Shown piece after piece: positions 1 through 64,000 of a stretch of 64,000 nt of DNA. Origin of the DNA: Sulfolobaceae archaeon (GTDB lineage Archaea; Thermoproteota; Thermoprotei_A; Sulfolobales; Sulfolobaceae); contig JAWARQ010000005.1 of assembly GCA_038893355.1 (NCBI GenBank), positions 1 through 64,000 on the forward strand, given 5' to 3'. The notes beneath the pieces were generated by a model, which did not search any database, had not been told where the DNA came from, and worked only from the letters and a program-made list of their open reading frames with translations. The position numbers and the translations under genes were made by a program. The stretch's first letter is position 1. Each line of letters opens with the position of its first letter.

Positions 1-125
1 ATTAGAGTATTAGCAATTACAGCTACAAAGGCTGAAAGTACTAGGGAGTAATAAAAGTTTATGAAGAGCGTATCAACTAGAGTTAATAGCCCAGTAGAAA
101 AGACATAATGAGTCCTCAACTTCAT
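1..125 (-). CDS. DUF1286-like Sulfolobales membrane protein, N-terminal part (runs off the window edge)
   Basis: Manual translation from ATG at 125: MKLRTHYVFSTGLLTLVDTLFINFYYSLVLSAFVAVIANTL. The MKLRTHYVFS start followed by hydrophobic helices is what I recall for DUF1286 proteins. Confidence 0.7.
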   Translation of the reverse strand, partial: MKLRTHYVFSTGLLTLVDTLFINFYYSLVLSAFVAVIANTL

Positions 126-205
126 TTGAATCTCCTCTCTATCTTCTCTAATTTAATCAATTCATTCGCTCTTTCCTTAAATCCCTTTACTTCACCTTTT
201 ATCTT
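122..205 (-). pseudogene. Orphan C-terminal gene fragment (KIKGEVKGFKERANELIKLEKIERRFK*)
   Basis: 27 protein-like codons ending in a TGA that overlaps the DUF1286 ATG (ATGA). An in-frame TAA lies immediately upstream and there is no start codon. Confidence 0.4.
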
Positions 206-422
206 TTAGAAGCATTAATAAAATTTAGTTTTAGCAGTATCTGGTAGTAGTTTAAGGAAATTTTCTTACCATAAAAAAATATTGTAATATTTACTCATGA
301 GCTAATAAATATTTTGAACTTTCTCCCTTATTATTTTTATTGTTTATTAGTACAATTTTTCATTTAGTAAGAAGATATTTTTCTTATATGTTTTTAATGT
401 AACGTAAAAATGTAACGATTTT

Positions 423-574
423 CCTATAAATGCTAACCGTAGTATAAGTAAGAGTTTAGCAGTTTTAATATACCTTTAGTAACCAAGCATTCCTTTGCTG
501 ATGGTAATAAGAGGACTTCAACAGCAGTAACACATGATAAATATGTTCAATCAAAAAAGATATATTCTATTTAG
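423..574 (+). pseudogene. Fic/Doc family toxin remnant
   Basis: Translation SISKSLAVLIY-(frameshift at ~473)-LVTKHSFADGNKRTSTAVT matches the Doc motif HxFxDGNKRT and the helix before it. No start codon; stop at 572-574. Confidence 0.7.
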
Positions 575-764
575 CCTAGAAGGGAAATATTAACTTACAG
601 ACTGCTTCTATTAGCCGCACTATTTTATAGGAGAGTTATATAAATTTTAATTATTCTATAGTTAGTTAAATAAAGAATTTATAGAATTTATTAAAAAGTT
701 TGATTATATTAACAACATTTATCTTAAATATATAAAATTTTAAATATTTATTAAAAATTTAAAA

Positions 765-2156
765 TTAAATTTTTTTAAGAACTAATGAAGTCAAAGTAGA
801 CTGCACACCTTTTACTGCTCTTATAGATTCTATTATCTGATTTAATTCATTAGTATCTTTTGCCTCTACTCTTACCATAATATCATAGTCTCCAGAGATC
901 TCCATAACTTCCTTTACACCCTGGATATTCATTAGCCTTCTCGTAATGCTAGTAGTATATATATTAGAATCACACTTTACATGAACCAATGCCTCGATTT
1001 TATCTGGTGGTCTAGGTTTTAATCTTCTTCCAGTAACTTCCTCTGCTAGATCTAATAAGTCTACATCTCTATAAAATCTTGCAGTAGGATTTGCCTTTAT
1101 CTTTGCTAGTATCTGGTCTAGTTCTGTTTCACTTAGTTTTATTCCTAGCTTATCAAATCTATCTCTTAGTGCATGCTTTCCAGTGTACTTATCAATTACG
1201 TAATCCCTACTCCTGCCAAAAGTTTCTGGTGGCATGAATTCGTATGTTGATGGATCTGATAAAACTCCAGCTACATGAACCCCGGCTTTATGAACAAAGG
1301 CATAGTCACCGGTTATCGGATAATTCGGTGGCATCGGTATTCCGCTATACTTTTCAACTAGACTAGCAATCCAGTTTAGCTTATCTAATTTGACAACTTC
1401 TACTCCAAAATGATATTTAATTGCGGCTGCAATTACTTGTAATGGTACTATCCCCACTCTTTCTCCTAAACCATTTACAGTCGCATGGACTATTGTTGCA
1501 CCACCTTCTATTGCAGCTAATGCGTTTGCTACAGCTAGGCCTAGGTCATTGTGGGCATGAATATCAAATTCTACTCCAGGGACTTGATTAACTAAAGTTT
1601 CAAATAAGGCTTTAGTTTTACTAGGATAAAGGACTCCTACTGTATCCGCAATACTAATTCTATCCGCACCCGCATCTCTAGCAGTCTTAGAAACTTGAAT
1701 AAGAAAGTTTATATCAGTTCTACTTCCATCTTCAGCTGTAAATCTAACCTTTACTCCGTGACTCTTTGCAAAAGAAATTATTTCTGCTATTAATCGTAGT
1801 GCCTCATCTCTAGTAGTTTTATGCTTTGCTTTTAGATGGATATCACTTACACCATAAAATATAGCAATCCTATCCACTTCTAATTCAGCTGCTGTCTCTA
1901 TGTCCTTTTTAACTGCTCTACTATGGGCTATTATTTCCGAGGTAATTAAACCTTCCTTCTTCATTTTTACTATCCTTTTTATACCCTCATAAATATCTGG
2001 AGAAACTGAAGGATGGCCTGCCTCTATCATCGCAACTCCTATATCAGAAAGGGCCTTTGCAATCTCTACCCTTTGTTCTACACTAAATACCACACCAGGA
2101 GTCTGTTCGCCTTCCCTTAGGGTTGAGTCTAAAATCCCTATTTTTCTCGGCATCAA
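765..2156 (-). CDS. lysS: Homocitrate synthase with C-terminal RAM (Lrp/AsnC ligand-binding) domain
   Basis: DSTLREGEQ, HAHND and HKAGVH motifs of DRE-TIM metallolyases; C-terminal ISGDYDIMVRVEA...VQSTLTSLVL RAM domain typical of the Sulfolobales enzyme. Confidence 0.92.
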   Translation of the reverse strand: MMPRKIGILDSTLREGEQTPGVVFSVEQRVEIAKALSDIGVAMIEAGHPSVSPDIYEGIKRIVKMKKEGLITSEIIAHSRAVKKDIETAAELEVDRIAIFYGVSDIHLKAKHKTTRDEALRLIAEIISFAKSHGVKVRFTAEDGSRTDINFLIQVSKTARDAGADRISIADTVGVLYPSKTKALFETLVNQVPGVEFDIHAHNDLGLAVANALAAIEGGATIVHATVNGLGERVGIVPLQVIAAAIKYHFGVEVVKLDKLNWIASLVEKYSGIPMPPNYPITGDYAFVHKAGVHVAGVLSDPSTYEFMPPETFGRSRDYVIDKYTGKHALRDRFDKLGIKLSETELDQILAKIKANPTARFYRDVDLLDLAEEVTGRRLKPRPPDKIEALVHVKCDSNIYTTSITRRLMNIQGVKEVMEISGDYDIMVRVEAKDTNELNQIIESIRAVKGVQSTLTSLVLKKI

Positions 2157-2201
2157 TATAACGTAGTTGGTTCTATTATATTAAAGAACTTTGGTAAAGA
2201 A

Positions 2202-2220
2202 TAGTTCTAAAATCGAACTA
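2202..2220. promoter_or_regulatory. Probable LysM (Lrp-family) operator upstream of homocitrate synthase
   Basis: TAGTTCTAAAATCGAACTA is a TAGTTC-N7-GAACTA semi-palindrome ~45-65 nt upstream of lysS. It is nearly identical to the LysM site upstream of Saccharolobus lysW as I recall it (GGTTCTAAAATCGTACC). Confidence 0.7.
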
Positions 2221-2490
2221 AATCATTTCAATTATTAAGTTACATAGATTCTCTACTCCTAACTTCTGGCTATATTTCTCTAGAATTACTGAAATAAGAT
2301 TAAATAATTGCCTATTTTTAGATATATAACTCATATAAAATGAATATATATAGAGTATTGAGAGTCTTAAGTTCTTAGACTTTCTGTAATCTTCTTCTAT
2401 CTCTGTTAGGATTTTACGTAAAATTTCTTTATCCACAGTTCCTCTATACTTTCTGAGTTCTACGAATTCTGGATCATTAATTATGGACAA
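2218..2490 (-). CDS. Conserved hypothetical protein
   Basis: 90-aa ORF with TTG start after a GGTGAG SD, directly downstream of pyrH. Confidence 0.75.
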   Translation of the reverse strand: MSIINDPEFVELRKYRGTVDKEILRKILTEIEEDYRKSKNLRLSILYIYSFYMSYISKNRQLFNLISVILEKYSQKLGVENLCNLIIEMI

Positions 2491-2494
2491 TATC

Positions 2495-3181
2495 TCACCT
2501 TGGTAATACTATACTTCCTAACTTTATTCTTCCATCTATAATATCAATTAATTTACTTATATTTTGATAATTCACTATTAGAGCTTTTATCTTTGATCTT
2601 TTCAAAATCTTTATAGACAGTGGATCTAATAATTCATACGCACCTGCTAAATATGACTGGTTCTCCTCTAATATTCTTTCTAATTCGTCATAGTAAACAT
2701 ACTCTAGAAGTTTTGCATCAGTGTACTTTTTAGGATCTTTATCATAAACTCCTTCCACATTAGTAAGGTTAATAAGAAGATCTGCACTTATGGATTCTGC
2801 AATTAATGCTGAGACTGCATTAGTAGATTGCCCTGGTTGAAAACCTCCAGCTATAACCACTTTCCCTAATGACCATAATACTAGAAACTCTTCTAGTGTT
2901 TCAGGGACTTTTTTAGGAGTAAGTTCATAAAGGTAATAAGTGAGTAAATAAGCATTTAGTCTTGTAGAATAAATTCCTAGTAGATCAAGTAGGCTCTCAT
3001 TGATTCCCAGTTCCCTTCCTAACTTTATGTACTTCCTTGCAACATTCCCACCTCCCGTTACTATTGCTACTTTAATCCCGTTTTCAAGTAGCTTCTGTAC
3101 TATTTCTCTTAATAATTCATAATCCTTACTTTCAGCCTCATCAAAAAATTTTCCACTGATTTTAATTACAATTTTTTTCAT
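2495..3181 (-). CDS. pyrH: UMP kinase
   Basis: VIKISG, VTGGGNVAR, GFQPGQSTNAV and VEGVYDKDP motifs. Confidence 0.95.
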   Translation of the reverse strand: MKKIVIKISGKFFDEAESKDYELLREIVQKLLENGIKVAIVTGGGNVARKYIKLGRELGINESLLDLLGIYSTRLNAYLLTYYLYELTPKKVPETLEEFLVLWSLGKVVIAGGFQPGQSTNAVSALIAESISADLLINLTNVEGVYDKDPKKYTDAKLLEYVYYDELERILEENQSYLAGAYELLDPLSIKILKRSKIKALIVNYQNISKLIDIIDGRIKLGSIVLPR

Positions 3182-3214
3182 CGGTCTAAAAAAGGTAATT
3201 AGATTTTAAAAAAT

Positions 3215-3397
3215 TTAGACTGGATAGTCGTCTGGTAGTTTGTGCCTAAAATATTTTCCAGTCTCTGGGTCTTTAAATAGACCTATCTTTACACCCTTTC
3301 TTCCTTTAGGCGCTAATACCCATGCCTTCTCTGGTGCTAGTTCTACCTCTTTTCCACTAGGCGTCTTAACTTTTACAGTTTTCTTTGCGGAAACCAT
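3215..3397 (-). CDS. creN7: Chromatin protein Cren7
   Basis: [38 protein letters not shown] is the Cren7 signature. Confidence 0.97.
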
Positions 3398-3444
3398 ATT
3401 ATCACTAATGGATAATGATTATTGATAATATTATAAACCTTTCG

Positions 3445-3508
3445 AGACTCATTTAATTGATAATACCATTAGTTCTTTATAGGCGGATGCTCAAAGACTC
3501 ATTTAATT
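3445..3508. repeat. 14-bp perfect direct repeat AGACTCATTTAATT x2, 50-bp period, upstream of the creN7 promoter
   Basis: Copies at 3445-3458 and 3495-3508. Confidence 0.8.
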
Positions 3509-3531
3509 CTAATAGTAAAGTAATCCTTTAA

Positions 3532-4329
3532 TTATATCGAGTGTGTTGTTCCTCCATCTATGAGAATATAGCTTCCAGTGATATATGAGCCGTAATCTGA
3601 TGATAAGTAGATTAATAGTGAGCCTAGTTCTTTCTCTATATCTCCAGTTCTTAATAGTGCTGACTGTGATATAACGTATTTATTCCATAATTCGTTAAAA
3701 TCTACACCTAGCCTTTCAGCAAGCTTTTGTAAAGTCCTCTTAGCACCAGGTGTTTCAAAACTTCCCATTAGTACAGTATTAACAGTAATATTATATTTTC
3801 CAAATTCTCTAGAGAGGATTTTTGATAACTGAATTAATGGTGCTCTGGAAACATCTGCAAGAGAGAAAATATTTTGTGGTTCTTTCACTGTCCATGAGGA
3901 TAAAAATATTATCCTTCCCCATCTTTGCTTAATCATATAAGGATAAACTTGCATTACTAAATATATCGGACCTAAAAGATATAGTTTAAGAGAATATTCC
4001 CAATCACTAATTTCTGTTTCAGTAAAATATGCAGGTTCTTTTGGTGGGTTACCAGTATTTATAATTAATATATCAATTCCTCCCATATTATTTATTGCAT
4101 AATCTACAAGATTCTTTAAGGTACTTATGTTAGTAATATCTGAAGTTATACCATAAACCCTTTTATTAATTTGTCTTAATTCTTCTAAAGTATTCCTCAC
4201 CTTCTCTTGTGACCTTGAGGTTATCGTTAAGCTACAACCTTCTCTCGCAAAAGCTCTTGCAATTCCTTTTCCTATGCCTTCCGTAGAAGCTGTTATCAGT
4301 ACCCTTTTATCTCTAATATCTATTATCAT
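3532..4329 (-). CDS. Short-chain dehydrogenase/reductase (SDR)
   Basis: TASTEGIG Rossmann motif, GIDILIIN, YITGSYILIDGG; atypical active site (no YxxxK). Confidence 0.88.
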   Translation of the reverse strand: MIIDIRDKRVLITASTEGIGKGIARAFAREGCSLTITSRSQEKVRNTLEELRQINKRVYGITSDITNISTLKNLVDYAINNMGGIDILIINTGNPPKEPAYFTETEISDWEYSLKLYLLGPIYLVMQVYPYMIKQRWGRIIFLSSWTVKEPQNIFSLADVSRAPLIQLSKILSREFGKYNITVNTVLMGSFETPGAKRTLQKLAERLGVDFNELWNKYVISQSALLRTGDIEKELGSLLIYLSSDYGSYITGSYILIDGGTTHSI

Positions 4330-4335
4330 TAATTC

Positions 4336-5433
4336 CTAGTATCTATTACGATTCATAAAAGTTTCAATTATCTTCTTATGCTTTCCATCCGCCTCAATTA
4401 AGTCTATTGCAATTACTTCCACATTTAAGGCCCTAAGTTTCTCTATTAACTCCTCACTATTTACTGCCTCTATATAAATATCATAAAGATTTTCATACAC
4501 CTTTTCTGCATTTTCTAACTCCTTCTCAGAATAAACTAACACCTTATATACCCTCTTATTCGGCTTACTTTGCATTATCACTTCAAATTCTTTACCCTTT
4601 ACTTCCCCCAGATTATTCATGAAATAACCTTCAGCCTCAATAAAATCTTTATTTAGATCCTCTATTATAATCGGATATTCGTCCAATATTCTTATTTCAG
4701 AATACTCTGAGAAAGGGACAAATATCTTTTTATTACCTAATATTTGCTCCAAGGATTTACCTTCTTTTGCATACCAACTTGAAACTGGTATGTTTCTAGA
4801 AAGCCTAATGTAAGAGTATAAATATTTCCTGGGTTTTTTCTTAATATCTATACTTCTAGTATCTTGATCGTAAACTATCTCGACATCAGCCTTTTCAATG
4901 TCTATCTTATATCCAGCCTTAGCTAATTCTTTTCCCACTTCTCTTTTAATCTCATTTTTAATTGTCTCATAAAATGATAAATCATTCTGGGCTACGAACT
5001 CTTCCTCAATCCTTTTAAAGCTCTCACTGAGCCTAAAACCTAATACAATTGAGTATTCCTTTACCCATTCCTCTCTCATTATTTTATTTAAGAAATCTTT
5101 CTTGAAATCTTCAATTTGATTGTTACACAAATAACAAAATCTTTCTTGAAATCTTTCATTACTAAAATATAGTGAAAATAAAGGTTTTGCTATTTCGCCT
5201 ATATTAAACAAAATCTCTTTAATTTGATTCATGTCATCAATTCTGTGATCCTTTATGAGTGAATCTAGTTCCAGTAATAGTACTGTTTTTATTGCTTTGC
5301 CCCTTTCCTTATTCTCCAAACCATAACCTAGTCTAGCAAAACATCTACCTAGGCAACTATCACATAAAGGATATTTTGATAGTAACTCTAATGCTTTATT
5401 TAGCACCCTTGAATCTTTCAAGAAATCTCTCAA
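4336..5433 (-). CDS. pus10: Pus10-like protein, catalytically degenerate
   Basis: N-terminal LCDSCLGRCFARLGYG and CYLC zinc motif, KNEIKREVGK THUMP region; the GRED motif is replaced by FSEY. Confidence 0.8.
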   Translation of the reverse strand: MRDFLKDSRVLNKALELLSKYPLCDSCLGRCFARLGYGLENKERGKAIKTVLLLELDSLIKDHRIDDMNQIKEILFNIGEIAKPLFSLYFSNERFQERFCYLCNNQIEDFKKDFLNKIMREEWVKEYSIVLGFRLSESFKRIEEEFVAQNDLSFYETIKNEIKREVGKELAKAGYKIDIEKADVEIVYDQDTRSIDIKKKPRKYLYSYIRLSRNIPVSSWYAKEGKSLEQILGNKKIFVPFSEYSEIRILDEYPIIIEDLNKDFIEAEGYFMNNLGEVKGKEFEVIMQSKPNKRVYKVLVYSEKELENAEKVYENLYDIYIEAVNSEELIEKLRALNVEVIAIDLIEADGKHKKIIETFMNRNRY

Positions 5434-6742
5434 GACCTTTATACCTCCTTATATTTCTCATCATCTTGTTTAAAGTATTATAATACTCTAGAAACTCTTT
5501 AACTTCCTCAGGGGAAACACCTGCACCTCTGGCTATCCTTCTCATTCTAGATTTATCTATTATCCCCGGATTATCTAACTCCTTATATGTCATTGAATTC
5601 AGAATTGCTAACCACTTTTTCATTTTCTCTTCACCTATCTTTAACTGATCTTCTGGAATATTCGTAATTAAGCTAAACCCTGGTAAATTTTTAATAATCT
5701 TTGAAAGAGGTCCCATTTTTCTAACTGCAATTAACTGTTTATAAATATCTCTTAATGTTAATTTAGATTTACCTTCAATTACCTCTTCAACCTTCCTTTC
5801 TATTTCTTCATATTCCTCTATACTCTTTATCCTCTCCAAGATTGCCTCTATATCACCCATTCCTAAAATTCTGGAGACGAATCTTCTTGGTTCAAATACC
5901 TCTATTTCATCAATTTTTTCTCCAGTGCCCAAAAATTTGATCCTAGCCCCAGTTGCAACTACTGCTGATATCGCCCCACCGCCTTTCGCAGTACCATCCA
6001 TTTTAGTTATTATTATAGAACCAACTGGGCTCGCAGAATGAAACTTAGAGGCTAAGTCGTAAGCTTTTTGACCTATAGCAGCGTCAAGGACTAGAATTAC
6101 CTCATCTGGCTTTATTTTTTCATAAATCTTTTTCATCTCCTCCAGTAACTTTACCTCTTCCCCATATCCGTGCCTACCAGCAGTATCAATTATAATGATC
6201 TCAAACCCTTCGTTTATCAACTTCTTAACAGCTTTTTCAGCTATCTTTACTGGGTCCTTCTCCTCATAATCAATAAATACTGGAACTTTTATTGAATCCC
6301 CTAATTGCTTTAGTTGTTCAAATGCTGCAGGCCTATATACATCTGTTGAAACTAGACCTACTTTATATCCTCTTCTTTTGTAGAAGTAAGCTAATTTCCC
6401 TGCAGTAGTCGTTTTTCCGCTTCCCTGGACTCCTACTAGCATTATTGTATAAGGCAATTTACTGGGATTTACATTAGGCTTAAGATCTCCTCCAAAGAGG
6501 TTAACTAATTCTTCATAAACAATTTTAATGAACCAATCTTTTTGCTCGATTAGAGATGGGGGTTTTTCTTTAACTAACCTTTCCTTAATTTTATTCGTAA
6601 GAGAAAAAACAACTTTTACATTAACGTCCGAGGAGATTAGGGCTTTTTGCAGATCTTTTATAAAATCTTCTACAGCCCTTTCATAGGGTGTACTGCCAGT
6701 TAAAAATTTCCTTACAGCATCCTTTAAGGATTCTAAAACCAA
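5396..6742 (-). CDS. srp54: Signal recognition particle protein SRP54
   Basis: GVQGSGKTTT, DTAGR and TKMDG GTPase motifs; M domain (RIARGAG). Confidence 0.97.
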   Translation of the reverse strand: MVLESLKDAVRKFLTGSTPYERAVEDFIKDLQKALISSDVNVKVVFSLTNKIKERLVKEKPPSLIEQKDWFIKIVYEELVNLFGGDLKPNVNPSKLPYTIMLVGVQGSGKTTTAGKLAYFYKRRGYKVGLVSTDVYRPAAFEQLKQLGDSIKVPVFIDYEEKDPVKIAEKAVKKLINEGFEIIIIDTAGRHGYGEEVKLLEEMKKIYEKIKPDEVILVLDAAIGQKAYDLASKFHSASPVGSIIITKMDGTAKGGGAISAVVATGARIKFLGTGEKIDEIEVFEPRRFVSRILGMGDIEAILERIKSIEEYEEIERKVEEVIEGKSKLTLRDIYKQLIAVRKMGPLSKIIKNLPGFSLITNIPEDQLKIGEEKMKKWLAILNSMTYKELDNPGIIDKSRMRRIARGAGVSPEEVKEFLEYYNTLNKMMRNIRRYKGLERFLERFKGAK

Positions 6743-6743
6743 T

Positions 6744-7139
6744 TTACGTAACCCTTACAATTTTTCTTCTGCCCATTATTATCCAATACTCAACATTCAC
6801 CCCAGGGGCTAGTTTATTCAGTATTTCCTGCTCTTGGGGTGTATCAATTTCAAAAGTCTCGTAGGTTTCTAAATCCATAATCTGTACTACGTTCTGTCTG
6901 ATAGATAATACTTGACCAACTCTCTTTTCTATTACTGGCACTTCAACTGGAGTCCCAGAAGGTGCCATTAAAGTCTTTTTAGATCCAGTAAATATACTTA
7001 TTGCTACTATGTTCACTTTAGCACTACCATGCTTTCCAGTTTTGGCCTTAGAAACTTCAACTACCCTACATGGTTCTCCATCAATAACTACATAACTACC
7101 CTCTTTTAGTTCATTTATATCAACTCTCATTACGCTCAT
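6744..7139 (-). CDS. eif5a: Translation factor aIF5A
   Basis: KTGKHGSAK hypusine motif. Confidence 0.97.
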
Positions 7140-7182
7140 TGTCTCTCAAAAATGAATCCAAAAACCAGTTTTAAAGTTCTAT

Positions 7183-7238
7183 GCTCAGCGCTTTGGCCCT
7201 TCTTCACTTTTCTGATATGTCAAATACTCATCACAGAC
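7183..7238 (-). ncRNA. Box C/D sRNA (D guide fits tRNA-Gln(UUG) U34)
   Basis: Minus strand: C GTGATGA - GTATTTGACATAT - D' CAGA - C' GTGAAGA - AGGGCCAAAGCG - D CTGA. Confidence 0.8.
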
Positions 7239-7268
7239 TTTAATACTATTATTAAGTTTATAACTATT

Positions 7269-7415
7269 ATGCCATGGAAAGTTAAATGTAATTCATGTAA
7301 TACTGTTTGGGTTTTGAACATAAGCTTTGATATAAGTACTCAAAAGAGTATATACCAGTATTGCCCTAACTGTAAGAGAAATACCTTTAATGATATTTTA
7401 GAATATTTAGATTAA
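7269..7415 (+). CDS. Small zinc-ribbon protein (48 aa)
   Basis: MPWKVKCNSC...YCPNCKRNTFNDILEYLD with two CxxC pairs. The track ORF 7152..7415 is over-extended across the antisense sRNA. Confidence 0.75.
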   Translation: MPWKVKCNSCNTVWVLNISFDISTQKSIYQYCPNCKRNTFNDILEYLD

Positions 7416-7464
7416 ATGAAGAAACCCTAGACGTGAGCGGTGAACGAACCTGTCTCGGCTGATT
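7414..7464 (+). ncRNA. Box C/D sRNA (D guide fits the 23S rRNA H93 region)
   Basis: C ATGAAGA - AACCCTAGAC - D' GTGA - C' GTGAACGA - ACCTGTCTCGG - D CTGA. Confidence 0.7.
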
Positions 7465-8623
7465 AACTTAAAAAGTCTCCACTCCTAATCTTCTCTGGAA
7501 TATATTCAAATGCCAAGAACTTTAAACCCTTGCTTGCTAGAGCTTCAATTTCTAGCTTAGCCTTCTTCTTTAAGAATATATCAATTTCCTCAATCCATGC
7601 TTTAGTTTTAAACCATTCATAATTCTTTAATTCCTCAGCCCTCTTAATATCTGCATCCTTAGCTTTAATTATAAAGTTCCTTCTCTCTGCTTCTGTTAAA
7701 TACGGTTTCTTATTTCCTTTACCAAATATATCACCCATAGAAACTCCTAGAAACTTAGCTTCTGGAGTAGCTAATCTTTCACTTTCATAAGAAAGAGATA
7801 TCGAACCTGTTCTAAATACAGAATATATATACCATCCGTAGGGATCCGCATCTGTAAGTATGTATATAGGTAGCTTTAATTCTTCATTTAATCTTCTTAT
7901 AAACCTCCTCGTAGCCCTATCAGGCTGTCCTGCACTTGTAACTAATATAGCCTTGTATTGCTTCCAAAATCCTATTCTATGTAGCTGCTGAAATACAGCA
8001 TCCTTCTCAACTAAAAGGACAAACTCTGCATTTACATCTACAAATTCAATTAAATCTGGCGTTGGTTCAATAGCATATGCTCCATGACCCATTTTGCTTA
8101 AATCTATAATATCATTACCGCTTCGTATCCTCATATCTCCTACTACTTTACCTTTCTCTTTGCTTAGAATTAGCATTTCTTCCCTTAATAGCGAAGTAAA
8201 TACTTCAATATCAACTATTACAGAATCAGATTCCTTTTGTTCATCCCATGTATTTTCCTCATAAACTTTACCAGATGAATCCTTAAGAACTAATGAATGC
8301 TTCCCTCTATAATAGAGATCACGTATTGTAGGGTACTCGTTGTTAATTAAAGCCTCATAAATTATACTAGCCATTAGCACTGTCTGCATAAATCTTTTAG
8401 CCTCATTCAGATCAAGAAAGTTTCTTTTTAGTTTTTTATCACCAAGAAGTAATAATTTCCTTTTTTCATCATAAATAGTATTATTTAGTGTCCTTTTTGG
8501 TATCTCAAGAATAGGTGGCTCTAACTGTTCTATCTTCTTGATAACTTCCAAAAACTTCTCTCTAAGTCTCTCTATAGATTTCTTTCTTGCCTCGATATCG
8601 ACTTTAGAAACTAGTTCCGTTAT
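7463..8623 (-). CDS. top6A: DNA topoisomerase VI subunit A (probable ATA start at 8623)
   Basis: TIRDLYY catalytic Tyr, VEKDA and DADPYG TOPRIM motifs. The conserved N-terminus TELVSKVDIEARKK extends 24 codons upstream of the track start. Confidence 0.95.
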   Translation of the reverse strand: MTELVSKVDIEARKKSIERLREKFLEVIKKIEQLEPPILEIPKRTLNNTIYDEKRKLLLLGDKKLKRNFLDLNEAKRFMQTVLMASIIYEALINNEYPTIRDLYYRGKHSLVLKDSSGKVYEENTWDEQKESDSVIVDIEVFTSLLREEMLILSKEKGKVVGDMRIRSGNDIIDLSKMGHGAYAIEPTPDLIEFVDVNAEFVLLVEKDAVFQQLHRIGFWKQYKAILVTSAGQPDRATRRFIRRLNEELKLPIYILTDADPYGWYIYSVFRTGSISLSYESERLATPEAKFLGVSMGDIFGKGNKKPYLTEAERRNFIIKAKDADIKRAEELKNYEWFKTKAWIEEIDIFLKKKAKLEIEALASKGLKFLAFEYIPEKIRSGDFLS

Positions 8624-8624
8624 T

Positions 8625-10223
8625 TTAAATCACCTCAAACTTATATTCATTAAATGATTCTATTTCCTTCAGTCCTAGTTTATTACTTACTAATTGTATG
8701 AGTTTACTCTTAATAGCATTTTCACTCTCTTGTAATTTACTCTTATCGTTAGTAACGAATACAGCAAGACTTCTACTAACTTCTGGTATGTATTTTAAAT
8801 AAGTTATTAACTTCTTCTTAATTTCCTCTTCCTTCTTCTTTTCATGAATATATTCCTTTAACTTTCTACCCGCTTGCATTATTGCGTTCTTAATCTCTTT
8901 CTCTATTTCCTCCACCTCAGCTATACTCTCCTTACCTGCACTCTTGAATGGAATCTTAGTACTGCATAAATGTACCATAACAACTAATGGCATTAGCTCC
9001 TCCTCAATCCCATACCTCTTCCAATCAATTTCACTTACTACTTTCCATGAAACGTCAGACTTCTCATCATAGATTAAGGGCACTTTATTAGCATATCTTA
9101 ATAATAACGGTTCACTGTTGGGCTGAATAGATCCACCATATGCTAAACCGACCTCTACTATAAATGGATGACCTTGATATGCTTTAGGTTTACGAGTAAC
9201 TGCAGTTACGAATTCTGGATTAAATATCTTTTTAAGACCTAAAATTATTAATTCCTCACCTATTACAGAAAGTGGTTCAGCAGAAGGTGGTCTAAAATCT
9301 TCAAATTTCTTCATCACCTCAACTAATCTTACAATTTCTTCATCACTGAGAGAACGTACATCTTTTTTCCCATCTATCTTTGATAGTTCAAGAAGTTTAT
9401 CAGCTGTAGCATCTCCTACACTCTGAAACTCATTTATAAGAAACTCTCTAACAGTTTTACTATCAGATTTATTTTGGATAAGTGACTTTATTAATTCAGC
9501 ATCAACACCATAAGGATGAGGTTTAACCTCTTTCGGAGGCTTAGGTAATTTAGTAGTTAATCTAGGAAAATAATTTACATTACCCTCTGGATCTTTAAAT
9601 ATAAATTCAGCATAGGGCGAAATTATATATGTCCTCTTTATATACTCATAAACCTTTTGTTTAATCCTAGGCCAATCTGCATAAAGATAAATTGTAACAC
9701 TAGTACCATGCCATCCGTTTAAATTAGATGTTGAATATCTCTCATAGACAATAGGCTCGTTCTTATTAATATCAATTTTTAATTTTACTGTATATATCCT
9801 CTTACTACCTATTGGAGAGCTTGAAACTTCAATAGGCCTTTCTTGATACATTTGACTATATAGTACAGCAGCCTTTACTCCAAGACCATACATACCCCTG
9901 GTTTGCCTAATTACATACTTTGAACTGTAAAGAACTTTCCCAAATGCATAAGGTATAATATGTGGTGGAATTCCTATTCCATTATCCTCCACATTAACTC
10001 TGTAAATTTGTTTCTGTTCGTCTATTAGGTCAATACTAATTTTTATTGTAGGAAGTATTCCATGGACGTCAGTAGCATCTAAAGAATTTTCAACTAACTC
10101 TTTAATAGTTTGATAAAGTGCTCTTGCAGGATTCGCAAATCCAACTAATTCTGGGTTCTTCTTAAAGAACTCAGCAGGAGAGATGCTAGTAAATTTCTCT
10201 CTAGTAACCTCCAAAAGTGCCAC
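8625..10223 (-). CDS. top6B: DNA topoisomerase VI subunit B
   Basis: ELVENSLDA, DNGIG and RGMYGLG GHKL motifs; KSAGKE transducer. Confidence 0.97.
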   Translation of the reverse strand: MALLEVTREKFTSISPAEFFKKNPELVGFANPARALYQTIKELVENSLDATDVHGILPTIKISIDLIDEQKQIYRVNVEDNGIGIPPHIIPYAFGKVLYSSKYVIRQTRGMYGLGVKAAVLYSQMYQERPIEVSSSPIGSKRIYTVKLKIDINKNEPIVYERYSTSNLNGWHGTSVTIYLYADWPRIKQKVYEYIKRTYIISPYAEFIFKDPEGNVNYFPRLTTKLPKPPKEVKPHPYGVDAELIKSLIQNKSDSKTVREFLINEFQSVGDATADKLLELSKIDGKKDVRSLSDEEIVRLVEVMKKFEDFRPPSAEPLSVIGEELIILGLKKIFNPEFVTAVTRKPKAYQGHPFIVEVGLAYGGSIQPNSEPLLLRYANKVPLIYDEKSDVSWKVVSEIDWKRYGIEEELMPLVVMVHLCSTKIPFKSAGKESIAEVEEIEKEIKNAIMQAGRKLKEYIHEKKKEEEIKKKLITYLKYIPEVSRSLAVFVTNDKSKLQESENAIKSKLIQLVSNKLGLKEIESFNEYKFEVI

Positions 10224-10249
10224 CCTTTATAACTTAATACTTTTACTAC

Positions 10250-12636
<2,387 letters not shown>

Positions 12637-12674
12637 TTCAATTTATAAATAGTCTCGATCAGATATAAATTCAT

Positions 12675-12729
12675 TGGATGAAGATAGTAGCGGACTCTGA
12701 GATAATTGATGAAAAATAAGCCTCAGATC
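12675..12729 (+). ncRNA. Box C/D sRNA candidate
   Basis: C ATGAAGA - TAGTAGCGGACT - D' CTGA - C' TTGATGA - AAAATAAGCCT - D CAGA, in the gap between rtcB and the TRASH gene. Confidence 0.6.
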
Positions 12730-12959
12730 TTCTTTTCACTTTTTTTCTTTTTTATCTCAATCATTTCTTCATACTTTTTTAATATTGTTTTTATACTACT
12801 GGAAATACATCCTTTTTCTGAATTCTCGACAACTTGCCTTAAGAACTTATACGCACAATCCTTACTATGAAAGGTTAGTGTTTCATCAGCTATGTTAATT
12901 ATTATACCTTGACCTTTAGGGAATTTCCTACCACAAACATTACAATTGAAATACTCCAT
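12723..12959 (-). CDS. TRASH/L24e-like zinc-binding protein
   Basis: CNVCG...FHSKDC metal-binding pattern. Confidence 0.7.
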   Translation of the reverse strand: MEYFNCNVCGRKFPKGQGIIINIADETLTFHSKDCAYKFLRQVVENSEKGCISSSIKTILKKYEEMIEIKKKKSEKKI

Positions 12960-13034
12960 ATCCAGAGCGTTGAATTTAAATTTTTAAGAATTACCGTATT
13001 CTGTGCTGTAATTATAGTTAAGGTGATAACGAAA

Positions 13035-15830
13035 TTGATGAAGTTAGATGAGCGTATAGAGAGGCTAATAAGGGAGAAGAATTGGCAAAATCTTAATGAG
13101 ATACAGATTGAAGCTATAGAGAATATTCTAGCAGGTAAGAATGTTATTATAGTAGCACCTACGGGTTATGGTAAAACGGAAGCTGCTCTTTTACCAATTT
13201 TACATAAAATGCTAAATAGTCAAATCAGTCCAGTTACGGTTCTTTACATAACACCATTAAAGGCTTTAATAAATGATTTAACTTATCGAATATCATGGTG
13301 GGCTTCAAAGTTAGGCTTTCTAGTAAATAGAAAGCACGCAGAAGTACCACAAAAGGAAAAGAACTTAAGATTAAGGAGAATTCCTCATATCTTAGTAACA
13401 ACTCCAGAAGGATTAGAAATTGATCTAGATTGGGCTTCTAAATTTAGAGAATATTATAAGAATGTTAGGTGGGTAATAGTTGATGAAGTGCATGACATAA
13501 TTTCTTCTAAAAGAGGTGCTCAATTATTAATACTCTTAGAGAGGCTGAAGGTTATAGCGGGGGACTTTCAGAGAATAGGATTATCAGCAACCATAGGAAA
13601 TGTAGATAAGGTAGCAAAGCTTTTATTTGGTTCTTCATTAAGAGAAGGAGTTATTATAAAAAATAAAATCGGTAAGAATTTTGATTTAAAAATATTTAAA
13701 GTACCTAATCAAGGTGATATTTGGCGTAGTAGTGCAGCTTTCATTGCACAACGCATTGAGCCACCAACATTAATATTTACAAATTCTAGATTTTCTACAG
13801 AGAGGTTGCATGAGGAGTTAGAAAAAGAGTACGGTTATAGTGATGGAATTTATGTTCACCATTCTTCAATATCTAGAGAAATAAAGGATAAGGTAGAAAA
13901 TAGCCTAAGGAATGGATTAGCTAAGGTGGTAATATGTACCAAGACTTTAGAGCTTGGAATTGATATTGGTAATATTAATAAGGTCATAATGTATAGACCA
14001 CCACCCACTGTCTCCTCTTTCTTACAAAGACTAGGTAGAAGTGGACATTCTAAGGAATCAATCTCGAGGGGTGAGATAGTTTGTGTATATGATTATGAAA
14101 TTTGGGAATCTTTGGCCTTATATTCACTTAGTATTGCGGGGAAATTGGAAGAGCCAAATATTATACCATACTTAGATGTAGTTGCTAGGGAAATTCTGGG
14201 AATTACACTTCAGTATGGTAGGATTAAGGTTGAAGATATATATAATATAATTACTAGCTCTATTTTATATAAAGAATTAAAATTTGATGAATTTAATGAA
14301 ATAGTTAAATATCTTATAAAAAATAATTTATTAAAAATTAATAATAATGAACTTTCAATAGGTCCATTATTCTTTAAGATTTGGAGATTTAAAAAAGATA
14401 ATAAAAAGGGTTGGAGTAAAGGGTTCTCAGAGTTTTTTTCATTCATTAAAAACAATGAGACATTTTATGTTAAGCACAATGAGTCGATTATAGGGGAAAT
14501 AGATGCTATCTACGTATATAAGCATATCAGACCGGGTGATATTATAAGAATTAGTGGAAAATTATGGAAGGTCTCCAAAATAGATTCTAATAAATCTACA
14601 ATTGATGTTATTCCTTCAAATGAAGCTGAAGGAGAGATACCGATCTGGAAGGGAGAGAACATTTCTAAATCACCTTACTTTATAGATGAAATAGAAAGAA
14701 TTTTCCATAATGAGGATTGGGACTCTAACATTTTAGATAGTTCTCTATCTCAGACATTAGAATCATTCTTCGAATATTATAAGAGAAATAATTTACCATT
14801 ACCATCGAAGAAGCTACTTTTCGTGGAAAATCCCCAAGAAGATGAATGGGTATATAGCACTCTAATAAATGAAAAAGTATCTAATACTTTAGCCCACTTA
14901 CTTCTTTATCTTGCTACTAAGGAATACGGATTTAATGTATACGTTAAATCATCAATATACGGCTTCTCGATAAAGGGAGTAAGGAAGAATTTGCTAGAAG
15001 AAATATTAAAGGAAGATGAAAAGAAGATTAAAGAACTTATAATTAAGGCAATCTTACGATCTCCCTTGCTCTTTGCTACCATTAAAGAGATTAAATACAG
15101 TTTTGGAAAGGTAGGTAAGGTAGATTTTAAGGAAGATAATCTAATAGTTAAGGAGGCACTAAAGCAGACGATATCTAAGTATTTTAGTATTAAAAATACA
15201 TTAAATTACATAAAATTACTAAAAAATGGTAACATAAAGATAATACAACTTAATTTCTTAACGAGACTTGGAGAAATAGTAATTTCTAATGCACCTATTA
15301 GACCTTGGATTTATGATATTTTTAGCACTATTTACACACATCTTAAAGGCAGTGCCTACACTTTAAAAGAGCTTTCAGAGATTATAGGCATTACACCAAA
15401 AACTCTAGAAAGTAAGCTAAAGCTAATGAGAAAGCCGGGTTCACCTTTTAGAGTTGTTTCATTTATAGACATAGAAACTAAGGAGAATAGATGGTGTCTA
15501 TTGGAAGAGCTAGAGGAAATATATTCCAGTGAAGATTATTCCTCCTCATTTACGCCGATCAAGCTAGATGAGGTTTATATTGTAGTATTTCGATTACCAA
15601 ATGATAATACTACCTCAGAAATAATAGTAAAGGTTAATGAAATTTATGAAAATCCGAAGGAATTTAGAAAAAGGATTCCTTATGATGAAATTATAGAGGT
15701 TAGAATTAAGGATCCCCATGATCCTATAGTCTATAACATGTCTCCCAGATATTATTATGTAAATCGAAATGCAATTCCGTATTTAATACTTAATGCTATA
15801 ACTTATATTCAAGCTACTAAATACTTATAA
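13035..15830 (+). CDS. lhr: Lhr-family SF2 helicase (probably aLhr3 type)
   Basis: APTGYGKT, DEVH, SAT, LELGIDIG and QRLGRSGH motifs. Start at TTG 13035 or ATG 13038 after an AGGTGA SD; the track start at 12909 overlaps the divergent gene. Confidence 0.85.
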   Translation: MMKLDERIERLIREKNWQNLNEIQIEAIENILAGKNVIIVAPTGYGKTEAALLPILHKMLNSQISPVTVLYITPLKALINDLTYRISWWASKLGFLVNRKHAEVPQKEKNLRLRRIPHILVTTPEGLEIDLDWASKFREYYKNVRWVIVDEVHDIISSKRGAQLLILLERLKVIAGDFQRIGLSATIGNVDKVAKLLFGSSLREGVIIKNKIGKNFDLKIFKVPNQGDIWRSSAAFIAQRIEPPTLIFTNSRFSTERLHEELEKEYGYSDGIYVHHSSISREIKDKVENSLRNGLAKVVICTKTLELGIDIGNINKVIMYRPPPTVSSFLQRLGRSGHSKESISRGEIVCVYDYEIWESLALYSLSIAGKLEEPNIIPYLDVVAREILGITLQYGRIKVEDIYNIITSSILYKELKFDEFNEIVKYLIKNNLLKINNNELSIGPLFFKIWRFKKDNKKGWSKGFSEFFSFIKNNETFYVKHNESIIGEIDAIYVYKHIRPGDIIRISGKLWKVSKIDSNKSTIDVIPSNEAEGEIPIWKGENISKSPYFIDEIERIFHNEDWDSNILDSSLSQTLESFFEYYKRNNLPLPSKKLLFVENPQEDEWVYSTLINEKVSNTLAHLLLYLATKEYGFNVYVKSSIYGFSIKGVRKNLLEEILKEDEKKIKELIIKAILRSPLLFATIKEIKYSFGKVGKVDFKEDNLIVKEALKQTISKYFSIKNTLNYIKLLKNGNIKIIQLNFLTRLGEIVISNAPIRPWIYDIFSTIYTHLKGSAYTLKELSEIIGITPKTLESKLKLMRKPGSPFRVVSFIDIETKENRWCLLEELEEIYSSEDYSSSFTPIKLDEVYIVVFRLPNDNTTSEIIVKVNEIYENPKEFRKRIPYDEIIEVRIKDPHDPIVYNMSPRYYYVNRNAIPYLILNAITYIQATKYL

Positions 15831-15832
15831 GT

Positions 15833-15886
15833 AAAATGATGAAGTGCCCAAAGATGAAATGTGATTAAGGCTCGTGTTTCTGATCT
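15833..15886 (+). ncRNA. Box C/D sRNA
   Basis: C ATGATGA - AGTGCCCAAAG - D' ATGA - C' GTGATTA - AGGCTCGTGTTT - D CTGA, immediately after the lhr stop. Confidence 0.78.
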
Positions 15887-15935
15887 CAGAAAGATTTATT
15901 TTTTAAATATTTATTGGGGTGAAAGTGAAGTTAAG

Positions 15936-16214
15936 ATGTCAAAATCCTCGCCTAATGAGAAAGTAATCAATATTACAAAAAATAAAAGCGTAGGGGATTA
16001 TGTCTTAGATGTAATAGCAGAATTCAATAGAGGTTTCGAGACTATAATACTAAAAGGTTTTGGAAAGGAGATTTCAAAGACTGTAGATGTTTATAATAGT
16101 TTAGTCGATAGATTAAAGGATGGTATAGTGTTAGAAAACGTTAGTACGGGCAGTGAAATTAAAGATAGAAGAAGGATTTCATATATTCTCATAAGAATAA
16201 GGCGTGTTTATTAA
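15936..16214 (+). CDS. albA2: DNA/RNA-binding protein Alba2
   Basis: DYVLDVI..., IILKGFGKEISKTVDVYN and DRRRISYILIRI fit Sso10b2; ATG at 15936. Confidence 0.88.
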   Translation: MSKSSPNEKVINITKNKSVGDYVLDVIAEFNRGFETIILKGFGKEISKTVDVYNSLVDRLKDGIVLENVSTGSEIKDRRRISYILIRIRRVY

Positions 16215-19200
16215 AATCTTGTCCACTTCGCCAAAATTACTTAACTCATTAAGAAGTGAATATACTGCCTCCTCTAATGTTACTTTGCCGGCAGATATCA
16301 TGTCCATTACCTTAAACATTTCTGCCGTTCTAGTTTCCGAAGTTAAATCGTAAAATTTACTATCTAATAACTTAAGTACGTCCTCACCCTTCTTAGTTGC
16401 TATTAATAATGATTTTTTCCTACTCTCTACAATATAACCATGCCTTAGTAAATTTCTAATTGTACTGATATAAGTGCTTGGTCTTCCAAGATTTCTTAAC
16501 TTCATCTCTCTTATTATGCTAGCATAGTCATATAATGAAACCTGGGAACCCTTTCTGATCTTTACATCTACTTTCACTTCACCTATTGGTATCTCATAAA
16601 CTCTTATTGGATAAATTATAGTAAAACCATTATAAGCGGAAATAGGTACCTCGATGACTTCTTTAATATTGTTACTTATATAAACCTCAAACTTCCCAAT
16701 AATCACCTCAGAAAACTTCATTTGACTGGCTATAAATCTTCTAAATATTAAGTCATATAATAATAAATGCTTTTTTGTAATATTATTATAATATCCAAAA
16801 TCCAACAAATTATCTCTTAACTCTTCTGCATCCATAGATGTAGTTGGTCTTATTGCCTCATGTGCACCTTCTTTTGACCACTCTCTACCTACGAATAAAC
16901 TAACTATCCCCTTCTTCTCCAAATAATTTTTAGCTATCGAAATACCTTGGGATGACACCCTAATGCTATCTGTCCTATGATAAGTTATTAGACCCATTTC
17001 AAATAGGTCTTGTGCTAACTTCATAGTGAGACTACCATTAAATCCGAGAACTCTATAAGCCTCCTCTAACATAGTGTCAGTAGTGAAGGGAGGAGGTGAC
17101 ATCATTACATCTTTTCTTTCATCTATTTTAATTATCCTGATAGAGGTAACTAAGTACTTATTCGCTTCATCCTTATTTTTAAAATATTTCTTTAAGATGT
17201 AATTACCTATTGGAATTATTACGAGCCAGCCAATCTTTTCCTTATACTCCTTAGTTCTCTCACTTATAATTCTTAACACAGGGGTCTGGACTCTCCCCGC
17301 TCCATGATTAAGCTCATTAAATTTAGATTTTAAGTAATTACTAAGACTGAAGCCTATCCATCGATCTTCAATTCTCCTGAAAATCTGAGAATTAACTAAA
17401 TTAACATCTATCTTTTGCAGGTTCCTTAAACCGTTAATTATTCCATGCCTTGTTACTTCGTTATACTTTAACCTATAGACATTTGGATTATAGGGTGAAA
17501 CAATTACTGCTATATCATATGCGATCTTTTCTCCTTCCGTATCAGGGTCAGTTGCTATATATACTTCGTCTACCTCACTTGCCAATATCCTTATAGCGTT
17601 AACTATACTTAAGCTTCCTACAATCTTCTCAGACCCACAGTAGGGGCACCGATCTAGCGTGATAGAGAACGATTTACCACAATCTCTACATCTATATATA
17701 TTCTCGTATATTGGGGAAATCTTGTTTTTATTAAGATTCAATTCCACACCATACAAGCCTGTATCTCTAAGTGTTAAGTCAAATATGTGACCCCTTGAGG
17801 CCATAATATCTAAAACCCATACGTTACTTCCATCAATTATCATGGTTTCATAAATAGTTATATTACCAATTTGCCTCTTACTAGGTTTTCCAAACAATTT
17901 TGAAATAGTCCTAGCTTTTGTGGGAGATTCTACTATTAATAAAGCTGTTTTTACATTAACTCTCTTCTTCCCTTCTTCTGAAACTTCACTTCTACTTTTT
18001 TCTAATTTCTCTTTAATCTCCGTAAGATTAAGTTCACTTACATTATAAATAACTATATCCTCAAGGAATCTTCTTAACTTCTTTTTAAATATATTAAATA
18101 CATCAAGATCGTCTACGAGAATAATTGAAAGACCTAAAGTTAGACCATTATTTAACAATCTGCTCGTCCTACCAGAACCCTGAAGGTAGGTAATTATATC
18201 TGGGTAAAGGACGAATGTTTCTTTATTTTGTTTATAAATTAATATATTTTCAGAAATTATTTTAGTATTATTAATACTATTTATTTTTTCTTTAATTTCA
18301 TTAATATATACTTCCATTATACTTTTAATACTAGAAAGCTTTTGAGTTAGTGTTAAATTAGGTGATTTAAAGGAGAGTCTTAGTAGATTAAGTTCTGAAG
18401 TAGATAATCTAACTATACTCCTTTCTAGCTCCTCCATATTCAATTCTAAAGCTTTCCCAATCCTAACTAGTTGGATAGGACTATGCAGTGCCTCTTCTAT
18501 CTTTATTCTATTTTTTGGAACACCGTAAAATATTGCATATTTTATCCTCTTGGGCTCATCTATGCCTCTTACTGCTACACCGTAGTAGCTTGCAGAACCT
18601 AGTACAATATCAACTTCTCCCCTAGATAGTTTATCTAAGAATTTTTTACCACTTTTACCTATTCCAACTCTAAATCCTAGATTCTCGATCCTCTCTGCGA
18701 TTTTTTCTAACTCTCCACTGTATTCCCTAGATATTAGTATTAGCCCACCACTCCCTAAAGAGCTAACTAAGTTTTCAAACTCACTAATATCTGCATAGGA
18801 GTCTATAATATTCCTAGCATAAACATTAGCTGTAGAGAGTTCGAAACCAGTTAAGTATCTTAATGCAATTTGTTTTAACCCTTTAGGTCTTAATGTTGCA
18901 CTAGCAACTACAAATTGTGCTGTCGGTTTTACTTTGCTTAATTTTCCTTCCAGCCTATTGATTTCCTCTAATATTTCCTTACCTATTTCAGAATCTTTAT
19001 ATAATACATAATTACGCTTTAATTTAACTAATTTTAGCGCAGCATTATAATCCTCCTCGGAAATTCCAAGTAATTGAACTATTCTATCAGTTATTTTTCC
19101 GCTCTTTATAACAGCATCTGCATCGTCAACTATAATTAATTTAGGCCTATAATCTTTAATTTTACTAAAATTCTTGTTTATATATGAAAAAGTTACTATA

Positions 19201-19697
19201 TTTATACTATTATTTCCTATTTTACCGCATTCAACAATTATATTTCTAGGAAATTTTTTACATATCTGTTCCATTAACGATCTAGTAGGTACTATATATA
19301 GTACTTCTCTACCTAAGTAAGAAGAATAGACTATAAGGGTGGTAGTTTTTCCCATTCCAGTCGGTGCTGTCATAGAGAAACTTTTACCGTCTGCAAACCT
19401 TCTTAACCATAGTTTTTGAAGACTCCACGGCTCTTTTCCTACAATAGTTTTAAAATAAGAATATAATTCTCTGGCGGATTCTAATGAGTAATACGTATGT
19501 GAGAAAAGGTTAAGTGTTCCATTCTCTACTAGAATATTATATATGAATTTTATTTTTTCTTCATATTCTAAATTCCTTACATGATCTAACGAGAGATTTG
19601 GAATGCACTTTTCACATGGAACGCCAGCTAGTGCTCTAGACGCTTCTATAGGACCATTGCAATTAGGGCAACTGTTCATGTATACTGGCTCAATCAT
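16179..19697 (-). CDS. rgy: Reverse gyrase (TopR2 type)
   Basis: N-terminal CPNC/CEKC zinc finger, APTGMGKTT, DDAD, IVESPTKA TOPRIM, second zinc finger, ITYHRTDS catalytic Tyr. Confidence 0.96.
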   Translation of the reverse strand: MIEPVYMNSCPNCNGPIEASRALAGVPCEKCIPNLSLDHVRNLEYEEKIKFIYNILVENGTLNLFSHTYYSLESARELYSYFKTIVGKEPWSLQKLWLRRFADGKSFSMTAPTGMGKTTTLIVYSSYLGREVLYIVPTRSLMEQICKKFPRNIIVECGKIGNNSINIVTFSYINKNFSKIKDYRPKLIIVDDADAVIKSGKITDRIVQLLGISEEDYNAALKLVKLKRNYVLYKDSEIGKEILEEINRLEGKLSKVKPTAQFVVASATLRPKGLKQIALRYLTGFELSTANVYARNIIDSYADISEFENLVSSLGSGGLILISREYSGELEKIAERIENLGFRVGIGKSGKKFLDKLSRGEVDIVLGSASYYGVAVRGIDEPKRIKYAIFYGVPKNRIKIEEALHSPIQLVRIGKALELNMEELERSIVRLSTSELNLLRLSFKSPNLTLTQKLSSIKSIMEVYINEIKEKINSINNTKIISENILIYKQNKETFVLYPDIITYLQGSGRTSRLLNNGLTLGLSIILVDDLDVFNIFKKKLRRFLEDIVIYNVSELNLTEIKEKLEKSRSEVSEEGKKRVNVKTALLIVESPTKARTISKLFGKPSKRQIGNITIYETMIIDGSNVWVLDIMASRGHIFDLTLRDTGLYGVELNLNKNKISPIYENIYRCRDCGKSFSITLDRCPYCGSEKIVGSLSIVNAIRILASEVDEVYIATDPDTEGEKIAYDIAVIVSPYNPNVYRLKYNEVTRHGIINGLRNLQKIDVNLVNSQIFRRIEDRWIGFSLSNYLKSKFNELNHGAGRVQTPVLRIISERTKEYKEKIGWLVIIPIGNYILKKYFKNKDEANKYLVTSIRIIKIDERKDVMMSPPPFTTDTMLEEAYRVLGFNGSLTMKLAQDLFEMGLITYHRTDSIRVSSQGISIAKNYLEKKGIVSLFVGREWSKEGAHEAIRPTTSMDAEELRDNLLDFGYYNNITKKHLLLYDLIFRRFIASQMKFSEVIIGKFEVYISNNIKEVIEVPISAYNGFTIIYPIRVYEIPIGEVKVDVKIRKGSQVSLYDYASIIREMKLRNLGRPSTYISTIRNLLRHGYIVESRKKSLLIATKKGEDVLKLLDSKFYDLTSETRTAEMFKVMDMISAGKVTLEEAVYSLLNELSNFGEVDKILINTPYSYENI

Positions 19698-19965
19698 TCT
19701 AGATACTGTCTTTATAGGATATGACTATTTAAAGGAAATAACTAAGTGTTACTATTGCAAATCTGTGATATATAGTAAAAATCTGGAAAATTTTTAATTT
19801 TATTTGAATAAATTAAGTTTTATAAAAATAATTTATTTATAACTATTAAGTTCTTAGCTAGAAAAATATTACTTCAAGTAAATTATAGTACCTTAGTTAT
19901 ATTTATAGAATTCATGGATAACTTTTTTAAGTAGATATGATATGTATCTTCCGGTTGGTGGTCAA

Positions 19966-20262
19966 ATGAGTACAGCAGCTCCAACACCAAGCAATGTAGT
20001 ATTAGTAGGTAAAAAGCCAGTAATGAATTATGTATTAGCTGCCTTAACTCTATTAAATCAAGGTGTAAATGAAATAGTAATTAAGGCAAGAGGTAAAGCA
20101 ATCAGTAAAGCTGTAGATACTGTAGAAATTGTAAGAAATAGATTCCTACCAAATAATGTAGATATTAAAGAAATCAAGATAGGAAGCCAAGTTGTAACAG
20201 GTCAGAATGGCAGGCAGTCAAGAGTTTCCACAATAGAAATAACGATAAGGAAAAAAGCATAA
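19966..20262 (+). CDS. albA1: DNA/RNA-binding protein Alba1
   Basis: [27 protein letters not shown] and [10 protein letters not shown] motifs; ATG at 19966 after a GGTGG SD. Confidence 0.97.
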
Positions 20263-20344
20263 AAAGATAAAATAATGTTTTTAAGTTGTTTTCTTAAAAG
20301 CCCTATAGTAAAAATATATACTTGTCCAGCCTTATTATCCTTAA

Positions 20345-20665
20345 ATGTCTGAGCCTGTATTTAAAATGGAATTTGAAGGGAAGGCAAAAATAGGGGAAAT
20401 ATTTAGTGGATTTAAAGCAATACAATTAAGGCCAGAAGATTTATCTAGTCCAATATCATTTCAAATGGCGTTAAGTAGAATATATCAAGAACTTATGAAC
20501 GCATTCTCTCAACCTCCAAGAAAGCATTATGTTGCAGAAGTCAAATTTACTGATTCTTTAGGGAATCCTATTGTCTTAGGAGTTGATTTAGGTGAAAAAG
20601 TACCACCGTTAAGTAAGAAAGAAGTCAAGGTTAGGATAGTTGTAGAATTTTACGATGAGGAGTAA
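20345..20665 (+). CDS. Conserved hypothetical protein
   Basis: 106-aa ORF with typical composition and an upstream TATA-like element. Confidence 0.75.
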   Translation: MSEPVFKMEFEGKAKIGEIFSGFKAIQLRPEDLSSPISFQMALSRIYQELMNAFSQPPRKHYVAEVKFTDSLGNPIVLGVDLGEKVPPLSKKEVKVRIVVEFYDEE

Positions 20666-20940
20666 AATTTGCCCTTCCTTCTCCTGCGGTTTCTAAGCTG
20701 AAGGTAATCATAAGTAAACATAAATAAAAATTCCTCAAAGGGGTATAATCTGTAATTGAACTCTGATAACCTCGAAGCTAAGCCTATTTTATTAAAATAT
20801 TTTAGTGTACTAATTATAACTTTTTTTGAAAAATAAGGTTTTAATACTTCAAATGCTTCTCCTAAATTAAAAGTTTCATATTTAAATTTTTTATATAAAA
20901 GAAAATAAATTACAATCTCCCTCTTTTTAATCCACCTCAT
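20650..20940 (-). CDS. Hypothetical winged-helix-like protein
   Basis: FNLGEAFEVL..SKKVIISTLKYFNKIGLA wHTH-like pattern. ATG at 20940 is preferred because the TTG at 20949 is part of the sRNA D box. Confidence 0.6.
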   Translation of the reverse strand: MRWIKKREIVIYFLLYKKFKYETFNLGEAFEVLKPYFSKKVIISTLKYFNKIGLASRLSEFNYRLYPFEEFLFMFTYDYLQLRNRRRRKGKFYSSS

Positions 20941-20943
20941 GCT

Positions 20944-21005
20944 AATCAACTGCCTGGTTACTCTTCATCTTATTCTTATCAGACCTTACGAGTTCTATCA
21001 TCGCT
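20944..21005 (-). ncRNA. Box C/D sRNA (guides fit tRNA-Val(UAC))
   Basis: Minus strand: C GATGATA - GAACTCGTAAGGT - D' CTGA - C' ATGAAGA - GTAACCAGGCAG - D TTGA. Confidence 0.72.
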
Positions 21006-21027
21006 TTATCTTTAATAATATTAACTA

Positions 21028-21549
21028 TTGAAGTTTTCTAAGAATATGGTATTAATAAATTCAGGTGATAAGATCTGTCATCCATTAGAGGTCAGAGAGA
21101 TAAGAGTAGGTAATATAATAGTAATAGAACCAATTCAAGTTGTAATTAATAATAAATTCATGGTATTCCCCCCATTATCTTTAATTTCTGAATCCTGCGT
21201 TAATGAGATCAGATATCCAGTTTGGGTTAATGGATATAGAGTGAAAGGCGATGAGGAAGTAAGGATAATAGAAGGTAATGAAGAAATCTATGGAGAGCTA
21301 TATTTGCATGAGCCATCACTTCTTACTGGCTATTCGTTAATTAAATTATTAGGAGAAAAATTAAAATTAAGATTAAATAAAGAGTATAATAAAGGTTTAA
21401 AGATTCTTTCAATTTCCAATTATCCGTTAGTGCTAATCGAGAATTCTGGTAAAAGAGTTACAGTAACAAGCCAAGACTATGAGATATTATTTAAACTGTT
21501 TGCATACTCTATCTTTTATTACACTAGATCTTCATCAGATGAAGTATAG
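21028..21549 (+). CDS. Hypothetical protein
   Basis: 173-aa ORF filling the gap between convergent genes. Confidence 0.7.
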   Translation: MKFSKNMVLINSGDKICHPLEVREIRVGNIIVIEPIQVVINNKFMVFPPLSLISESCVNEIRYPVWVNGYRVKGDEEVRIIEGNEEIYGELYLHEPSLLTGYSLIKLLGEKLKLRLNKEYNKGLKILSISNYPLVLIENSGKRVTVTSQDYEILFKLFAYSIFYYTRSSSDEV

Positions 21550-23168
21550 AGTAAAGAGAGGCTCTCTTCTTTCCTTCTCCTAGCTTGATATTCTTCAGAA
21601 GTACCCCTTACTATAATCTCGTATAGTATGGCCTTTTTATTACTAGAAGAAGGCCTCAATAACCTTCCAAGTCTCTGGATAAATTGTCTTCTTGATCCAG
21701 TACCAGTAACTATAATTCCGACACTTGCATCTGGAATATCTAGGCCTTCGTCCCCAACAGTTGTAAGAACTAGTGCTCCTGCTTTTTGATTTTTAAATAT
21801 TTCCAATATTTTCTTTCTCTCCCTTTCACTATGCTTTCCTGTTAGTAATAAACAATTAAATCTCCTACTTATCTCTTCAGCTTGTTCCAGATATTGTGTA
21901 AATATTAATATTTTCTTTCCAGACTCATTACGTAGTATTTCACTGATTGCCTCTAATTTACTTTTTGAAGTATTTACTAGTTTTTTAATTTCATTATACA
22001 GCTTTAATGCCTCTACTGCTTCGTTATCGCCTTTTTTTGCTAATTCTAATAATTCTGAAACTTTTTTATTTTTAGAAAGTTTTCTGAAACTTTTTAAAAG
22101 CTCCAAATACTTCTTTTTTTCTTCTAATGTAAGCTCAACTACCACTTGCTTAATCTCATATCTAGCTAAGTATCCTTCATTAATCAACTCTTCAGCAGAT
22201 TTATAATATATTAGTCCACCCATGTATTCAAAAAGCTCTTCATGCCTATTATCTTCCCTATATGGAGTAGCGGAAAGTCCTAATCTTTTAGTAGCTATTG
22301 AACCTAACGCTATCTTCTTAAAGCTATCTGCAGGCAAATGATGAACCTCGTCAATTATTAGCAAATCAAACTTATCTCCTAATTCTGCAATATGTTTATA
22401 TGCAGTCTGGTATGTAGTTATTGTAATTGGCCTTATCTTCTTTTCTTCAGAATAGTAAAGACCTATTTCTGGTCTTTCATTAGAGAATTTAATTATCGAA
22501 TCTCTCCATTGGTGCATTTGCTCTTTAGTATAAGCAACTATAAGAGTAGGCAACCTTACAACCTCTATAGCCTTAATCCCTACAATGGTCTTTCCTGCAC
22601 CGGTCGGTAATGCAATTACACCATTATAACCCTTTTCTATCCAGACTTTTACAGCTTCCTCTTGATATGGCCTTAAGCTTCCTGAAAACTTAAATTCGAA
22701 TTCATTAAAGAGATTTATGGGTTTTACTATGAGTCCTCTGCTCTCAAATAGTCTCTTTATCTCATAATACTTGTAAGGAAGAACTTTGAATGCTTTATCT
22801 TTTCTACTATAGCTTACAACTTTGCCTAATTTAGTGCCCTTATCCTTAAGTTCTGGAAAAAGCGTATAAATACTTAGCCTTGACTTAAATTTTAATACCT
22901 TTTCCTCCTTATCGTAAAAGAATTCTATATCATAGCTGGGTAAAAGTTCTTCTAACTTTTCCACTTCATCTGCATTAAACTTAACGCCTAATTGTTCAAG
23001 CATTTCTATAATTTCCTTAGCCCTTATTTTATTTCTCTTCGCTTTCTCTATATCTATAATGAAATTAGATCCAGAAGAATCTCGACCTAAATATTTACAA
23101 AATAGAGAGAGCCTTTTAAATTCTTCATCACTTAGCCATTGCTTCACTGAGAAAATCTTCGAGTACAC
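21519..23168 (-). CDS. xpb: XPB/Rad25-like SF2 helicase (XPB1)
   Basis: LRPYQ, LPTGAGKT, DEVHH, SATPYRED, EGLDIP and IQRLGRLLRP motifs. Confidence 0.9.
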   Translation of the reverse strand: MYSKIFSVKQWLSDEEFKRLSLFCKYLGRDSSGSNFIIDIEKAKRNKIRAKEIIEMLEQLGVKFNADEVEKLEELLPSYDIEFFYDKEEKVLKFKSRLSIYTLFPELKDKGTKLGKVVSYSRKDKAFKVLPYKYYEIKRLFESRGLIVKPINLFNEFEFKFSGSLRPYQEEAVKVWIEKGYNGVIALPTGAGKTIVGIKAIEVVRLPTLIVAYTKEQMHQWRDSIIKFSNERPEIGLYYSEEKKIRPITITTYQTAYKHIAELGDKFDLLIIDEVHHLPADSFKKIALGSIATKRLGLSATPYREDNRHEELFEYMGGLIYYKSAEELINEGYLARYEIKQVVVELTLEEKKKYLELLKSFRKLSKNKKVSELLELAKKGDNEAVEALKLYNEIKKLVNTSKSKLEAISEILRNESGKKILIFTQYLEQAEEISRRFNCLLLTGKHSERERKKILEIFKNQKAGALVLTTVGDEGLDIPDASVGIIVTGTGSRRQFIQRLGRLLRPSSSNKKAILYEIIVRGTSEEYQARRRKEESLSLLYTSSDEDLV

Positions 23169-23490
23169 CTTTAATCACTTCTACACTTTCTACTACTATA
23201 CTATCTAACCCATTTAGAAAATCTAAATCTATTTTGTAGATCTTATAAGTATTACCGCCAAAGTCAAAAATACCTATCATTTCTTTCTGAATTTCATTTT
23301 TAGTAAAGTAATATATCCCATATACTTCTTCGGAAAACGGATTCAAATGAAGAATTATACCATCTTGATTTGAGAGTGTTATTCCTATAAATTGTTTGCC
23401 TAAAGCTTCTGCTTCAGTAATACCATAAATTAAGGCTTCTTTAAATCCTTTTATTCGGAGATTAATTAAATCCCTTACATTCACAATCAA
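23128..23490 (-). CDS. Hypothetical protein co-oriented with xpb
   Basis: 120-aa ORF overlapping the xpb start. Confidence 0.65.
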   Translation of the reverse strand: MIVNVRDLINLRIKGFKEALIYGITEAEALGKQFIGITLSNQDGIILHLNPFSEEVYGIYYFTKNEIQKEMIGIFDFGGNTYKIYKIDLDFLNGLDSIVVESVEVIKGVLEDFLSEAMAK

Positions 23491-23519
23491 ATTAATATTA
23501 GTAGTAATTTAATAAATTA

Positions 23520-23843
23520 GTGATGCAGAAAGCGATGCTTATTATTACCACTACCTCTAGCTTAGAAAATGCAGAAAAAATAGCTAAAGTACTAGTTGAG
23601 GAAAAAATAGCTGCATGTGTTAATATTGTTCCTAAAGTAATTTCGTATTATATATGGGAGAATAAGCTAAATAAAGATGAAGAGTTCTTATTGATAGTTA
23701 AGACTACAGAAGAGAGGGCAGAAGACGCTAGAAGAAAGATAAAGGAACTACATAATTATCAATTGCCAGAAGTTATATTTTTGAGAGTTGATGGAGGTGA
23801 AAGTGAATATTTAAAATGGATATTTGAGAGTGTTAAGAGATGA
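23520..23843 (+). CDS. cutA: Divalent-cation tolerance protein CutA
   Basis: LVEEKIAACVNI, SYYIWE and HNYQLPEVI motifs. Confidence 0.93.
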   Translation: MMQKAMLIITTTSSLENAEKIAKVLVEEKIAACVNIVPKVISYYIWENKLNKDEEFLLIVKTTEERAEDARRKIKELHNYQLPEVIFLRVDGGESEYLKWIFESVKR

Positions 23844-24136
23844 AAGTAGAGGTTACAAAAGAATTAGTTAAGAAACTTGAGGAGTTAGCATTAGTTGAGC
23901 TATCCGAGGAGGAGGAGGAAAGGATAAAAGATGACTTACAGAAAATACTACAATTCTTCAATAAGATTGATGAACTGGATTTAAGTAATATAGAACCTTT
24001 ATTTCACCCCATAGGCTCTTCTAAACTTAGACCAGATGAACCAATAATGGGACTATCTAAGGACGAGGCTTTATTAAATGTAAAGAGAAAACAAGAAGAA
24101 GGATACATAATAGGACCAAGAACATATGGTGAATAA
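23840..24136 (+). CDS. gatC: Asp-tRNA(Asn) amidotransferase subunit C
   Basis: [13 protein letters not shown]..., LRPDEP; directly upstream of gatA. Confidence 0.92.
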
Positions 24137-24138
24137 TT

Positions 24139-25554
24139 ATGATAACCGAGACTTTAGTAGAGTTAAGAAACGGTAATTTATCACCAGATGAATACGTTTA
24201 CTCCACTTTTGAAAAAATAAAGAGAATAGAACCTAAAATTAACTCATTAATAACAGTAGTAGAACCTGAAAGATTAATATCTCAAATCAGAGAAAGATTA
24301 CAGAAAAAGGGTAGACTTTCTGGTATTTTAATAGCAATAAAAGATAATATTTCGACTAAGGGTATAAGAACTACTTGCGCCTCCAAGATGCTAGAAGATT
24401 ATATCCCGCCGTATAATGCTACAGTTATAGAAAGATTAATTGAAGAGGGTGCAGTGATTCTAGGTAAGACGAACATGGACGAATTTGCTATGGGTTCAAC
24501 TACAGAAACGAGTTACTTTGGACCTACTAGAAATCCGTGGGACTTGGAAAGAACTCCAGGAGGATCATCAGGAGGAAGCGGTGCTATAATATCTGCAGGT
24601 ATAGTTGATATAGCACTAGGAAGTGATACCGGCGGTTCTATAAGGGCACCTGCTGCATTTACAGCAACCTTTGGATTAAAACCGTCCTACGGTACAGTAA
24701 GTAGATATGGTCTAATAGCTTATGCAAATAGTTTAGAACAAATAGGTCCTATGGCTTCATCTGCAGAAGATCTAGGGCTTTTATTTTCAGTTATTGCTGG
24801 TGAGGACCCAAGAGATGCAACTACAATAAATTACAAGCCCAAGGGAGAAATTACTGAAGTGTCACCTAAAGGTAAGAAATTTGGAATAATTACCGAAATT
24901 CTCGAAGCATCTGATAAGCCAGTAAAATCTCAGTTTAATCATTCTATTAATAAAATCTCAAGTGAAGGTGGTGAAATTAAAGAAGTCTCTCTAAAGTACG
25001 CAGAATACGCATTACCTGCATATTACATTATTGCAATGTCTGAGGCTAGTTCAAATCTGGCTAGATTTGATGGTGTAAGATACGGATATAGTAAATATTT
25101 TGACGGATTATGGAGAGAGACATTTGCAAAGAATAGAGGAGAAGGGTTTGGTATAGAAGTAAAGCGCAGAATTTTACTTGGAGCCTTTGCCTTAAGTGCA
25201 GGTTATTACGATCAGTTTTATCTTAAGGCATTGAAAGTTCGTAGATTAATTAAAGATGGTATAGATAATTTGTTTAAAAGTGTTGATATACTTCTATCAC
25301 CAACAATGCCTATCTTACCACCTAAACTTAAAGAAGTTATAAGTGATCCGATAAAAATGTACAGTATGGATTTAAATACAGTTATAGCTAACCTAGCGGG
25401 AATTCCTGCACTCTCTATGCCAATAGGCTTTTACAATAATTTACCAATAGGCTTACAAATTATGGGGCCTTATCTTTCAGATGAATTACTCATAGGACTT
25501 AGTATGTATTTAGAAAAGGTGTTCAAGTTATACAATCTTAAGGCACCAATATAG
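24139..25554 (+). CDS. gatA: Asp-tRNA(Asn) amidotransferase subunit A
   Basis: Amidase signature [16 protein letters not shown] and [14 protein letters not shown]. Confidence 0.96.
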
Positions 25555-25585
25555 ATTTTTATTTTGGAATTCACAATATCGATAG

Positions 25586-26662
25586 ATGAGTAGTAGCGTT
25601 AGAATAGATACGTTTAGTATAATAATGAGGGAGTTAGAAAAGCAAAAGTATCATATAATTGGAAGTCATAGTGTATATAAAAAATGTCATTGGACTCATG
25701 CTGCATTAGTTGCTAATAAGTATTGTTATAAAGGTAAATTTTATGGAATTGAAAGCCATAGATGTGTTCAGATGTCACCTACTGCTGCGTGGTGTTGGTT
25801 TAGATGTATTCATTGCTGGAGGCTAGAGCCAGAAGATATAGGAGTAGAGTGGGATGAGACTAGAATGCCCATTATTGAAGATCCGGAATATATTGTAGAA
25901 AGAAGTATAGAGGAACATAGAAGATCAGTATCAGGATATTTAGGAAGAATTGGGGTAGATAAGAATAAGGCTAAAGAGGCGTTTGAACCAAAACACGTTG
26001 CCATTAGTTTAACTGGTGAACCAACACTTTATGAGAAATTAGGAGAGCTAATTAGGGAATATCATAAAAGAGGTCTAACAACATTTTTAGTGACGAGCGG
26101 TGTTAGGCCCGATGTATTAGCATCATTAGAGGAAGAACCAACACAGCTATTCGTCTCACTTCAAGCACCTAATGAGCATAAACACAAAATTATTAATAGA
26201 CCAATAGTTGCAAATTCTTGGAACCTAGTACTTAAGACTCTAGAGATACTGCCAAGTTTTAGCTCACCTACTGTAATAAGGATGACGATGATAAAGGGAT
26301 TTAATATGAGTAGGGAAGATGCAGAAGGTTTTAAGAAGCTTATAGAACTTTCAATGCCTACTTATATTGAAGTTAAAGCCTATATGCACGTTGGTCCTTC
26401 TATATATAGGCTAACTAAAGATGCTATGCCAAGGCATAATGAAATTAGGGAATTTGCAAAAATACTATCAGAATTAACAGGATATAAAATAATATCAGAA
26501 CATGTACCGAGTAGAATAGTCTTACTTAGTAAATTAGATAGGCCAATTCAGATTGGGAATGCATGGACTAGTGAATGGAATTGGATGACTCCAGATTTAG
26601 AAAACGATATGCAAGGAGAATACAAAGAAGCCGAAATGGGTTGCACAGAGGGATCTACTTGA
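25586..26662 (+). CDS. taw1: 4-demethylwyosine synthase Taw1/TYW1 (radical SAM)
   Basis: [29 protein letters not shown] and [11 protein letters not shown] motifs. Confidence 0.95.
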
Positions 26663-26674
26663 AAAGAATTTACT

Positions 26675-27325
26675 ATTGATGATATATGTCTATTAGCTAA
26701 AATTATAATTTTATCAAAAAATAATCTAGTTACTCAGAGTAGTATAGCTAAAAATGTAGGACTAACACAGCAAACGATTTCACGAAAGTTAAAGGAAATG
26801 GAAGAAAGAAAGTTAATAATGAGGGAGATTTTCAGAGAGGGTGAAATAATAAGGTTAACAGAGGAGGGAGAAAAACTATTGGAATCTTGTATTAGAGACT
26901 TGATTGAGGCAATTACAATATCTAGAATACTAACAATAAAAGGTAAGGTTGTATCTGGACTCGGAGAGGGTAGGATATTTCTAAGCATACCTTACTACAT
27001 AGAAAGCTTCAAAAGAATACTAGGATTTGAGCCGTATCCTGGAACCTTAAATGTATTAATATATGATAAATTATCGTTACAGAATAGAATTTTACTTGAT
27101 GTTTCAAGGTATTTATTCATACCAGAGTATAGGGATAAGGATAGAGTATTAGGTGCGGTAAAGGTTTATCCTGCAAGTATTAATGGTGTCACTCCAGCAG
27201 CAGTGGTAATACCTCTAAGGACTACTCACCCTAAGAGTATAATTGAGGTTATATCCCCTTATAAATTGAGGGAAAAACTTAACTTAGAGGATGGAAGTGA
27301 AGTTATGATTGAGGTATATCTGTAG
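26675..27325 (+). CDS. ribK: HTH-CTP-dependent riboflavin kinase (RbkR type); start uncertain
   Basis: [17 protein letters not shown] and EVISPYKLR motifs. The wHTH ([23 protein letters not shown]) continues in frame upstream of ATG 26798 back to the taw1 stop. Confidence 0.88.
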
Positions 27326-28001
27326 ACTTACAATATCTTCTTATAATCTCGTTTATTATTGAAGTCGTGCTAGAGTGCTCCCATTTTTCCACTCTTTTCT
27401 CCATTCGAATTATTTTTGGCTTTAAGCCTCTCTTTTCCAACTCTTCAGCTAACTTTTTTTCATCAACTTGCTGATCAGGGCCTAAAAATATTATATCTGG
27501 CTTTACTCTTTCTACGCTTTTCAGAATATCATTTGGATCACCTAAAATTGCCTGATAAACATACCTTATACTCTTTACAATTTCTAACCTTTGTTCTTCA
27601 TTATTTATTGGTTCTCTCCCCTTCATTTTCTTTACATTAATATCACGTGCAACTACTGCATAAACCCTACCCAATTTTGAAGCTTCTTTTAAGAACTCTA
27701 TATGACCTGGATGAAGTATGTCAAAGGTACCTGCAACAAATACTTTTGGATAAATACTTGACTCAAGATCTATATCATGAATCATCATTAATGCATCAAT
27801 TAGTCCTTCCGCATAAACTATTGCAATTAATGCATTTTCGACCTCACCTCTCTCTAGAAAATATTTAGCATCATCAACATATAGTCTTGCCATGTCATAT
27901 ACTTTTTTCGATTTCTCATCATCAATCTTTAATTTAGCTAGAGAATTTTCTGTATTTCTTATATATTTTTCTATTCTCTTTCTTAGATCCTCTTGAGACA
28001 T
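27303..28001 (-). CDS. ribL: DUF357-cytidylyltransferase fusion (FAD synthase RibL-like)
   Basis: N-terminal [19 protein letters not shown] (DUF357); [11 protein letters not shown] and LGPDQ motifs. Confidence 0.8.
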
Positions 28002-28756
28002 TTAAGAGCCTCGACCTCCATATAATGTAAATTCTGCGCAGGAATTATAATTATGTATGGAACTTTATTTAACTCTACCTCTAATACTTTCTCGACAGTT
28101 GAGACGTAAACTTCTTCATCCTCACAACCTAACCTTTCTCCTATTATCATCACAGTATCCTTAGATATTACTCCATAATTATATCTCCTTTCTAGCTCTA
28201 GTAGAACTCTTATAGCCTCACTAGGCCTCATTGCTCGCGATTCCTTTAAATCAAGAAATAAAATTGTATGAAGGTTTCTCTCTCTATTTTCTTTAATAGC
28301 TAGATAAGCCCCGGGATCAATGTAGCCTTCATGAGGAAAAGTGATAGTAGCGCTTCTACCAAATTTATATGAGGAGAGCATAGATTTTGATATTATATAA
28401 CAAAATACCGAAATCCCTGGAATTATATTTACAGGAAATCCTAAGTTTTTGATGGTAGTTATTAAACTTACATGAGTAGTAGCAATTAATGGGTCTCCAA
28501 TTGTAGCTATACTTATCCTCTTACCTTCTCTTAATTTATTAATTATCTCTTCAATTTTACTCTCTAACATCTCCCTTGATGCTGGAATAACTGGCTTTCC
28601 AGATATTTTCTCTATCTCGTCTCTATTGATATCACATGAAATTGAAGTATACGTATCAAAATAAATAATATCTGACTCCCTTAAGGTCTTCAGAGCAGTC
28701 TGAGTTATGAACTTCATAGAAAGTCCTAGTCCTACAAGGCTAAGTTGACCACTCAT
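27983..28756 (-). CDS. dph5: Diphthine synthase
   Basis: [28 protein letters not shown] and LHTILFLD motifs. Confidence 0.95.
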
Positions 28757-28800
28757 TTAATTTAAGTATTACCTAGGCATATATATTACTGAGCCAGCTA

Positions 28801-29550
28801 ATGATTGAGTTAGTAAATGGCTTTTATATAGAAGGGGATATGCCAGTAGTTTATAATAAAGTACTAAATTCTATAATACTATCTGATGCCCACATTGGAT
28901 TTGAAGAAGAAATGACTAGAAAAGGAATATTTTTGCCTAGAATCCAGAAGAAGAAGTTTTTAGACGTTGTAGAAAAAGCAATTGATGTTTTTAAGACTAA
29001 CAAAATTATAATAAACGGTGACTTAAAACATCGCCTTGATGGTATTGGAAAACAAGAGAAGAAGGATTTAGAAGATGTATTCATGATATTGAGAGATAAA
29101 GGGGTCGAGATAAAATTAGTTAAGGGCAATCATGATAATTACATTTCGATTGTAACTTCTAAATTTGATAATGTAGAGCTTGTAGAATATATTGAGTATG
29201 AGAATATAGTAATAACGCACGGACATAAGGAAATTACTCCAGAGCAAGGTAAATTATACGTTATAGGTCATGAACATCCCAGAATTTCACTAAAGGATAG
29301 GTTAGGTTTTGCAAGAAGATTTCCCTGCTTTTTTATAACTCCTTTAAAGAATAATTCTCTTCTTTTAGTCTTACCTGCAGTCGGTGGATATCAAGCAGGA
29401 AGTGATATAACGCTTTCTCATTCTGCCTATATGTCTAATTTAATGAGGGAGCATAGTATATTAGAAGAGGCTAAACCGTACATAATAATTGAGGGCGAAG
29501 GTATAATGGAGTTACCTAAATTAAAGTTTCTTAAAGACCTTATAACGTAA
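28801..29550 (+). CDS. Calcineurin-like metallophosphoesterase
   Basis: SDAHIG, NGDLKH, GNHD, HGH and GHEHP motifs. Confidence 0.9.
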   Translation: MIELVNGFYIEGDMPVVYNKVLNSIILSDAHIGFEEEMTRKGIFLPRIQKKKFLDVVEKAIDVFKTNKIIINGDLKHRLDGIGKQEKKDLEDVFMILRDKGVEIKLVKGNHDNYISIVTSKFDNVELVEYIEYENIVITHGHKEITPEQGKLYVIGHEHPRISLKDRLGFARRFPCFFITPLKNNSLLLVLPAVGGYQAGSDITLSHSAYMSNLMREHSILEEAKPYIIIEGEGIMELPKLKFLKDLIT

Positions 29551-29601
29551 TGGAGTAGCTTATAAAGGGGATTAAAAGCTTTTATATTTAGGTGAGACGA
29601 A

Positions 29602-30198
29602 ATTTCTAAAGCAGAAATAAAGTATAATCCTAATATTACGATAGAGAATATTGTAGCGACTGTTACTTTAGATCAGAATTTAGATCTTTATGCCATGGAA
29701 AGAAGCGTACCGAATGTTGAATATGATCCTGACCAATTCCCTGGTCTTATCTTCAGATTAGAATCCCCCAAAGTAACTTCACTTATATTCAAATCTGGGA
29801 AAATGGTAGTTACTGGAGCAAAGAGTACAGAGGAGTTAATAAAGGCTGTTAAGAGAATTATAAAGACCCTTAAGAAACATGGTATAGATATTATTGGAAA
29901 GCCTAAAATACAAATCCAGAATATCGTAGCATCTGCAAATTTACACGTAAATGTTAACTTAGATAAGGCGGCATTCGTTTTAGAAAATAATATGTATGAA
30001 CCAGAGCAATTTCCTGGTTTAATTTATAGAATGGATGATCCTAAAGTAGTCTTATTAATATTTTCAAGTGGAAAGATGGTGATAACTGGGGCAAAGAGGG
30101 AGGAAGAAGTTTATACTGCAGTTAAGAAAATATTCGATAAATTATTAGAAATTGATTGTATAAGGGCAATAGAAGAGGAAGAAATATTTGAGTTTTAA
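29602..30198 (+). CDS. tbp: TATA-box-binding protein (probable ATT start at 29602)
   Basis: Two TBP repeats ([24 protein letters not shown]). The first repeat's [10 protein letters not shown] lies in frame upstream of ATG 29695; 198 aa from the ATT. Confidence 0.96.
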
Positions 30199-30234
30199 TT
30201 TAAACGATTTTTATGATAATTTAATTTAAACGAT
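30194..30234. repeat. 15-bp direct repeat TTTAATTTAAACGAT x2 at the tbp 3' end
   Basis: Copies at 30194-30208 and 30220-30234. Confidence 0.7.
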
Positions 30235-30300
30235 AAAAAAGAGAAAAACAATCACATTAGCTTTATTTAATCCCCAGTATAATTGGTATTCTGAACTATA

Positions 30301-30513
30301 ATGGGTCTAAAACATGGAAAGTATGCCTATGTGAAAGTGAAAGATAATTTATTTGTTAAGGTAAGAGTACTTAAATCGAGAGATGAAAATTCCCCAGATA
30401 GATATATAATATTGAATGTATTTCATAAAAAAATACCTAGTAGAAGAGCTGAGGTAATTGAATTGGAAAAATTACCAATAGAGATTAAAGATAAATTACT
30501 TAAGTTACTTTAA
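30301..30513 (+). CDS. Small conserved crenarchaeal protein (DUF5622-like)
   Basis: MGLKHGKYAYV...VKVRVLK...LEKLP pattern. Confidence 0.7.
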   Translation: MGLKHGKYAYVKVKDNLFVKVRVLKSRDENSPDRYIILNVFHKKIPSRRAEVIELEKLPIEIKDKLLKLL

Positions 30514-31563
30514 CTTATATTTTTCAATTAGGCTTATTAAAATATACACTGAAATTAAAATTATTGCAGATGCTATGAGACTAATGAATGGTTGAATGGT
30601 AATTACGTTCTGTTTTAAGGAATCTAGAAAGCTTACTATAACAAAATAGATAAGGATTACTGCTATGCTGTTTAATACATCATGCCAAATCTTTATATTA
30701 CGTTCAATGGCACGGATTATCGCCTTTCCTACAAATAATACTATTATAGAAAATACACCATAAGGTAAAAATGTAAGCATAAGATCAGCGAATAAATTTA
30801 ACGAGAGTATTCTTACTTGTTGATAAGACAAATAAACATTTATTAAACCTACAATCACGGAGGCTAATGAGAGAATTGCACTAACAACCATGATAGATGA
30901 GTTTTCCCACCAGCTTTCTATCATTTCATCAATTCTTAACCCTCTTATTATCATTACTACACCTATTACAAAGAGAATTGAAGGTACAGCATAATTACTT
31001 AAATTAAGTAAACTTAAAATTGCAGATAGAGCAAGAATGAGACCAGGAACTCCTAAGAATATTCTAGAGTATCTAGGGTCTGATAATGCCTTCCTAATAT
31101 ACTTACCTAATAACGCATACGTCTCCTCAACCGACCTGTACTGCTCAACTAAAACTCTCTCTATTGCAATAACCTTTACTCTAGATTGAATTATTGGAAG
31201 AGTTTTAGCATCCTCAGGGCTATCATATACTACCACAACACCCTCTTCTGGATGAACAATATTAAGAACATAATCTAACCTCTCTGAGAACTTTAACTGT
31301 GATTCAATTCCACCCTTCTGATCTCCACTTATCAATGCTATTTCTACACTATCTCCAGAATTCTTTAATTGCTTGTAAATATTATACGATACGACTAGCG
31401 TATTAAAATCTGAGTCAGTAGGTATCTTCTCTGAAGCTATAGAGATAGCTTTCTCTACCTCTTTTTCTCCTATTATTGGTGTTTTCAAACCTATTTTACC
31501 TAAATCATCATCGATATCAACATATATTACTAGCTTCTTAACTCCCATCTTCCTTATTTTCAT
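30505..31563 (-). CDS. DUF373 family membrane protein
   Basis: VIYVDIDDDLG, PTDSDFN and VEQYRSVEETY motifs followed by about 6 TM helices. Confidence 0.88.
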   Translation of the reverse strand: MKIRKMGVKKLVIYVDIDDDLGKIGLKTPIIGEKEVEKAISIASEKIPTDSDFNTLVVSYNIYKQLKNSGDSVEIALISGDQKGGIESQLKFSERLDYVLNIVHPEEGVVVVYDSPEDAKTLPIIQSRVKVIAIERVLVEQYRSVEETYALLGKYIRKALSDPRYSRIFLGVPGLILALSAILSLLNLSNYAVPSILFVIGVVMIIRGLRIDEMIESWWENSSIMVVSAILSLASVIVGLINVYLSYQQVRILSLNLFADLMLTFLPYGVFSIIVLFVGKAIIRAIERNIKIWHDVLNSIAVILIYFVIVSFLDSLKQNVITIQPFISLIASAIILISVYILISLIEKYKLK

Positions 31564-32416
31564 TATCGTTATATAATATTAAAAGTTCTTCAAAGGTTAG
31601 TCTTTTCTCCTTCTTCAACTTTTCCTCTATTTCTTTCTTCTTTCTCTCTATTATACTTCTTTCATTAGCCTTGGCTTTTTCCTCTTTAATTCTCTTGAGA
31701 GATTCTGTAGATTCTTTAAGTTGTACAGATAACATACTTATTTTTTCCTTTAACTCCCCAATTTCCTTGCCCAAACTGTTTATTTTTTCCTTTAACTCCC
31801 CAATTTCTCTATACAACTTCTCTCTTTCTTGTCTTAAACTTTCTATAATCTTTTTCTTATTTGACAATTCACTTACCGTATTAACTATAGTCTGCCTTAT
31901 GCTATCTAACTCAACTCTTTTCGCTAACAATTCCGCTTTATCTTCTGTAGCTCTTTCCTTAAACTTTAGAACCTTTTTAGCTACGCTTAGCTTTTTTTCA
32001 AGTTCTGCTATCTTCTGAATTATTCTCTTTTCCTCTTCTGGAGATAAGGAATATGTCTGCAATTTCCATTCAAGCTCATTAATTCTCTTCTCTAATTTGG
32101 CCGGATTTAGATCGGAAAGATTCTTAGCTAATTTCTTTATCTCATTAAATTCTTTTCTAATCTCTTGAATAATCTCTATTAACTGCTGCCTCTTCTTCTT
32201 AAGTTCCCTTAATTCTTCTACCTTCTTTTTATAAACCTCTATGTTTTCCTTTATTTTTTTCCTAATCTCCCTTAACTTCTCTAGCTTTTCATTTTTTTCT
32301 CGGATTAAATTCCTTCTTTCTTCAACTAACTGTAATTTTTTTTCTTTTAACTTTATAATTTCTTCCCTAAGTTCTGAAATTCTCTTATAAAGGTCTTCTT
32401 CGGAGATTTGTGACAT
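31538..32416 (-). CDS. Archaeal coiled-coil protein (COG1340-like)
   Basis: E/K-rich heptads; LEWKLQTYSLSPEEEKRIIQKI and C-terminal KRLTFEEL. Confidence 0.8.
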   Translation of the reverse strand: MSQISEEDLYKRISELREEIIKLKEKKLQLVEERRNLIREKNEKLEKLREIRKKIKENIEVYKKKVEELRELKKKRQQLIEIIQEIRKEFNEIKKLAKNLSDLNPAKLEKRINELEWKLQTYSLSPEEEKRIIQKIAELEKKLSVAKKVLKFKERATEDKAELLAKRVELDSIRQTIVNTVSELSNKKKIIESLRQEREKLYREIGELKEKINSLGKEIGELKEKISMLSVQLKESTESLKRIKEEKAKANERSIIERKKKEIEEKLKKEKRLTFEELLILYNDNENKEDGS

Positions 32417-32566
32417 TTACCTTACCTATCTTACTGTAGGTTAAAAATAATTCTCGCAATAGTTTATAAGAAGATTCCCTCTTAATTTACAATCTTGGGA
32501 TTTGCGAGAATAACCCTTGGTATTATCAACAATGAAAAATAAACTCCCTTAAACCAGTTATTATTT

Positions 32567-32848
32567 GTGAGATTTCAAATCATAGAGTTTGGGACTTTTG
32601 AAAAAATAACTTTAAAAAATAAATGGCTTTTAAAATTAAATAATAAAAATAACTATTTAAAATTAAATCCAATAGGTAAGATAGTAATAGATGAAAATGG
32701 GAATAGAGTAGGAAAGGTGTTAGATGTAATAGGAAATATTGATAACCCTTATGCACTAGTTAAACCATTAATTGACGAACAACCAAAAGGTAAACTATAC
32801 TTAGAAATCCCTAGAGCAGTAGAGAAAAAGAAGAAAAGGAGGAAATAA
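32567..32848 (+). CDS. gar1: H/ACA RNP protein Gar1
   Basis: VGKVLDVIGNIDNPYALVKP with a basic tail; upstream of tfb. Confidence 0.85.
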   Translation: MRFQIIEFGTFEKITLKNKWLLKLNNKNNYLKLNPIGKIVIDENGNRVGKVLDVIGNIDNPYALVKPLIDEQPKGKLYLEIPRAVEKKKKRRK

Positions 32849-32853
32849 TAAGA

Positions 32854-33735
32854 ATGATGTGCTGCCCTAATTGTGGCTCTAGTGCACTAGCAGTTATTGA
32901 TGGTCGTGAAACTTGTACCTCATGCGGATTTGTAATTGAAGAGTACGTAATAGATGAAGGACCAGAGTGGAGAGCTTATACTCCGCAGGACAGACTTGAA
33001 AGAGAGAGAACTGGTGCTGGACTTACTCCAAAAGTTCATGATAGGGGTTTATATACTGATATAGGAAGAAGCAGAGGCTCAAGAATTAGCTCTAGTAGAT
33101 TACTAAAAATGAAAATGTTACAAAGGAAAATAAGAGTTTCGTCGAGTGATAGAAAAATTGTAACATATCTTTCAGAGTTAAATAATGAATGTTCTAAGTT
33201 AGGTTTACCAGAGAGAATAAAAGAAACTGCAGCTACTATTCTAAGAAAAGTAGTAGAGGCAGGAGGTGATAAGAGGTTAAATAAAACCGCACTAATTTTA
33301 GTTACTATATTTTATGCATGTAGAGTCATGAGATATCCCATTGACGAGAATGAAATAATAAAGAGATATGGATTAACTAAGAGTGATATATGGAATCCTA
33401 TAAAGAGGGTTCAAATGATTGTTAAATCAAATTCTATGTTTCACTCTAGAATAAGTCCTAAGGATTATATACCAAAAATTGTCTCTAAATTAGGTTTACC
33501 TCAGTACATAGTATCAAAATCAGCGGAACTCGTAGAAAAGATGCATTCAGAAGGTTTAACAAGCGGAAAAGGTTATATCGCTATTTCAGCTGCAAGTGTA
33601 TATCTTATGAGTACATTGTTTGATAATAAAAAGACGCAGAAAGAAGTTGCAGATGTTGTGAATATTACAGAGGTTACAGTTAGAAATAGATATAGGGATA
33701 TAATAGAAAAATTTGATATAGAGGTTTATATATGA
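32854..33735 (+). CDS. tfb2: Transcription initiation factor IIB paralogue TFB2
   Basis: CPNC/CTSC zinc ribbon, IDEGPEWRAY B-reader, two cyclin folds (TQKEVADVVNITEVTVRNRY). Confidence 0.92.
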   Translation: MMCCPNCGSSALAVIDGRETCTSCGFVIEEYVIDEGPEWRAYTPQDRLERERTGAGLTPKVHDRGLYTDIGRSRGSRISSSRLLKMKMLQRKIRVSSSDRKIVTYLSELNNECSKLGLPERIKETAATILRKVVEAGGDKRLNKTALILVTIFYACRVMRYPIDENEIIKRYGLTKSDIWNPIKRVQMIVKSNSMFHSRISPKDYIPKIVSKLGLPQYIVSKSAELVEKMHSEGLTSGKGYIAISAASVYLMSTLFDNKKTQKEVADVVNITEVTVRNRYRDIIEKFDIEVYI

Positions 33736-33879
33736 ATTTTATTTACGATTAAATGCGAATATTAAATATTACAAACTATATAATCTATAAGCACTTTTGT
33801 ATATGTTATATTCCTATAGAGTGATTTAAATAAAGAAAATTAAAGTCGGGAAGGTATATTATATATATAGCGGTTGCAT

Positions 33880-34257
33880 ATGTCTACAGCAACTAATAAT
33901 AATTACGAGGATTTGGTATACAGACTTATAAAGGACAGTGGAAGTTCAGGGATAACACAACAAGAAATATTGAAAAGGACTGGTATTTCATCTAGAGATT
34001 TAACCATTATATTAAAGAGGCTTATTGAAAAAAATAAGGTTCAGAAAAAATCAGTGAAAGAAAACGGAAAAAGCAAGGTTAAGTATTTCCCGAATACTAA
34101 TAATTTGATTGAAATTTATGTAAAGCTAGATATAGTGCAAGAAACACCTTGTTTTAATTGTAAATACTTATATAAGTGTGGAAACGGGACACATATTTCA
34201 CCCTCTAATTGTAGTAAATTCTACAGTTGGATCTTGAGAGAAATAGGAAGTGCCTAA
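33880..34257 (+). CDS. tfeB: Transcription factor E beta subunit (RPC34/hRPC39-like, wHTH + 4Fe-4S)
   Basis: wHTH (GITQQEIL...LKRLIEKNKV) plus the PCFNC-x5-C-x10-C cluster motif; downstream of tfb2 as in Sulfolobus. Confidence 0.85.
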   Translation: MSTATNNNYEDLVYRLIKDSGSSGITQQEILKRTGISSRDLTIILKRLIEKNKVQKKSVKENGKSKVKYFPNTNNLIEIYVKLDIVQETPCFNCKYLYKCGNGTHISPSNCSKFYSWILREIGSA

Positions 34258-35393
34258 TTAATATTACTTGAGATTTTTATACATTCAACGATTTCATCAT
34301 AGCTTTTATTAGTTTTAATTCCCCTATAATCAAAATGAGTAAAAGAGCCATCACCTAAGCATTCAATAACTTTTTGCCTCTTAGGTACGTTCGTTTTAAT
34401 TCTAGAGGATAGAAAATCTAAACGCCAATAGTGATTATACTTACTTTCATTCTTTAAATATTCTAATAATTTTGAGATTCTATTATATGTTGTTAAATAA
34501 CTAAATTTCTCTAATTCATGTTTTATCTTTTCAATAAAATCTAAATCATTTAATTTACCTAACCATAAAGGTCCAGCTACTCTCATCGGGGTCTTACATC
34601 TTGGACATTCAAATTTGTGAAATTCCTTCGACTCAATAACAAACCCGCATTTTGAACATTCATAATAATAACCAAATTTTTCTAATAATTCATCAGTCCT
34701 TTTAGCACCCTTATTTACTTTAAAATACACCCTATAATAGTGATCAGCATAATAGGCTAAAATAGGTTCTAATGCTTTCTCTATAATTGCAGCCTCTGAA
34801 ATTATTTTTCCTATTAAAATTCTTAATCCTACCTCCTTAGAAAAGCTTAATTTTTCATTAATTGCTCCATACTTTCTTCTACATGAGTTTTTATGAGAAC
34901 CTTCTAAAGGAGCCAAATCAGTAGCAGTATATGCTACATAACCTCTCTTCCCAGCAGCTTTTACTGACGCTAAGACAAAAGGGATCGGACTTCCAAATGG
35001 GTCTATATCAATAAAGTCAGCGTATATTTCAAACAAAAGAGAATTCGCATCTCTATTATATACTTTAATACTACCTTGGGGGATATTATTTAATTTTACA
35101 TTCTCTATCATTAGATTATAAGCTATTGGATTCTTATCATTTAGTATTACTTCATTGACATTATTCTCGATATAATATCTTAAACCTCTTATTCCAGTTG
35201 CGGATAATGCATCAATAACGGATTTAGGCGAAATTACACTAACAAATAGTACACTTAAGTCTCTATTAAATACCATCTTTGGGTTATAGAACACTGGAGC
35301 CCATGCAGGATCTACGAAGTTATTCTTCTTCAGCTCTTCTAAATCTGGAACTAAAAGCCTTACCTTTCCTTCAACTATCTCTCTTAACTTCAT
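34254..35393 (-). CDS. trm1: tRNA (guanine26-N2)-dimethyltransferase
   Basis: VFYNPKMVFNRD, SATGIRGLRY, DIDPFGSP and GPLWLGKL motifs. Confidence 0.95.
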   Translation of the reverse strand: MKLREIVEGKVRLLVPDLEELKKNNFVDPAWAPVFYNPKMVFNRDLSVLFVSVISPKSVIDALSATGIRGLRYYIENNVNEVILNDKNPIAYNLMIENVKLNNIPQGSIKVYNRDANSLLFEIYADFIDIDPFGSPIPFVLASVKAAGKRGYVAYTATDLAPLEGSHKNSCRRKYGAINEKLSFSKEVGLRILIGKIISEAAIIEKALEPILAYYADHYYRVYFKVNKGAKRTDELLEKFGYYYECSKCGFVIESKEFHKFECPRCKTPMRVAGPLWLGKLNDLDFIEKIKHELEKFSYLTTYNRISKLLEYLKNESKYNHYWRLDFLSSRIKTNVPKRQKVIECLGDGSFTHFDYRGIKTNKSYDEIVECIKISSNIN

Positions 35394-36273
35394 CTATTAA
35401 TTCCGAAACTTCTTCTAGTCTATATACTTTAAACCCTTCTTTCTCACTAGGTTGATTATATTTATTTATTATACATAACATTTTTAATTTAAATAATTTT
35501 GCAATTTTATTTGCTTCTTGAAACTTCTTCCTAGTCTCCGCTTCACTATTTGCCTCTAATACAATTATTCCCTTCTTGTCCTTATATTCTACTAGGAAAT
35601 CAATAGTGGTTTTTTTAAATCTAAAAGTCTTTAAACCGGATTCCTCAAACTTATTCAATAAGGTACTGTTAATAGCATCAAAATCTCTGTCCTCTTCATT
35701 TTCTTTCAAACTAACTTTATAATCCTGAATCACATCACCAATTATTTCTTCCCCAAAAACTTCTATCAGCTTCTCAGCAACCTCTATTGAGACATCAGCA
35801 TTTCCATGTTCGTAATTATAAACTGCCTGCCGAGAGACTCCCAATAACTTTGATAGATCCCCAAGGCTATAACCCATTTCTAATCTTTTCCTCTTTAGTA
35901 CCTTTGGATTAATTTTGATAAATATCCCTCCTCTTGTTCTATATATAAATAATCTCTGACCATCAATAATCTTACTCAAACCTTCTAAAGAAACACCCAT
36001 TATACCATCTCTTTCTATTACAATATCCTCCTCAGCCTTGTTTGTTAGTATTAATGGTGTGGTAGAAGGTAATACGGAGATTTTCTTTAAATCATTTAAC
36101 TCTTCATTAGCAATCTTTGCCTTATCAGAAACTTTAATAACTAATTTTCTCTTCTTAGTATTAACTACTAGATCAATAGATTTTTTAGATGTGGGATAGT
36201 CTATTAGTACATAGTCGCATTTTTGAGACTCTAATTCCTTTATAACTTCATTTAGTGTTAATGGCATTACCAA
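35371..36273 (-). CDS. XRE-HTH transcriptional regulator (COG1395-like)
   Basis: RGGIFIKI..KRLEMGYSLGDLSKLLGVSRQAVYNYE. Confidence 0.85.
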   Translation of the reverse strand: MVMPLTLNEVIKELESQKCDYVLIDYPTSKKSIDLVVNTKKRKLVIKVSDKAKIANEELNDLKKISVLPSTTPLILTNKAEEDIVIERDGIMGVSLEGLSKIIDGQRLFIYRTRGGIFIKINPKVLKRKRLEMGYSLGDLSKLLGVSRQAVYNYEHGNADVSIEVAEKLIEVFGEEIIGDVIQDYKVSLKENEEDRDFDAINSTLLNKFEESGLKTFRFKKTTIDFLVEYKDKKGIIVLEANSEAETRKKFQEANKIAKLFKLKMLCIINKYNQPSEKEGFKVYRLEEVSELIDEVKRDS

Positions 36274-36683
36274 CCTTCCTCTCTATATTCCTCAAAATTA
36301 ATTAAAGATACAGAAAGTGTTATAAATATTATTGAATCAAATTCCCTTAGTAACCTCTCTAAATCTGATGTATTGAGAATACCGTTCTTTTCTGAATTAA
36401 GTATAATATCGATAGCCCTCTTTTCCCACTCGCTACCACTTACTATATAAATTCCAGGTTCCTGCGATTTAATTATAACAATCGGAAGTCTTACAAGACC
36501 CCACATATATAATGGTAAAACTTTACTTAATTTTTCTACTTGATTCCTGTCAAATTCTACAATTTCACCACTACTCAATTTATAACTTAGTTTTCCTGAT
36601 AATGCATCTAATAACGTAATATATTCAGATGGTGAATAATTTAAAAGGCCCTTAAAGCCTAGGTTAAAAATTTTATCAATCAA
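36267..36683 (-). CDS. DUF61 family protein
   Basis: VRLPIVI motif; position downstream of fibrillarin. Confidence 0.7.
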   Translation of the reverse strand: MIDKIFNLGFKGLLNYSPSEYITLLDALSGKLSYKLSSGEIVEFDRNQVEKLSKVLPLYMWGLVRLPIVIIKSQEPGIYIVSGSEWEKRAIDIILNSEKNGILNTSDLERLLREFDSIIFITLSVSLINFEEYREEGW

Positions 36684-36685
36684 AA

Positions 36686-37387
36686 TTACTTCCCTTTATA
36701 CTTTGCAAGAACCATAGCATGGTCTTTATCGTAGGGATCCAATTGAACTATTTGAATTATTTCAAAACCTGCATTTTCTAACTTTTTAACTTCTTCTTTG
36801 TAAATCTCCCTAGGATCTCTTGTAACATCAATACTCCTAGCCTTTATTGCTAAGAACATGTATCCATTAGCCTTTAAGAAATTCTCTGCATTATAAATCG
36901 CAATATCAGTTTGATCAGGTTGTGCAATATCTACATACTGTATATCAGCATATTCAACAAAAGGTTTATATAAATTAGGAAATCTTGCATCTGCTAATAT
37001 AGGCAAAATATTTGGCCTATGTTGAGCAACCATTAATAATTCTCTAATAACTCGAGGCGAAAACTCAATTCCATATATCTTACCCTCCTGCTCAACGATA
37101 TCAGAAATATGACTTACAGTAGTACCCGATGCTGCACCAAGATAGAGTATTTTATGACCTTTACGGATAGGATTTTGAGTTAGACCTTTAAGAATTGCTG
37201 CAGCAAGCTTACTTCTGAACGCATTCCATTCTCTATATTCTACTCCCTTATATCTAATTAACTTTTCTCCATAAACGTTAATGCCGGGAGTTAAATTCTT
37301 AGTGCAAAGTTTAACAGAACCATCATTATAAATACATTCATAGATATTTTCAAAAGATGATTCTTGAACTTTAACTACTTCTGACAT
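36686..37387 (-). CDS. flpA: Fibrillarin-like rRNA/tRNA 2'-O-methyltransferase
   Basis: [30 protein letters not shown] and KARSID motifs; ATG at 37387. Confidence 0.96.
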
Positions 37388-37394
37388 AGATTTC

Positions 37395-38609
37395 TCACTT
37401 ACTCTTTCTCTTACCCTTCTCTTTTCCACCTTTTATCTTTTGCTCTTGTTGTGTAACCTTTCTAGGAGGAGGACTCGCATATTTCTGCTTAATTTCCTCA
37501 ATTCTCTTCTTCATCTGTTCTCTCAATTGATCTCCTATAAATCTACCGCTAAATGCATCAACTCTTGCAGCTATTGCTAGTTTTGCTGCTAGTGCTCTAG
37601 CAATTTTTCCTCTCTGCCATCGCGGCGAAGAATGTATTGCAGGATATTGGAATATTACACCATGTTTTGGAGGTTTACCTCCAGTCCTTAATGCTCTAAA
37701 CAATGCCTTTTCAGCACCTAGCACTTGAATTGTACTTGCTGGCATTTTTGCTAATTCTTCTAAACTTCCAGCTAGGCTTAACAATCTTGCGCCTAAACTA
37801 TGCCCAACTAGAGCGGTTATATTAGGTGCAACTTCTTTCATTACAGCTTCTAAATAATCTGTTAAAGTTCTTCTTATTTGATATAATTGTACTATAGTTG
37901 ATGATAAGTATCTTATTGCTCTTAAGTCTAAATCTGTTATATCAGCACCTATACTCTTATTCGATGCATCAACTATTTTTTTAGCTAATTGTTCTGATAA
38001 TCCTAATTCTTTTAGAGCATCAATAGTCATTGAATCCCTCGATCCAATTTCCGTAACAATCTTTGAATATAACTCATGGTCATCAATAATCTTATCTAGT
38101 TCGGGGAAGTGTAGACTATACCATTCTCTTAACCTTTCTGAGAATAAGTTTATTGTCTTATCTATATCATCGATAGCCCTAATAGCCTGAATAGCTAATA
38201 AGTCTCTCTTCTGGGCAATTCCTCTTATTTTTCTCCTAGTATATTCTAGAGTTAATTGATGTAAGAAATCATAATATTCTTTTTCTGATTTTACGAATTT
38301 ACTATCTATCGCATACTTTACTACAGAACTTCTAAAGGTTCTTGCACCAATATGATTAGGTTGTACTATTACATTTACCCCTAGCTTCTGGAGGGATTTA
38401 AGCTCTTTTTCATTCTCGATTACAACCTCTACAGCACCTATCTTTTTTAAGAGCTCAACCGTAGAAGGGAATGGTTCACCATTTTCTGCTGCTATTAGTA
38501 TCTCTACTAGCTTACCTAAATCTTGGGGGTTAGTAATATAATCTACTAATTTACCTTCTTCATCAAATGCAAAAGACCCTATAGCGTGTTCAACTAAATA
38601 TATTCTCAT
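37395..38609 (-). CDS. nop5: Box C/D RNP protein Nop5 (Nop56/58)
   Basis: [27 protein letters not shown] and PKHGVIF motifs; ATG at 38609. Confidence 0.96.
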
Positions 38610-38671
38610 TTGTGACCACTTCTTCCTCAAATCTTTTAAGTATAAGTTTATCTTATATCTTTTGGGATAGT

Positions 38672-38842
38672 ATGCCCAGCCACGGTTCGCTAACAAAGGC
38701 AGGAAAAGTAAGGAATCAGACACCTAAATTACCGAAAAAGGAGAAACATAAAGAAGTACCAAGACTTAGGAACAGAATAGAGTATCAAAAGAGAGTATTA
38801 AATTCACAACAGAGTAGGGAAGCCGTAGCAGTGGCAAAATAA
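38672..38842 (+). CDS. rps30e: 30S ribosomal protein S30e
   Basis: [19 protein letters not shown]; true start at 38672. Confidence 0.95.
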
Positions 38843-38847
38843 ATTAA

Positions 38848-38859
38848 TCTTTCTTTTTT
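38848..38859 (+). terminator. Oligo-T tract, possible rps30e terminator
   Basis: TCTTTCTTTTTT just after the stop codon, as in Sulfolobus pyrimidine-rich terminators. Confidence 0.35.
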
Positions 38860-38871
38860 ATAATCCTTTTA

Positions 38872-40200
38872 ATGAAACTAGAGGGTTATAAAGGAAGAGC
38901 TTATGAAATTTTAGAAAGTATTGGAGCAGAGGTTGGAGATTTCATTGAAATTGAAAGAGATGGTCTTGTCTTGAGAGGAATATTAATGCCCTCTTATTCA
39001 CAGAATTCTGATAAGATTATAGTAGTAAAATTGGATAATGGCTACAATGTAGGGATCTCTATATATAATATAAAAAAAATTAATTTAATAAAAAAGAGAA
39101 CTCAACAGCAGGTTATAAGTAAAGAGATTAAGGAGCAAAGAAGTCAAGTTAAGATAATTAGTACGGGCGGTACAATTGTAAGTAAGATTGAATATGAGAC
39201 TGGTGCAGTAAGGCCTGCATTAACTACTGATGAAATAATTAGCTTTATGCCAGAAATAAGAGAATTAGGTGAAGTCTCGGCTGAAGTTCTATTTTCAATA
39301 CTAAGTGAAAATATGAAGCCAGAATATTGGATAAAAATAGCTAATGCTGTAAAAAAGGCATTTGATGAGGGTAATGAGGGAGTAGTAGTAGCACATGGAA
39401 CTGATACTATGTCATATACTGCTGCTGCCCTAGCGTTTTCACTAAAAAAACTTCAAGGACCAGTAGTACTTGTAGGGTCTCAAAGGAGTAGTGATAGACC
39501 AAGTAGTGACTCTGCGATTAATCTCTATACTGCAATACTTACTGCTAAAGAAGCCCCATTTGGAGAGGTTGTAATTAATATGCATGGCGAGTCTTCCGAT
39601 ACCTACACATTAGTTCATAGGGGAGTTAAAGTTAGAAAGATGCATACTAGTAGAAGAGACGCGTTTCAATCTATTAATGATATACCTTTAGCTAAGGTTT
39701 TGTGGGACAAAAAACAAATTAAAATATTAAGAAGTGATTATATTCCTAAAAAAGATGAAACGGAAGTTGATGCAAAATTCGATGATAGAGTATTTTTATT
39801 ATATTATTATCCTGGCATGAAAAGTGATATAATAGAATATCTTGCGTCTAAGTATAGGGGAGTAATAATAGCAGGAACAGGACTTGGTCATGTCTCACAA
39901 GATCTCGTAAGTAGTTTAGAAAAGGCTATTAAAGATGGTGTTTTTATAGGAATGACCTCTCAATGCTTATTCGGCAGGGTTAATATGAATGTTTATACTA
40001 CTGGCCGAATACTTCTAAAAGCGGGAGTTGTACCACTAGAAGATATGTTACCAGAAGTTGCATTAGTAAAGTTAATGTGGGGTCTAGCACATTACTCAGA
40101 CCATGAAGAGTTAAAGAGCTTTATGCTGAGAAATATCGTTGGGGAAATAAACTATGTGCATAAGATAGAACATTATCCTAGGTGGTATCATGGAGATTGA
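38872..40200 (+). CDS. gatD: Glu-tRNA(Gln) amidotransferase subunit D
   Basis: [33 protein letters not shown] and [10 protein letters not shown] motifs. Confidence 0.96.
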
Positions 40201-42085
40201 CTATAAAAAATTAGGATTAAAGGTAGGTTTAGAGATACATCAACAATTAAATACAACTCATAAGTTATTTTGTAACTGCCCAACGACATTAAGTGAAGAA
40301 TATACTGCTACTCTAGTCAGATATTTGAGGCCGGTTATGAGTGAATTAGGGGAAGTAGATGTAGCTGCTTTATTTGAGTGGGAAAAAGGTAAGAGGTATA
40401 TATATAGGTTATCCAGACCTACTTGCCTTGTAGAATATGATGAAGAACCTCCACACAGCATCAATGAAGAAGCCTTAAAAATTGCTATAGCAATAACTCT
40501 GGCGCTAGGTGGGGAGGTAGTAGATGAAGTTTACGTTATGAGAAAGACTGTAATTGACGGTTCTAACACAAGCGGATTTCAAAGAACAGCAATAGTAGGT
40601 CTAGGAGGGAAAATACTAGATGAAGAAGGAGTTGTCGGAATTCAAACTATAGCACTAGAAGAAGATGCTGCTAGAAAGATAAGTGAAACTTCTGAAGAGG
40701 TATTATATAATTTAGATAGACTAGGGATACCACTCATAGAAATTTCTACTGCACCAGATATAAAGACTCCAGAACAGGCTGAAAGAGTTGCGTTAAAGAT
40801 AGGGCAATTATTAAGGTTAACTGGTAAAGTAAAGAGAGGTATAGGTACAATAAGGCAAGATTTGAACGTATCAATAGATGGTGGTGTAAAAACAGAGATA
40901 AAAGGTGTTCAGAGGTTAGAGTTAATTCCTATTATAGTTAGGAATGAGGCATTAAGACAATATAATTTACTAAGGATAAAAGAAGAACTTAAGAGAAGGG
41001 GTTTAACACAAGATGATGTAAAGAAATCTTTAGTGGTAAAAGATGTTACTGAATTATTTAAGGATGTTAACAGTAAATTAATTAAGAACGAGTTAGGAAG
41101 AGGGAATGTAGTAGTAGGAATAAAGATAAAGGGATTTAAAGGAATATTTGGTTGGGAAGTCCAACCTAAGAGGAGATTTGGCACAGAAATTGCTGACTAT
41201 GTGAGAGCATTAGTAGGTTTAGGTGGCATTTTGCATTCTGATGAGCTTCCGAATTACGGAATAACACAAGATGATGTAAATAAAGTATCTAAAGAATTAG
41301 GAGTTGAAAATAATGATGCATTTATATTGATAATCTCACCTAAAAGTAAGGTTGATAAAGCTTTAGAAGTGATTATGGATAGAATACTTTACTCTTTCAT
41401 TGGAGTGCCTAAAGAGACTAGAGGGGCTTTAGAAGACGGTACAACTAAGTTCTTAAGACCTCAACCAGGATCAGCAAGAATGTACCCTGAAACTGATATT
41501 CCACCAAGATTAATTGATGATAAGATCCTTGAAGAGGCAAAGATGTATATCCCAGAGCCTATAGAGGTTAAGTTCCAGAAGTATATCAAATTAGGCTTAA
41601 GCGAAGAACTTGCTAAGGCTATATTAAATAATATTAGAATTGATTTATTTGAAGAATTAGTTAATAAATATTCCCCTAAGGTTCCACCGATAGTTATTGC
41701 GAATTTACTCGAAAACAATATAAAGTATGTAAAATCTAAGGGTGGTGATATTTCCTTACTAACTGATGAAATTTTAGAATTAATAATAAAATTCTTATAT
41801 GAGGATAAAATAACTAAAGATTCTATTCAAGAAATTTTACTTGAATTTACTACTACAAAATCTAATTTAAATGATATAATTAAAAAATATACTAAAATTT
41901 CGGAAGAAGAACTTATTAATATTATTAGAGAAGAAATACAAAAGTCACGAGAAGAAATTGAGAGTAAGAAGGATAAAGCATTTAACATAATTATGAATAA
42001 GGTAATGAGTAGAGTTAGGGGAAAGGTAGAAGGTAAAAGGGCAGCTGAATTAATAAAGAGGGAATTAGAGAGTATATTAAGATGA
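40190..42085 (+). CDS. gatE: Glu-tRNA(Gln) amidotransferase subunit E
   Basis: [30 protein letters not shown] and [10 protein letters not shown] motifs. Confidence 0.96.
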
Positions 42086-42138
42086 GGGATTACCCCCGGA
42101 CCTGATTAAAGGATGAAGAAAAGGCATTTGTCCGATTT
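42080..42138 (+). ncRNA. Box C/D sRNA candidate
   Basis: Degenerate C ATGAGGG overlapping the gatE stop - ATTACCCCCGGAC - D' CTGA - C' ATGAAGA - AAAGGCATTTGT - D CCGA. Confidence 0.55.
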
Positions 42139-42142
42139 AGTG

Positions 42143-43255
42143 ATGAACTTGACCGCTTATGATAAAATAGATGAATTGATAAAGGTAGCCGCTGAATTTC
42201 CTATTAGAAAATTAGAGGAGATTAGCCTAACTGAAGAATTATTATATATAGATCAACTACCTCAACTATTGAAACTTCTTTCTGTTAAAAAAATAAAATG
42301 GAATTTTAATGCTAAAATAATAGGACCAGACGGTACAGTAATAAATACTCTAGGTGACGATAATGATAAGACGTTTTTAGTCAAGACACCTATAAAGAGA
42401 ATACCAATTGGATGGTTTATACCAAAAATTAAAGAAAACGAAATTAAAGATATGATTTATGACCTTATTCCTTGTAAGGAAGGTACTAGTTATTTTAATC
42501 CCTCAATGTGGCAAAGATTAGAGGTAGAGAAAAGAGAGGGAGGAAAGGTTAATATTATTAATAATTTATTTAAGTTTAGTGCAGGTGAAATTACAGAAAC
42601 TCCAAGAAAATTTGAAAGAGAAGAGGGGATTGAAATTAACTTGTATGAGAATGGTGATCTAAAACTTGATACTAGAATGTATAATCCTACATTTTACTAT
42701 CTCAATCCATTCTTTATTGGTAGTACAGAATCTTTAGAATTTGGTAGATCAAACTTTTTCTGCATTTCCCTAGATTCCACAATAAGCATAATATCTAACG
42801 ATCCATTTTTTATAGAATTTAGAGACGGTTTAGCTAAGGCGTATGGTAATCTATTTTTAGTAATTAGGAGTAAGAGTTGGAAGGAAATAAAACCCCATTT
42901 ACTTACATGGGATATGAGAAACAAGATTATAGAACTGGACTGCAAGCCACCTTTTAGAATTTCCTTATATAAAATAGAGCCACCATGGGCTATTCCGTTT
43001 TATATCTCTTACTCCACCGGAAAATTAAGGCTTGGTTTAATAAATCTTTCAGAATATGATATGATTTTTACATTTAGTATAGCAGGGAGAATAACTTATG
43101 CTAAGGTTTTGAACTCTGCTGGCAATGAGACGGAGAACCTTAATGTTGAGTTTGATAGGGTTAAAATACCTATAAGAATGTTTGGAATAGTTTTCGTGGA
43201 AATAGGGGTAAAGAGATTACTTGAAAGTTTCCTTAGAAGAAAGATGATTGAGTAA
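42143..43255 (+). CDS. Hypothetical protein with a C-terminal beta-sandwich resembling the GH38 C-terminal domain
   Basis: About 370-aa ORF; start placed after the sRNA (ATG 42143). Confidence 0.7.
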   Translation: MNLTAYDKIDELIKVAAEFPIRKLEEISLTEELLYIDQLPQLLKLLSVKKIKWNFNAKIIGPDGTVINTLGDDNDKTFLVKTPIKRIPIGWFIPKIKENEIKDMIYDLIPCKEGTSYFNPSMWQRLEVEKREGGKVNIINNLFKFSAGEITETPRKFEREEGIEINLYENGDLKLDTRMYNPTFYYLNPFFIGSTESLEFGRSNFFCISLDSTISIISNDPFFIEFRDGLAKAYGNLFLVIRSKSWKEIKPHLLTWDMRNKIIELDCKPPFRISLYKIEPPWAIPFYISYSTGKLRLGLINLSEYDMIFTFSIAGRITYAKVLNSAGNETENLNVEFDRVKIPIRMFGIVFVEIGVKRLLESFLRRKMIE

Positions 43256-43604
43256 GTTCATAAGCACAGCTGCCTATATTATATCCGTACTTATTTAAAA
43301 CTCTCCTACCTTCTGTACATAAAGAACATAATATTATTACAATATTACCTTTACCTGTTAATAAAGAGTCTACAGCCTCATCAAGCTTATTCATAAACCT
43401 TTCATCTTTTATTAAAATATTCTTCATAGTACTACCGCGCCTACCTTTTAGATAATTACTAAGAGCTGCAGGTGTAAGGTTCATTATAGTAGAGGCTTTA
43501 TATATTGATAGATTCTTCTCTCTTATTAGTCTCTCTGCTATCAATGATCTAATTGCTGGTAGCAGATCTCTAGCTGCAACTTCACATGGTACTGCCAGTT
43601 CCAT
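43233..43604 (-). CDS. XRE-like HTH transcriptional regulator (COG2522-like) with Cys motif
   Basis: PCEVAARDLLPAIRSLIAERL, HTH LTPAALSNYLKGRRG, LCSLC. Confidence 0.82.
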   Translation of the reverse strand: MELAVPCEVAARDLLPAIRSLIAERLIREKNLSIYKASTIMNLTPAALSNYLKGRRGSTMKNILIKDERFMNKLDEAVDSLLTGKGNIVIILCSLCTEGRRVLNKYGYNIGSCAYELTQSSFF

Positions 43605-43641
43605 AATCTAAACTCTCCAAACTAGATAAAAAATACTATTT

Positions 43642-46140
43642 TTATAATTCGCACGTCTTGCATCCGCCTGCAAAATCTTCTGCAACTTCAACATATTTTT
43701 TCTCTAATCTGAATGACGATGGTAAAATCTCAGTCTTCTTCTCCTTTTTTAACTCCTCTCTCTCTTTCTTAATTCCGAAGTATATTACTTGTTGACTCTT
43801 ACTTTTATCTCTATATACAGTAATTCCTTTAATCCCTAATTTCCAGGCTAGTAGATATACTCTTTCTACAGTATCTGGCAATTCCTGACTCTTTAAATTT
43901 ATAGTCTTAGAAGTACCAGAATCATTCCATTGTTGCCAACATGCTTGATGTAGTACATGATATTCTGGCGGAACCTCATGTGCAGTTCTAAATAATTTCC
44001 TTATACTCTTAGGCATGAATTTATCATTCCCAACTTCTCCCGTTTCAGCTATCTTTTGTATAACCTCTGGATCATCTAATTCATATTTTCTTAAATATTC
44101 TAGGAATAATGGGTCTATCTCAATAAACTTTCCTACTGCAACATTTCTTACAAACGCTAGAGCAAATAAAGGTTCTATCGATGAAGAAGTACCTGCAATT
44201 ATGGAAATAGTACCGGTAGGTGCGACAGATACAACGGTTGCATTTCTTAAACCATATTTAAATCTTTTTGCCTTTAGCTCAGAAAAGTCTAATTGTAAGG
44301 ATGGCTTCATTAGTTCTTTTACACTTTCACTAACCTCTCCATTTATACCAGCAATTTGTAATAATTCCTCAAAACTTTTAGCAGTCTCCCATATGTCTCT
44401 ATATAGAGTTGCATCATATGCAGGAAAAGAACCTTTTTCTATTGCAAGTTCTATAGAAGTCTCGTATGCAACATAATAGATAAATTTTGCAAGATTATAA
44501 GAGACATATAGAGCGTCAACACTATCATAAGGTATTCCTAACTTGATTAACATTCTAGCTAATCCCATTACGCCTAATCCAACCTTTCTAGTTCTCTTAG
44601 TAGCCTCTTCGATTTGCTTTAATGGATATCTATTTGCATCTATGACGTTATCTAAAAATCTCATTGCAATTCTAATAGTCCTTCTTAGATCATCCCAATC
44701 AATATATTTTCTTCCATCCTTTTCTTTTACAAATTTTTCTAAATTTATTGAGCCAAGATTACATGACTCCCACGGTAATAATGGCTCTTCGCCACATGGG
44801 TTCGTTGCATTAATTTTTCCTAAATACCATACTGGATGCCTTCTATTTATCTCGTCTATGAACAATAATCCAGGGTCTCCAGAATCCCATGCACCCTTTA
44901 CAATTTCCTCGAATAATTGCCTTGCATTAATGTACTTAACTATTGCTCCTTCTTTCTCTGCAATTACTAAAGCTTCGTCAACTGTTATTATCTTACTCTC
45001 ATCTAACCAAACCGATTCTTTCTCTTCTAGTTCTCTTAGAATCTCTTCTTGAACCCACTCTTCCGAAATATAGTTTCTTGCTTTAGAGATATAATAATCC
45101 CATTCTGTGCCTGCAATTTTTGTTTTTCTAGGATTTATAAGAGGCACTTGCTCCCCAGACTCCACAGCCTTCATGAAATAATCATAAACTCCTACTGATA
45201 TATTGAAGTTCTGTAAATGTGCATCTTTTAATTCACCAGTTTTAGATTTTATAAAATCAAAGATATCAGGATGCCAAACATGGAGTACACCCATGTTTGC
45301 CCCTCTTCTCTTTCCACCTTGCTTTACTACGTCAGTGGAGACATCGAATACCCTCATAAAAGAAATTGGACCAGAAGCTACGCCAGATGTAGATGCTACT
45401 ATATCTCCTTTAGGTCTTAACTCTGAAAAATCGAATCCAGTACCTCCACCTTGCTGATGAATTAAAGCCATTGCCCTTATTGCATCATATATTCCGTCTT
45501 GATTTGGAGTAGACATTGCATCCTTAACTGGGACGACAAAGCATGCAGAAAGTATTCCTAATCTTGTTCCAGCATTCATCAATGCAGGTGAGTTAGGTAA
45601 GAATTTTAAATTAGAAATTATATCATAAAATTCTTCTTCTATTCTTCTAATATCTTCTTCAGACTTTCCATAAATTTTTTCTACATTCGCTAAATGTCTT
45701 GCAACTCTTCTGAATAGCATTTGGGGAGTTTCTTTATATCTTAATGTCTCTGGATCCTTTATGAGATATCTTGCCTCTAGTACTTTTAAAGCATTATAAG
45801 ATAATAGTAAATCCTTTTCGTCAAAATTTTTCCACTTCCCTTTTCCAAATACATGATTATATATTCTTGCTAGTACGTACTTCTTAGCAAATTCTAATAG
45901 ATAAGGATACTGTAATGACTTCTCTACTAAGTTTCTTTCTACTATATCAGCTATAGTTTTAGACGAAATCATATTATCCTTTATATTAGCCCTTATATCG
46001 TCAACTATACTATCTAATACAGCCTCTGGAACTCCTTGTAATTTAGAGAACAATTTAGCTAGAGATAGGTCTTCTATCCTACCATCATATTTAATAACCT
46101 TAACTGTCGATAGTTGTGTTATTGCCCTTAATTCTTGCAT
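43642..46140 (-). CDS. nrdJ: Class II (adenosylcobalamin-dependent) ribonucleotide reductase
   Basis: N-terminal ATP-cone-like [39 protein letters not shown] and C-terminal CKTC. Confidence 0.95.
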
Positions 46141-46288
46141 AGATATCGCATCTATATTTTTACTTACATCTTTTTCAATAATATAGTTAATCTAACTAGT
46201 ATTACCCCAACTCTCCAATTTTTAGTAATATTTTTGAAGGGTCATAAATAAGAAAGCCTTTTTACAATGAAATCTTAATATAAAATAA

Positions 46289-48199
46289 ATGAGTAATATA
46301 CTGGTAAATGAATTAAGATTGTTTTCTTTCTTATCAAAAAATAAAAAAGGGAGAATGCCTAAAGATATAATTAAAATTAAAAATATTGACGAATTTTCAA
46401 AATTAACAGGTGAAGAGACTCCACGATATGATTTTATAAGAGGTGAAGAAGGAGAAGTTATTGCAGATCTTATTGATCTAAGAGGTATTGAAGATCTAGG
46501 TGATAGGATTAGAGTATTACCTGGTACGAAATGGCGTGATGTAATAAATTTTTCTCCCGAAATATTTGGAAATCTTGATTTTAGCGTAGGTGGTGATGTT
46601 CACTTTAACGAACCAGTATTCGGATTTAATGAATTTGGTGAAATAAGAAATAGAGTAGAAGTCGAGGCAATAATTAATGGAAAGAGTTATACAGGAAAAT
46701 ATGTTGGAGGTATAATTAAATCAATAATTATAAGAAAAGAAATTAAAAATATAATTTATATGAAAAAAGACATTAGTATTAATGAATTTATAGATACTAT
46801 AGATTCTTGGTTTTCAAAAACGATACCAGTATTTAGGGATATTAGAGCATTTAAAAACGGAGAAAAAGTAACCCTCTTAGTAGCATATCCGGAATTTAGG
46901 AAAGGGTTATTAAAAAAATACATAGAGGATTTTAAAGATTCTAATGTAATTTATGAAGAATTTAACATTCCGCATCGCTATTTTTATTCTGGATACGTAG
47001 AATTAAATTCATTAAAAGATATAGTTAATTCTTTAAATAGAGCTGAGCATTGGAGTATGAGGATAGGGAGAAGGAAAATATATATTACAATATTTTCAAA
47101 TACTCCTTTATCAATTCCGTTCACTTACCTATCACCATACTGCAATATTGAGGATCAATCTTTTGGAATGGATTGTATAGGTTGTGGAAGGTGTGTGAAC
47201 ATATGCCCTCATTACGATCAGGTTAAACTTAGGGCATATTCCCCCCTTGGCTTTTATTTTTTATCAAGTATAGGAATGGGTAATGAAGTATCGCGATGCC
47301 ATATGTGTGGTTTATGTAATACGGTATGCCCAGTTAAATTAGATATTGTAGGCACATTAAAATCAGTTCTAAAGATAAATGGCGAAAAAGAGGTGAAGTA
47401 TAAACTAAATTTGAAACTTCCTAAGGTGATAGTGATCACTCCATTAAGTCAGAATTTTATATTAAGGGCAATAAAGGCAATGTTATATCTTAGAAGAAGG
47501 GGAATAAGGGTAGGTATAATAACATTAAACATTCCAGTCGAGGACATGATAAAGGGAAATTTAAGTGATGAAAATGTTATTAAGGAATTAAATGGAATAG
47601 ATGAAATAATAACAATAACACCAGAGGAATATAATTATCTATCTTTTTTAAAAACTAAAAAGATAATAGAAATTTCTTATATTGAAGATTATGTTATTAA
47701 GGAATTTAGGGATAAAATTAGAGGCTTACAAATCCATGAACCTTGTTTCTTAGGAAGCGAAAAGAATTTCCCTAAAGCAATAAAAGCGTGCTCCCACTCA
47801 TTCTTAGACTTTATTAATTCTGAAGATAATATACAACAAGTTAAGGCTGATATAACCTTATGCCCATTTACTGCATTAGTATCAAAAATACCAACATTTC
47901 TCGATAAAGCAGTTCAAATGGAAAATTTTGAAGAGTATGCAGAAAAAGCCTTAGAAAGTATTATTAGTTCGGTTAAGAATTATGAGAGTGTTATTCTCGA
48001 TATAGAATGGTATAAGGATTTAGATGATACAATATATTCTATGGTAATTAAGGACATTATGTGGTCTAAAGTAAAAAGTCTAGGTGATGAATTTATAATA
48101 CCATTATACTTTTATTTATCAATCAATCCACAACTAGAAATGCCAGAGATAACTATTGTTAAGAATATAATTGAGGAATATTTATCCAGTAAATACTAA
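46289..48199 (+). CDS. Degenerate FAD-binding / 2x[4Fe-4S] / CCG-like protein (paralogue 1)
   Basis: RVLPGTKWRDV..SVGG PCMH remnant; CIGCGRCVNICP and CHMCGLCNTVCP; HEPC and TLCPF. Confidence 0.8.
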   Translation: MSNILVNELRLFSFLSKNKKGRMPKDIIKIKNIDEFSKLTGEETPRYDFIRGEEGEVIADLIDLRGIEDLGDRIRVLPGTKWRDVINFSPEIFGNLDFSVGGDVHFNEPVFGFNEFGEIRNRVEVEAIINGKSYTGKYVGGIIKSIIIRKEIKNIIYMKKDISINEFIDTIDSWFSKTIPVFRDIRAFKNGEKVTLLVAYPEFRKGLLKKYIEDFKDSNVIYEEFNIPHRYFYSGYVELNSLKDIVNSLNRAEHWSMRIGRRKIYITIFSNTPLSIPFTYLSPYCNIEDQSFGMDCIGCGRCVNICPHYDQVKLRAYSPLGFYFLSSIGMGNEVSRCHMCGLCNTVCPVKLDIVGTLKSVLKINGEKEVKYKLNLKLPKVIVITPLSQNFILRAIKAMLYLRRRGIRVGIITLNIPVEDMIKGNLSDENVIKELNGIDEIITITPEEYNYLSFLKTKKIIEISYIEDYVIKEFRDKIRGLQIHEPCFLGSEKNFPKAIKACSHSFLDFINSEDNIQQVKADITLCPFTALVSKIPTFLDKAVQMENFEEYAEKALESIISSVKNYESVILDIEWYKDLDDTIYSMVIKDIMWSKVKSLGDEFIIPLYFYLSINPQLEMPEITIVKNIIEEYLSSKY

Positions 48200-48348
48200 C
48201 TATTTCAATCTTACAATAGAACATAAATAATATAAATAAGCTATTTAATTATTATTATTATTTATAATAAGATCTTGAAATAAATTATTATAGTATAGCT
48301 TCTCATTGATATAAAAAGATTTTAAGAAGTGTAAAGAATATTACCATA

Positions 48349-50178
48349 ATGGCTAAATCTAATAGTAAATCTACATTTTCTACGGATTCCTTTTATCTAC
48401 TCCTTTATAGATTTCCATTAACAAACTCTATAGCAAATTCATTAAGGCCTAAATTGTTAAAAGCTGGAATAAGTGAAGACCCAAATTATTTTGCTGCAAA
48501 GATAGTCTTTTACTTCTTATTAAGCCTGATAGCATCAATACTATTTATATTTATTGGAATTCTTGCTTTTATTAGATATACAGAAACTTTAGAAGCTAGA
48601 TTTTTAGGGGCTGGATTCATATTAATCATTTTTGCAGTTGTAATACCTTCAATAACATACTTTGTACTGACTACTGTAAGCATATCTAATAGGATAGATC
48701 AGAGAAGAACTGGTTTAGATGCAGAAACCCCTGCATTTGCTGCAATGTTTATAGTTTTCCTTAAATCTGGTTTATCGCCTCGAAGCTTATTTGAAGGTTT
48801 AAGTAGAATTGTGGCGCTAAGATATGTTAGCCAAATAGCTAAATATATTGTAAAGAGAATGAAGTATCTAAGTGAAGGTTTAGAGGAAAGTCTAGAGGCT
48901 GCATTAAATATAAGTCCTTCAAGAGTTTTTAATGACTATATATCAACCTACCTTACAGCATTGAGGACGGGCGCGCCTGTATTTGAGACTATGAGTAGTA
49001 AAACTAAGGATGTAATAAAATTATTAGAACTTATGGCTTCCTCAGCTGCCGATAAATTATCTGGAGTTGCAGAAACTTATGTCGTATGGCTAGCATCTGG
49101 CTATATTACATTGTTCTTAGCAATTTTACTCTTTTCAATTTTTCCTAATTTCTCTGGAGGTCTTTCGTTACCCTTAATGGGTGTACTGCTCGTAATTTTT
49201 GTACCAATCATGAACTTAATTTTTGTCTTACTTGCTGACTCGGTCCAACTAAAGTTTCCAGAAAGACCTCTTACAGCGTATAAAGTTTTCTGGATCTCCT
49301 TTAGTATAGGGTTAATAGTAATGTTTGGATTATTAATAATCAATAATCAATTAATTAAATTTATTACACTTTCGGGCACAACTAGTGATGTACCAATAAC
49401 TTTACTTATACTCACTATCTCACTATTAATCGCATCAGTACCTCCTGCTATAGTAGCTATAAGAGAAGTAAGAAAAGGTACTGGATATGATCAATATGTA
49501 GTTAGATTTTTGAGGGCAATTTCAGAAGGTCTAAGGGCAGGATTAAGCCCAGAAGCTGTGATAAAGAATCTTAAGAACAGTAAAGAGTTAGGAAAGATGA
49601 GGAAAATATTAGTTGAGATCGATGCATATTTAAGCTTAGGGTTAACTTTAAAAGATGCCCTCAAAAAAGCTTCGGAAAAAATTGATGAATTCTCGTCTAA
49701 GGTTGCTTTAGTAAGCTTAGCAGATATGATAGAGGTAGGAAGTATGACACCAGAAACTATCGAAGTCTTAGCAGAGCAGATAGAATCCCAAATTAGGATA
49801 AGAAGAGAGTATAATGCTAAAGTAAGGATATTGTTATATATGCCTTATATAGGCATACTATTGGCAATAATTGCAACAATCTTACTTTCTAACTCAATAT
49901 TACAGCTACTTACTGGAGAATATTCCAGAATATATGCAAGCTATGGACCATTAGCTACAGCAGCAACATTAATTCCAACTGCAGTATACATAATAACAAT
50001 ATCATCAATGTGGAATTCGTTTTTAGCTGGACTTCTAGTAGGAAAAATAGGGAATGGAAAGGTGGGTTTAGGGTTTATTCACTCTGCAATTCTAGTAATT
50101 ATAACGGCTTTACTCATAATGATTTCGCTTCAAATTAGCCTTATACCCAGTATTTCACCATCAACGTATGGTTTATAA
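48349..50178 (+). CDS. aapF: Type IV pilus membrane platform protein (T2SS-F/TadC, AapF-like)
   Basis: Two GspF-like cytoplasmic domains (LKSGLSP, FLRAISEGLRAGLSP) and about 9 TM helices; adjacent to the ATPase. Confidence 0.82.
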   Translation: MAKSNSKSTFSTDSFYLLLYRFPLTNSIANSLRPKLLKAGISEDPNYFAAKIVFYFLLSLIASILFIFIGILAFIRYTETLEARFLGAGFILIIFAVVIPSITYFVLTTVSISNRIDQRRTGLDAETPAFAAMFIVFLKSGLSPRSLFEGLSRIVALRYVSQIAKYIVKRMKYLSEGLEESLEAALNISPSRVFNDYISTYLTALRTGAPVFETMSSKTKDVIKLLELMASSAADKLSGVAETYVVWLASGYITLFLAILLFSIFPNFSGGLSLPLMGVLLVIFVPIMNLIFVLLADSVQLKFPERPLTAYKVFWISFSIGLIVMFGLLIINNQLIKFITLSGTTSDVPITLLILTISLLIASVPPAIVAIREVRKGTGYDQYVVRFLRAISEGLRAGLSPEAVIKNLKNSKELGKMRKILVEIDAYLSLGLTLKDALKKASEKIDEFSSKVALVSLADMIEVGSMTPETIEVLAEQIESQIRIRREYNAKVRILLYMPYIGILLAIIATILLSNSILQLLTGEYSRIYASYGPLATAATLIPTAVYIITISSMWNSFLAGLLVGKIGNGKVGLGFIHSAILVIITALLIMISLQISLIPSISPSTYGL

Positions 50179-50202
50179 ACTATAAAAACATTCTTTTTAA
50201 CT

Positions 50203-51918
50203 ATGAAATTACAAATTCCATTAGTTAAGCCTAAGAAGACTAGCGAAAAGAGGCAGATTAGATCTTTCGAATCCCTACCACTTACACTCACTCCAATTTT
50301 CTCGGGCTATGTAGAAATAGGAGATATAGTAAGTGAGTACGAAATAAATTTATTTAAAGTATTACCTGCTGAAATAATAGATAATTTAAATGAGAAAAGA
50401 ATAGAATTAAATATAGCTAATCCGCATGTATTTATTTCCTTTGAGCAAAACAAGGCAATATACAAATATAATTTGATTGAACCACCTCTAGATCAAGAAT
50501 CACTAGAATTATATCTATTATTAGTTAGCGAGATAGAAAGAGAACTACTATCAGAAAAAGAACATCTAGATCTAGGTTCGATATTAGTACAGCTTCATGA
50601 AAGGGGAAAATATAAAATCTTTGAAGGTAAAAGAGGCGATTTATATATCTTATCTACAAAAGCAAAAGTAACTTTATATTACTTATTACGTAATATCACC
50701 GGCTATAATATACTAGCACCATTATTAGCAGATCCGAAAATTGAAGATATATCTTGCAATGGAATGAATTTACCGGTTTATGTGTATCATAGAGACTATG
50801 AATACATGCCAACTAATATTATATTTACTGAAAAAATTCCAGTAGTGAATTATATCGTAGATGGAAAACAGTTGTTAGACCAACTAGTTATGAAACTGTT
50901 ATCCCTATCTGGCAAATCAATATCTATAGCTAATCCTATATCGGAAGGCATGTTACCTAAAGGAGAAAGAATTGCAGCTACTTTTAAGACAGAAGTTTCT
51001 GCAACTGGTTCTAGTTTTGTGATAAGAAGATTTAGTGAAGCACCAATAACTATTTTAGATTTAATCAACAGTAATACGTTATCACCAGAAATTGCAGCAT
51101 ACTTATGGTATGCAATGGATCTTAAATTATCCTTTATGGTTATAGGGGTAACTGGTTCCGGCAAAACTACGACACTAAATTCAACCATAAATCTAGTGAA
51201 AGAGTCGTCAAAAATTGTATCAATAGAAGATATTCCAGAAATTAAGATTGCACACGAGAATTGGGTACAGTTGTATGCAAGACCTGCATACGCTGGAATA
51301 GGTAAAGAAATAACACTAATGGATTTATTAAAGCTAGCATTAAGATATAGGCCAGATCTAATTGTGGTAGGTGAAATAAGAGGTGCAGAGGCTTATGTTC
51401 TTTTCCAGGCATTTTCAACTGGTCATGGTGGTGCAACGACCTTCCATGCTTACGATACTGAATCTGCCATTAAGAGACTTATGAATGAACCAATAAACAT
51501 ACCAAAAGAATGGATTCCAATGATGAATATCGTATTAACGGTAAGGAGGGTTCCAATATATACTGGAGAAAAGATTGTGGTAAGAAGAAGGGTAGTAGCA
51601 GTAGATGAAATATTAAGCGTTAATGATATTAGGAGGGTAAGTTACTGGGATCCAAAAAGAGATGTTCATGTCTTTGAACCTATTAATGCAAAAGTGATGG
51701 CAGCAAGATTAGAGGAAGTAGGAAAGACAATAGATGATGCTGTTGCAGAATTGGAAAGAAGGGCAACCTATTTATCAGCCCTGGCATCTATTAGGGAAAT
51801 TGTAAAGAGTCCAGAGAGTTATAAGGAAGTAAAGAAATATATAATAAAGTATAGTTTAAAGCCAGAGGAAGCGTATAAGGAAGTTACTGCAATGGCAAAA
51901 ATCTCCCCTAGAGCTTAA
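50203..51918 (+). CDS. aapE: Type IV pilus assembly ATPase (VirB11/TadA family, AapE-like)
   Basis: DPKIEDISCNG, GVTGSGKTT, SIEDIPEI, RPDLIVVGEIRG and TGHGGATTFHA motifs. Confidence 0.85.
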   Translation: MKLQIPLVKPKKTSEKRQIRSFESLPLTLTPIFSGYVEIGDIVSEYEINLFKVLPAEIIDNLNEKRIELNIANPHVFISFEQNKAIYKYNLIEPPLDQESLELYLLLVSEIERELLSEKEHLDLGSILVQLHERGKYKIFEGKRGDLYILSTKAKVTLYYLLRNITGYNILAPLLADPKIEDISCNGMNLPVYVYHRDYEYMPTNIIFTEKIPVVNYIVDGKQLLDQLVMKLLSLSGKSISIANPISEGMLPKGERIAATFKTEVSATGSSFVIRRFSEAPITILDLINSNTLSPEIAAYLWYAMDLKLSFMVIGVTGSGKTTTLNSTINLVKESSKIVSIEDIPEIKIAHENWVQLYARPAYAGIGKEITLMDLLKLALRYRPDLIVVGEIRGAEAYVLFQAFSTGHGGATTFHAYDTESAIKRLMNEPINIPKEWIPMMNIVLTVRRVPIYTGEKIVVRRRVVAVDEILSVNDIRRVSYWDPKRDVHVFEPINAKVMAARLEEVGKTIDDAVAELERRATYLSALASIREIVKSPESYKEVKKYIIKYSLKPEEAYKEVTAMAKISPRA

Positions 51919-51927
51919 GGCCTAGAT

Positions 51928-54201
51928 TTAGAACTGAGTTGCTAATCTTATATTATCTAAAATTAGATTATACGAAATTGCCTTTCTTATTATCTCTTCT
52001 TTTATAACGTTAAGGAATTCCTCTTTCTCAACTATCTCTCTTACAGTGTAATCAAGTTTTTTTGAATTTCTTATACCCCTAGTTAATTCAAAAGCAATTT
52101 CATTATAATCCATACCCTTAAGTATTTCATAGATCTTCGAAGAAATTTCTTTTATAGTCGCTTCAGATGCTAAATAGCGAGCTATCTCTTCTCTATTCAA
52201 ACTATCAAGTATTAGAGCTCTAACCCTTTTAGAGAAATTCCTTCTTAAAATAGGTATTGCGAGTAATGCAAAATAACCTTTGCCACCTACACTCCACATT
52301 ATTACCTTCTCTGCAATGTCATCAATTGAAGACAGTATTGCCTCTTTATACGCTTGTACTACTATATTTATAATTTTCTCTTCAACTTCTCTACTAGTTT
52401 TAGTTGTCTTAGTTGAAATCTCAGTAGGTGCTAGATAGGAATAAACTGATGTTGCACCAAATTTCCATGTAGAAAACGGACATATAGTTAATATATCTTC
52501 TTTTTTCTCTACGCTTACTATCTTCCCTAAATAATTAGTTATAAATAATCCAGCACAATCGTTATTATCGCCACTAATTCCTAACCTTTGAGCCCAGCAT
52601 CCAGCATGAATTTTTCCTTTTATAAAATCTTTTACGATTTCATAAACTAGAATTCCCTTATCACCGCTAAGGAGATTATATATATATAAAGCCTCGGGGC
52701 AGAAGAAGTAAACATATACTGCCCCCGACTCCTCCTTGATTCTTCTTATCTCCTTAACCTTCTCTTCAGCTTCCCTTATCTTCCCACTAATGTAACTATC
52801 AAATCCGCAACAGATTCCGTCGACTATTTTAAATCTCAGGGAATAGTTCTTTATCTTATCGCCAGACTCTACTATGAATTTAAGGAAGCTTTCTACTCCT
52901 TTCCTATCATACTTATAGCTACAACCTATGAAAAGTAATACTAGTGGTTGATTTTTATAAATTGAATTAACTACTTTTTCTACTTCACCCTTTAAAACTT
53001 CAGATACCTTTTCTATTTCGATCTTTAAATCAGATGAGGGAGAAATTCTCGGAAGTTTTTCCATATCTCTTGAGATCTTTATCCCCACTGGACAAACATA
53101 CTCGCATTTGTTGCAGCCAAAGCAGTATTCAAAGACCTTTTCGCCTTTTAATATTCTATTAAATCTTCCCGGTGGAGAATTTAATATATTTTTTGTAGCA
53201 TTATAAGCTAGACATGAATTTAAACATAATCCACAATTTATACATTTTAATGCGTCTAAATAAATATCTTGAATTTCTGAATAATCCTTTGGTACTTTTA
53301 CTTCATATTTATCAAAATTATTAATTATAAATTTCTGAATTTCTGAATAATCCTTTAATGATGGATAAGGGTAGATATAAGGGTGTGCCTTCAGGAACTT
53401 AAAAATGTTACCTAATTCTTCATAATCTATTGAAGAGAAGAGCACGTAATAATTTTCTGGAGAATTATATCTTATTAGGTAACCTATTTCAAAGTCTAGA
53501 TTAAGTTCATTAACTACCTCGAACTTATCTTGAGGTACTCTAAGACTTATGGGTATTTTACCGCTCTTTAAGATTTTATATATTTTATTACTAATTAATG
53601 AAACTATGTTCTTTGTATCTTGAATAGAATCTGGCTGAACTCCTAAAATTTCTTTATAAATTGAAGGAACGAAATAAACTACTCTGTTTTCTAAAAATAG
53701 AGCACTCCAAGAATATGGGATATTGACTGAAGTTTCTATTAGTTCAGGATAGTTTACAAAGCTCATTACAGCAATGTCCTTATTTTCAAGAAAATGTACT
53801 TGCTTCTTATAATTTACAAACCCAAACTTATAACTTCCAAAACCAGAACCATTGGTGGCTATAAACCCACCTACTGTACCCTCAAGATATAAAGGAAATA
53901 TTGCAGGATATAATGAGTTTCGCGACGAAACTTCTAAAACTTCCTTAAATGTAGCTCCTGCAGCAACTCTAGCCCTAATAATTCCACCCTTCTTATCCTC
54001 AATTATTTCCATTATAGATCCGTTATCGAGTAAACTCTTAGCAACTATTGGCTTAATTCTAGAGAATTGAATAATTTCTCCTGTCATTGAAGTTAATTTC
54101 CCAACAACGACTTCAGTTTCTCTAGTTATTAGATATCTTCTAATTTTTGAAATACCCAAAGATGCAAAAGCTCTACTAAATATCGAAGCATCTAATAGCA
54201 T
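51928..54201 (-). CDS. FAD-binding / 2x[4Fe-4S] / CCG-like protein (paralogue 2, AapX-like)
   Basis: ARVAAGATF, TVGGFIATNGSGFGSYKFG; CINCGLCLNSC and CFGCNKCEYVCP; IGC, ICCG, HAGC and TICPF. Confidence 0.82.
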   Translation of the reverse strand: MLLDASIFSRAFASLGISKIRRYLITRETEVVVGKLTSMTGEIIQFSRIKPIVAKSLLDNGSIMEIIEDKKGGIIRARVAAGATFKEVLEVSSRNSLYPAIFPLYLEGTVGGFIATNGSGFGSYKFGFVNYKKQVHFLENKDIAVMSFVNYPELIETSVNIPYSWSALFLENRVVYFVPSIYKEILGVQPDSIQDTKNIVSLISNKIYKILKSGKIPISLRVPQDKFEVVNELNLDFEIGYLIRYNSPENYYVLFSSIDYEELGNIFKFLKAHPYIYPYPSLKDYSEIQKFIINNFDKYEVKVPKDYSEIQDIYLDALKCINCGLCLNSCLAYNATKNILNSPPGRFNRILKGEKVFEYCFGCNKCEYVCPVGIKISRDMEKLPRISPSSDLKIEIEKVSEVLKGEVEKVVNSIYKNQPLVLLFIGCSYKYDRKGVESFLKFIVESGDKIKNYSLRFKIVDGICCGFDSYISGKIREAEEKVKEIRRIKEESGAVYVYFFCPEALYIYNLLSGDKGILVYEIVKDFIKGKIHAGCWAQRLGISGDNNDCAGLFITNYLGKIVSVEKKEDILTICPFSTWKFGATSVYSYLAPTEISTKTTKTSREVEEKIINIVVQAYKEAILSSIDDIAEKVIMWSVGGKGYFALLAIPILRRNFSKRVRALILDSLNREEIARYLASEATIKEISSKIYEILKGMDYNEIAFELTRGIRNSKKLDYTVREIVEKEEFLNVIKEEIIRKAISYNLILDNIRLATQF

Positions 54202-54434
54202 TACAATTAATTTTTAAGTAATCTAGAATAAAAGATTGCATTCAATGTTTAATACGTTTTATAGACAAATTTTATAACAATTTTTCGTTATATATTTTAA
54301 AATTATCTATAAAATAATAATGATTGGAGTATAGATAATATAAAGATAAGATATTGTGTTTATTACACTAAATGATCATTTAAGCGAAATAGATATTAAT
54401 GTGAATTATATATTGTTCTCATAAGGGATACTAG

Positions 54435-57422
54435 TTGAATCTAAGAGAAGAATTAGAGAAGCGATTTGGTGAAAAGTTTTCCGATAGTCTATTAGAAAGA
54501 TTAGCGCACTCCGCAGATATGGGATTTGTACCCCATTTAACTTGGGCTGGGATAAAAATAAATACAATCCCAGACTATGTTGTATACCCTGAAGATGTTG
54601 AAGATGTAATTGATATAGTTAAAATAGCAAGAAAATATAATGTACCAATTGTACCATATGGAAGAGCTACTAATAGGTATGGAAATGCAATTCCAACTGA
54701 AGGAGGAATAGTCGTAGATTTTTCAAGAATGGACAAAGTTGAAGTAGATGAAAAAGAGAAAATAGCACATGTAGAACCTGGTGCTACATGGAAAATCGTA
54801 GATTTATACGCACAGCAGAAAGGGTTACAGCTTAGAACATTTCCTTCATCCTATGATTCAACTATTGGAGGCGGTATTGCAGGAGATGCACTCGGTATTG
54901 GGTCATACGAGTATGGTTTCATTTGCGATAATGTCAGCTATGTACATATGGTAAATCCAAAGGGCGAGTTAATAAAGCTAGAAGGTAAGGATTTAGCAAT
55001 AGTATGTGGAGCAGAAGGTACTACTGGATTAATAACTAAAGCGGGAATAAAATTAAGATCATTTAATGTAACAGAAGCATTGGTAGTTCCAATTGATAAT
55101 CTTGAGGGTGTAATTAAAGCTATAAGCTTATTCTATAAAGAGGCGGTACCTGCATGGCATGTTCAGATAAGAGGACCTGCAATTTCTACATATATAGCAG
55201 AAAAGTATAAGATTAACTTACAGCCCGGCAAATGGAATATGGTGATACTTTATCCGACGAGTAGAGCTACATTGGTAGAGCCTAAAGTAAACGTAATTGC
55301 AACTTATCTCTCAACTAAGCCAATGGAAACTGAGTGGACAGGCTGGTGGAACTTTAATCATGGAGTGGTAGCCGCATTAAGAACGAAACATCTCCTTATA
55401 CACCAGCACGGCTTACTTCACTTTTCTAATCTTTATAAATTCATTAAAGATCTCGAAAAATATTTAGGAAGTTTAGGGAAATTAGAGGCTAATGAGGGCT
55501 TTGATTTAGATATTGCATTGGAGAGAAGAGAAATTCTCTTAGTAAATACATTTACAGCAGTTTCATTGCAACCACAAGATAAGAAATTGATCTATGATCT
55601 TGCGAAAAATACTCTAATGGCTAATGCATTTATAGAGAATGGCGGTTCCATGCTATCTATAGGTATGTTCTTACATAAGTGGGCTAAGAATAGGTTGAGC
55701 GTGATGAGTAAGACATTTCAAGATCTAGGTGTTGATAGATATGAATATATGAGAAGATATAAGGAAGAAATGGATCCAGAAGAGCTATTTAACCCTGGAA
55801 AAGTCTTTGAGCCTAAAAAGAGGGGTAAGGTGGTATTTGAAATAGTAAGAAGGCAAAATGAAGCCTTAAGATTTAGATTTGGAATCGGATTTGTAAAGGC
55901 TATAACACCAAGAGGGGAAGTAGAAGGTTATAAGGTTGCTAGGAAGTACCTAGATATTTTTGCAGATTATGCAATGGCTTGCATAGATTGTGGAATGTGT
56001 GTAACAGTATGTCCGCAATTTAGACTCATACCAAATCAACCCTATGCTCCTAAGGGTATGTTTGACTTTGTAAAGGGCGCAATATCACATTATGAACTCA
56101 GGGGAAGTATAGATATTCCAGATTCCTTCATAGCTGAAATCTCAGGATGTCATAAATGTGGATTATGTGATGGAGTATGCCCAGCTAAAATCCCTATATC
56201 TACCTTATTGGTTAGATTAAACTCCTTAGTTGCTAAAAAACTTCCAGAAACCACTCCAGTAGAAATTCCTATACCAACTATAGACGTAAATGATGTTAGT
56301 GATAATAACAGTAATATAGTGCTTTGGATTGGAAGGAATATGGCAGAGCAAATTGGATTAATTACGCTTATTATAAAATTATTAAAACAATTAAATCTAA
56401 AATTAAAGATAATAGGGACAAAATATGATAGTGGATTTTTAGACTATATAAGCGGAAATGGGAATACCTTAATAGAGAAAATCAGAAAGAATTTAGAGGT
56501 CTTAGGTAATGCTATAGAAATTATTACATTAACGCCAGAGGATTATAAAGTATTTAGTGAGGCATATAAAGATTTTGGAAAAATTGGAGGCATAGAATTC
56601 CTAGCAGAGATTATGCCAATCGAAATTAGGTTAATTAAATTACTTAAGATTGAAGGAAAAGGTGAGGAAATTAATTTACATGTAGCCTGCTTCTCTAATC
56701 AATATGCAAATGAGATTATAAAGAGACTAAGGGAGGAAGGATTTAAAGTAAAAAAGATTGAAGGTTGTGCAGGTGCCACGTTAGAGAAGAATCTTGGAAG
56801 GAGAGCGGATAAGATGGCCAGAGCATTAGGAGAGAGATATAATGAAATTGTTACATTATGCCCATTAGCAGCAGCTAAATTTAGGAGTGTAGGAGTTAAT
56901 GCAATGACCTTAATAGAATTTATAGCAAAGAAGTTAGGATTACAAGTTACCACTACCGAGCCTATAAGGATCGAAATAACCGAAGAAGATATAAGAAGAA
57001 TTCAAAAAGTATTCATGAGTAAACTTCAGGAATCTCTATTAGCTAGAGTAAACTTAATAGTTGATACATTGTCATTTACAACTTCTGGGACAGAAGACTA
57101 TAAGAAAATTATTGAACCATTGATTGTGGAAGCATTATATGATGCGATTAGTAATATGTCGCCTATACTAGACGAAATTATATCTAAAAAGACTAAGGAG
57201 ATTACATCTCCCGATTTAGCCAGTTTCGTTAGATCTAAAATTTATATTGACGCCTCTAGAATTATGGCGCAAGTAGTACTCGACAATATTGTAGAGAATT
57301 TTGCTAAAGTTATTAGAGAAAGTACTAAAGAAGAATATGATGAAAATGTGCTAAAAACTACCGTAATAGAAATTCTAAGAGATAATTTACCTAAGATCAA
57401 AGACTGGTTAGCCTCAAAATAA
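54435..57422 (+). CDS. FAD-linked (GlcD-like) oxidoreductase fused to 2x[4Fe-4S] and CCG-like domains (paralogue 3)
   Basis: PDYVVYPEDVEDV, VEPGATW, TIGGGIAG, GAEGTTGLIT and DPEELFNPGK; CIDCGMCVTVCP and CHKCGLCDGVCP; HVAC, GCAG and TLCP. Confidence 0.88.
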   Translation: MNLREELEKRFGEKFSDSLLERLAHSADMGFVPHLTWAGIKINTIPDYVVYPEDVEDVIDIVKIARKYNVPIVPYGRATNRYGNAIPTEGGIVVDFSRMDKVEVDEKEKIAHVEPGATWKIVDLYAQQKGLQLRTFPSSYDSTIGGGIAGDALGIGSYEYGFICDNVSYVHMVNPKGELIKLEGKDLAIVCGAEGTTGLITKAGIKLRSFNVTEALVVPIDNLEGVIKAISLFYKEAVPAWHVQIRGPAISTYIAEKYKINLQPGKWNMVILYPTSRATLVEPKVNVIATYLSTKPMETEWTGWWNFNHGVVAALRTKHLLIHQHGLLHFSNLYKFIKDLEKYLGSLGKLEANEGFDLDIALERREILLVNTFTAVSLQPQDKKLIYDLAKNTLMANAFIENGGSMLSIGMFLHKWAKNRLSVMSKTFQDLGVDRYEYMRRYKEEMDPEELFNPGKVFEPKKRGKVVFEIVRRQNEALRFRFGIGFVKAITPRGEVEGYKVARKYLDIFADYAMACIDCGMCVTVCPQFRLIPNQPYAPKGMFDFVKGAISHYELRGSIDIPDSFIAEISGCHKCGLCDGVCPAKIPISTLLVRLNSLVAKKLPETTPVEIPIPTIDVNDVSDNNSNIVLWIGRNMAEQIGLITLIIKLLKQLNLKLKIIGTKYDSGFLDYISGNGNTLIEKIRKNLEVLGNAIEIITLTPEDYKVFSEAYKDFGKIGGIEFLAEIMPIEIRLIKLLKIEGKGEEINLHVACFSNQYANEIIKRLREEGFKVKKIEGCAGATLEKNLGRRADKMARALGERYNEIVTLCPLAAAKFRSVGVNAMTLIEFIAKKLGLQVTTTEPIRIEITEEDIRRIQKVFMSKLQESLLARVNLIVDTLSFTTSGTEDYKKIIEPLIVEALYDAISNMSPILDEIISKKTKEITSPDLASFVRSKIYIDASRIMAQVVLDNIVENFAKVIRESTKEEYDENVLKTTVIEILRDNLPKIKDWLASK

Positions 57423-57522
57423 TTTAATTAAATCTTTATATAGACAAGATTATTTATTAATGCAATATCTCCTCAAGTATCTGACTTAACACATTTTTAG
57501 TTTCCTAAAACTATATATCTAT

Positions 57523-57597
57523 GGACCCGTAGCTCAGCCAGGATAGAGCGTGGGCCTTCGGAGCCCAAGGTCCCGGGTTCGAATCCCGGCGGGTCCG
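57523..57597 (+). tRNA. tRNA-Arg(TCG)
   Basis: GGACCCG acceptor stem, anticodon arm TGGGC-CTTCGGA-GCCCA, T arm GGTTCGAATCC; CCA not encoded; no intron. Confidence 0.96.
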
Positions 57598-57903
57598 CTA
57601 CTTTTAGAGTAAATGAACAAGAAGGTATTCTAGAATTACATAATTTTATTGACAGTGGAGGACCCTTCATACCGTGTGAACTATGCTCAAAAGAGCAGAA
57701 ATGTGAGTCAGATGCCGTTTAGCTGAAGGAGACTTATGACTTACCTACCGTAAAGTTAGGCCAGTTGTTGAGGCTAAGTCCCCATACTCAATAATGAATG
57801 ATTAAAATGAAAGAAAATGTAAAGAAAACGGAAGGTATTTGTACTAAAGATATGATATCTATAATCAGCTAACTATTAAATTTTAATAATCTCTTTTGTT
57901 ATT

Positions 57904-58581
57904 ATGGGAGATCCTAAGGAGTTCTTAGCAGATTATGTTATAGACTTTATTAAAGACAAGAAGATAATAGGCTTAGGTACCGGTTCTACAATAAAAAGAA
58001 TAATTGAAATTTTAGCAAATAAAATAGAGCTTAAAGATAAGATATTTATTTCTTCATCATTAGATACAGAATTATTACTCTCAGAACTTCAGTTACATTC
58101 TATCTCTCTAAGCCAGGGATTTGTAGCGGATATTTATGTGGATAGTTTTGACGTATTTAATGGTAATGTTCTAATAAAAGGAGGAGGTGGTGCTTTATTT
58201 AGGGAAAAGCTTCTCGCTGAGAATTCACATGAGAGAGTATTTGTAGGTGATAAGAGTAAATTCAAAATTATGAAAAGTTATGTAATTCCGTTAGAAGTTG
58301 AGATAGTAAGTGCTAAGTATGTTGTTAATAAATTAAAGAATAGAGGATATAAAGTCTTTCTTAGAAGTGTTGAGAAAGGTAAATATGGTCCAATAATTTC
58401 GGATAACGGCAATGTAATAATGGATATTGAAGTGCAAGATAATCAGAATTTATGTGAACTACATTATGAATTAAAGAGAATTGTGGGAGTTATCGAGACT
58501 GGTATCTTCTGTAAAGAGTATTATGATTATATAGTACTAGCTGATAACGATGGAAAATTGGAAATATTTAAGAAGGGCTAA
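57904..58581 (+). CDS. rpiA: Ribose-5-phosphate isomerase A
   Basis: GLGTGST, LIKGGGGALFREK, GPIISDNGN and GVIETGIF motifs. Confidence 0.95.
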   Translation: MGDPKEFLADYVIDFIKDKKIIGLGTGSTIKRIIEILANKIELKDKIFISSSLDTELLLSELQLHSISLSQGFVADIYVDSFDVFNGNVLIKGGGGALFREKLLAENSHERVFVGDKSKFKIMKSYVIPLEVEIVSAKYVVNKLKNRGYKVFLRSVEKGKYGPIISDNGNVIMDIEVQDNQNLCELHYELKRIVGVIETGIFCKEYYDYIVLADNDGKLEIFKKG

Positions 58582-58873
58582 GAAAGCTGTTTTAGAGGGT
58601 AGAATAGTTGAGGTTATAATAAAAGAGTTCTCCATCTATTTCTTTCTAGGTCATAAGTATGATTATATAGTAACTGCGAATAGTTGTAGTTGTAAATATT
58701 TTCTTTATAACTTTAAATGTTATCACATTCTAGCTCTTTCAGAAGCTCTCAAAGAGGAGAAGGTTAAAAGGATTAGTATTACTCCACAACTACTTAAAGA
58801 AATATTAATTGAAATATACACTGATGGAAAATCATTAAAACTTAGAAGATTAGTATATTCAGATAAAACTTGA
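58550..58873 (+). CDS. SWIM zinc-finger protein
   Basis: CSC-x8-CYH motif. Confidence 0.8.
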   Translation: MENWKYLRRAKKAVLEGRIVEVIIKEFSIYFFLGHKYDYIVTANSCSCKYFLYNFKCYHILALSEALKEEKVKRISITPQLLKEILIEIYTDGKSLKLRRLVYSDKT

Positions 58874-59004
58874 ATGATTTACAAGCTGTATACATTGCAA
58901 CCATAATAGCAATATTCTTAGGTGGTATTGCACTATCTTTATTTGAGTTAAAGTCGAAGAATATGGAAAAAAGGAAAGGAGGTAAGAAAGTTGGGAGGGC
59001 GTAA
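58870..59004 (+). CDS. Small single-pass membrane protein (44 aa), not in the ORF track
   Basis: TTG overlapping the SWIM stop; [44 protein letters not shown]; the end overlaps the elf1 start. Confidence 0.6.
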   Translation: MNDLQAVYIATIIAIFLGGIALSLFELKSKNMEKRKGGKKVGRA

Positions 59005-59311
59005 AAAGAGAAAAACTAGGATAATTAAAGTTAAGCCTAAGATACCAAACATGTTTGACTGCCCTAGATGTGGTAGAAACACATTATCAATCGAATATAA
59101 AAAAGATGGAATTGCAATAATTAATTGTGGTAGTTGTGGATTATGCTCCATTTTAGAGGTACCGCAAGTTTTTGATAAAGCGAATGTGTATGGTAAATTT
59201 ATAGATTTATACTATGAAGGAAAAGTAGAAATAAAAGATGGATGTGAGGAAGGATCAAAGGAAGAGTATGAAGGGGAAAGTGGAAAACTATCTGAGCAAG
59301 TTGAAGGATGA
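58991..59311 (+). CDS. elf1: Transcription elongation factor Elf1
   Basis: MGGRKKRK, FDCPRC, CGSCG and VYGKFID motifs. Confidence 0.9.
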
Positions 59312-60020
59312 AGGAATTCCAATACATTTTTCCCTAATAGATCCAGCAAAAGTAAAATCCTTTGAAGAATTACGTAAAATTGCTAAATTACTTTATGAGT
59401 CCGGAACCACTGCATTTTTAGTAGGTGGTACTCTTGGTATACATAAAAGTTCTCTAGATAGTGTAGTAGAAACTTTAGCTGAATTTGAAATACCAATAAT
59501 AATATTTCCTAGTAATATTAATTTAATAACTGAAAAAGCAGATGCAATACTCTTCTTATCGTTATTAAACTCAGATGACCTATACTATGTTGTTGGGGCA
59601 CAAGTAGTTGCAGCACCACTAGTTAAGAAGTCTGGATTAGAAGTTTTACCTACAGCATATCTTATAATTGGTCATGGTGGTACGGCAGGCCATATAGGGA
59701 GGGCTAGGATAATACCATATGATAATTATGAACTTGCAGTTGCCTATTCATTAGCAGCAGAAATGATGGGAATGAGATACGTATATTTAGAGGCAGGTTC
59801 AGGTGCGCCAGAAAGTGTAAGACCAAATATGGTTGCTGAAGTTGCAAGAAATACTAATATTACAATTATTGTCGGTGGAGGAATAAGAGAACCAGAAAAG
59901 GCTAGGGAACTTTTCTTAGCAGGAGCTCATATTATAGTTACTGGAAATATAATAGAGTATAATTACGAAAAAGCTATTAAGATAGTTCAAGAATTAAATA
60001 AAGTGAGGCGAAATGCCTAG
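59268..60020 (+). CDS. Geranylgeranylglyceryl phosphate synthase
   Basis: [27 protein letters not shown] and IVTGN motifs. Confidence 0.93.
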
Positions 60021-60189
60021 TAGTAAGAAAAAGAAGGAGAATGTACCAGTTCTCTCAATGGCTGGTTTAATTAGATATTATGAAGAAGAAAAGGGAAGGA
60101 TTAGAATTGATCCTAAAGTAGTTATAATAGCTAGTATTGCACTGTCTGTAGGAGTGTTAGTTTTAACTAAGTTCTTTCCATTAATATAA
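60013..60189 (+). CDS. secG: Preprotein translocase subunit Sec61-beta, not in the ORF track
   Basis: [26 protein letters not shown]...IDPKVV followed by a TM helix (58 aa). Confidence 0.93.
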
Positions 60190-60199
60190 TAGAAGAAAA

Positions 60200-60814
60200 G
60201 TGATTCCAACTGGTAGGGATCTAAAGAGACTAAGGGAATTAGCAGGCTTAACTCAAAGTGAACTTGCAAAGAGAATTGGAGTTTCTCAATCACTTATAGC
60301 AAAAATTGAATCTGGAAAAATTGACCCTAAACTATCAATAGTCAAAAGGATTATTGAAGAATTAGTTGAAGAAATAAACGTTAACGAGACGGTAAAGAAA
60401 GTAATGACGACACCAGTAATAGTAGCAGATGAAGATGAAGATGTAAAAAGTATTATAGAGAAGATGGAAAGGTATGGTATATCCCAATTACCAGTTGTAG
60501 ATAAAGATGGAAAGGTTAAAGGAATGGTATACGATTTCGTGTTGTTAAAGAAAGTACTTAGAGCTTCTGGAAAGTCGTTGAAGGCGAAAGACGTGATGAG
60601 TGATCTACCTCCATTAGTTGACGAAAGTAAACCAATAAATATAGTTTCACAAATGCTTACAACCTACCCTGCGGTATTAGTAATAGATAATAAACTAAGA
60701 CCTATAGGTATAGTTACCAGAAGTGATATATTAAAGTATATCATAAAAAATAGTGAGGGAGCCCCAGTGGGGGGCTCACGGGGGAAATCCCCTGAGGAAA
60801 CTCCAGCCTCCTGA
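60200..60814 (+). CDS. XRE-HTH + CBS-pair transcriptional regulator
   Basis: GLTQSELAKRIGVSQSLIAKIESG; ISQLPVVD and GIVTRSDIL; the tail runs into RNase P RNA. Confidence 0.9.
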   Translation: MIPTGRDLKRLRELAGLTQSELAKRIGVSQSLIAKIESGKIDPKLSIVKRIIEELVEEINVNETVKKVMTTPVIVADEDEDVKSIIEKMERYGISQLPVVDKDGKVKGMVYDFVLLKKVLRASGKSLKAKDVMSDLPPLVDESKPINIVSQMLTTYPAVLVIDNKLRPIGIVTRSDILKYIIKNSEGAPVGGSRGKSPEETPAS

Positions 60815-61071
60815 CCCAAGGAGACCGCGCAAGCGGTAGGGGTAGGCCCCCTGGCAACTGCACAGAAACGAAAGCCACATAGGGCAAGATGAAGATGAAT
60901 GCTATCCTATACTCGGTAACGAGTATAGGTGCAGGAGATGCCCTATGTGGCTTGAAACGGCAGTCCCTCCTGGAGTAAGTAAGGGGGAGATGAAAGGGGT
61001 CATGATCCCCCAAGTACGCATAGCCGAATGCCCCCTCAAAACAGAAGCTGGGTTACTACTGGGGCTCCCTC
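60755..61071 (+). ncRNA. rnpB: RNase P RNA (archaeal type A)
   Basis: GC-rich island; P1 GAGGGAGCCCCAGT pairs with ACTGGGGCTCCCTC; P4 elements GAGGAAACTCCAGC and ACAGAAGCTGGGTTA. Confidence 0.95.
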
Positions 61072-61568
61072 TCATTTAGAATTTCCCTTTCGATTTTCAA
61101 AATTTCTTCACTAGATTTTCCACGATAACTCTCTAGTAATTCTCTATTTAGGTTTATAAAAGTCATTCCCCATTTAATCTTACTTGCAATTTCTAAGGCC
61201 AAATCAATTTCATCTATAATATAAAACGATGCAACTATTGCCTCTAGACTAGATAAGATGTAAGCTTTTGCATAATTTATTGGATTTCCTGCAAGTAAAA
61301 ACGGTAATCTACGCGAGTTAGTATAAAATCTTTTAAAAAATGTTTCATCACTACTTTTCCACGAAGAATCAATTACTGTTATACCTCTTCTTAGTATAAT
61401 ACTCTTATCTTCTATTGACAATATCCTTTTTGAGTAAGGATTTAATATTATACCTTTAGGCCTTTTGATAAACCTACCATAACCTAACCTTACTAGCTTT
61501 TTTCCAGTACATTTTTTCGGATCGTCTTGATCAAAATCTATTATATAAACCTTAATATTGGAGCGCAA
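61056..61568 (-). CDS. tsr3: 16S rRNA aminocarboxypropyltransferase Tsr3
   Basis: DDPKKCTGKKL, IDSSW, RRLPFLLAGNPINY and KWGMTF motifs. Confidence 0.93.
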   Translation of the reverse strand: MRSNIKVYIIDFDQDDPKKCTGKKLVRLGYGRFIKRPKGIILNPYSKRILSIEDKSIILRRGITVIDSSWKSSDETFFKRFYTNSRRLPFLLAGNPINYAKAYILSSLEAIVASFYIIDEIDLALEIASKIKWGMTFINLNRELLESYRGKSSEEILKIEREILNEREPQ

Positions 61569-61610
61569 AGTTCTTATAATTCTAAATACTTCACCAAATT
61601 GGTATTAAAG

Positions 61611-61862
61611 TTGCCGGCTGCAATAGTCCTAATAAACACAGATGCAGGAGGAGAAGATGAGGTTATGGAGAAATTAAGGGGAATAAATGAAGTAACTGAA
61701 GCTTACATAGTCTATGGTGTATATGATATAGTAGCAAAAGTAGAAGCTGAGAGTATAGAGAAATTAAAGGATATAGTAACTAACGTAATAAGAAAGATAC
61801 CAAAGGTTAGGTCCACTTTAACGATGATAGTTATGGAAGGTAAAAGTATTTCTAGAAAATAA
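61611..61862 (+). CDS. Stand-alone Lrp/AsnC ligand-binding (RAM) domain protein
   Basis: AIVLINT...VYGVYDIVAKVE...VRSTLTMIV; TTG start at 61611. Confidence 0.88.
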   Translation: MPAAIVLINTDAGGEDEVMEKLRGINEVTEAYIVYGVYDIVAKVEAESIEKLKDIVTNVIRKIPKVRSTLTMIVMEGKSISRK

Positions 61863-61897
61863 ATATTTATTTTTCTCTTCTTCTTTTTTAATATTAT

Positions 61898-63190
61898 ATG
61901 AAATTAATTATAGGTATTGATGATCATGATTCTCCAGAGGGTGGTTGTACTACTCATTTTGCTACATTATTGATTGAAAAATTTAAAAAAATAACTAATT
62001 TAAAAATTATTGATCTACCTTACCTTATTAGATTAAATCCTAATGTACCTTGGAAAACTAGAGGTAATGGTGCAGTTACAGTAAAGATTGAAACTGAAAG
62101 AAGTATTGAGGAAATTCTGGACATAGTATGGAATGAAAGTGTAGATTATGTAGAAAAAGTCTCAAGGGGTTTCAAGTACGATAGAAAGCCTGGAGTGGTA
62201 GTTATTCCTTATAGTGAAAGAGAACAATTTTTCCAATTTTATATTAAGGCATTGTCTGATATCATAACTAATTCAACTATTAAAGATATAATTTCAAAAT
62301 TTAACGTAAAATATAGGGGTTCTAGGGGAGTCATTGGTAGTTTAGCCGCGATAGGTTTTAAAGGTAATATTACATACGAAATTATATATTATCGAAAATA
62401 TGAGAATATTGGAAAAGATAGAAAAATTAATATTAATAATTTATTAAATTTTGATAGAAAATATTTTCCTATAACATTCGCTAATTATGATTACATTAAG
62501 GGTATACCACTTATAACCCCTAAAGGAAACGATCCCGTATTATTTGGGATTAGAGTTACAAATCTTGGAATAATAGATCCAGATGAAATTAGAAAGATTG
62601 CAGAAGAAGAAGTGGATAAAATTATGATCTTTAAAACTAACCAAGGTACTGATGCCCATTTAGTTAAGCCAGGTGAAAAGCCTTATCAGACATTTTACGG
62701 TGTTGTTACAGTTAAGGAAGTTAAGGTGCTTGAGGGTGGCGATGTTTTAATTAGTACAAATGAAGGAATGGATATTATAGTATTTAAAGAGACTGGAGAA
62801 TTAAATATTGGTGTGAGAGAACTAGAGCGAGATGACGTAATAAAAGTAATAGGTGCAGTAAAGCCTTCATTCTACGATAATAATGTGATAATTGAGGCCG
62901 AAAGAATTGAAATCCTTAAATTAGTACCGAAATATAATATAAGAAACCCTAAATGTCCATATTGTGGTTCTTCCTCTGAATCCTTAGGAAAAAATAAGGG
63001 ATTTAGATGTAAGAGATGCAATAGGAAGTTTTATAAAGAGAAAGAAATGGAAGAAGTCGCTAGGAGCATAAGTGTAGGAGTATATCAGACTAGATATTAT
63101 AGGCACTTAACGAGACCTCTATTTCTTGAACCTACTAATGATGAGTTTGAGTATGATTTAGATTCAGTATTGAGTAAATTTTTAAGATGA
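61898..63190 (+). CDS. tiaS: tRNA(Ile2) agmatidine synthetase
   Basis: IGIDDHDS..GGCTT, RLNPNVPWKTRGNG, TNQGTDAHL, CPYC/CKRC and HLTRP motifs. Confidence 0.95.
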   Translation: MKLIIGIDDHDSPEGGCTTHFATLLIEKFKKITNLKIIDLPYLIRLNPNVPWKTRGNGAVTVKIETERSIEEILDIVWNESVDYVEKVSRGFKYDRKPGVVVIPYSEREQFFQFYIKALSDIITNSTIKDIISKFNVKYRGSRGVIGSLAAIGFKGNITYEIIYYRKYENIGKDRKININNLLNFDRKYFPITFANYDYIKGIPLITPKGNDPVLFGIRVTNLGIIDPDEIRKIAEEEVDKIMIFKTNQGTDAHLVKPGEKPYQTFYGVVTVKEVKVLEGGDVLISTNEGMDIIVFKETGELNIGVRELERDDVIKVIGAVKPSFYDNNVIIEAERIEILKLVPKYNIRNPKCPYCGSSSESLGKNKGFRCKRCNRKFYKEKEMEEVARSISVGVYQTRYYRHLTRPLFLEPTNDEFEYDLDSVLSKFLR

Positions 63191-63208
63191 GCAGAGTATA
63201 ATAGTTAT

Positions 63209-63285
<77 letters not shown>

Positions 63286-63364
63286 TCATATTAACTATAT
63301 TATTTACAAAAATAAAATATCAAATTAAATAAAAATAAATACTTCAGTAGTATTTATTTTATAC

Positions 63365-64000
63365 GTGAATAGGAAAGCTATACCATTAATACTAAGCTGG
63401 GTATTTTGGAGTATAGGATATTATCTTTTCTACCCCTTCTTATCAATATTCTTAAGTAAGATTTTTAATGAATCAGAGATTCCAAAATTTTACTTAATAT
63501 CACAATTTTTTGGTATTTCACTACCGATAATAGGCGGAATATTAGGTGAGAAGATTGGCTATAAAAATACTATAATTATCTCAATGTCACTTAGTGGTAT
63601 GGGATTGATTTTACTTTCATTTTCATACGACTTTACCTCTGCATTATTATTTCAATTTGTTTACTATCTTTATGCCTTATCCCTACCTAACTACTATCTT
63701 TACCTATCATCTATGGGAAAAGGTTATATATCGCTAACATGGGGATACTCAATTCTGCCCTCTCTGATATGCCCTTATTTAGGAGGTTTAATAGCAGAAA
63801 ATTTTGGAATAAGAACAATATTTATCTTTGCCGGTATCTTCTTTATAACATCTGCCTTACCTATATTCCATATTCATAATATTACTGTTAATAAAATTGT
63901 TTATAATAATTATATAAAAATTAATTTAAAATTAAAAAAATTATTTATCCCCTTAATCTGTATTATTCCGATAGCAGTAGTATCACCTTTTATATATTTA
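63365..64000 (+). CDS. MFS transporter, N-terminal part (runs off the window edge)
   Basis: Open from GTG 63365 to the edge; several TM helices, motif-A-like GGILGEKIGYK and PYLGGLIAENFG. Confidence 0.85.
   Translation, partial: MNRKAIPLILSWVFWSIGYYLFYPFLSIFLSKIFNESEIPKFYLISQFFGISLPIIGGILGEKIGYKNTIIISMSLSGMGLILLSFSYDFTSALLFQFVYYLYALSLPNYYLYLSSMGKGYISLTWGYSILPSLICPYLGGLIAENFGIRTIFIFAGIFFITSALPIFHIHNITVNKIVYNNYIKINLKLKKLFIPLICIIPIAVVSPFIYL

Follow-up and report, generated by a model that had tools for sequence, protein, structure and literature searches.

Introduction

According to the available parts of the published work, the Aap pili of S. acidocaldarius assemble and retract (PMC11178785), and the aap locus has the order pilin-X-E-F-pilin (PMC4187195), that is, aapA, aapX, aapE, aapF, and aapB. 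The accessible literature reports from genetics that AapX is required for assembly of the Aap pilus and gives its role as unknown. Homologues of aapX in other species lie ~10 genes or fewer from aapE/F, carry a FAD-binding domain, and lack the membrane helix, as stated in the accessible part of a preprint (Gaines et al., bioRxiv 10.1101/2023.08.07.552258); the occurrence of this domain in aapX homologues is thus already known from that source.

Bacterial GlcD-GlcF/YdiJ-like fusions and GlcDEF combine FAD_binding_4, a 4Fe-4S dicluster, and a CCG-type region in the same order as the proteins described here, and CCG proteins also include HdrB, EtfD, and GlpC. The CCG consensus is CXnCCGXmCXXC.

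Here, we analyzed a window of 64,000 nucleotides (positions 1 to 64,000 of contig JAWARQ010000005.1, assembly GCA_038893355.1, from a Sulfolobaceae archaeon) in which orthologues of aapF, aapE, and aapX lie together with two further aapX paralogues. The three related proteins are referred to by their lengths, 636, 757, and 995 aa. An earlier note, made from the sequence alone, had put the locus forward as a candidate for an undescribed system; the Aap motor and aapX are already known, and it is the arrangement that is unusual. Overall, we read the locus as a known system in an unusual arrangement, with a three-protein redox complex as a minority possibility.

Structure of the locus

The five open reading frames that the earlier note placed at 46289..57422 are all present there (Table 1). 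On the left, the ribonucleotide reductase (RNR) gene is divergent from the 636-aa gene and is also its neighbor in a second genus (genome G001, locus L047; 78% identity). The genes aapF and aapE are separated by 24 bp and are probably carried on one transcript.

Compared with the aap locus of S. acidocaldarius, aapE, aapF, and aapX are orthologous and adjacent in both, but aapX converges on aapE here and is co-directional with it there, and two extra paralogues flank the motor here. The FAD-domain aapX homologues of other Sulfolobales described in the accessible part of bioRxiv 10.1101/2023.08.07.552258 are the same type of protein, with the same loose linkage to aapE/F, but with an aapX-aapE gap of ~5 kb there rather than the 9 bp found here; that part of the preprint makes no mention of two further paralogues or of a locus that holds all three.

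Table 1. Features of the aap-type locus and its boundaries in the window
Feature	Coordinates	Strand	Basis
Ribonucleotide reductase large subunit (left boundary, outside the system)	43642..46140	-	Pfam Ribonuc_red_lgC, 526 bits
636-aa AapX paralogue	46289..48199	+	Pfam dicluster, structure model
aapF, polytopic platform protein, 609 aa	48349..50178	+	Pfam T2SSF, 64.8 bits
aapE, secretion-type ATPase, 571 aa	50203..51918	+	Pfam T2SSE, 125.3 bits
aapX, full-length form, 757 aa	51928..54201	-	Pfam, alignment, model, linkage
AT-rich intergenic stretch of 233 bp separating the divergent aapX and 995-aa genes	54202..54434	no strand	Sequence reading
995-aa paralogue	54435..57422	+	Pfam, NCBIfam, PDB profile matches
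tRNA-Arg (TCG) (right boundary)	57523..57598	+	ARAGORN

The five-gene arrangement is genuine and not an assembly artefact, because the same gene order occurs in the one other genus (G001, locus L047) and because contigs from an independent sequencing run (X2) span the RNR|636, aapF|aapE, and aapE|757 junctions with zero mismatches. At the 757|995 junction, read depth is present in this run, with no bridging piece among those listed. One X2 contig contains a skip joint (47613>56981) with a side of 21 letters, which was disregarded.

Comparison of the three upstream regions yielded no common regulatory motif, only AT-rich low-complexity 9-10-mers. A scan with bacterial-type promoter and terminator models, which are not applicable to archaea, returned 60 sites against 58.1 expected, the level of chance. 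Samples of ~3% of each of two metatranscriptome runs (X17 and X18), too small to test expression, gave 0 reads on 45500-58500, and none of the listed runs that contain this region is recorded as RNA.

Identity of the motor and search for pilins

Full-length aapF orthologues with 42-53% identity occur in 23/24 genomes of the archaeal family, and aapF adjoins aapE in 20/20 family loci. The aapE product is 54-65% identical to its family orthologues, which form a clade with 100% SH-aLRT support against outgroup ATPases. For reference, we used a pilin-flanked locus of S. acidocaldarius SUSAZ (L064), to whose aapF and ATPase the window genes are 46% and 56% identical, respectively. There, aapF/aapE lie between two pilin genes that match a solved Aap-type pilin chain (8q30_A; E 2.8e-47), and the 527-aa protein is SUSAZ_10905 by exact look-up, in a 90%-identity cluster with AAY81601.1/Q4J6I0. 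Because the gene order of L064 equals that of the published aap locus and the window genes are orthologous to those of L064, we identify the window motor as Aap and the 757-aa protein as AapX.

In further contrast to S. acidocaldarius, no pilin genes lie at the locus, and the organism's own genome, which is 84% complete, yielded none of Aap type: searches with three Aap pilins reached a best E of 0.68, and neither Pilin_N nor a pattern scan for signal peptides revealed one. Pilin_N marked the Ups locus and weak sites only, and the only clear pilin genes found were upsA and upsB of the Ups locus on contig C4. The pattern scan also marks a 448-aa and a 201-aa open reading frame. Pilins are not beside aapFE in 18/20 relatives' loci, and three other genomes (G003, G010, and G018) have a split or broken aapF. 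A working Aap pilus in this organism is thus putative.

To our knowledge, no retraction ATPase is known for Aap pili, and no one has reported that AapX binds AapE or AapF. A complex prediction that paired AapE with the 757-aa protein (residues 396-757), each with its own alignment and run without controls, scored 0.10, 0.37, and 0.15 against a mark of 0.32 and supports neither side.

Architecture of the three paralogues

The 636-, 757-, and 995-aa proteins share one domain order, a VAO/PCMH-like domain, two ferredoxin motifs, an HdrB-like region, and a helical tail, as the earlier note had proposed and as Pfam, alignments, and structure models (for the 636- and 757-aa proteins) bear out. BLASTP among them (E 1e-8, 1e-16, and 2e-10) identifies them as paralogues, the 757 and 636 families match in profile-profile comparison with a probability of 99.5% (E 3e-23; co-linear over 422 columns), and none of the three families has a closer relative than the other two. 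Each of the three window proteins retains all eight ferredoxin cysteines, as had been claimed. The nearest non-archaeal clusters by language-model features are the bacterial GlcD-GlcF/YdiJ-like fusions (score 0.90-0.91), from which the archaeal proteins differ by an added helical tail in all three and by degenerate flavin domains in two.

The 995-aa protein is the best conserved of the three, with orthologues at 50-67% identity, and the full flavin module that had been ascribed to it is supported by a FAD_binding_4 match of 128.4 bits, accompanied by a 4Fe-4S dicluster and a weak FAD-oxidase_C tail. Its FAD domain matches PDB profiles of D-lactate dehydrogenase, glycolate oxidase, and alkyl-DHAP synthase (E 1e-29 to 1e-21). 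Two NCBIfam models fell far below cut-off, YdiJ at 60.5 bits against 1350 and GlcD at 94.2 against 567.9, a further difference from the bacterial fusions. The rest of the protein comprises two ferredoxin motifs, an HdrB-like region that lacks the CCG cysteines, and a helical tail, and the whole is most likely a catalytically active FAD/Fe-S dehydrogenase of D-2-hydroxyacid type.

Erosion of the flavin domain in the two shorter copies was evident from both Pfam and the predicted structures. In the 757-aa protein the FAD_binding_4 match is marginal (27.6 bits against a cut-off of 26.4), next to a 4Fe-4S dicluster, and the model (pLDDT 75) has a weak VAO-type match, with a best Foldseek E of 1.2e-3 and a VIA Z of 7-8.3 over residues 1-290. 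Pfam detects only the dicluster in the 636-aa protein, with no FAD_binding_4 match at E <= 0.01; its model (pLDDT 84.2) resembles VAO, BBE, DprE1, and D-lactate dehydrogenase folds (best Foldseek E 1.8e-10; 297 matches at E <= 0.001). Its two CxxCxxCxxxC motifs are followed by a degenerate HdrB-like region, from which the CCG cysteines are missing, and by a helical tail that is short; the eight ferredoxin cysteines together with C486, C501, and C525 are invariant across 16 orthologues.

The Pfam CCG model (PF02754) has no match at E <= 0.01 in any of the three proteins, in which they again differ from the bacterial fusions. CCG-like remnants had been described for all three; this is correct for the 636 and 995 families, where the CCG cysteines are gone and three cysteines of the second repeat are kept, but not for the 757-aa protein, which retains a real CCG motif (C427...CC464/465-G...C501) short of one consensus cysteine. 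Within the 757 family, C427, C465, and C501 are conserved and C464 is nearly invariant. Residues 301-596 of the 757-aa model have a fold like that of the HdrB/EtfD/GlpC proteins and hold four of the five cysteines of the consensus as given above, whereas the last cysteine of the terminal CxxC is missing (the protein reads CPE) and the second repeat is cut to three cysteines. VIA structural matches include HdrB 8rvu_B for residues 419-596 (Z 11.2; rmsd 2.9; 163 aligned) and, for the model, EtfD 9ojn_A (Z 12.5; rmsd 3.8; 277 aligned) and 3kwl_A (Z 10.8). A helical tail of ~160 aa follows, and the 636-aa model likewise ends in a helical tail.

On sequence grounds, we assign the 757-aa protein as a full-length AapX orthologue. 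In the S. acidocaldarius genus, AapX is 527-530 aa long and aligns with residues ~379-736 of the 757-aa protein at 33-34% identity, and the 757-family profile finds these shorter proteins with E values of 4e-83 and 9e-84. The AapX proteins of that genus have zero Pfam matches and six cysteines only, and they carry two membrane helices in place of flavin-like and ferredoxin modules, whereas the 757-aa form has VAO-like and ferredoxin modules and no membrane helices. What the two forms have in common is only the HdrB-like CCG region and the helical tail. The AapX of the model organism is thus a larger protein in stripped form, a finding that builds on the remark made in the preprint, and the part of AapX relevant to the pilus can be narrowed to these two elements. 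The 636-aa protein, a first candidate for AapX because it precedes aapF, was rejected because its orthologues are unlinked to aapE/F in 19/20 loci.

Distribution, linkage, and history of the cluster

The 636 and 995 families were each found in 44/47 genomes of the archaeal family. No full-length match to any of the three proteins was found in 16 genomes of other families in the same order, nor any full-length match to the 757 type in 257 genomes of other families in a class sample, and the trio of ancient paralogues thus appears confined to one archaeal family among the sampled genomes. A profile scan of genome contigs with the 757-aa alignment (A1) returned 17 loci, 16 of them from Sulfolobales-type records, and no further gene arrangement; the same scan with the single 757-aa protein as the query returned zero loci.

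The earlier note had linked all three paralogues to the Aap motor. Synteny with aapEF across genomes upholds this for one of them, AapX, whose gene lies within 20 kb of aapF in 12/17 genomes, but finds the other two mostly unlinked. The 636-type gene is within 20 kb of aapF in 3/17 genomes and has aapE/F within ~9 kb in 1/20 loci; it usually stands behind a MrfA-type helicase gene (DEAD, Helicase_C, MZB), which is directly upstream and co-directional in 13/20 loci and at most 2 open reading frames away in 16/20. We infer that the 636-aa protein is a pseudo-flavoenzyme Fe-S protein whose usual partner is this helicase. The 995-type gene is within 20 kb of aapF in 2/17 genomes, and its usual context is HIT - P995 - AP_endonuc_2 - HAD, with the AP-endonuclease-like and HAD genes downstream in 14/17 loci and the HIT gene upstream in 12/17.

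Among the 30 genomes in which all three genes are on one contig, the paralogues are together in 2, this genome and that of the one other genus, and the closest pair of the three is at least 49 kb apart in the remaining 28. Adjacency of the 636- and 995-aa genes to the motor is therefore a peculiarity of this lineage and of one other genus. At the sites that aapFE, aapX, the 636-type gene, and the 995-type gene usually occupy, this genome lacks exactly these units, with gaps of 59, 26, 6, and 24 bp left in their place, and the dispersed contexts are identical across at least 4 deep branches of the family.

In the S. acidocaldarius genus, family profiles detected no 636- or 995-type genes in the two genomes that are 100% complete. 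The two types are absent from the same genomes, and the one clear loss of both, in this genus, coincides with AapX losing its flavin-like and ferredoxin half. Together with the recurrence of the cluster in a second genus and the vacated sites in this genome, these hints of a functional link rest on one or two evolutionary events. An outgroup-rooted RNR tree and a 5-marker tree place the window lineage inside the family, where it groups with the S. acidocaldarius genus at 99% support, and g9 and g11 branch first. However, a root that makes the cluster ancestral, with the window lineage sister to the rest, was not rejected by the AU test (delta lnL 1.82; p 0.485). When the tree is rooted by the paralogues, the earliest branches of the 757 subtree are this genome and G001, the others grouping with 99% support, whereas genus g14 is first in the 995 and 636 subtrees. 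The base of the AapE tree is unresolved, and strict counting of polarized sites in RNR and AapE yielded 0 for each rooting hypothesis. If the RNR and 5-marker rooting is correct, a single 11-kb cluster was assembled from four units, for which chance is not an easy explanation.

Interpretation and alternatives

The locus is in our judgment probably the known Aap motor with its accessory aapX, joined by two ancient, family-wide aapX paralogues that usually reside elsewhere. AapE and AapF would build and retract the pilus, with AapX needed for assembly, as genetics in other work indicates. AapX would act through its HdrB-like CCG region and helical tail, since these are the sole part in common with the experimentally studied AapX of S. 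acidocaldarius. The extra modules of the AapX described here probably still bind Fe-S clusters, because the cluster cysteines are kept and any lost one is replaced by Asp, a residue that coordinates the cluster in some ferredoxins. These modules might contribute a redox input, but pilus function would not need them. Counting against this explanation are the cluster in a second genus, the exact absence of the genes from their usual sites, the gathering of four units that the RNR and 5-marker rooting would imply, the co-loss of the 636 and 995 types with the redox half of AapX, and the failure to find an Aap pilin.

The same points can be read, by analogy with GlcD, GlcE, and GlcF, as traces of a heteromeric flavin/Fe-S complex, in which the 995-aa enzyme and two pseudo-enzymes would dock on the Aap motor and couple redox or metabolic state to extension or retraction. 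We consider this unlikely. Clustering of all five genes in two genera, exact absence of the units from four conserved sites in this genome, and a maximum-likelihood root that makes the cluster derived would fit such a complex, as would the mutual nearness of the three families, each with its ferredoxin cysteines kept. But the paralogues are far apart in 28/30 genomes, the 636- and 995-type genes have other conserved neighbors, with which they are probably co-transcribed, the root with an ancestral cluster was not rejected, and no Aap pilin was found in this incomplete genome. The idea is also weakened because the S. acidocaldarius genus has neither the 636- nor the 995-type gene, yet its Aap pili assemble and retract; joint absence of both with the AapX redox half would favor a connection, but this co-loss is a single event. 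In the corresponding scheme, which seems to us improbable, the 995-aa protein would oxidize a metabolite, the clusters of the 636-aa protein and AapX would carry the electrons, and the CCG region plus tail of AapX would relay the redox state to the motor, which would make the pilus redox-gated; S. acidocaldarius would have lost this entire input in a single step, with the stripped AapX then anchored in the membrane. The two-genus cluster and the joint absence of the 636 and 995 types where AapX is stripped are the sole hints of this wider redox link, which, if confirmed, would point to an input of a new kind for the motors of type IV filaments.

Adjacency would say nothing about function if the family ancestor had acquired the paralogues through local duplications next to aapFE, with the birthplace order kept here and scattered elsewhere. 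The limitation of the paralogues to this family in the samples searched agrees with such an origin, as does the early branching of this genome and G001 in the 757 subtree, and the AU test permits the root that it needs. The 995 and 636 subtrees disagree by placing g14 first, as do the RNR and 5-marker trees with g9 and g11 first and this lineage beside the S. acidocaldarius genus, and the identical dispersed contexts across the deep branches speak against it as well; we hold this origin to be doubtful. Compared with these readings, the known motor with accessory aapX remains our preferred one, and it faces one more challenge from the pilins. With only upsA and upsB as clear pilins after the three queries, Pilin_N, and the pattern scan, and with aapF disrupted in three other genomes, the motor here might no longer build an Aap pilus, aapFE and aapX being in decay or serving other substrates. 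This is very improbable: the genome is 84% complete, pilins diverge fast and mostly lie away from aapFE in relatives, and aapF, aapE, and aapX are intact and well conserved here.

The Aap motor locus and its three paralogues

Five genes between a ribonucleotide reductase (RNR) gene and a tRNA-Arg gene encode the two Aap pilus motor proteins and three proteins of 636, 757, and 995 amino acids. The source genome is a 1.40-Mb draft of 17 contigs that is 84% complete, and the window, positions 1 to 64000 of contig C5, has a G+C content of ∼32%. The five-gene arrangement can be relied on: one other genus (G001) has it too, and three of the four gene junctions are bridged without mismatch by contigs of an independent run.

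Coordinates of features at the motor locus and of related genes
Feature	Location	Strand	Remarks
Ribonucleotide reductase gene	43642-46140	minus	left boundary of five-gene stretch
636-aa protein	46289-48199	plus	Pfam: 4Fe-4S dicluster; no FAD_binding_4
aapF (609-aa T2SSF protein)	48349-50178	plus	
aapE (571-aa T2SSE ATPase)	50203-51918	plus	
aapX (757-aa protein)	51928-54201	minus	Pfam: FAD_binding_4 marginal, 27.6 bits (cut-off 26.4); 4Fe-4S dicluster
Second-motif Cys/Asp site of AapX	53092-53124		residues 360-370 of 757-aa protein; columns 397-410 of family alignment A1
995-aa protein	54435-57422	plus	Pfam: FAD_binding_4 full domain, 128 bits; 4Fe-4S dicluster
tRNA-Arg	57523-57598		right boundary of five-gene stretch
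Ups locus, upsX-E-F-A-B	L125:6952-12688		contig C4 of window's genome
Damaged 995-type gene	G021:C1:1680033-1683018		
Damaged 995-type gene	G141:C1:268193-272444		
Damaged 995-type gene	G303:C135:9352-12389		
Damaged 995-type gene	G160:C1:538167-541133		

The earlier note had read this stretch as five genes, including three flavin/Fe-S-type proteins of common architecture, and Pfam, BLASTP, profiles, tree, and models all bear this out: the three proteins are paralogues. Pairwise BLASTP gave E values of 1e-8 to 1e-16, the 757 and 636 family profiles have a co-linear alignment of 422 columns (E, 3e-23; probability, 99.5%), and each family forms a clade with 100% support in a joint tree. By language-model features, the nearest clusters of the three families are one another, followed by bacterial FAD/Fer4/CCG fusions named D-lactate dehydrogenase (cytochrome).

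AlphaFold models of the 757- and 636-aa proteins, built from alignments of 11 and 16 orthologues, had mean pLDDT values of 75.1 and 84.2, respectively, and both end in a helical tail. The 636-aa model resembles VAO-type flavoenzymes, with 297 hits at E ≤0.001 and 1.8e-10 as the lowest E value. The 757-aa model matched them weakly (Foldseek best, 1.2e-3; none at ≤0.001), with Z scores of 7 to 8.3 for residues 1 to 290 by the structure comparison VIA. Its residues 301 to 596 resemble EtfD (9ojn_A; Z, 12.5; rmsd, 3.8; 277 aligned), HdrB (8rvu_B; Z, 11.2; rmsd, 2.9; 163 aligned), and 3kwl_A (Z, 10.8).

The 757-aa protein is a full-length AapX

The search covered 24 family genomes and 16 from other families in the order. 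Orthologues of aapF were found in 23 of the 24 family genomes (the sole miss is 87% complete and in 190 contigs), and aapF and aapE were adjacent in all 20 loci fetched, a set that omits two genomes, both from genera already represented. In an S. acidocaldarius SUSAZ locus (L064), two paralogous pilin genes flank aapF/aapE; one pilin matched the solved chain 8q30_A (E, 2.8e-47) and, less strongly, other archaeal pilus chains. A 527-aa protein adjoins aapE there, is by exact look-up SUSAZ_10905, and shares a 90% cluster with AAY81601.1/Q4J6I0. This gene order is that of the published aap locus, in which aapX, aapE, and aapF lie between oppositely transcribed aapA and aapB (PMC4187195). Because residues 379 to 736 of the 757-aa protein match the 527-aa protein at 33 to 34% identity, and the latter matches the 757-family profile at E 4e-83, the 757-aa protein is a full-length orthologue of AapX.

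The S. acidocaldarius AapX starts with two hydrophobic helices, has no Pfam match, contains only six cysteines, and (L064:7230-8813) lacks a ferredoxin motif, so the literature label “iron-sulfur oxidoreductase” rests on a partial CCG motif. Homologues elsewhere are described in a preprint as lying within about 10 genes of aapE/F and as having an FAD-binding domain and no membrane helix (bioRxiv 10.1101/2023.08.07.552258). AapX is already published as known, required, and unexplained, with its FAD-domain form already noted. Neither the two additional paralogues nor a three-paralogue locus is mentioned in the accessible parts of the AapX literature, although supplements may list them; the system at this locus is known, and its arrangement is new.

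In three genomes (G003, G010, and G018), aapF is split into two open reading frames at three different positions (L069:4623-6517, L065:12842-14640, and L070:4429-6280), with five in-frame stops in G018; the adjacent aapE and aapX are intact. These represent either real motor decay or functional split platforms.

Cluster cysteines and predicted roles

CCG-like remnants had been proposed for all three proteins. That description suits the 636 and 995 families, in which the CCG cysteines are absent from the alignments, all eight ferredoxin cysteines are invariant, and three later cysteines are kept. It does not suit the 757 family, which retains a real CCG motif (C427, C465, and C501 invariant and C464 nearly so) and three further cysteines. 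The first ferredoxin motif of this family is invariant; in the second, the third cysteine is Asp in 4 of 11 sequences and the other three are invariant, a pattern that points less to cluster loss than to a cluster that is Asp ligated or of the 3Fe type. Judging by the kept cysteines and these replacements, full-length AapX probably retains the ability to bind Fe-S clusters.

AapE, AapF, and AapX are each reported to be needed for pili, with the role of AapX described as unknown (PMC11178785; bioRxiv 10.1101/2023.08.07.552258), and published work describes AapX as a phosphoprotein that, in late growth, was enriched with the phosphatase PP2A. The studied S. acidocaldarius AapX retains only the HdrB-like CCG region and helical tail, which would therefore carry the pilus role of the protein. 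Active dehydrogenase function is probable for the 995-aa protein, which is the best conserved of the three (orthologues 50 to 67% identical), has a full FAD domain, and in PDB profile searches matched the FAD domains of D-lactate dehydrogenase and glycolate oxidase (E, 1e-29 to 1e-21). The 636-aa protein is predicted to be a pseudo-flavoenzyme, usually paired with a helicase.

Linkage and distribution

In most genera, the motor follows genes for aIF2-beta, DUF424, NMD3, RNase HII, and a TGS-domain GTPase; aapF and aapE come next, then a glycosyltransferase, pyrophosphatase, HD hydrolase, ThiD/ThiN, MoaD-MoaE, and a hypothetical gene, then aapX, a GHMP-type kinase, and phosphopantothenate synthetase. 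Linkage of the paralogues to aapEF across genomes holds for aapX, which lies inside the 20-kb motor locus in 13/20 cases and <20 kb from aapF in 12/17 genomes, and fails for the 636-type (3/17) and 995-type (2/17) genes. Of 20 loci with the 636-type orthologue, only 1 has aapE/F at a distance of about 9 kb or less; in 16, the orthologue is at most two open reading frames from a 740-aa DEAD/Helicase_C/MZB (MrfA-type) helicase, which in 13 is directly upstream and co-directional. The gap is ∼45 bp (L033:9041-13164 and 12 other loci of L031-L050), and the helicase of the window's own genome (C3:166385-168616) has no 636-type partner. The 995-type orthologue is followed by AP_endonuc_2 TIM-barrel and HAD genes in 14/17 loci and preceded by a HIT gene in 12/17.

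Among 30 genomes that have all three paralogues on one contig, 2 have them within 8.3 kb (the window genome and G001); in the remaining 28, the closest pair is at least 49 kb apart. A redox-coupled complex of the trio on the pilus motor, as the earlier note envisaged, finds no support as a family-wide feature and retains a minority chance in the window's lineage.

Family profiles detected the 636-type and the 995-type each in 44/47 family genomes, the same three lacking both: two from the S. acidocaldarius genus, both 100% complete, and a third that is 61% complete. When the profiles were run directly against those two complete genomes, the only matches were to ferredoxin segments or FAD domains of other proteins. 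The characterized Aap pilus is reported to assemble, retract, and drive twitching (PMC11178785), so it works without either paralogue and, as S. acidocaldarius AapX is stripped, with an AapX that lacks the flavin-like and ferredoxin half. In four family genomes, the 995-type gene is split, interrupted by ∼1.2 kb, or contains an in-frame stop, and it may be dispensable in some strains.

The 757-type profile was found in 43/43 family genomes sampled and, outside the family, gave only partial, domain-level matches (22/257 genomes of the class sample). Elsewhere in the order, the nearest aapE/F homologues (eight genomes, L117-L124) mostly occur with several pilin-like genes, and no AapX-like gene was found near them; they often adjoin a ∼1,000- to 1,400-aa protein whose N terminus has a hydrophobic segment.

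The search of the window's 84%-complete genome yielded no Aap-type pilin gene, the only clear pilin genes found there being those of the complete Ups locus; 18/20 relatives' loci also have no Aap pilin beside aapFE. Only two T2SSE-type ATPases were found in this incomplete genome, leaving an archaellum ATPase undetected.

Age of the cluster

The cluster could be a derived gathering or the ancestral state. Contigs C3 and C4 of the window genome carry the three usual host blocks intact, with aapFE, aapX, and the 636- and 995-type genes cleanly absent (gaps of 59, 26, 6, and 24 bp), so four relocations separate the two arrangements, whichever came first. A derived origin is consistent with a five-marker concatenation (3,763 columns, 3 outgroups) that places the window genome, G001, and the S. 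acidocaldarius genus in a 99% clade, inside a 100% clade excluding genera g9 and g11; with the RNR tree (5 outgroups), in which g9 and g11 branch first, then the remaining 22 genomes (SH-aLRT, 93 each), among which g14 and g4 are placed next to an 84% clade holding the window lineage; and with paralogue-rooted subtrees of the 995 and 636 families, in which g14 branches first. The paralogue-rooted 757 subtree instead has the window genome and G001 first (99% for the rest), and an AU test did not reject these two as sister to all others (delta lnL, 1.82; p, 0.485). The AapE tree, rooted on 8 outgroup ATPases, gave no resolution at its base, and a strict polarized-site count yielded zero sites for any rooting hypothesis. 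We tentatively consider a derived cluster roughly twice as probable as an ancestral one. If the four units were gathered later, selection would be difficult to avoid as an explanation; if the cluster is ancestral, local duplication would ordinarily leave such a trace.

Left of the RNR gene, a 380-aa open reading frame (42113-43255) without a Pfam family lies beside a small HTH protein (43233-43604) and has a same-position counterpart in G001 (L047; 31% identity). In hot-spring metagenome runs, the bin containing tRNA-Arg (57218-57651) had summed contig depth far above its flanks (271.6 in run X6), as expected of sequence common to many organisms.
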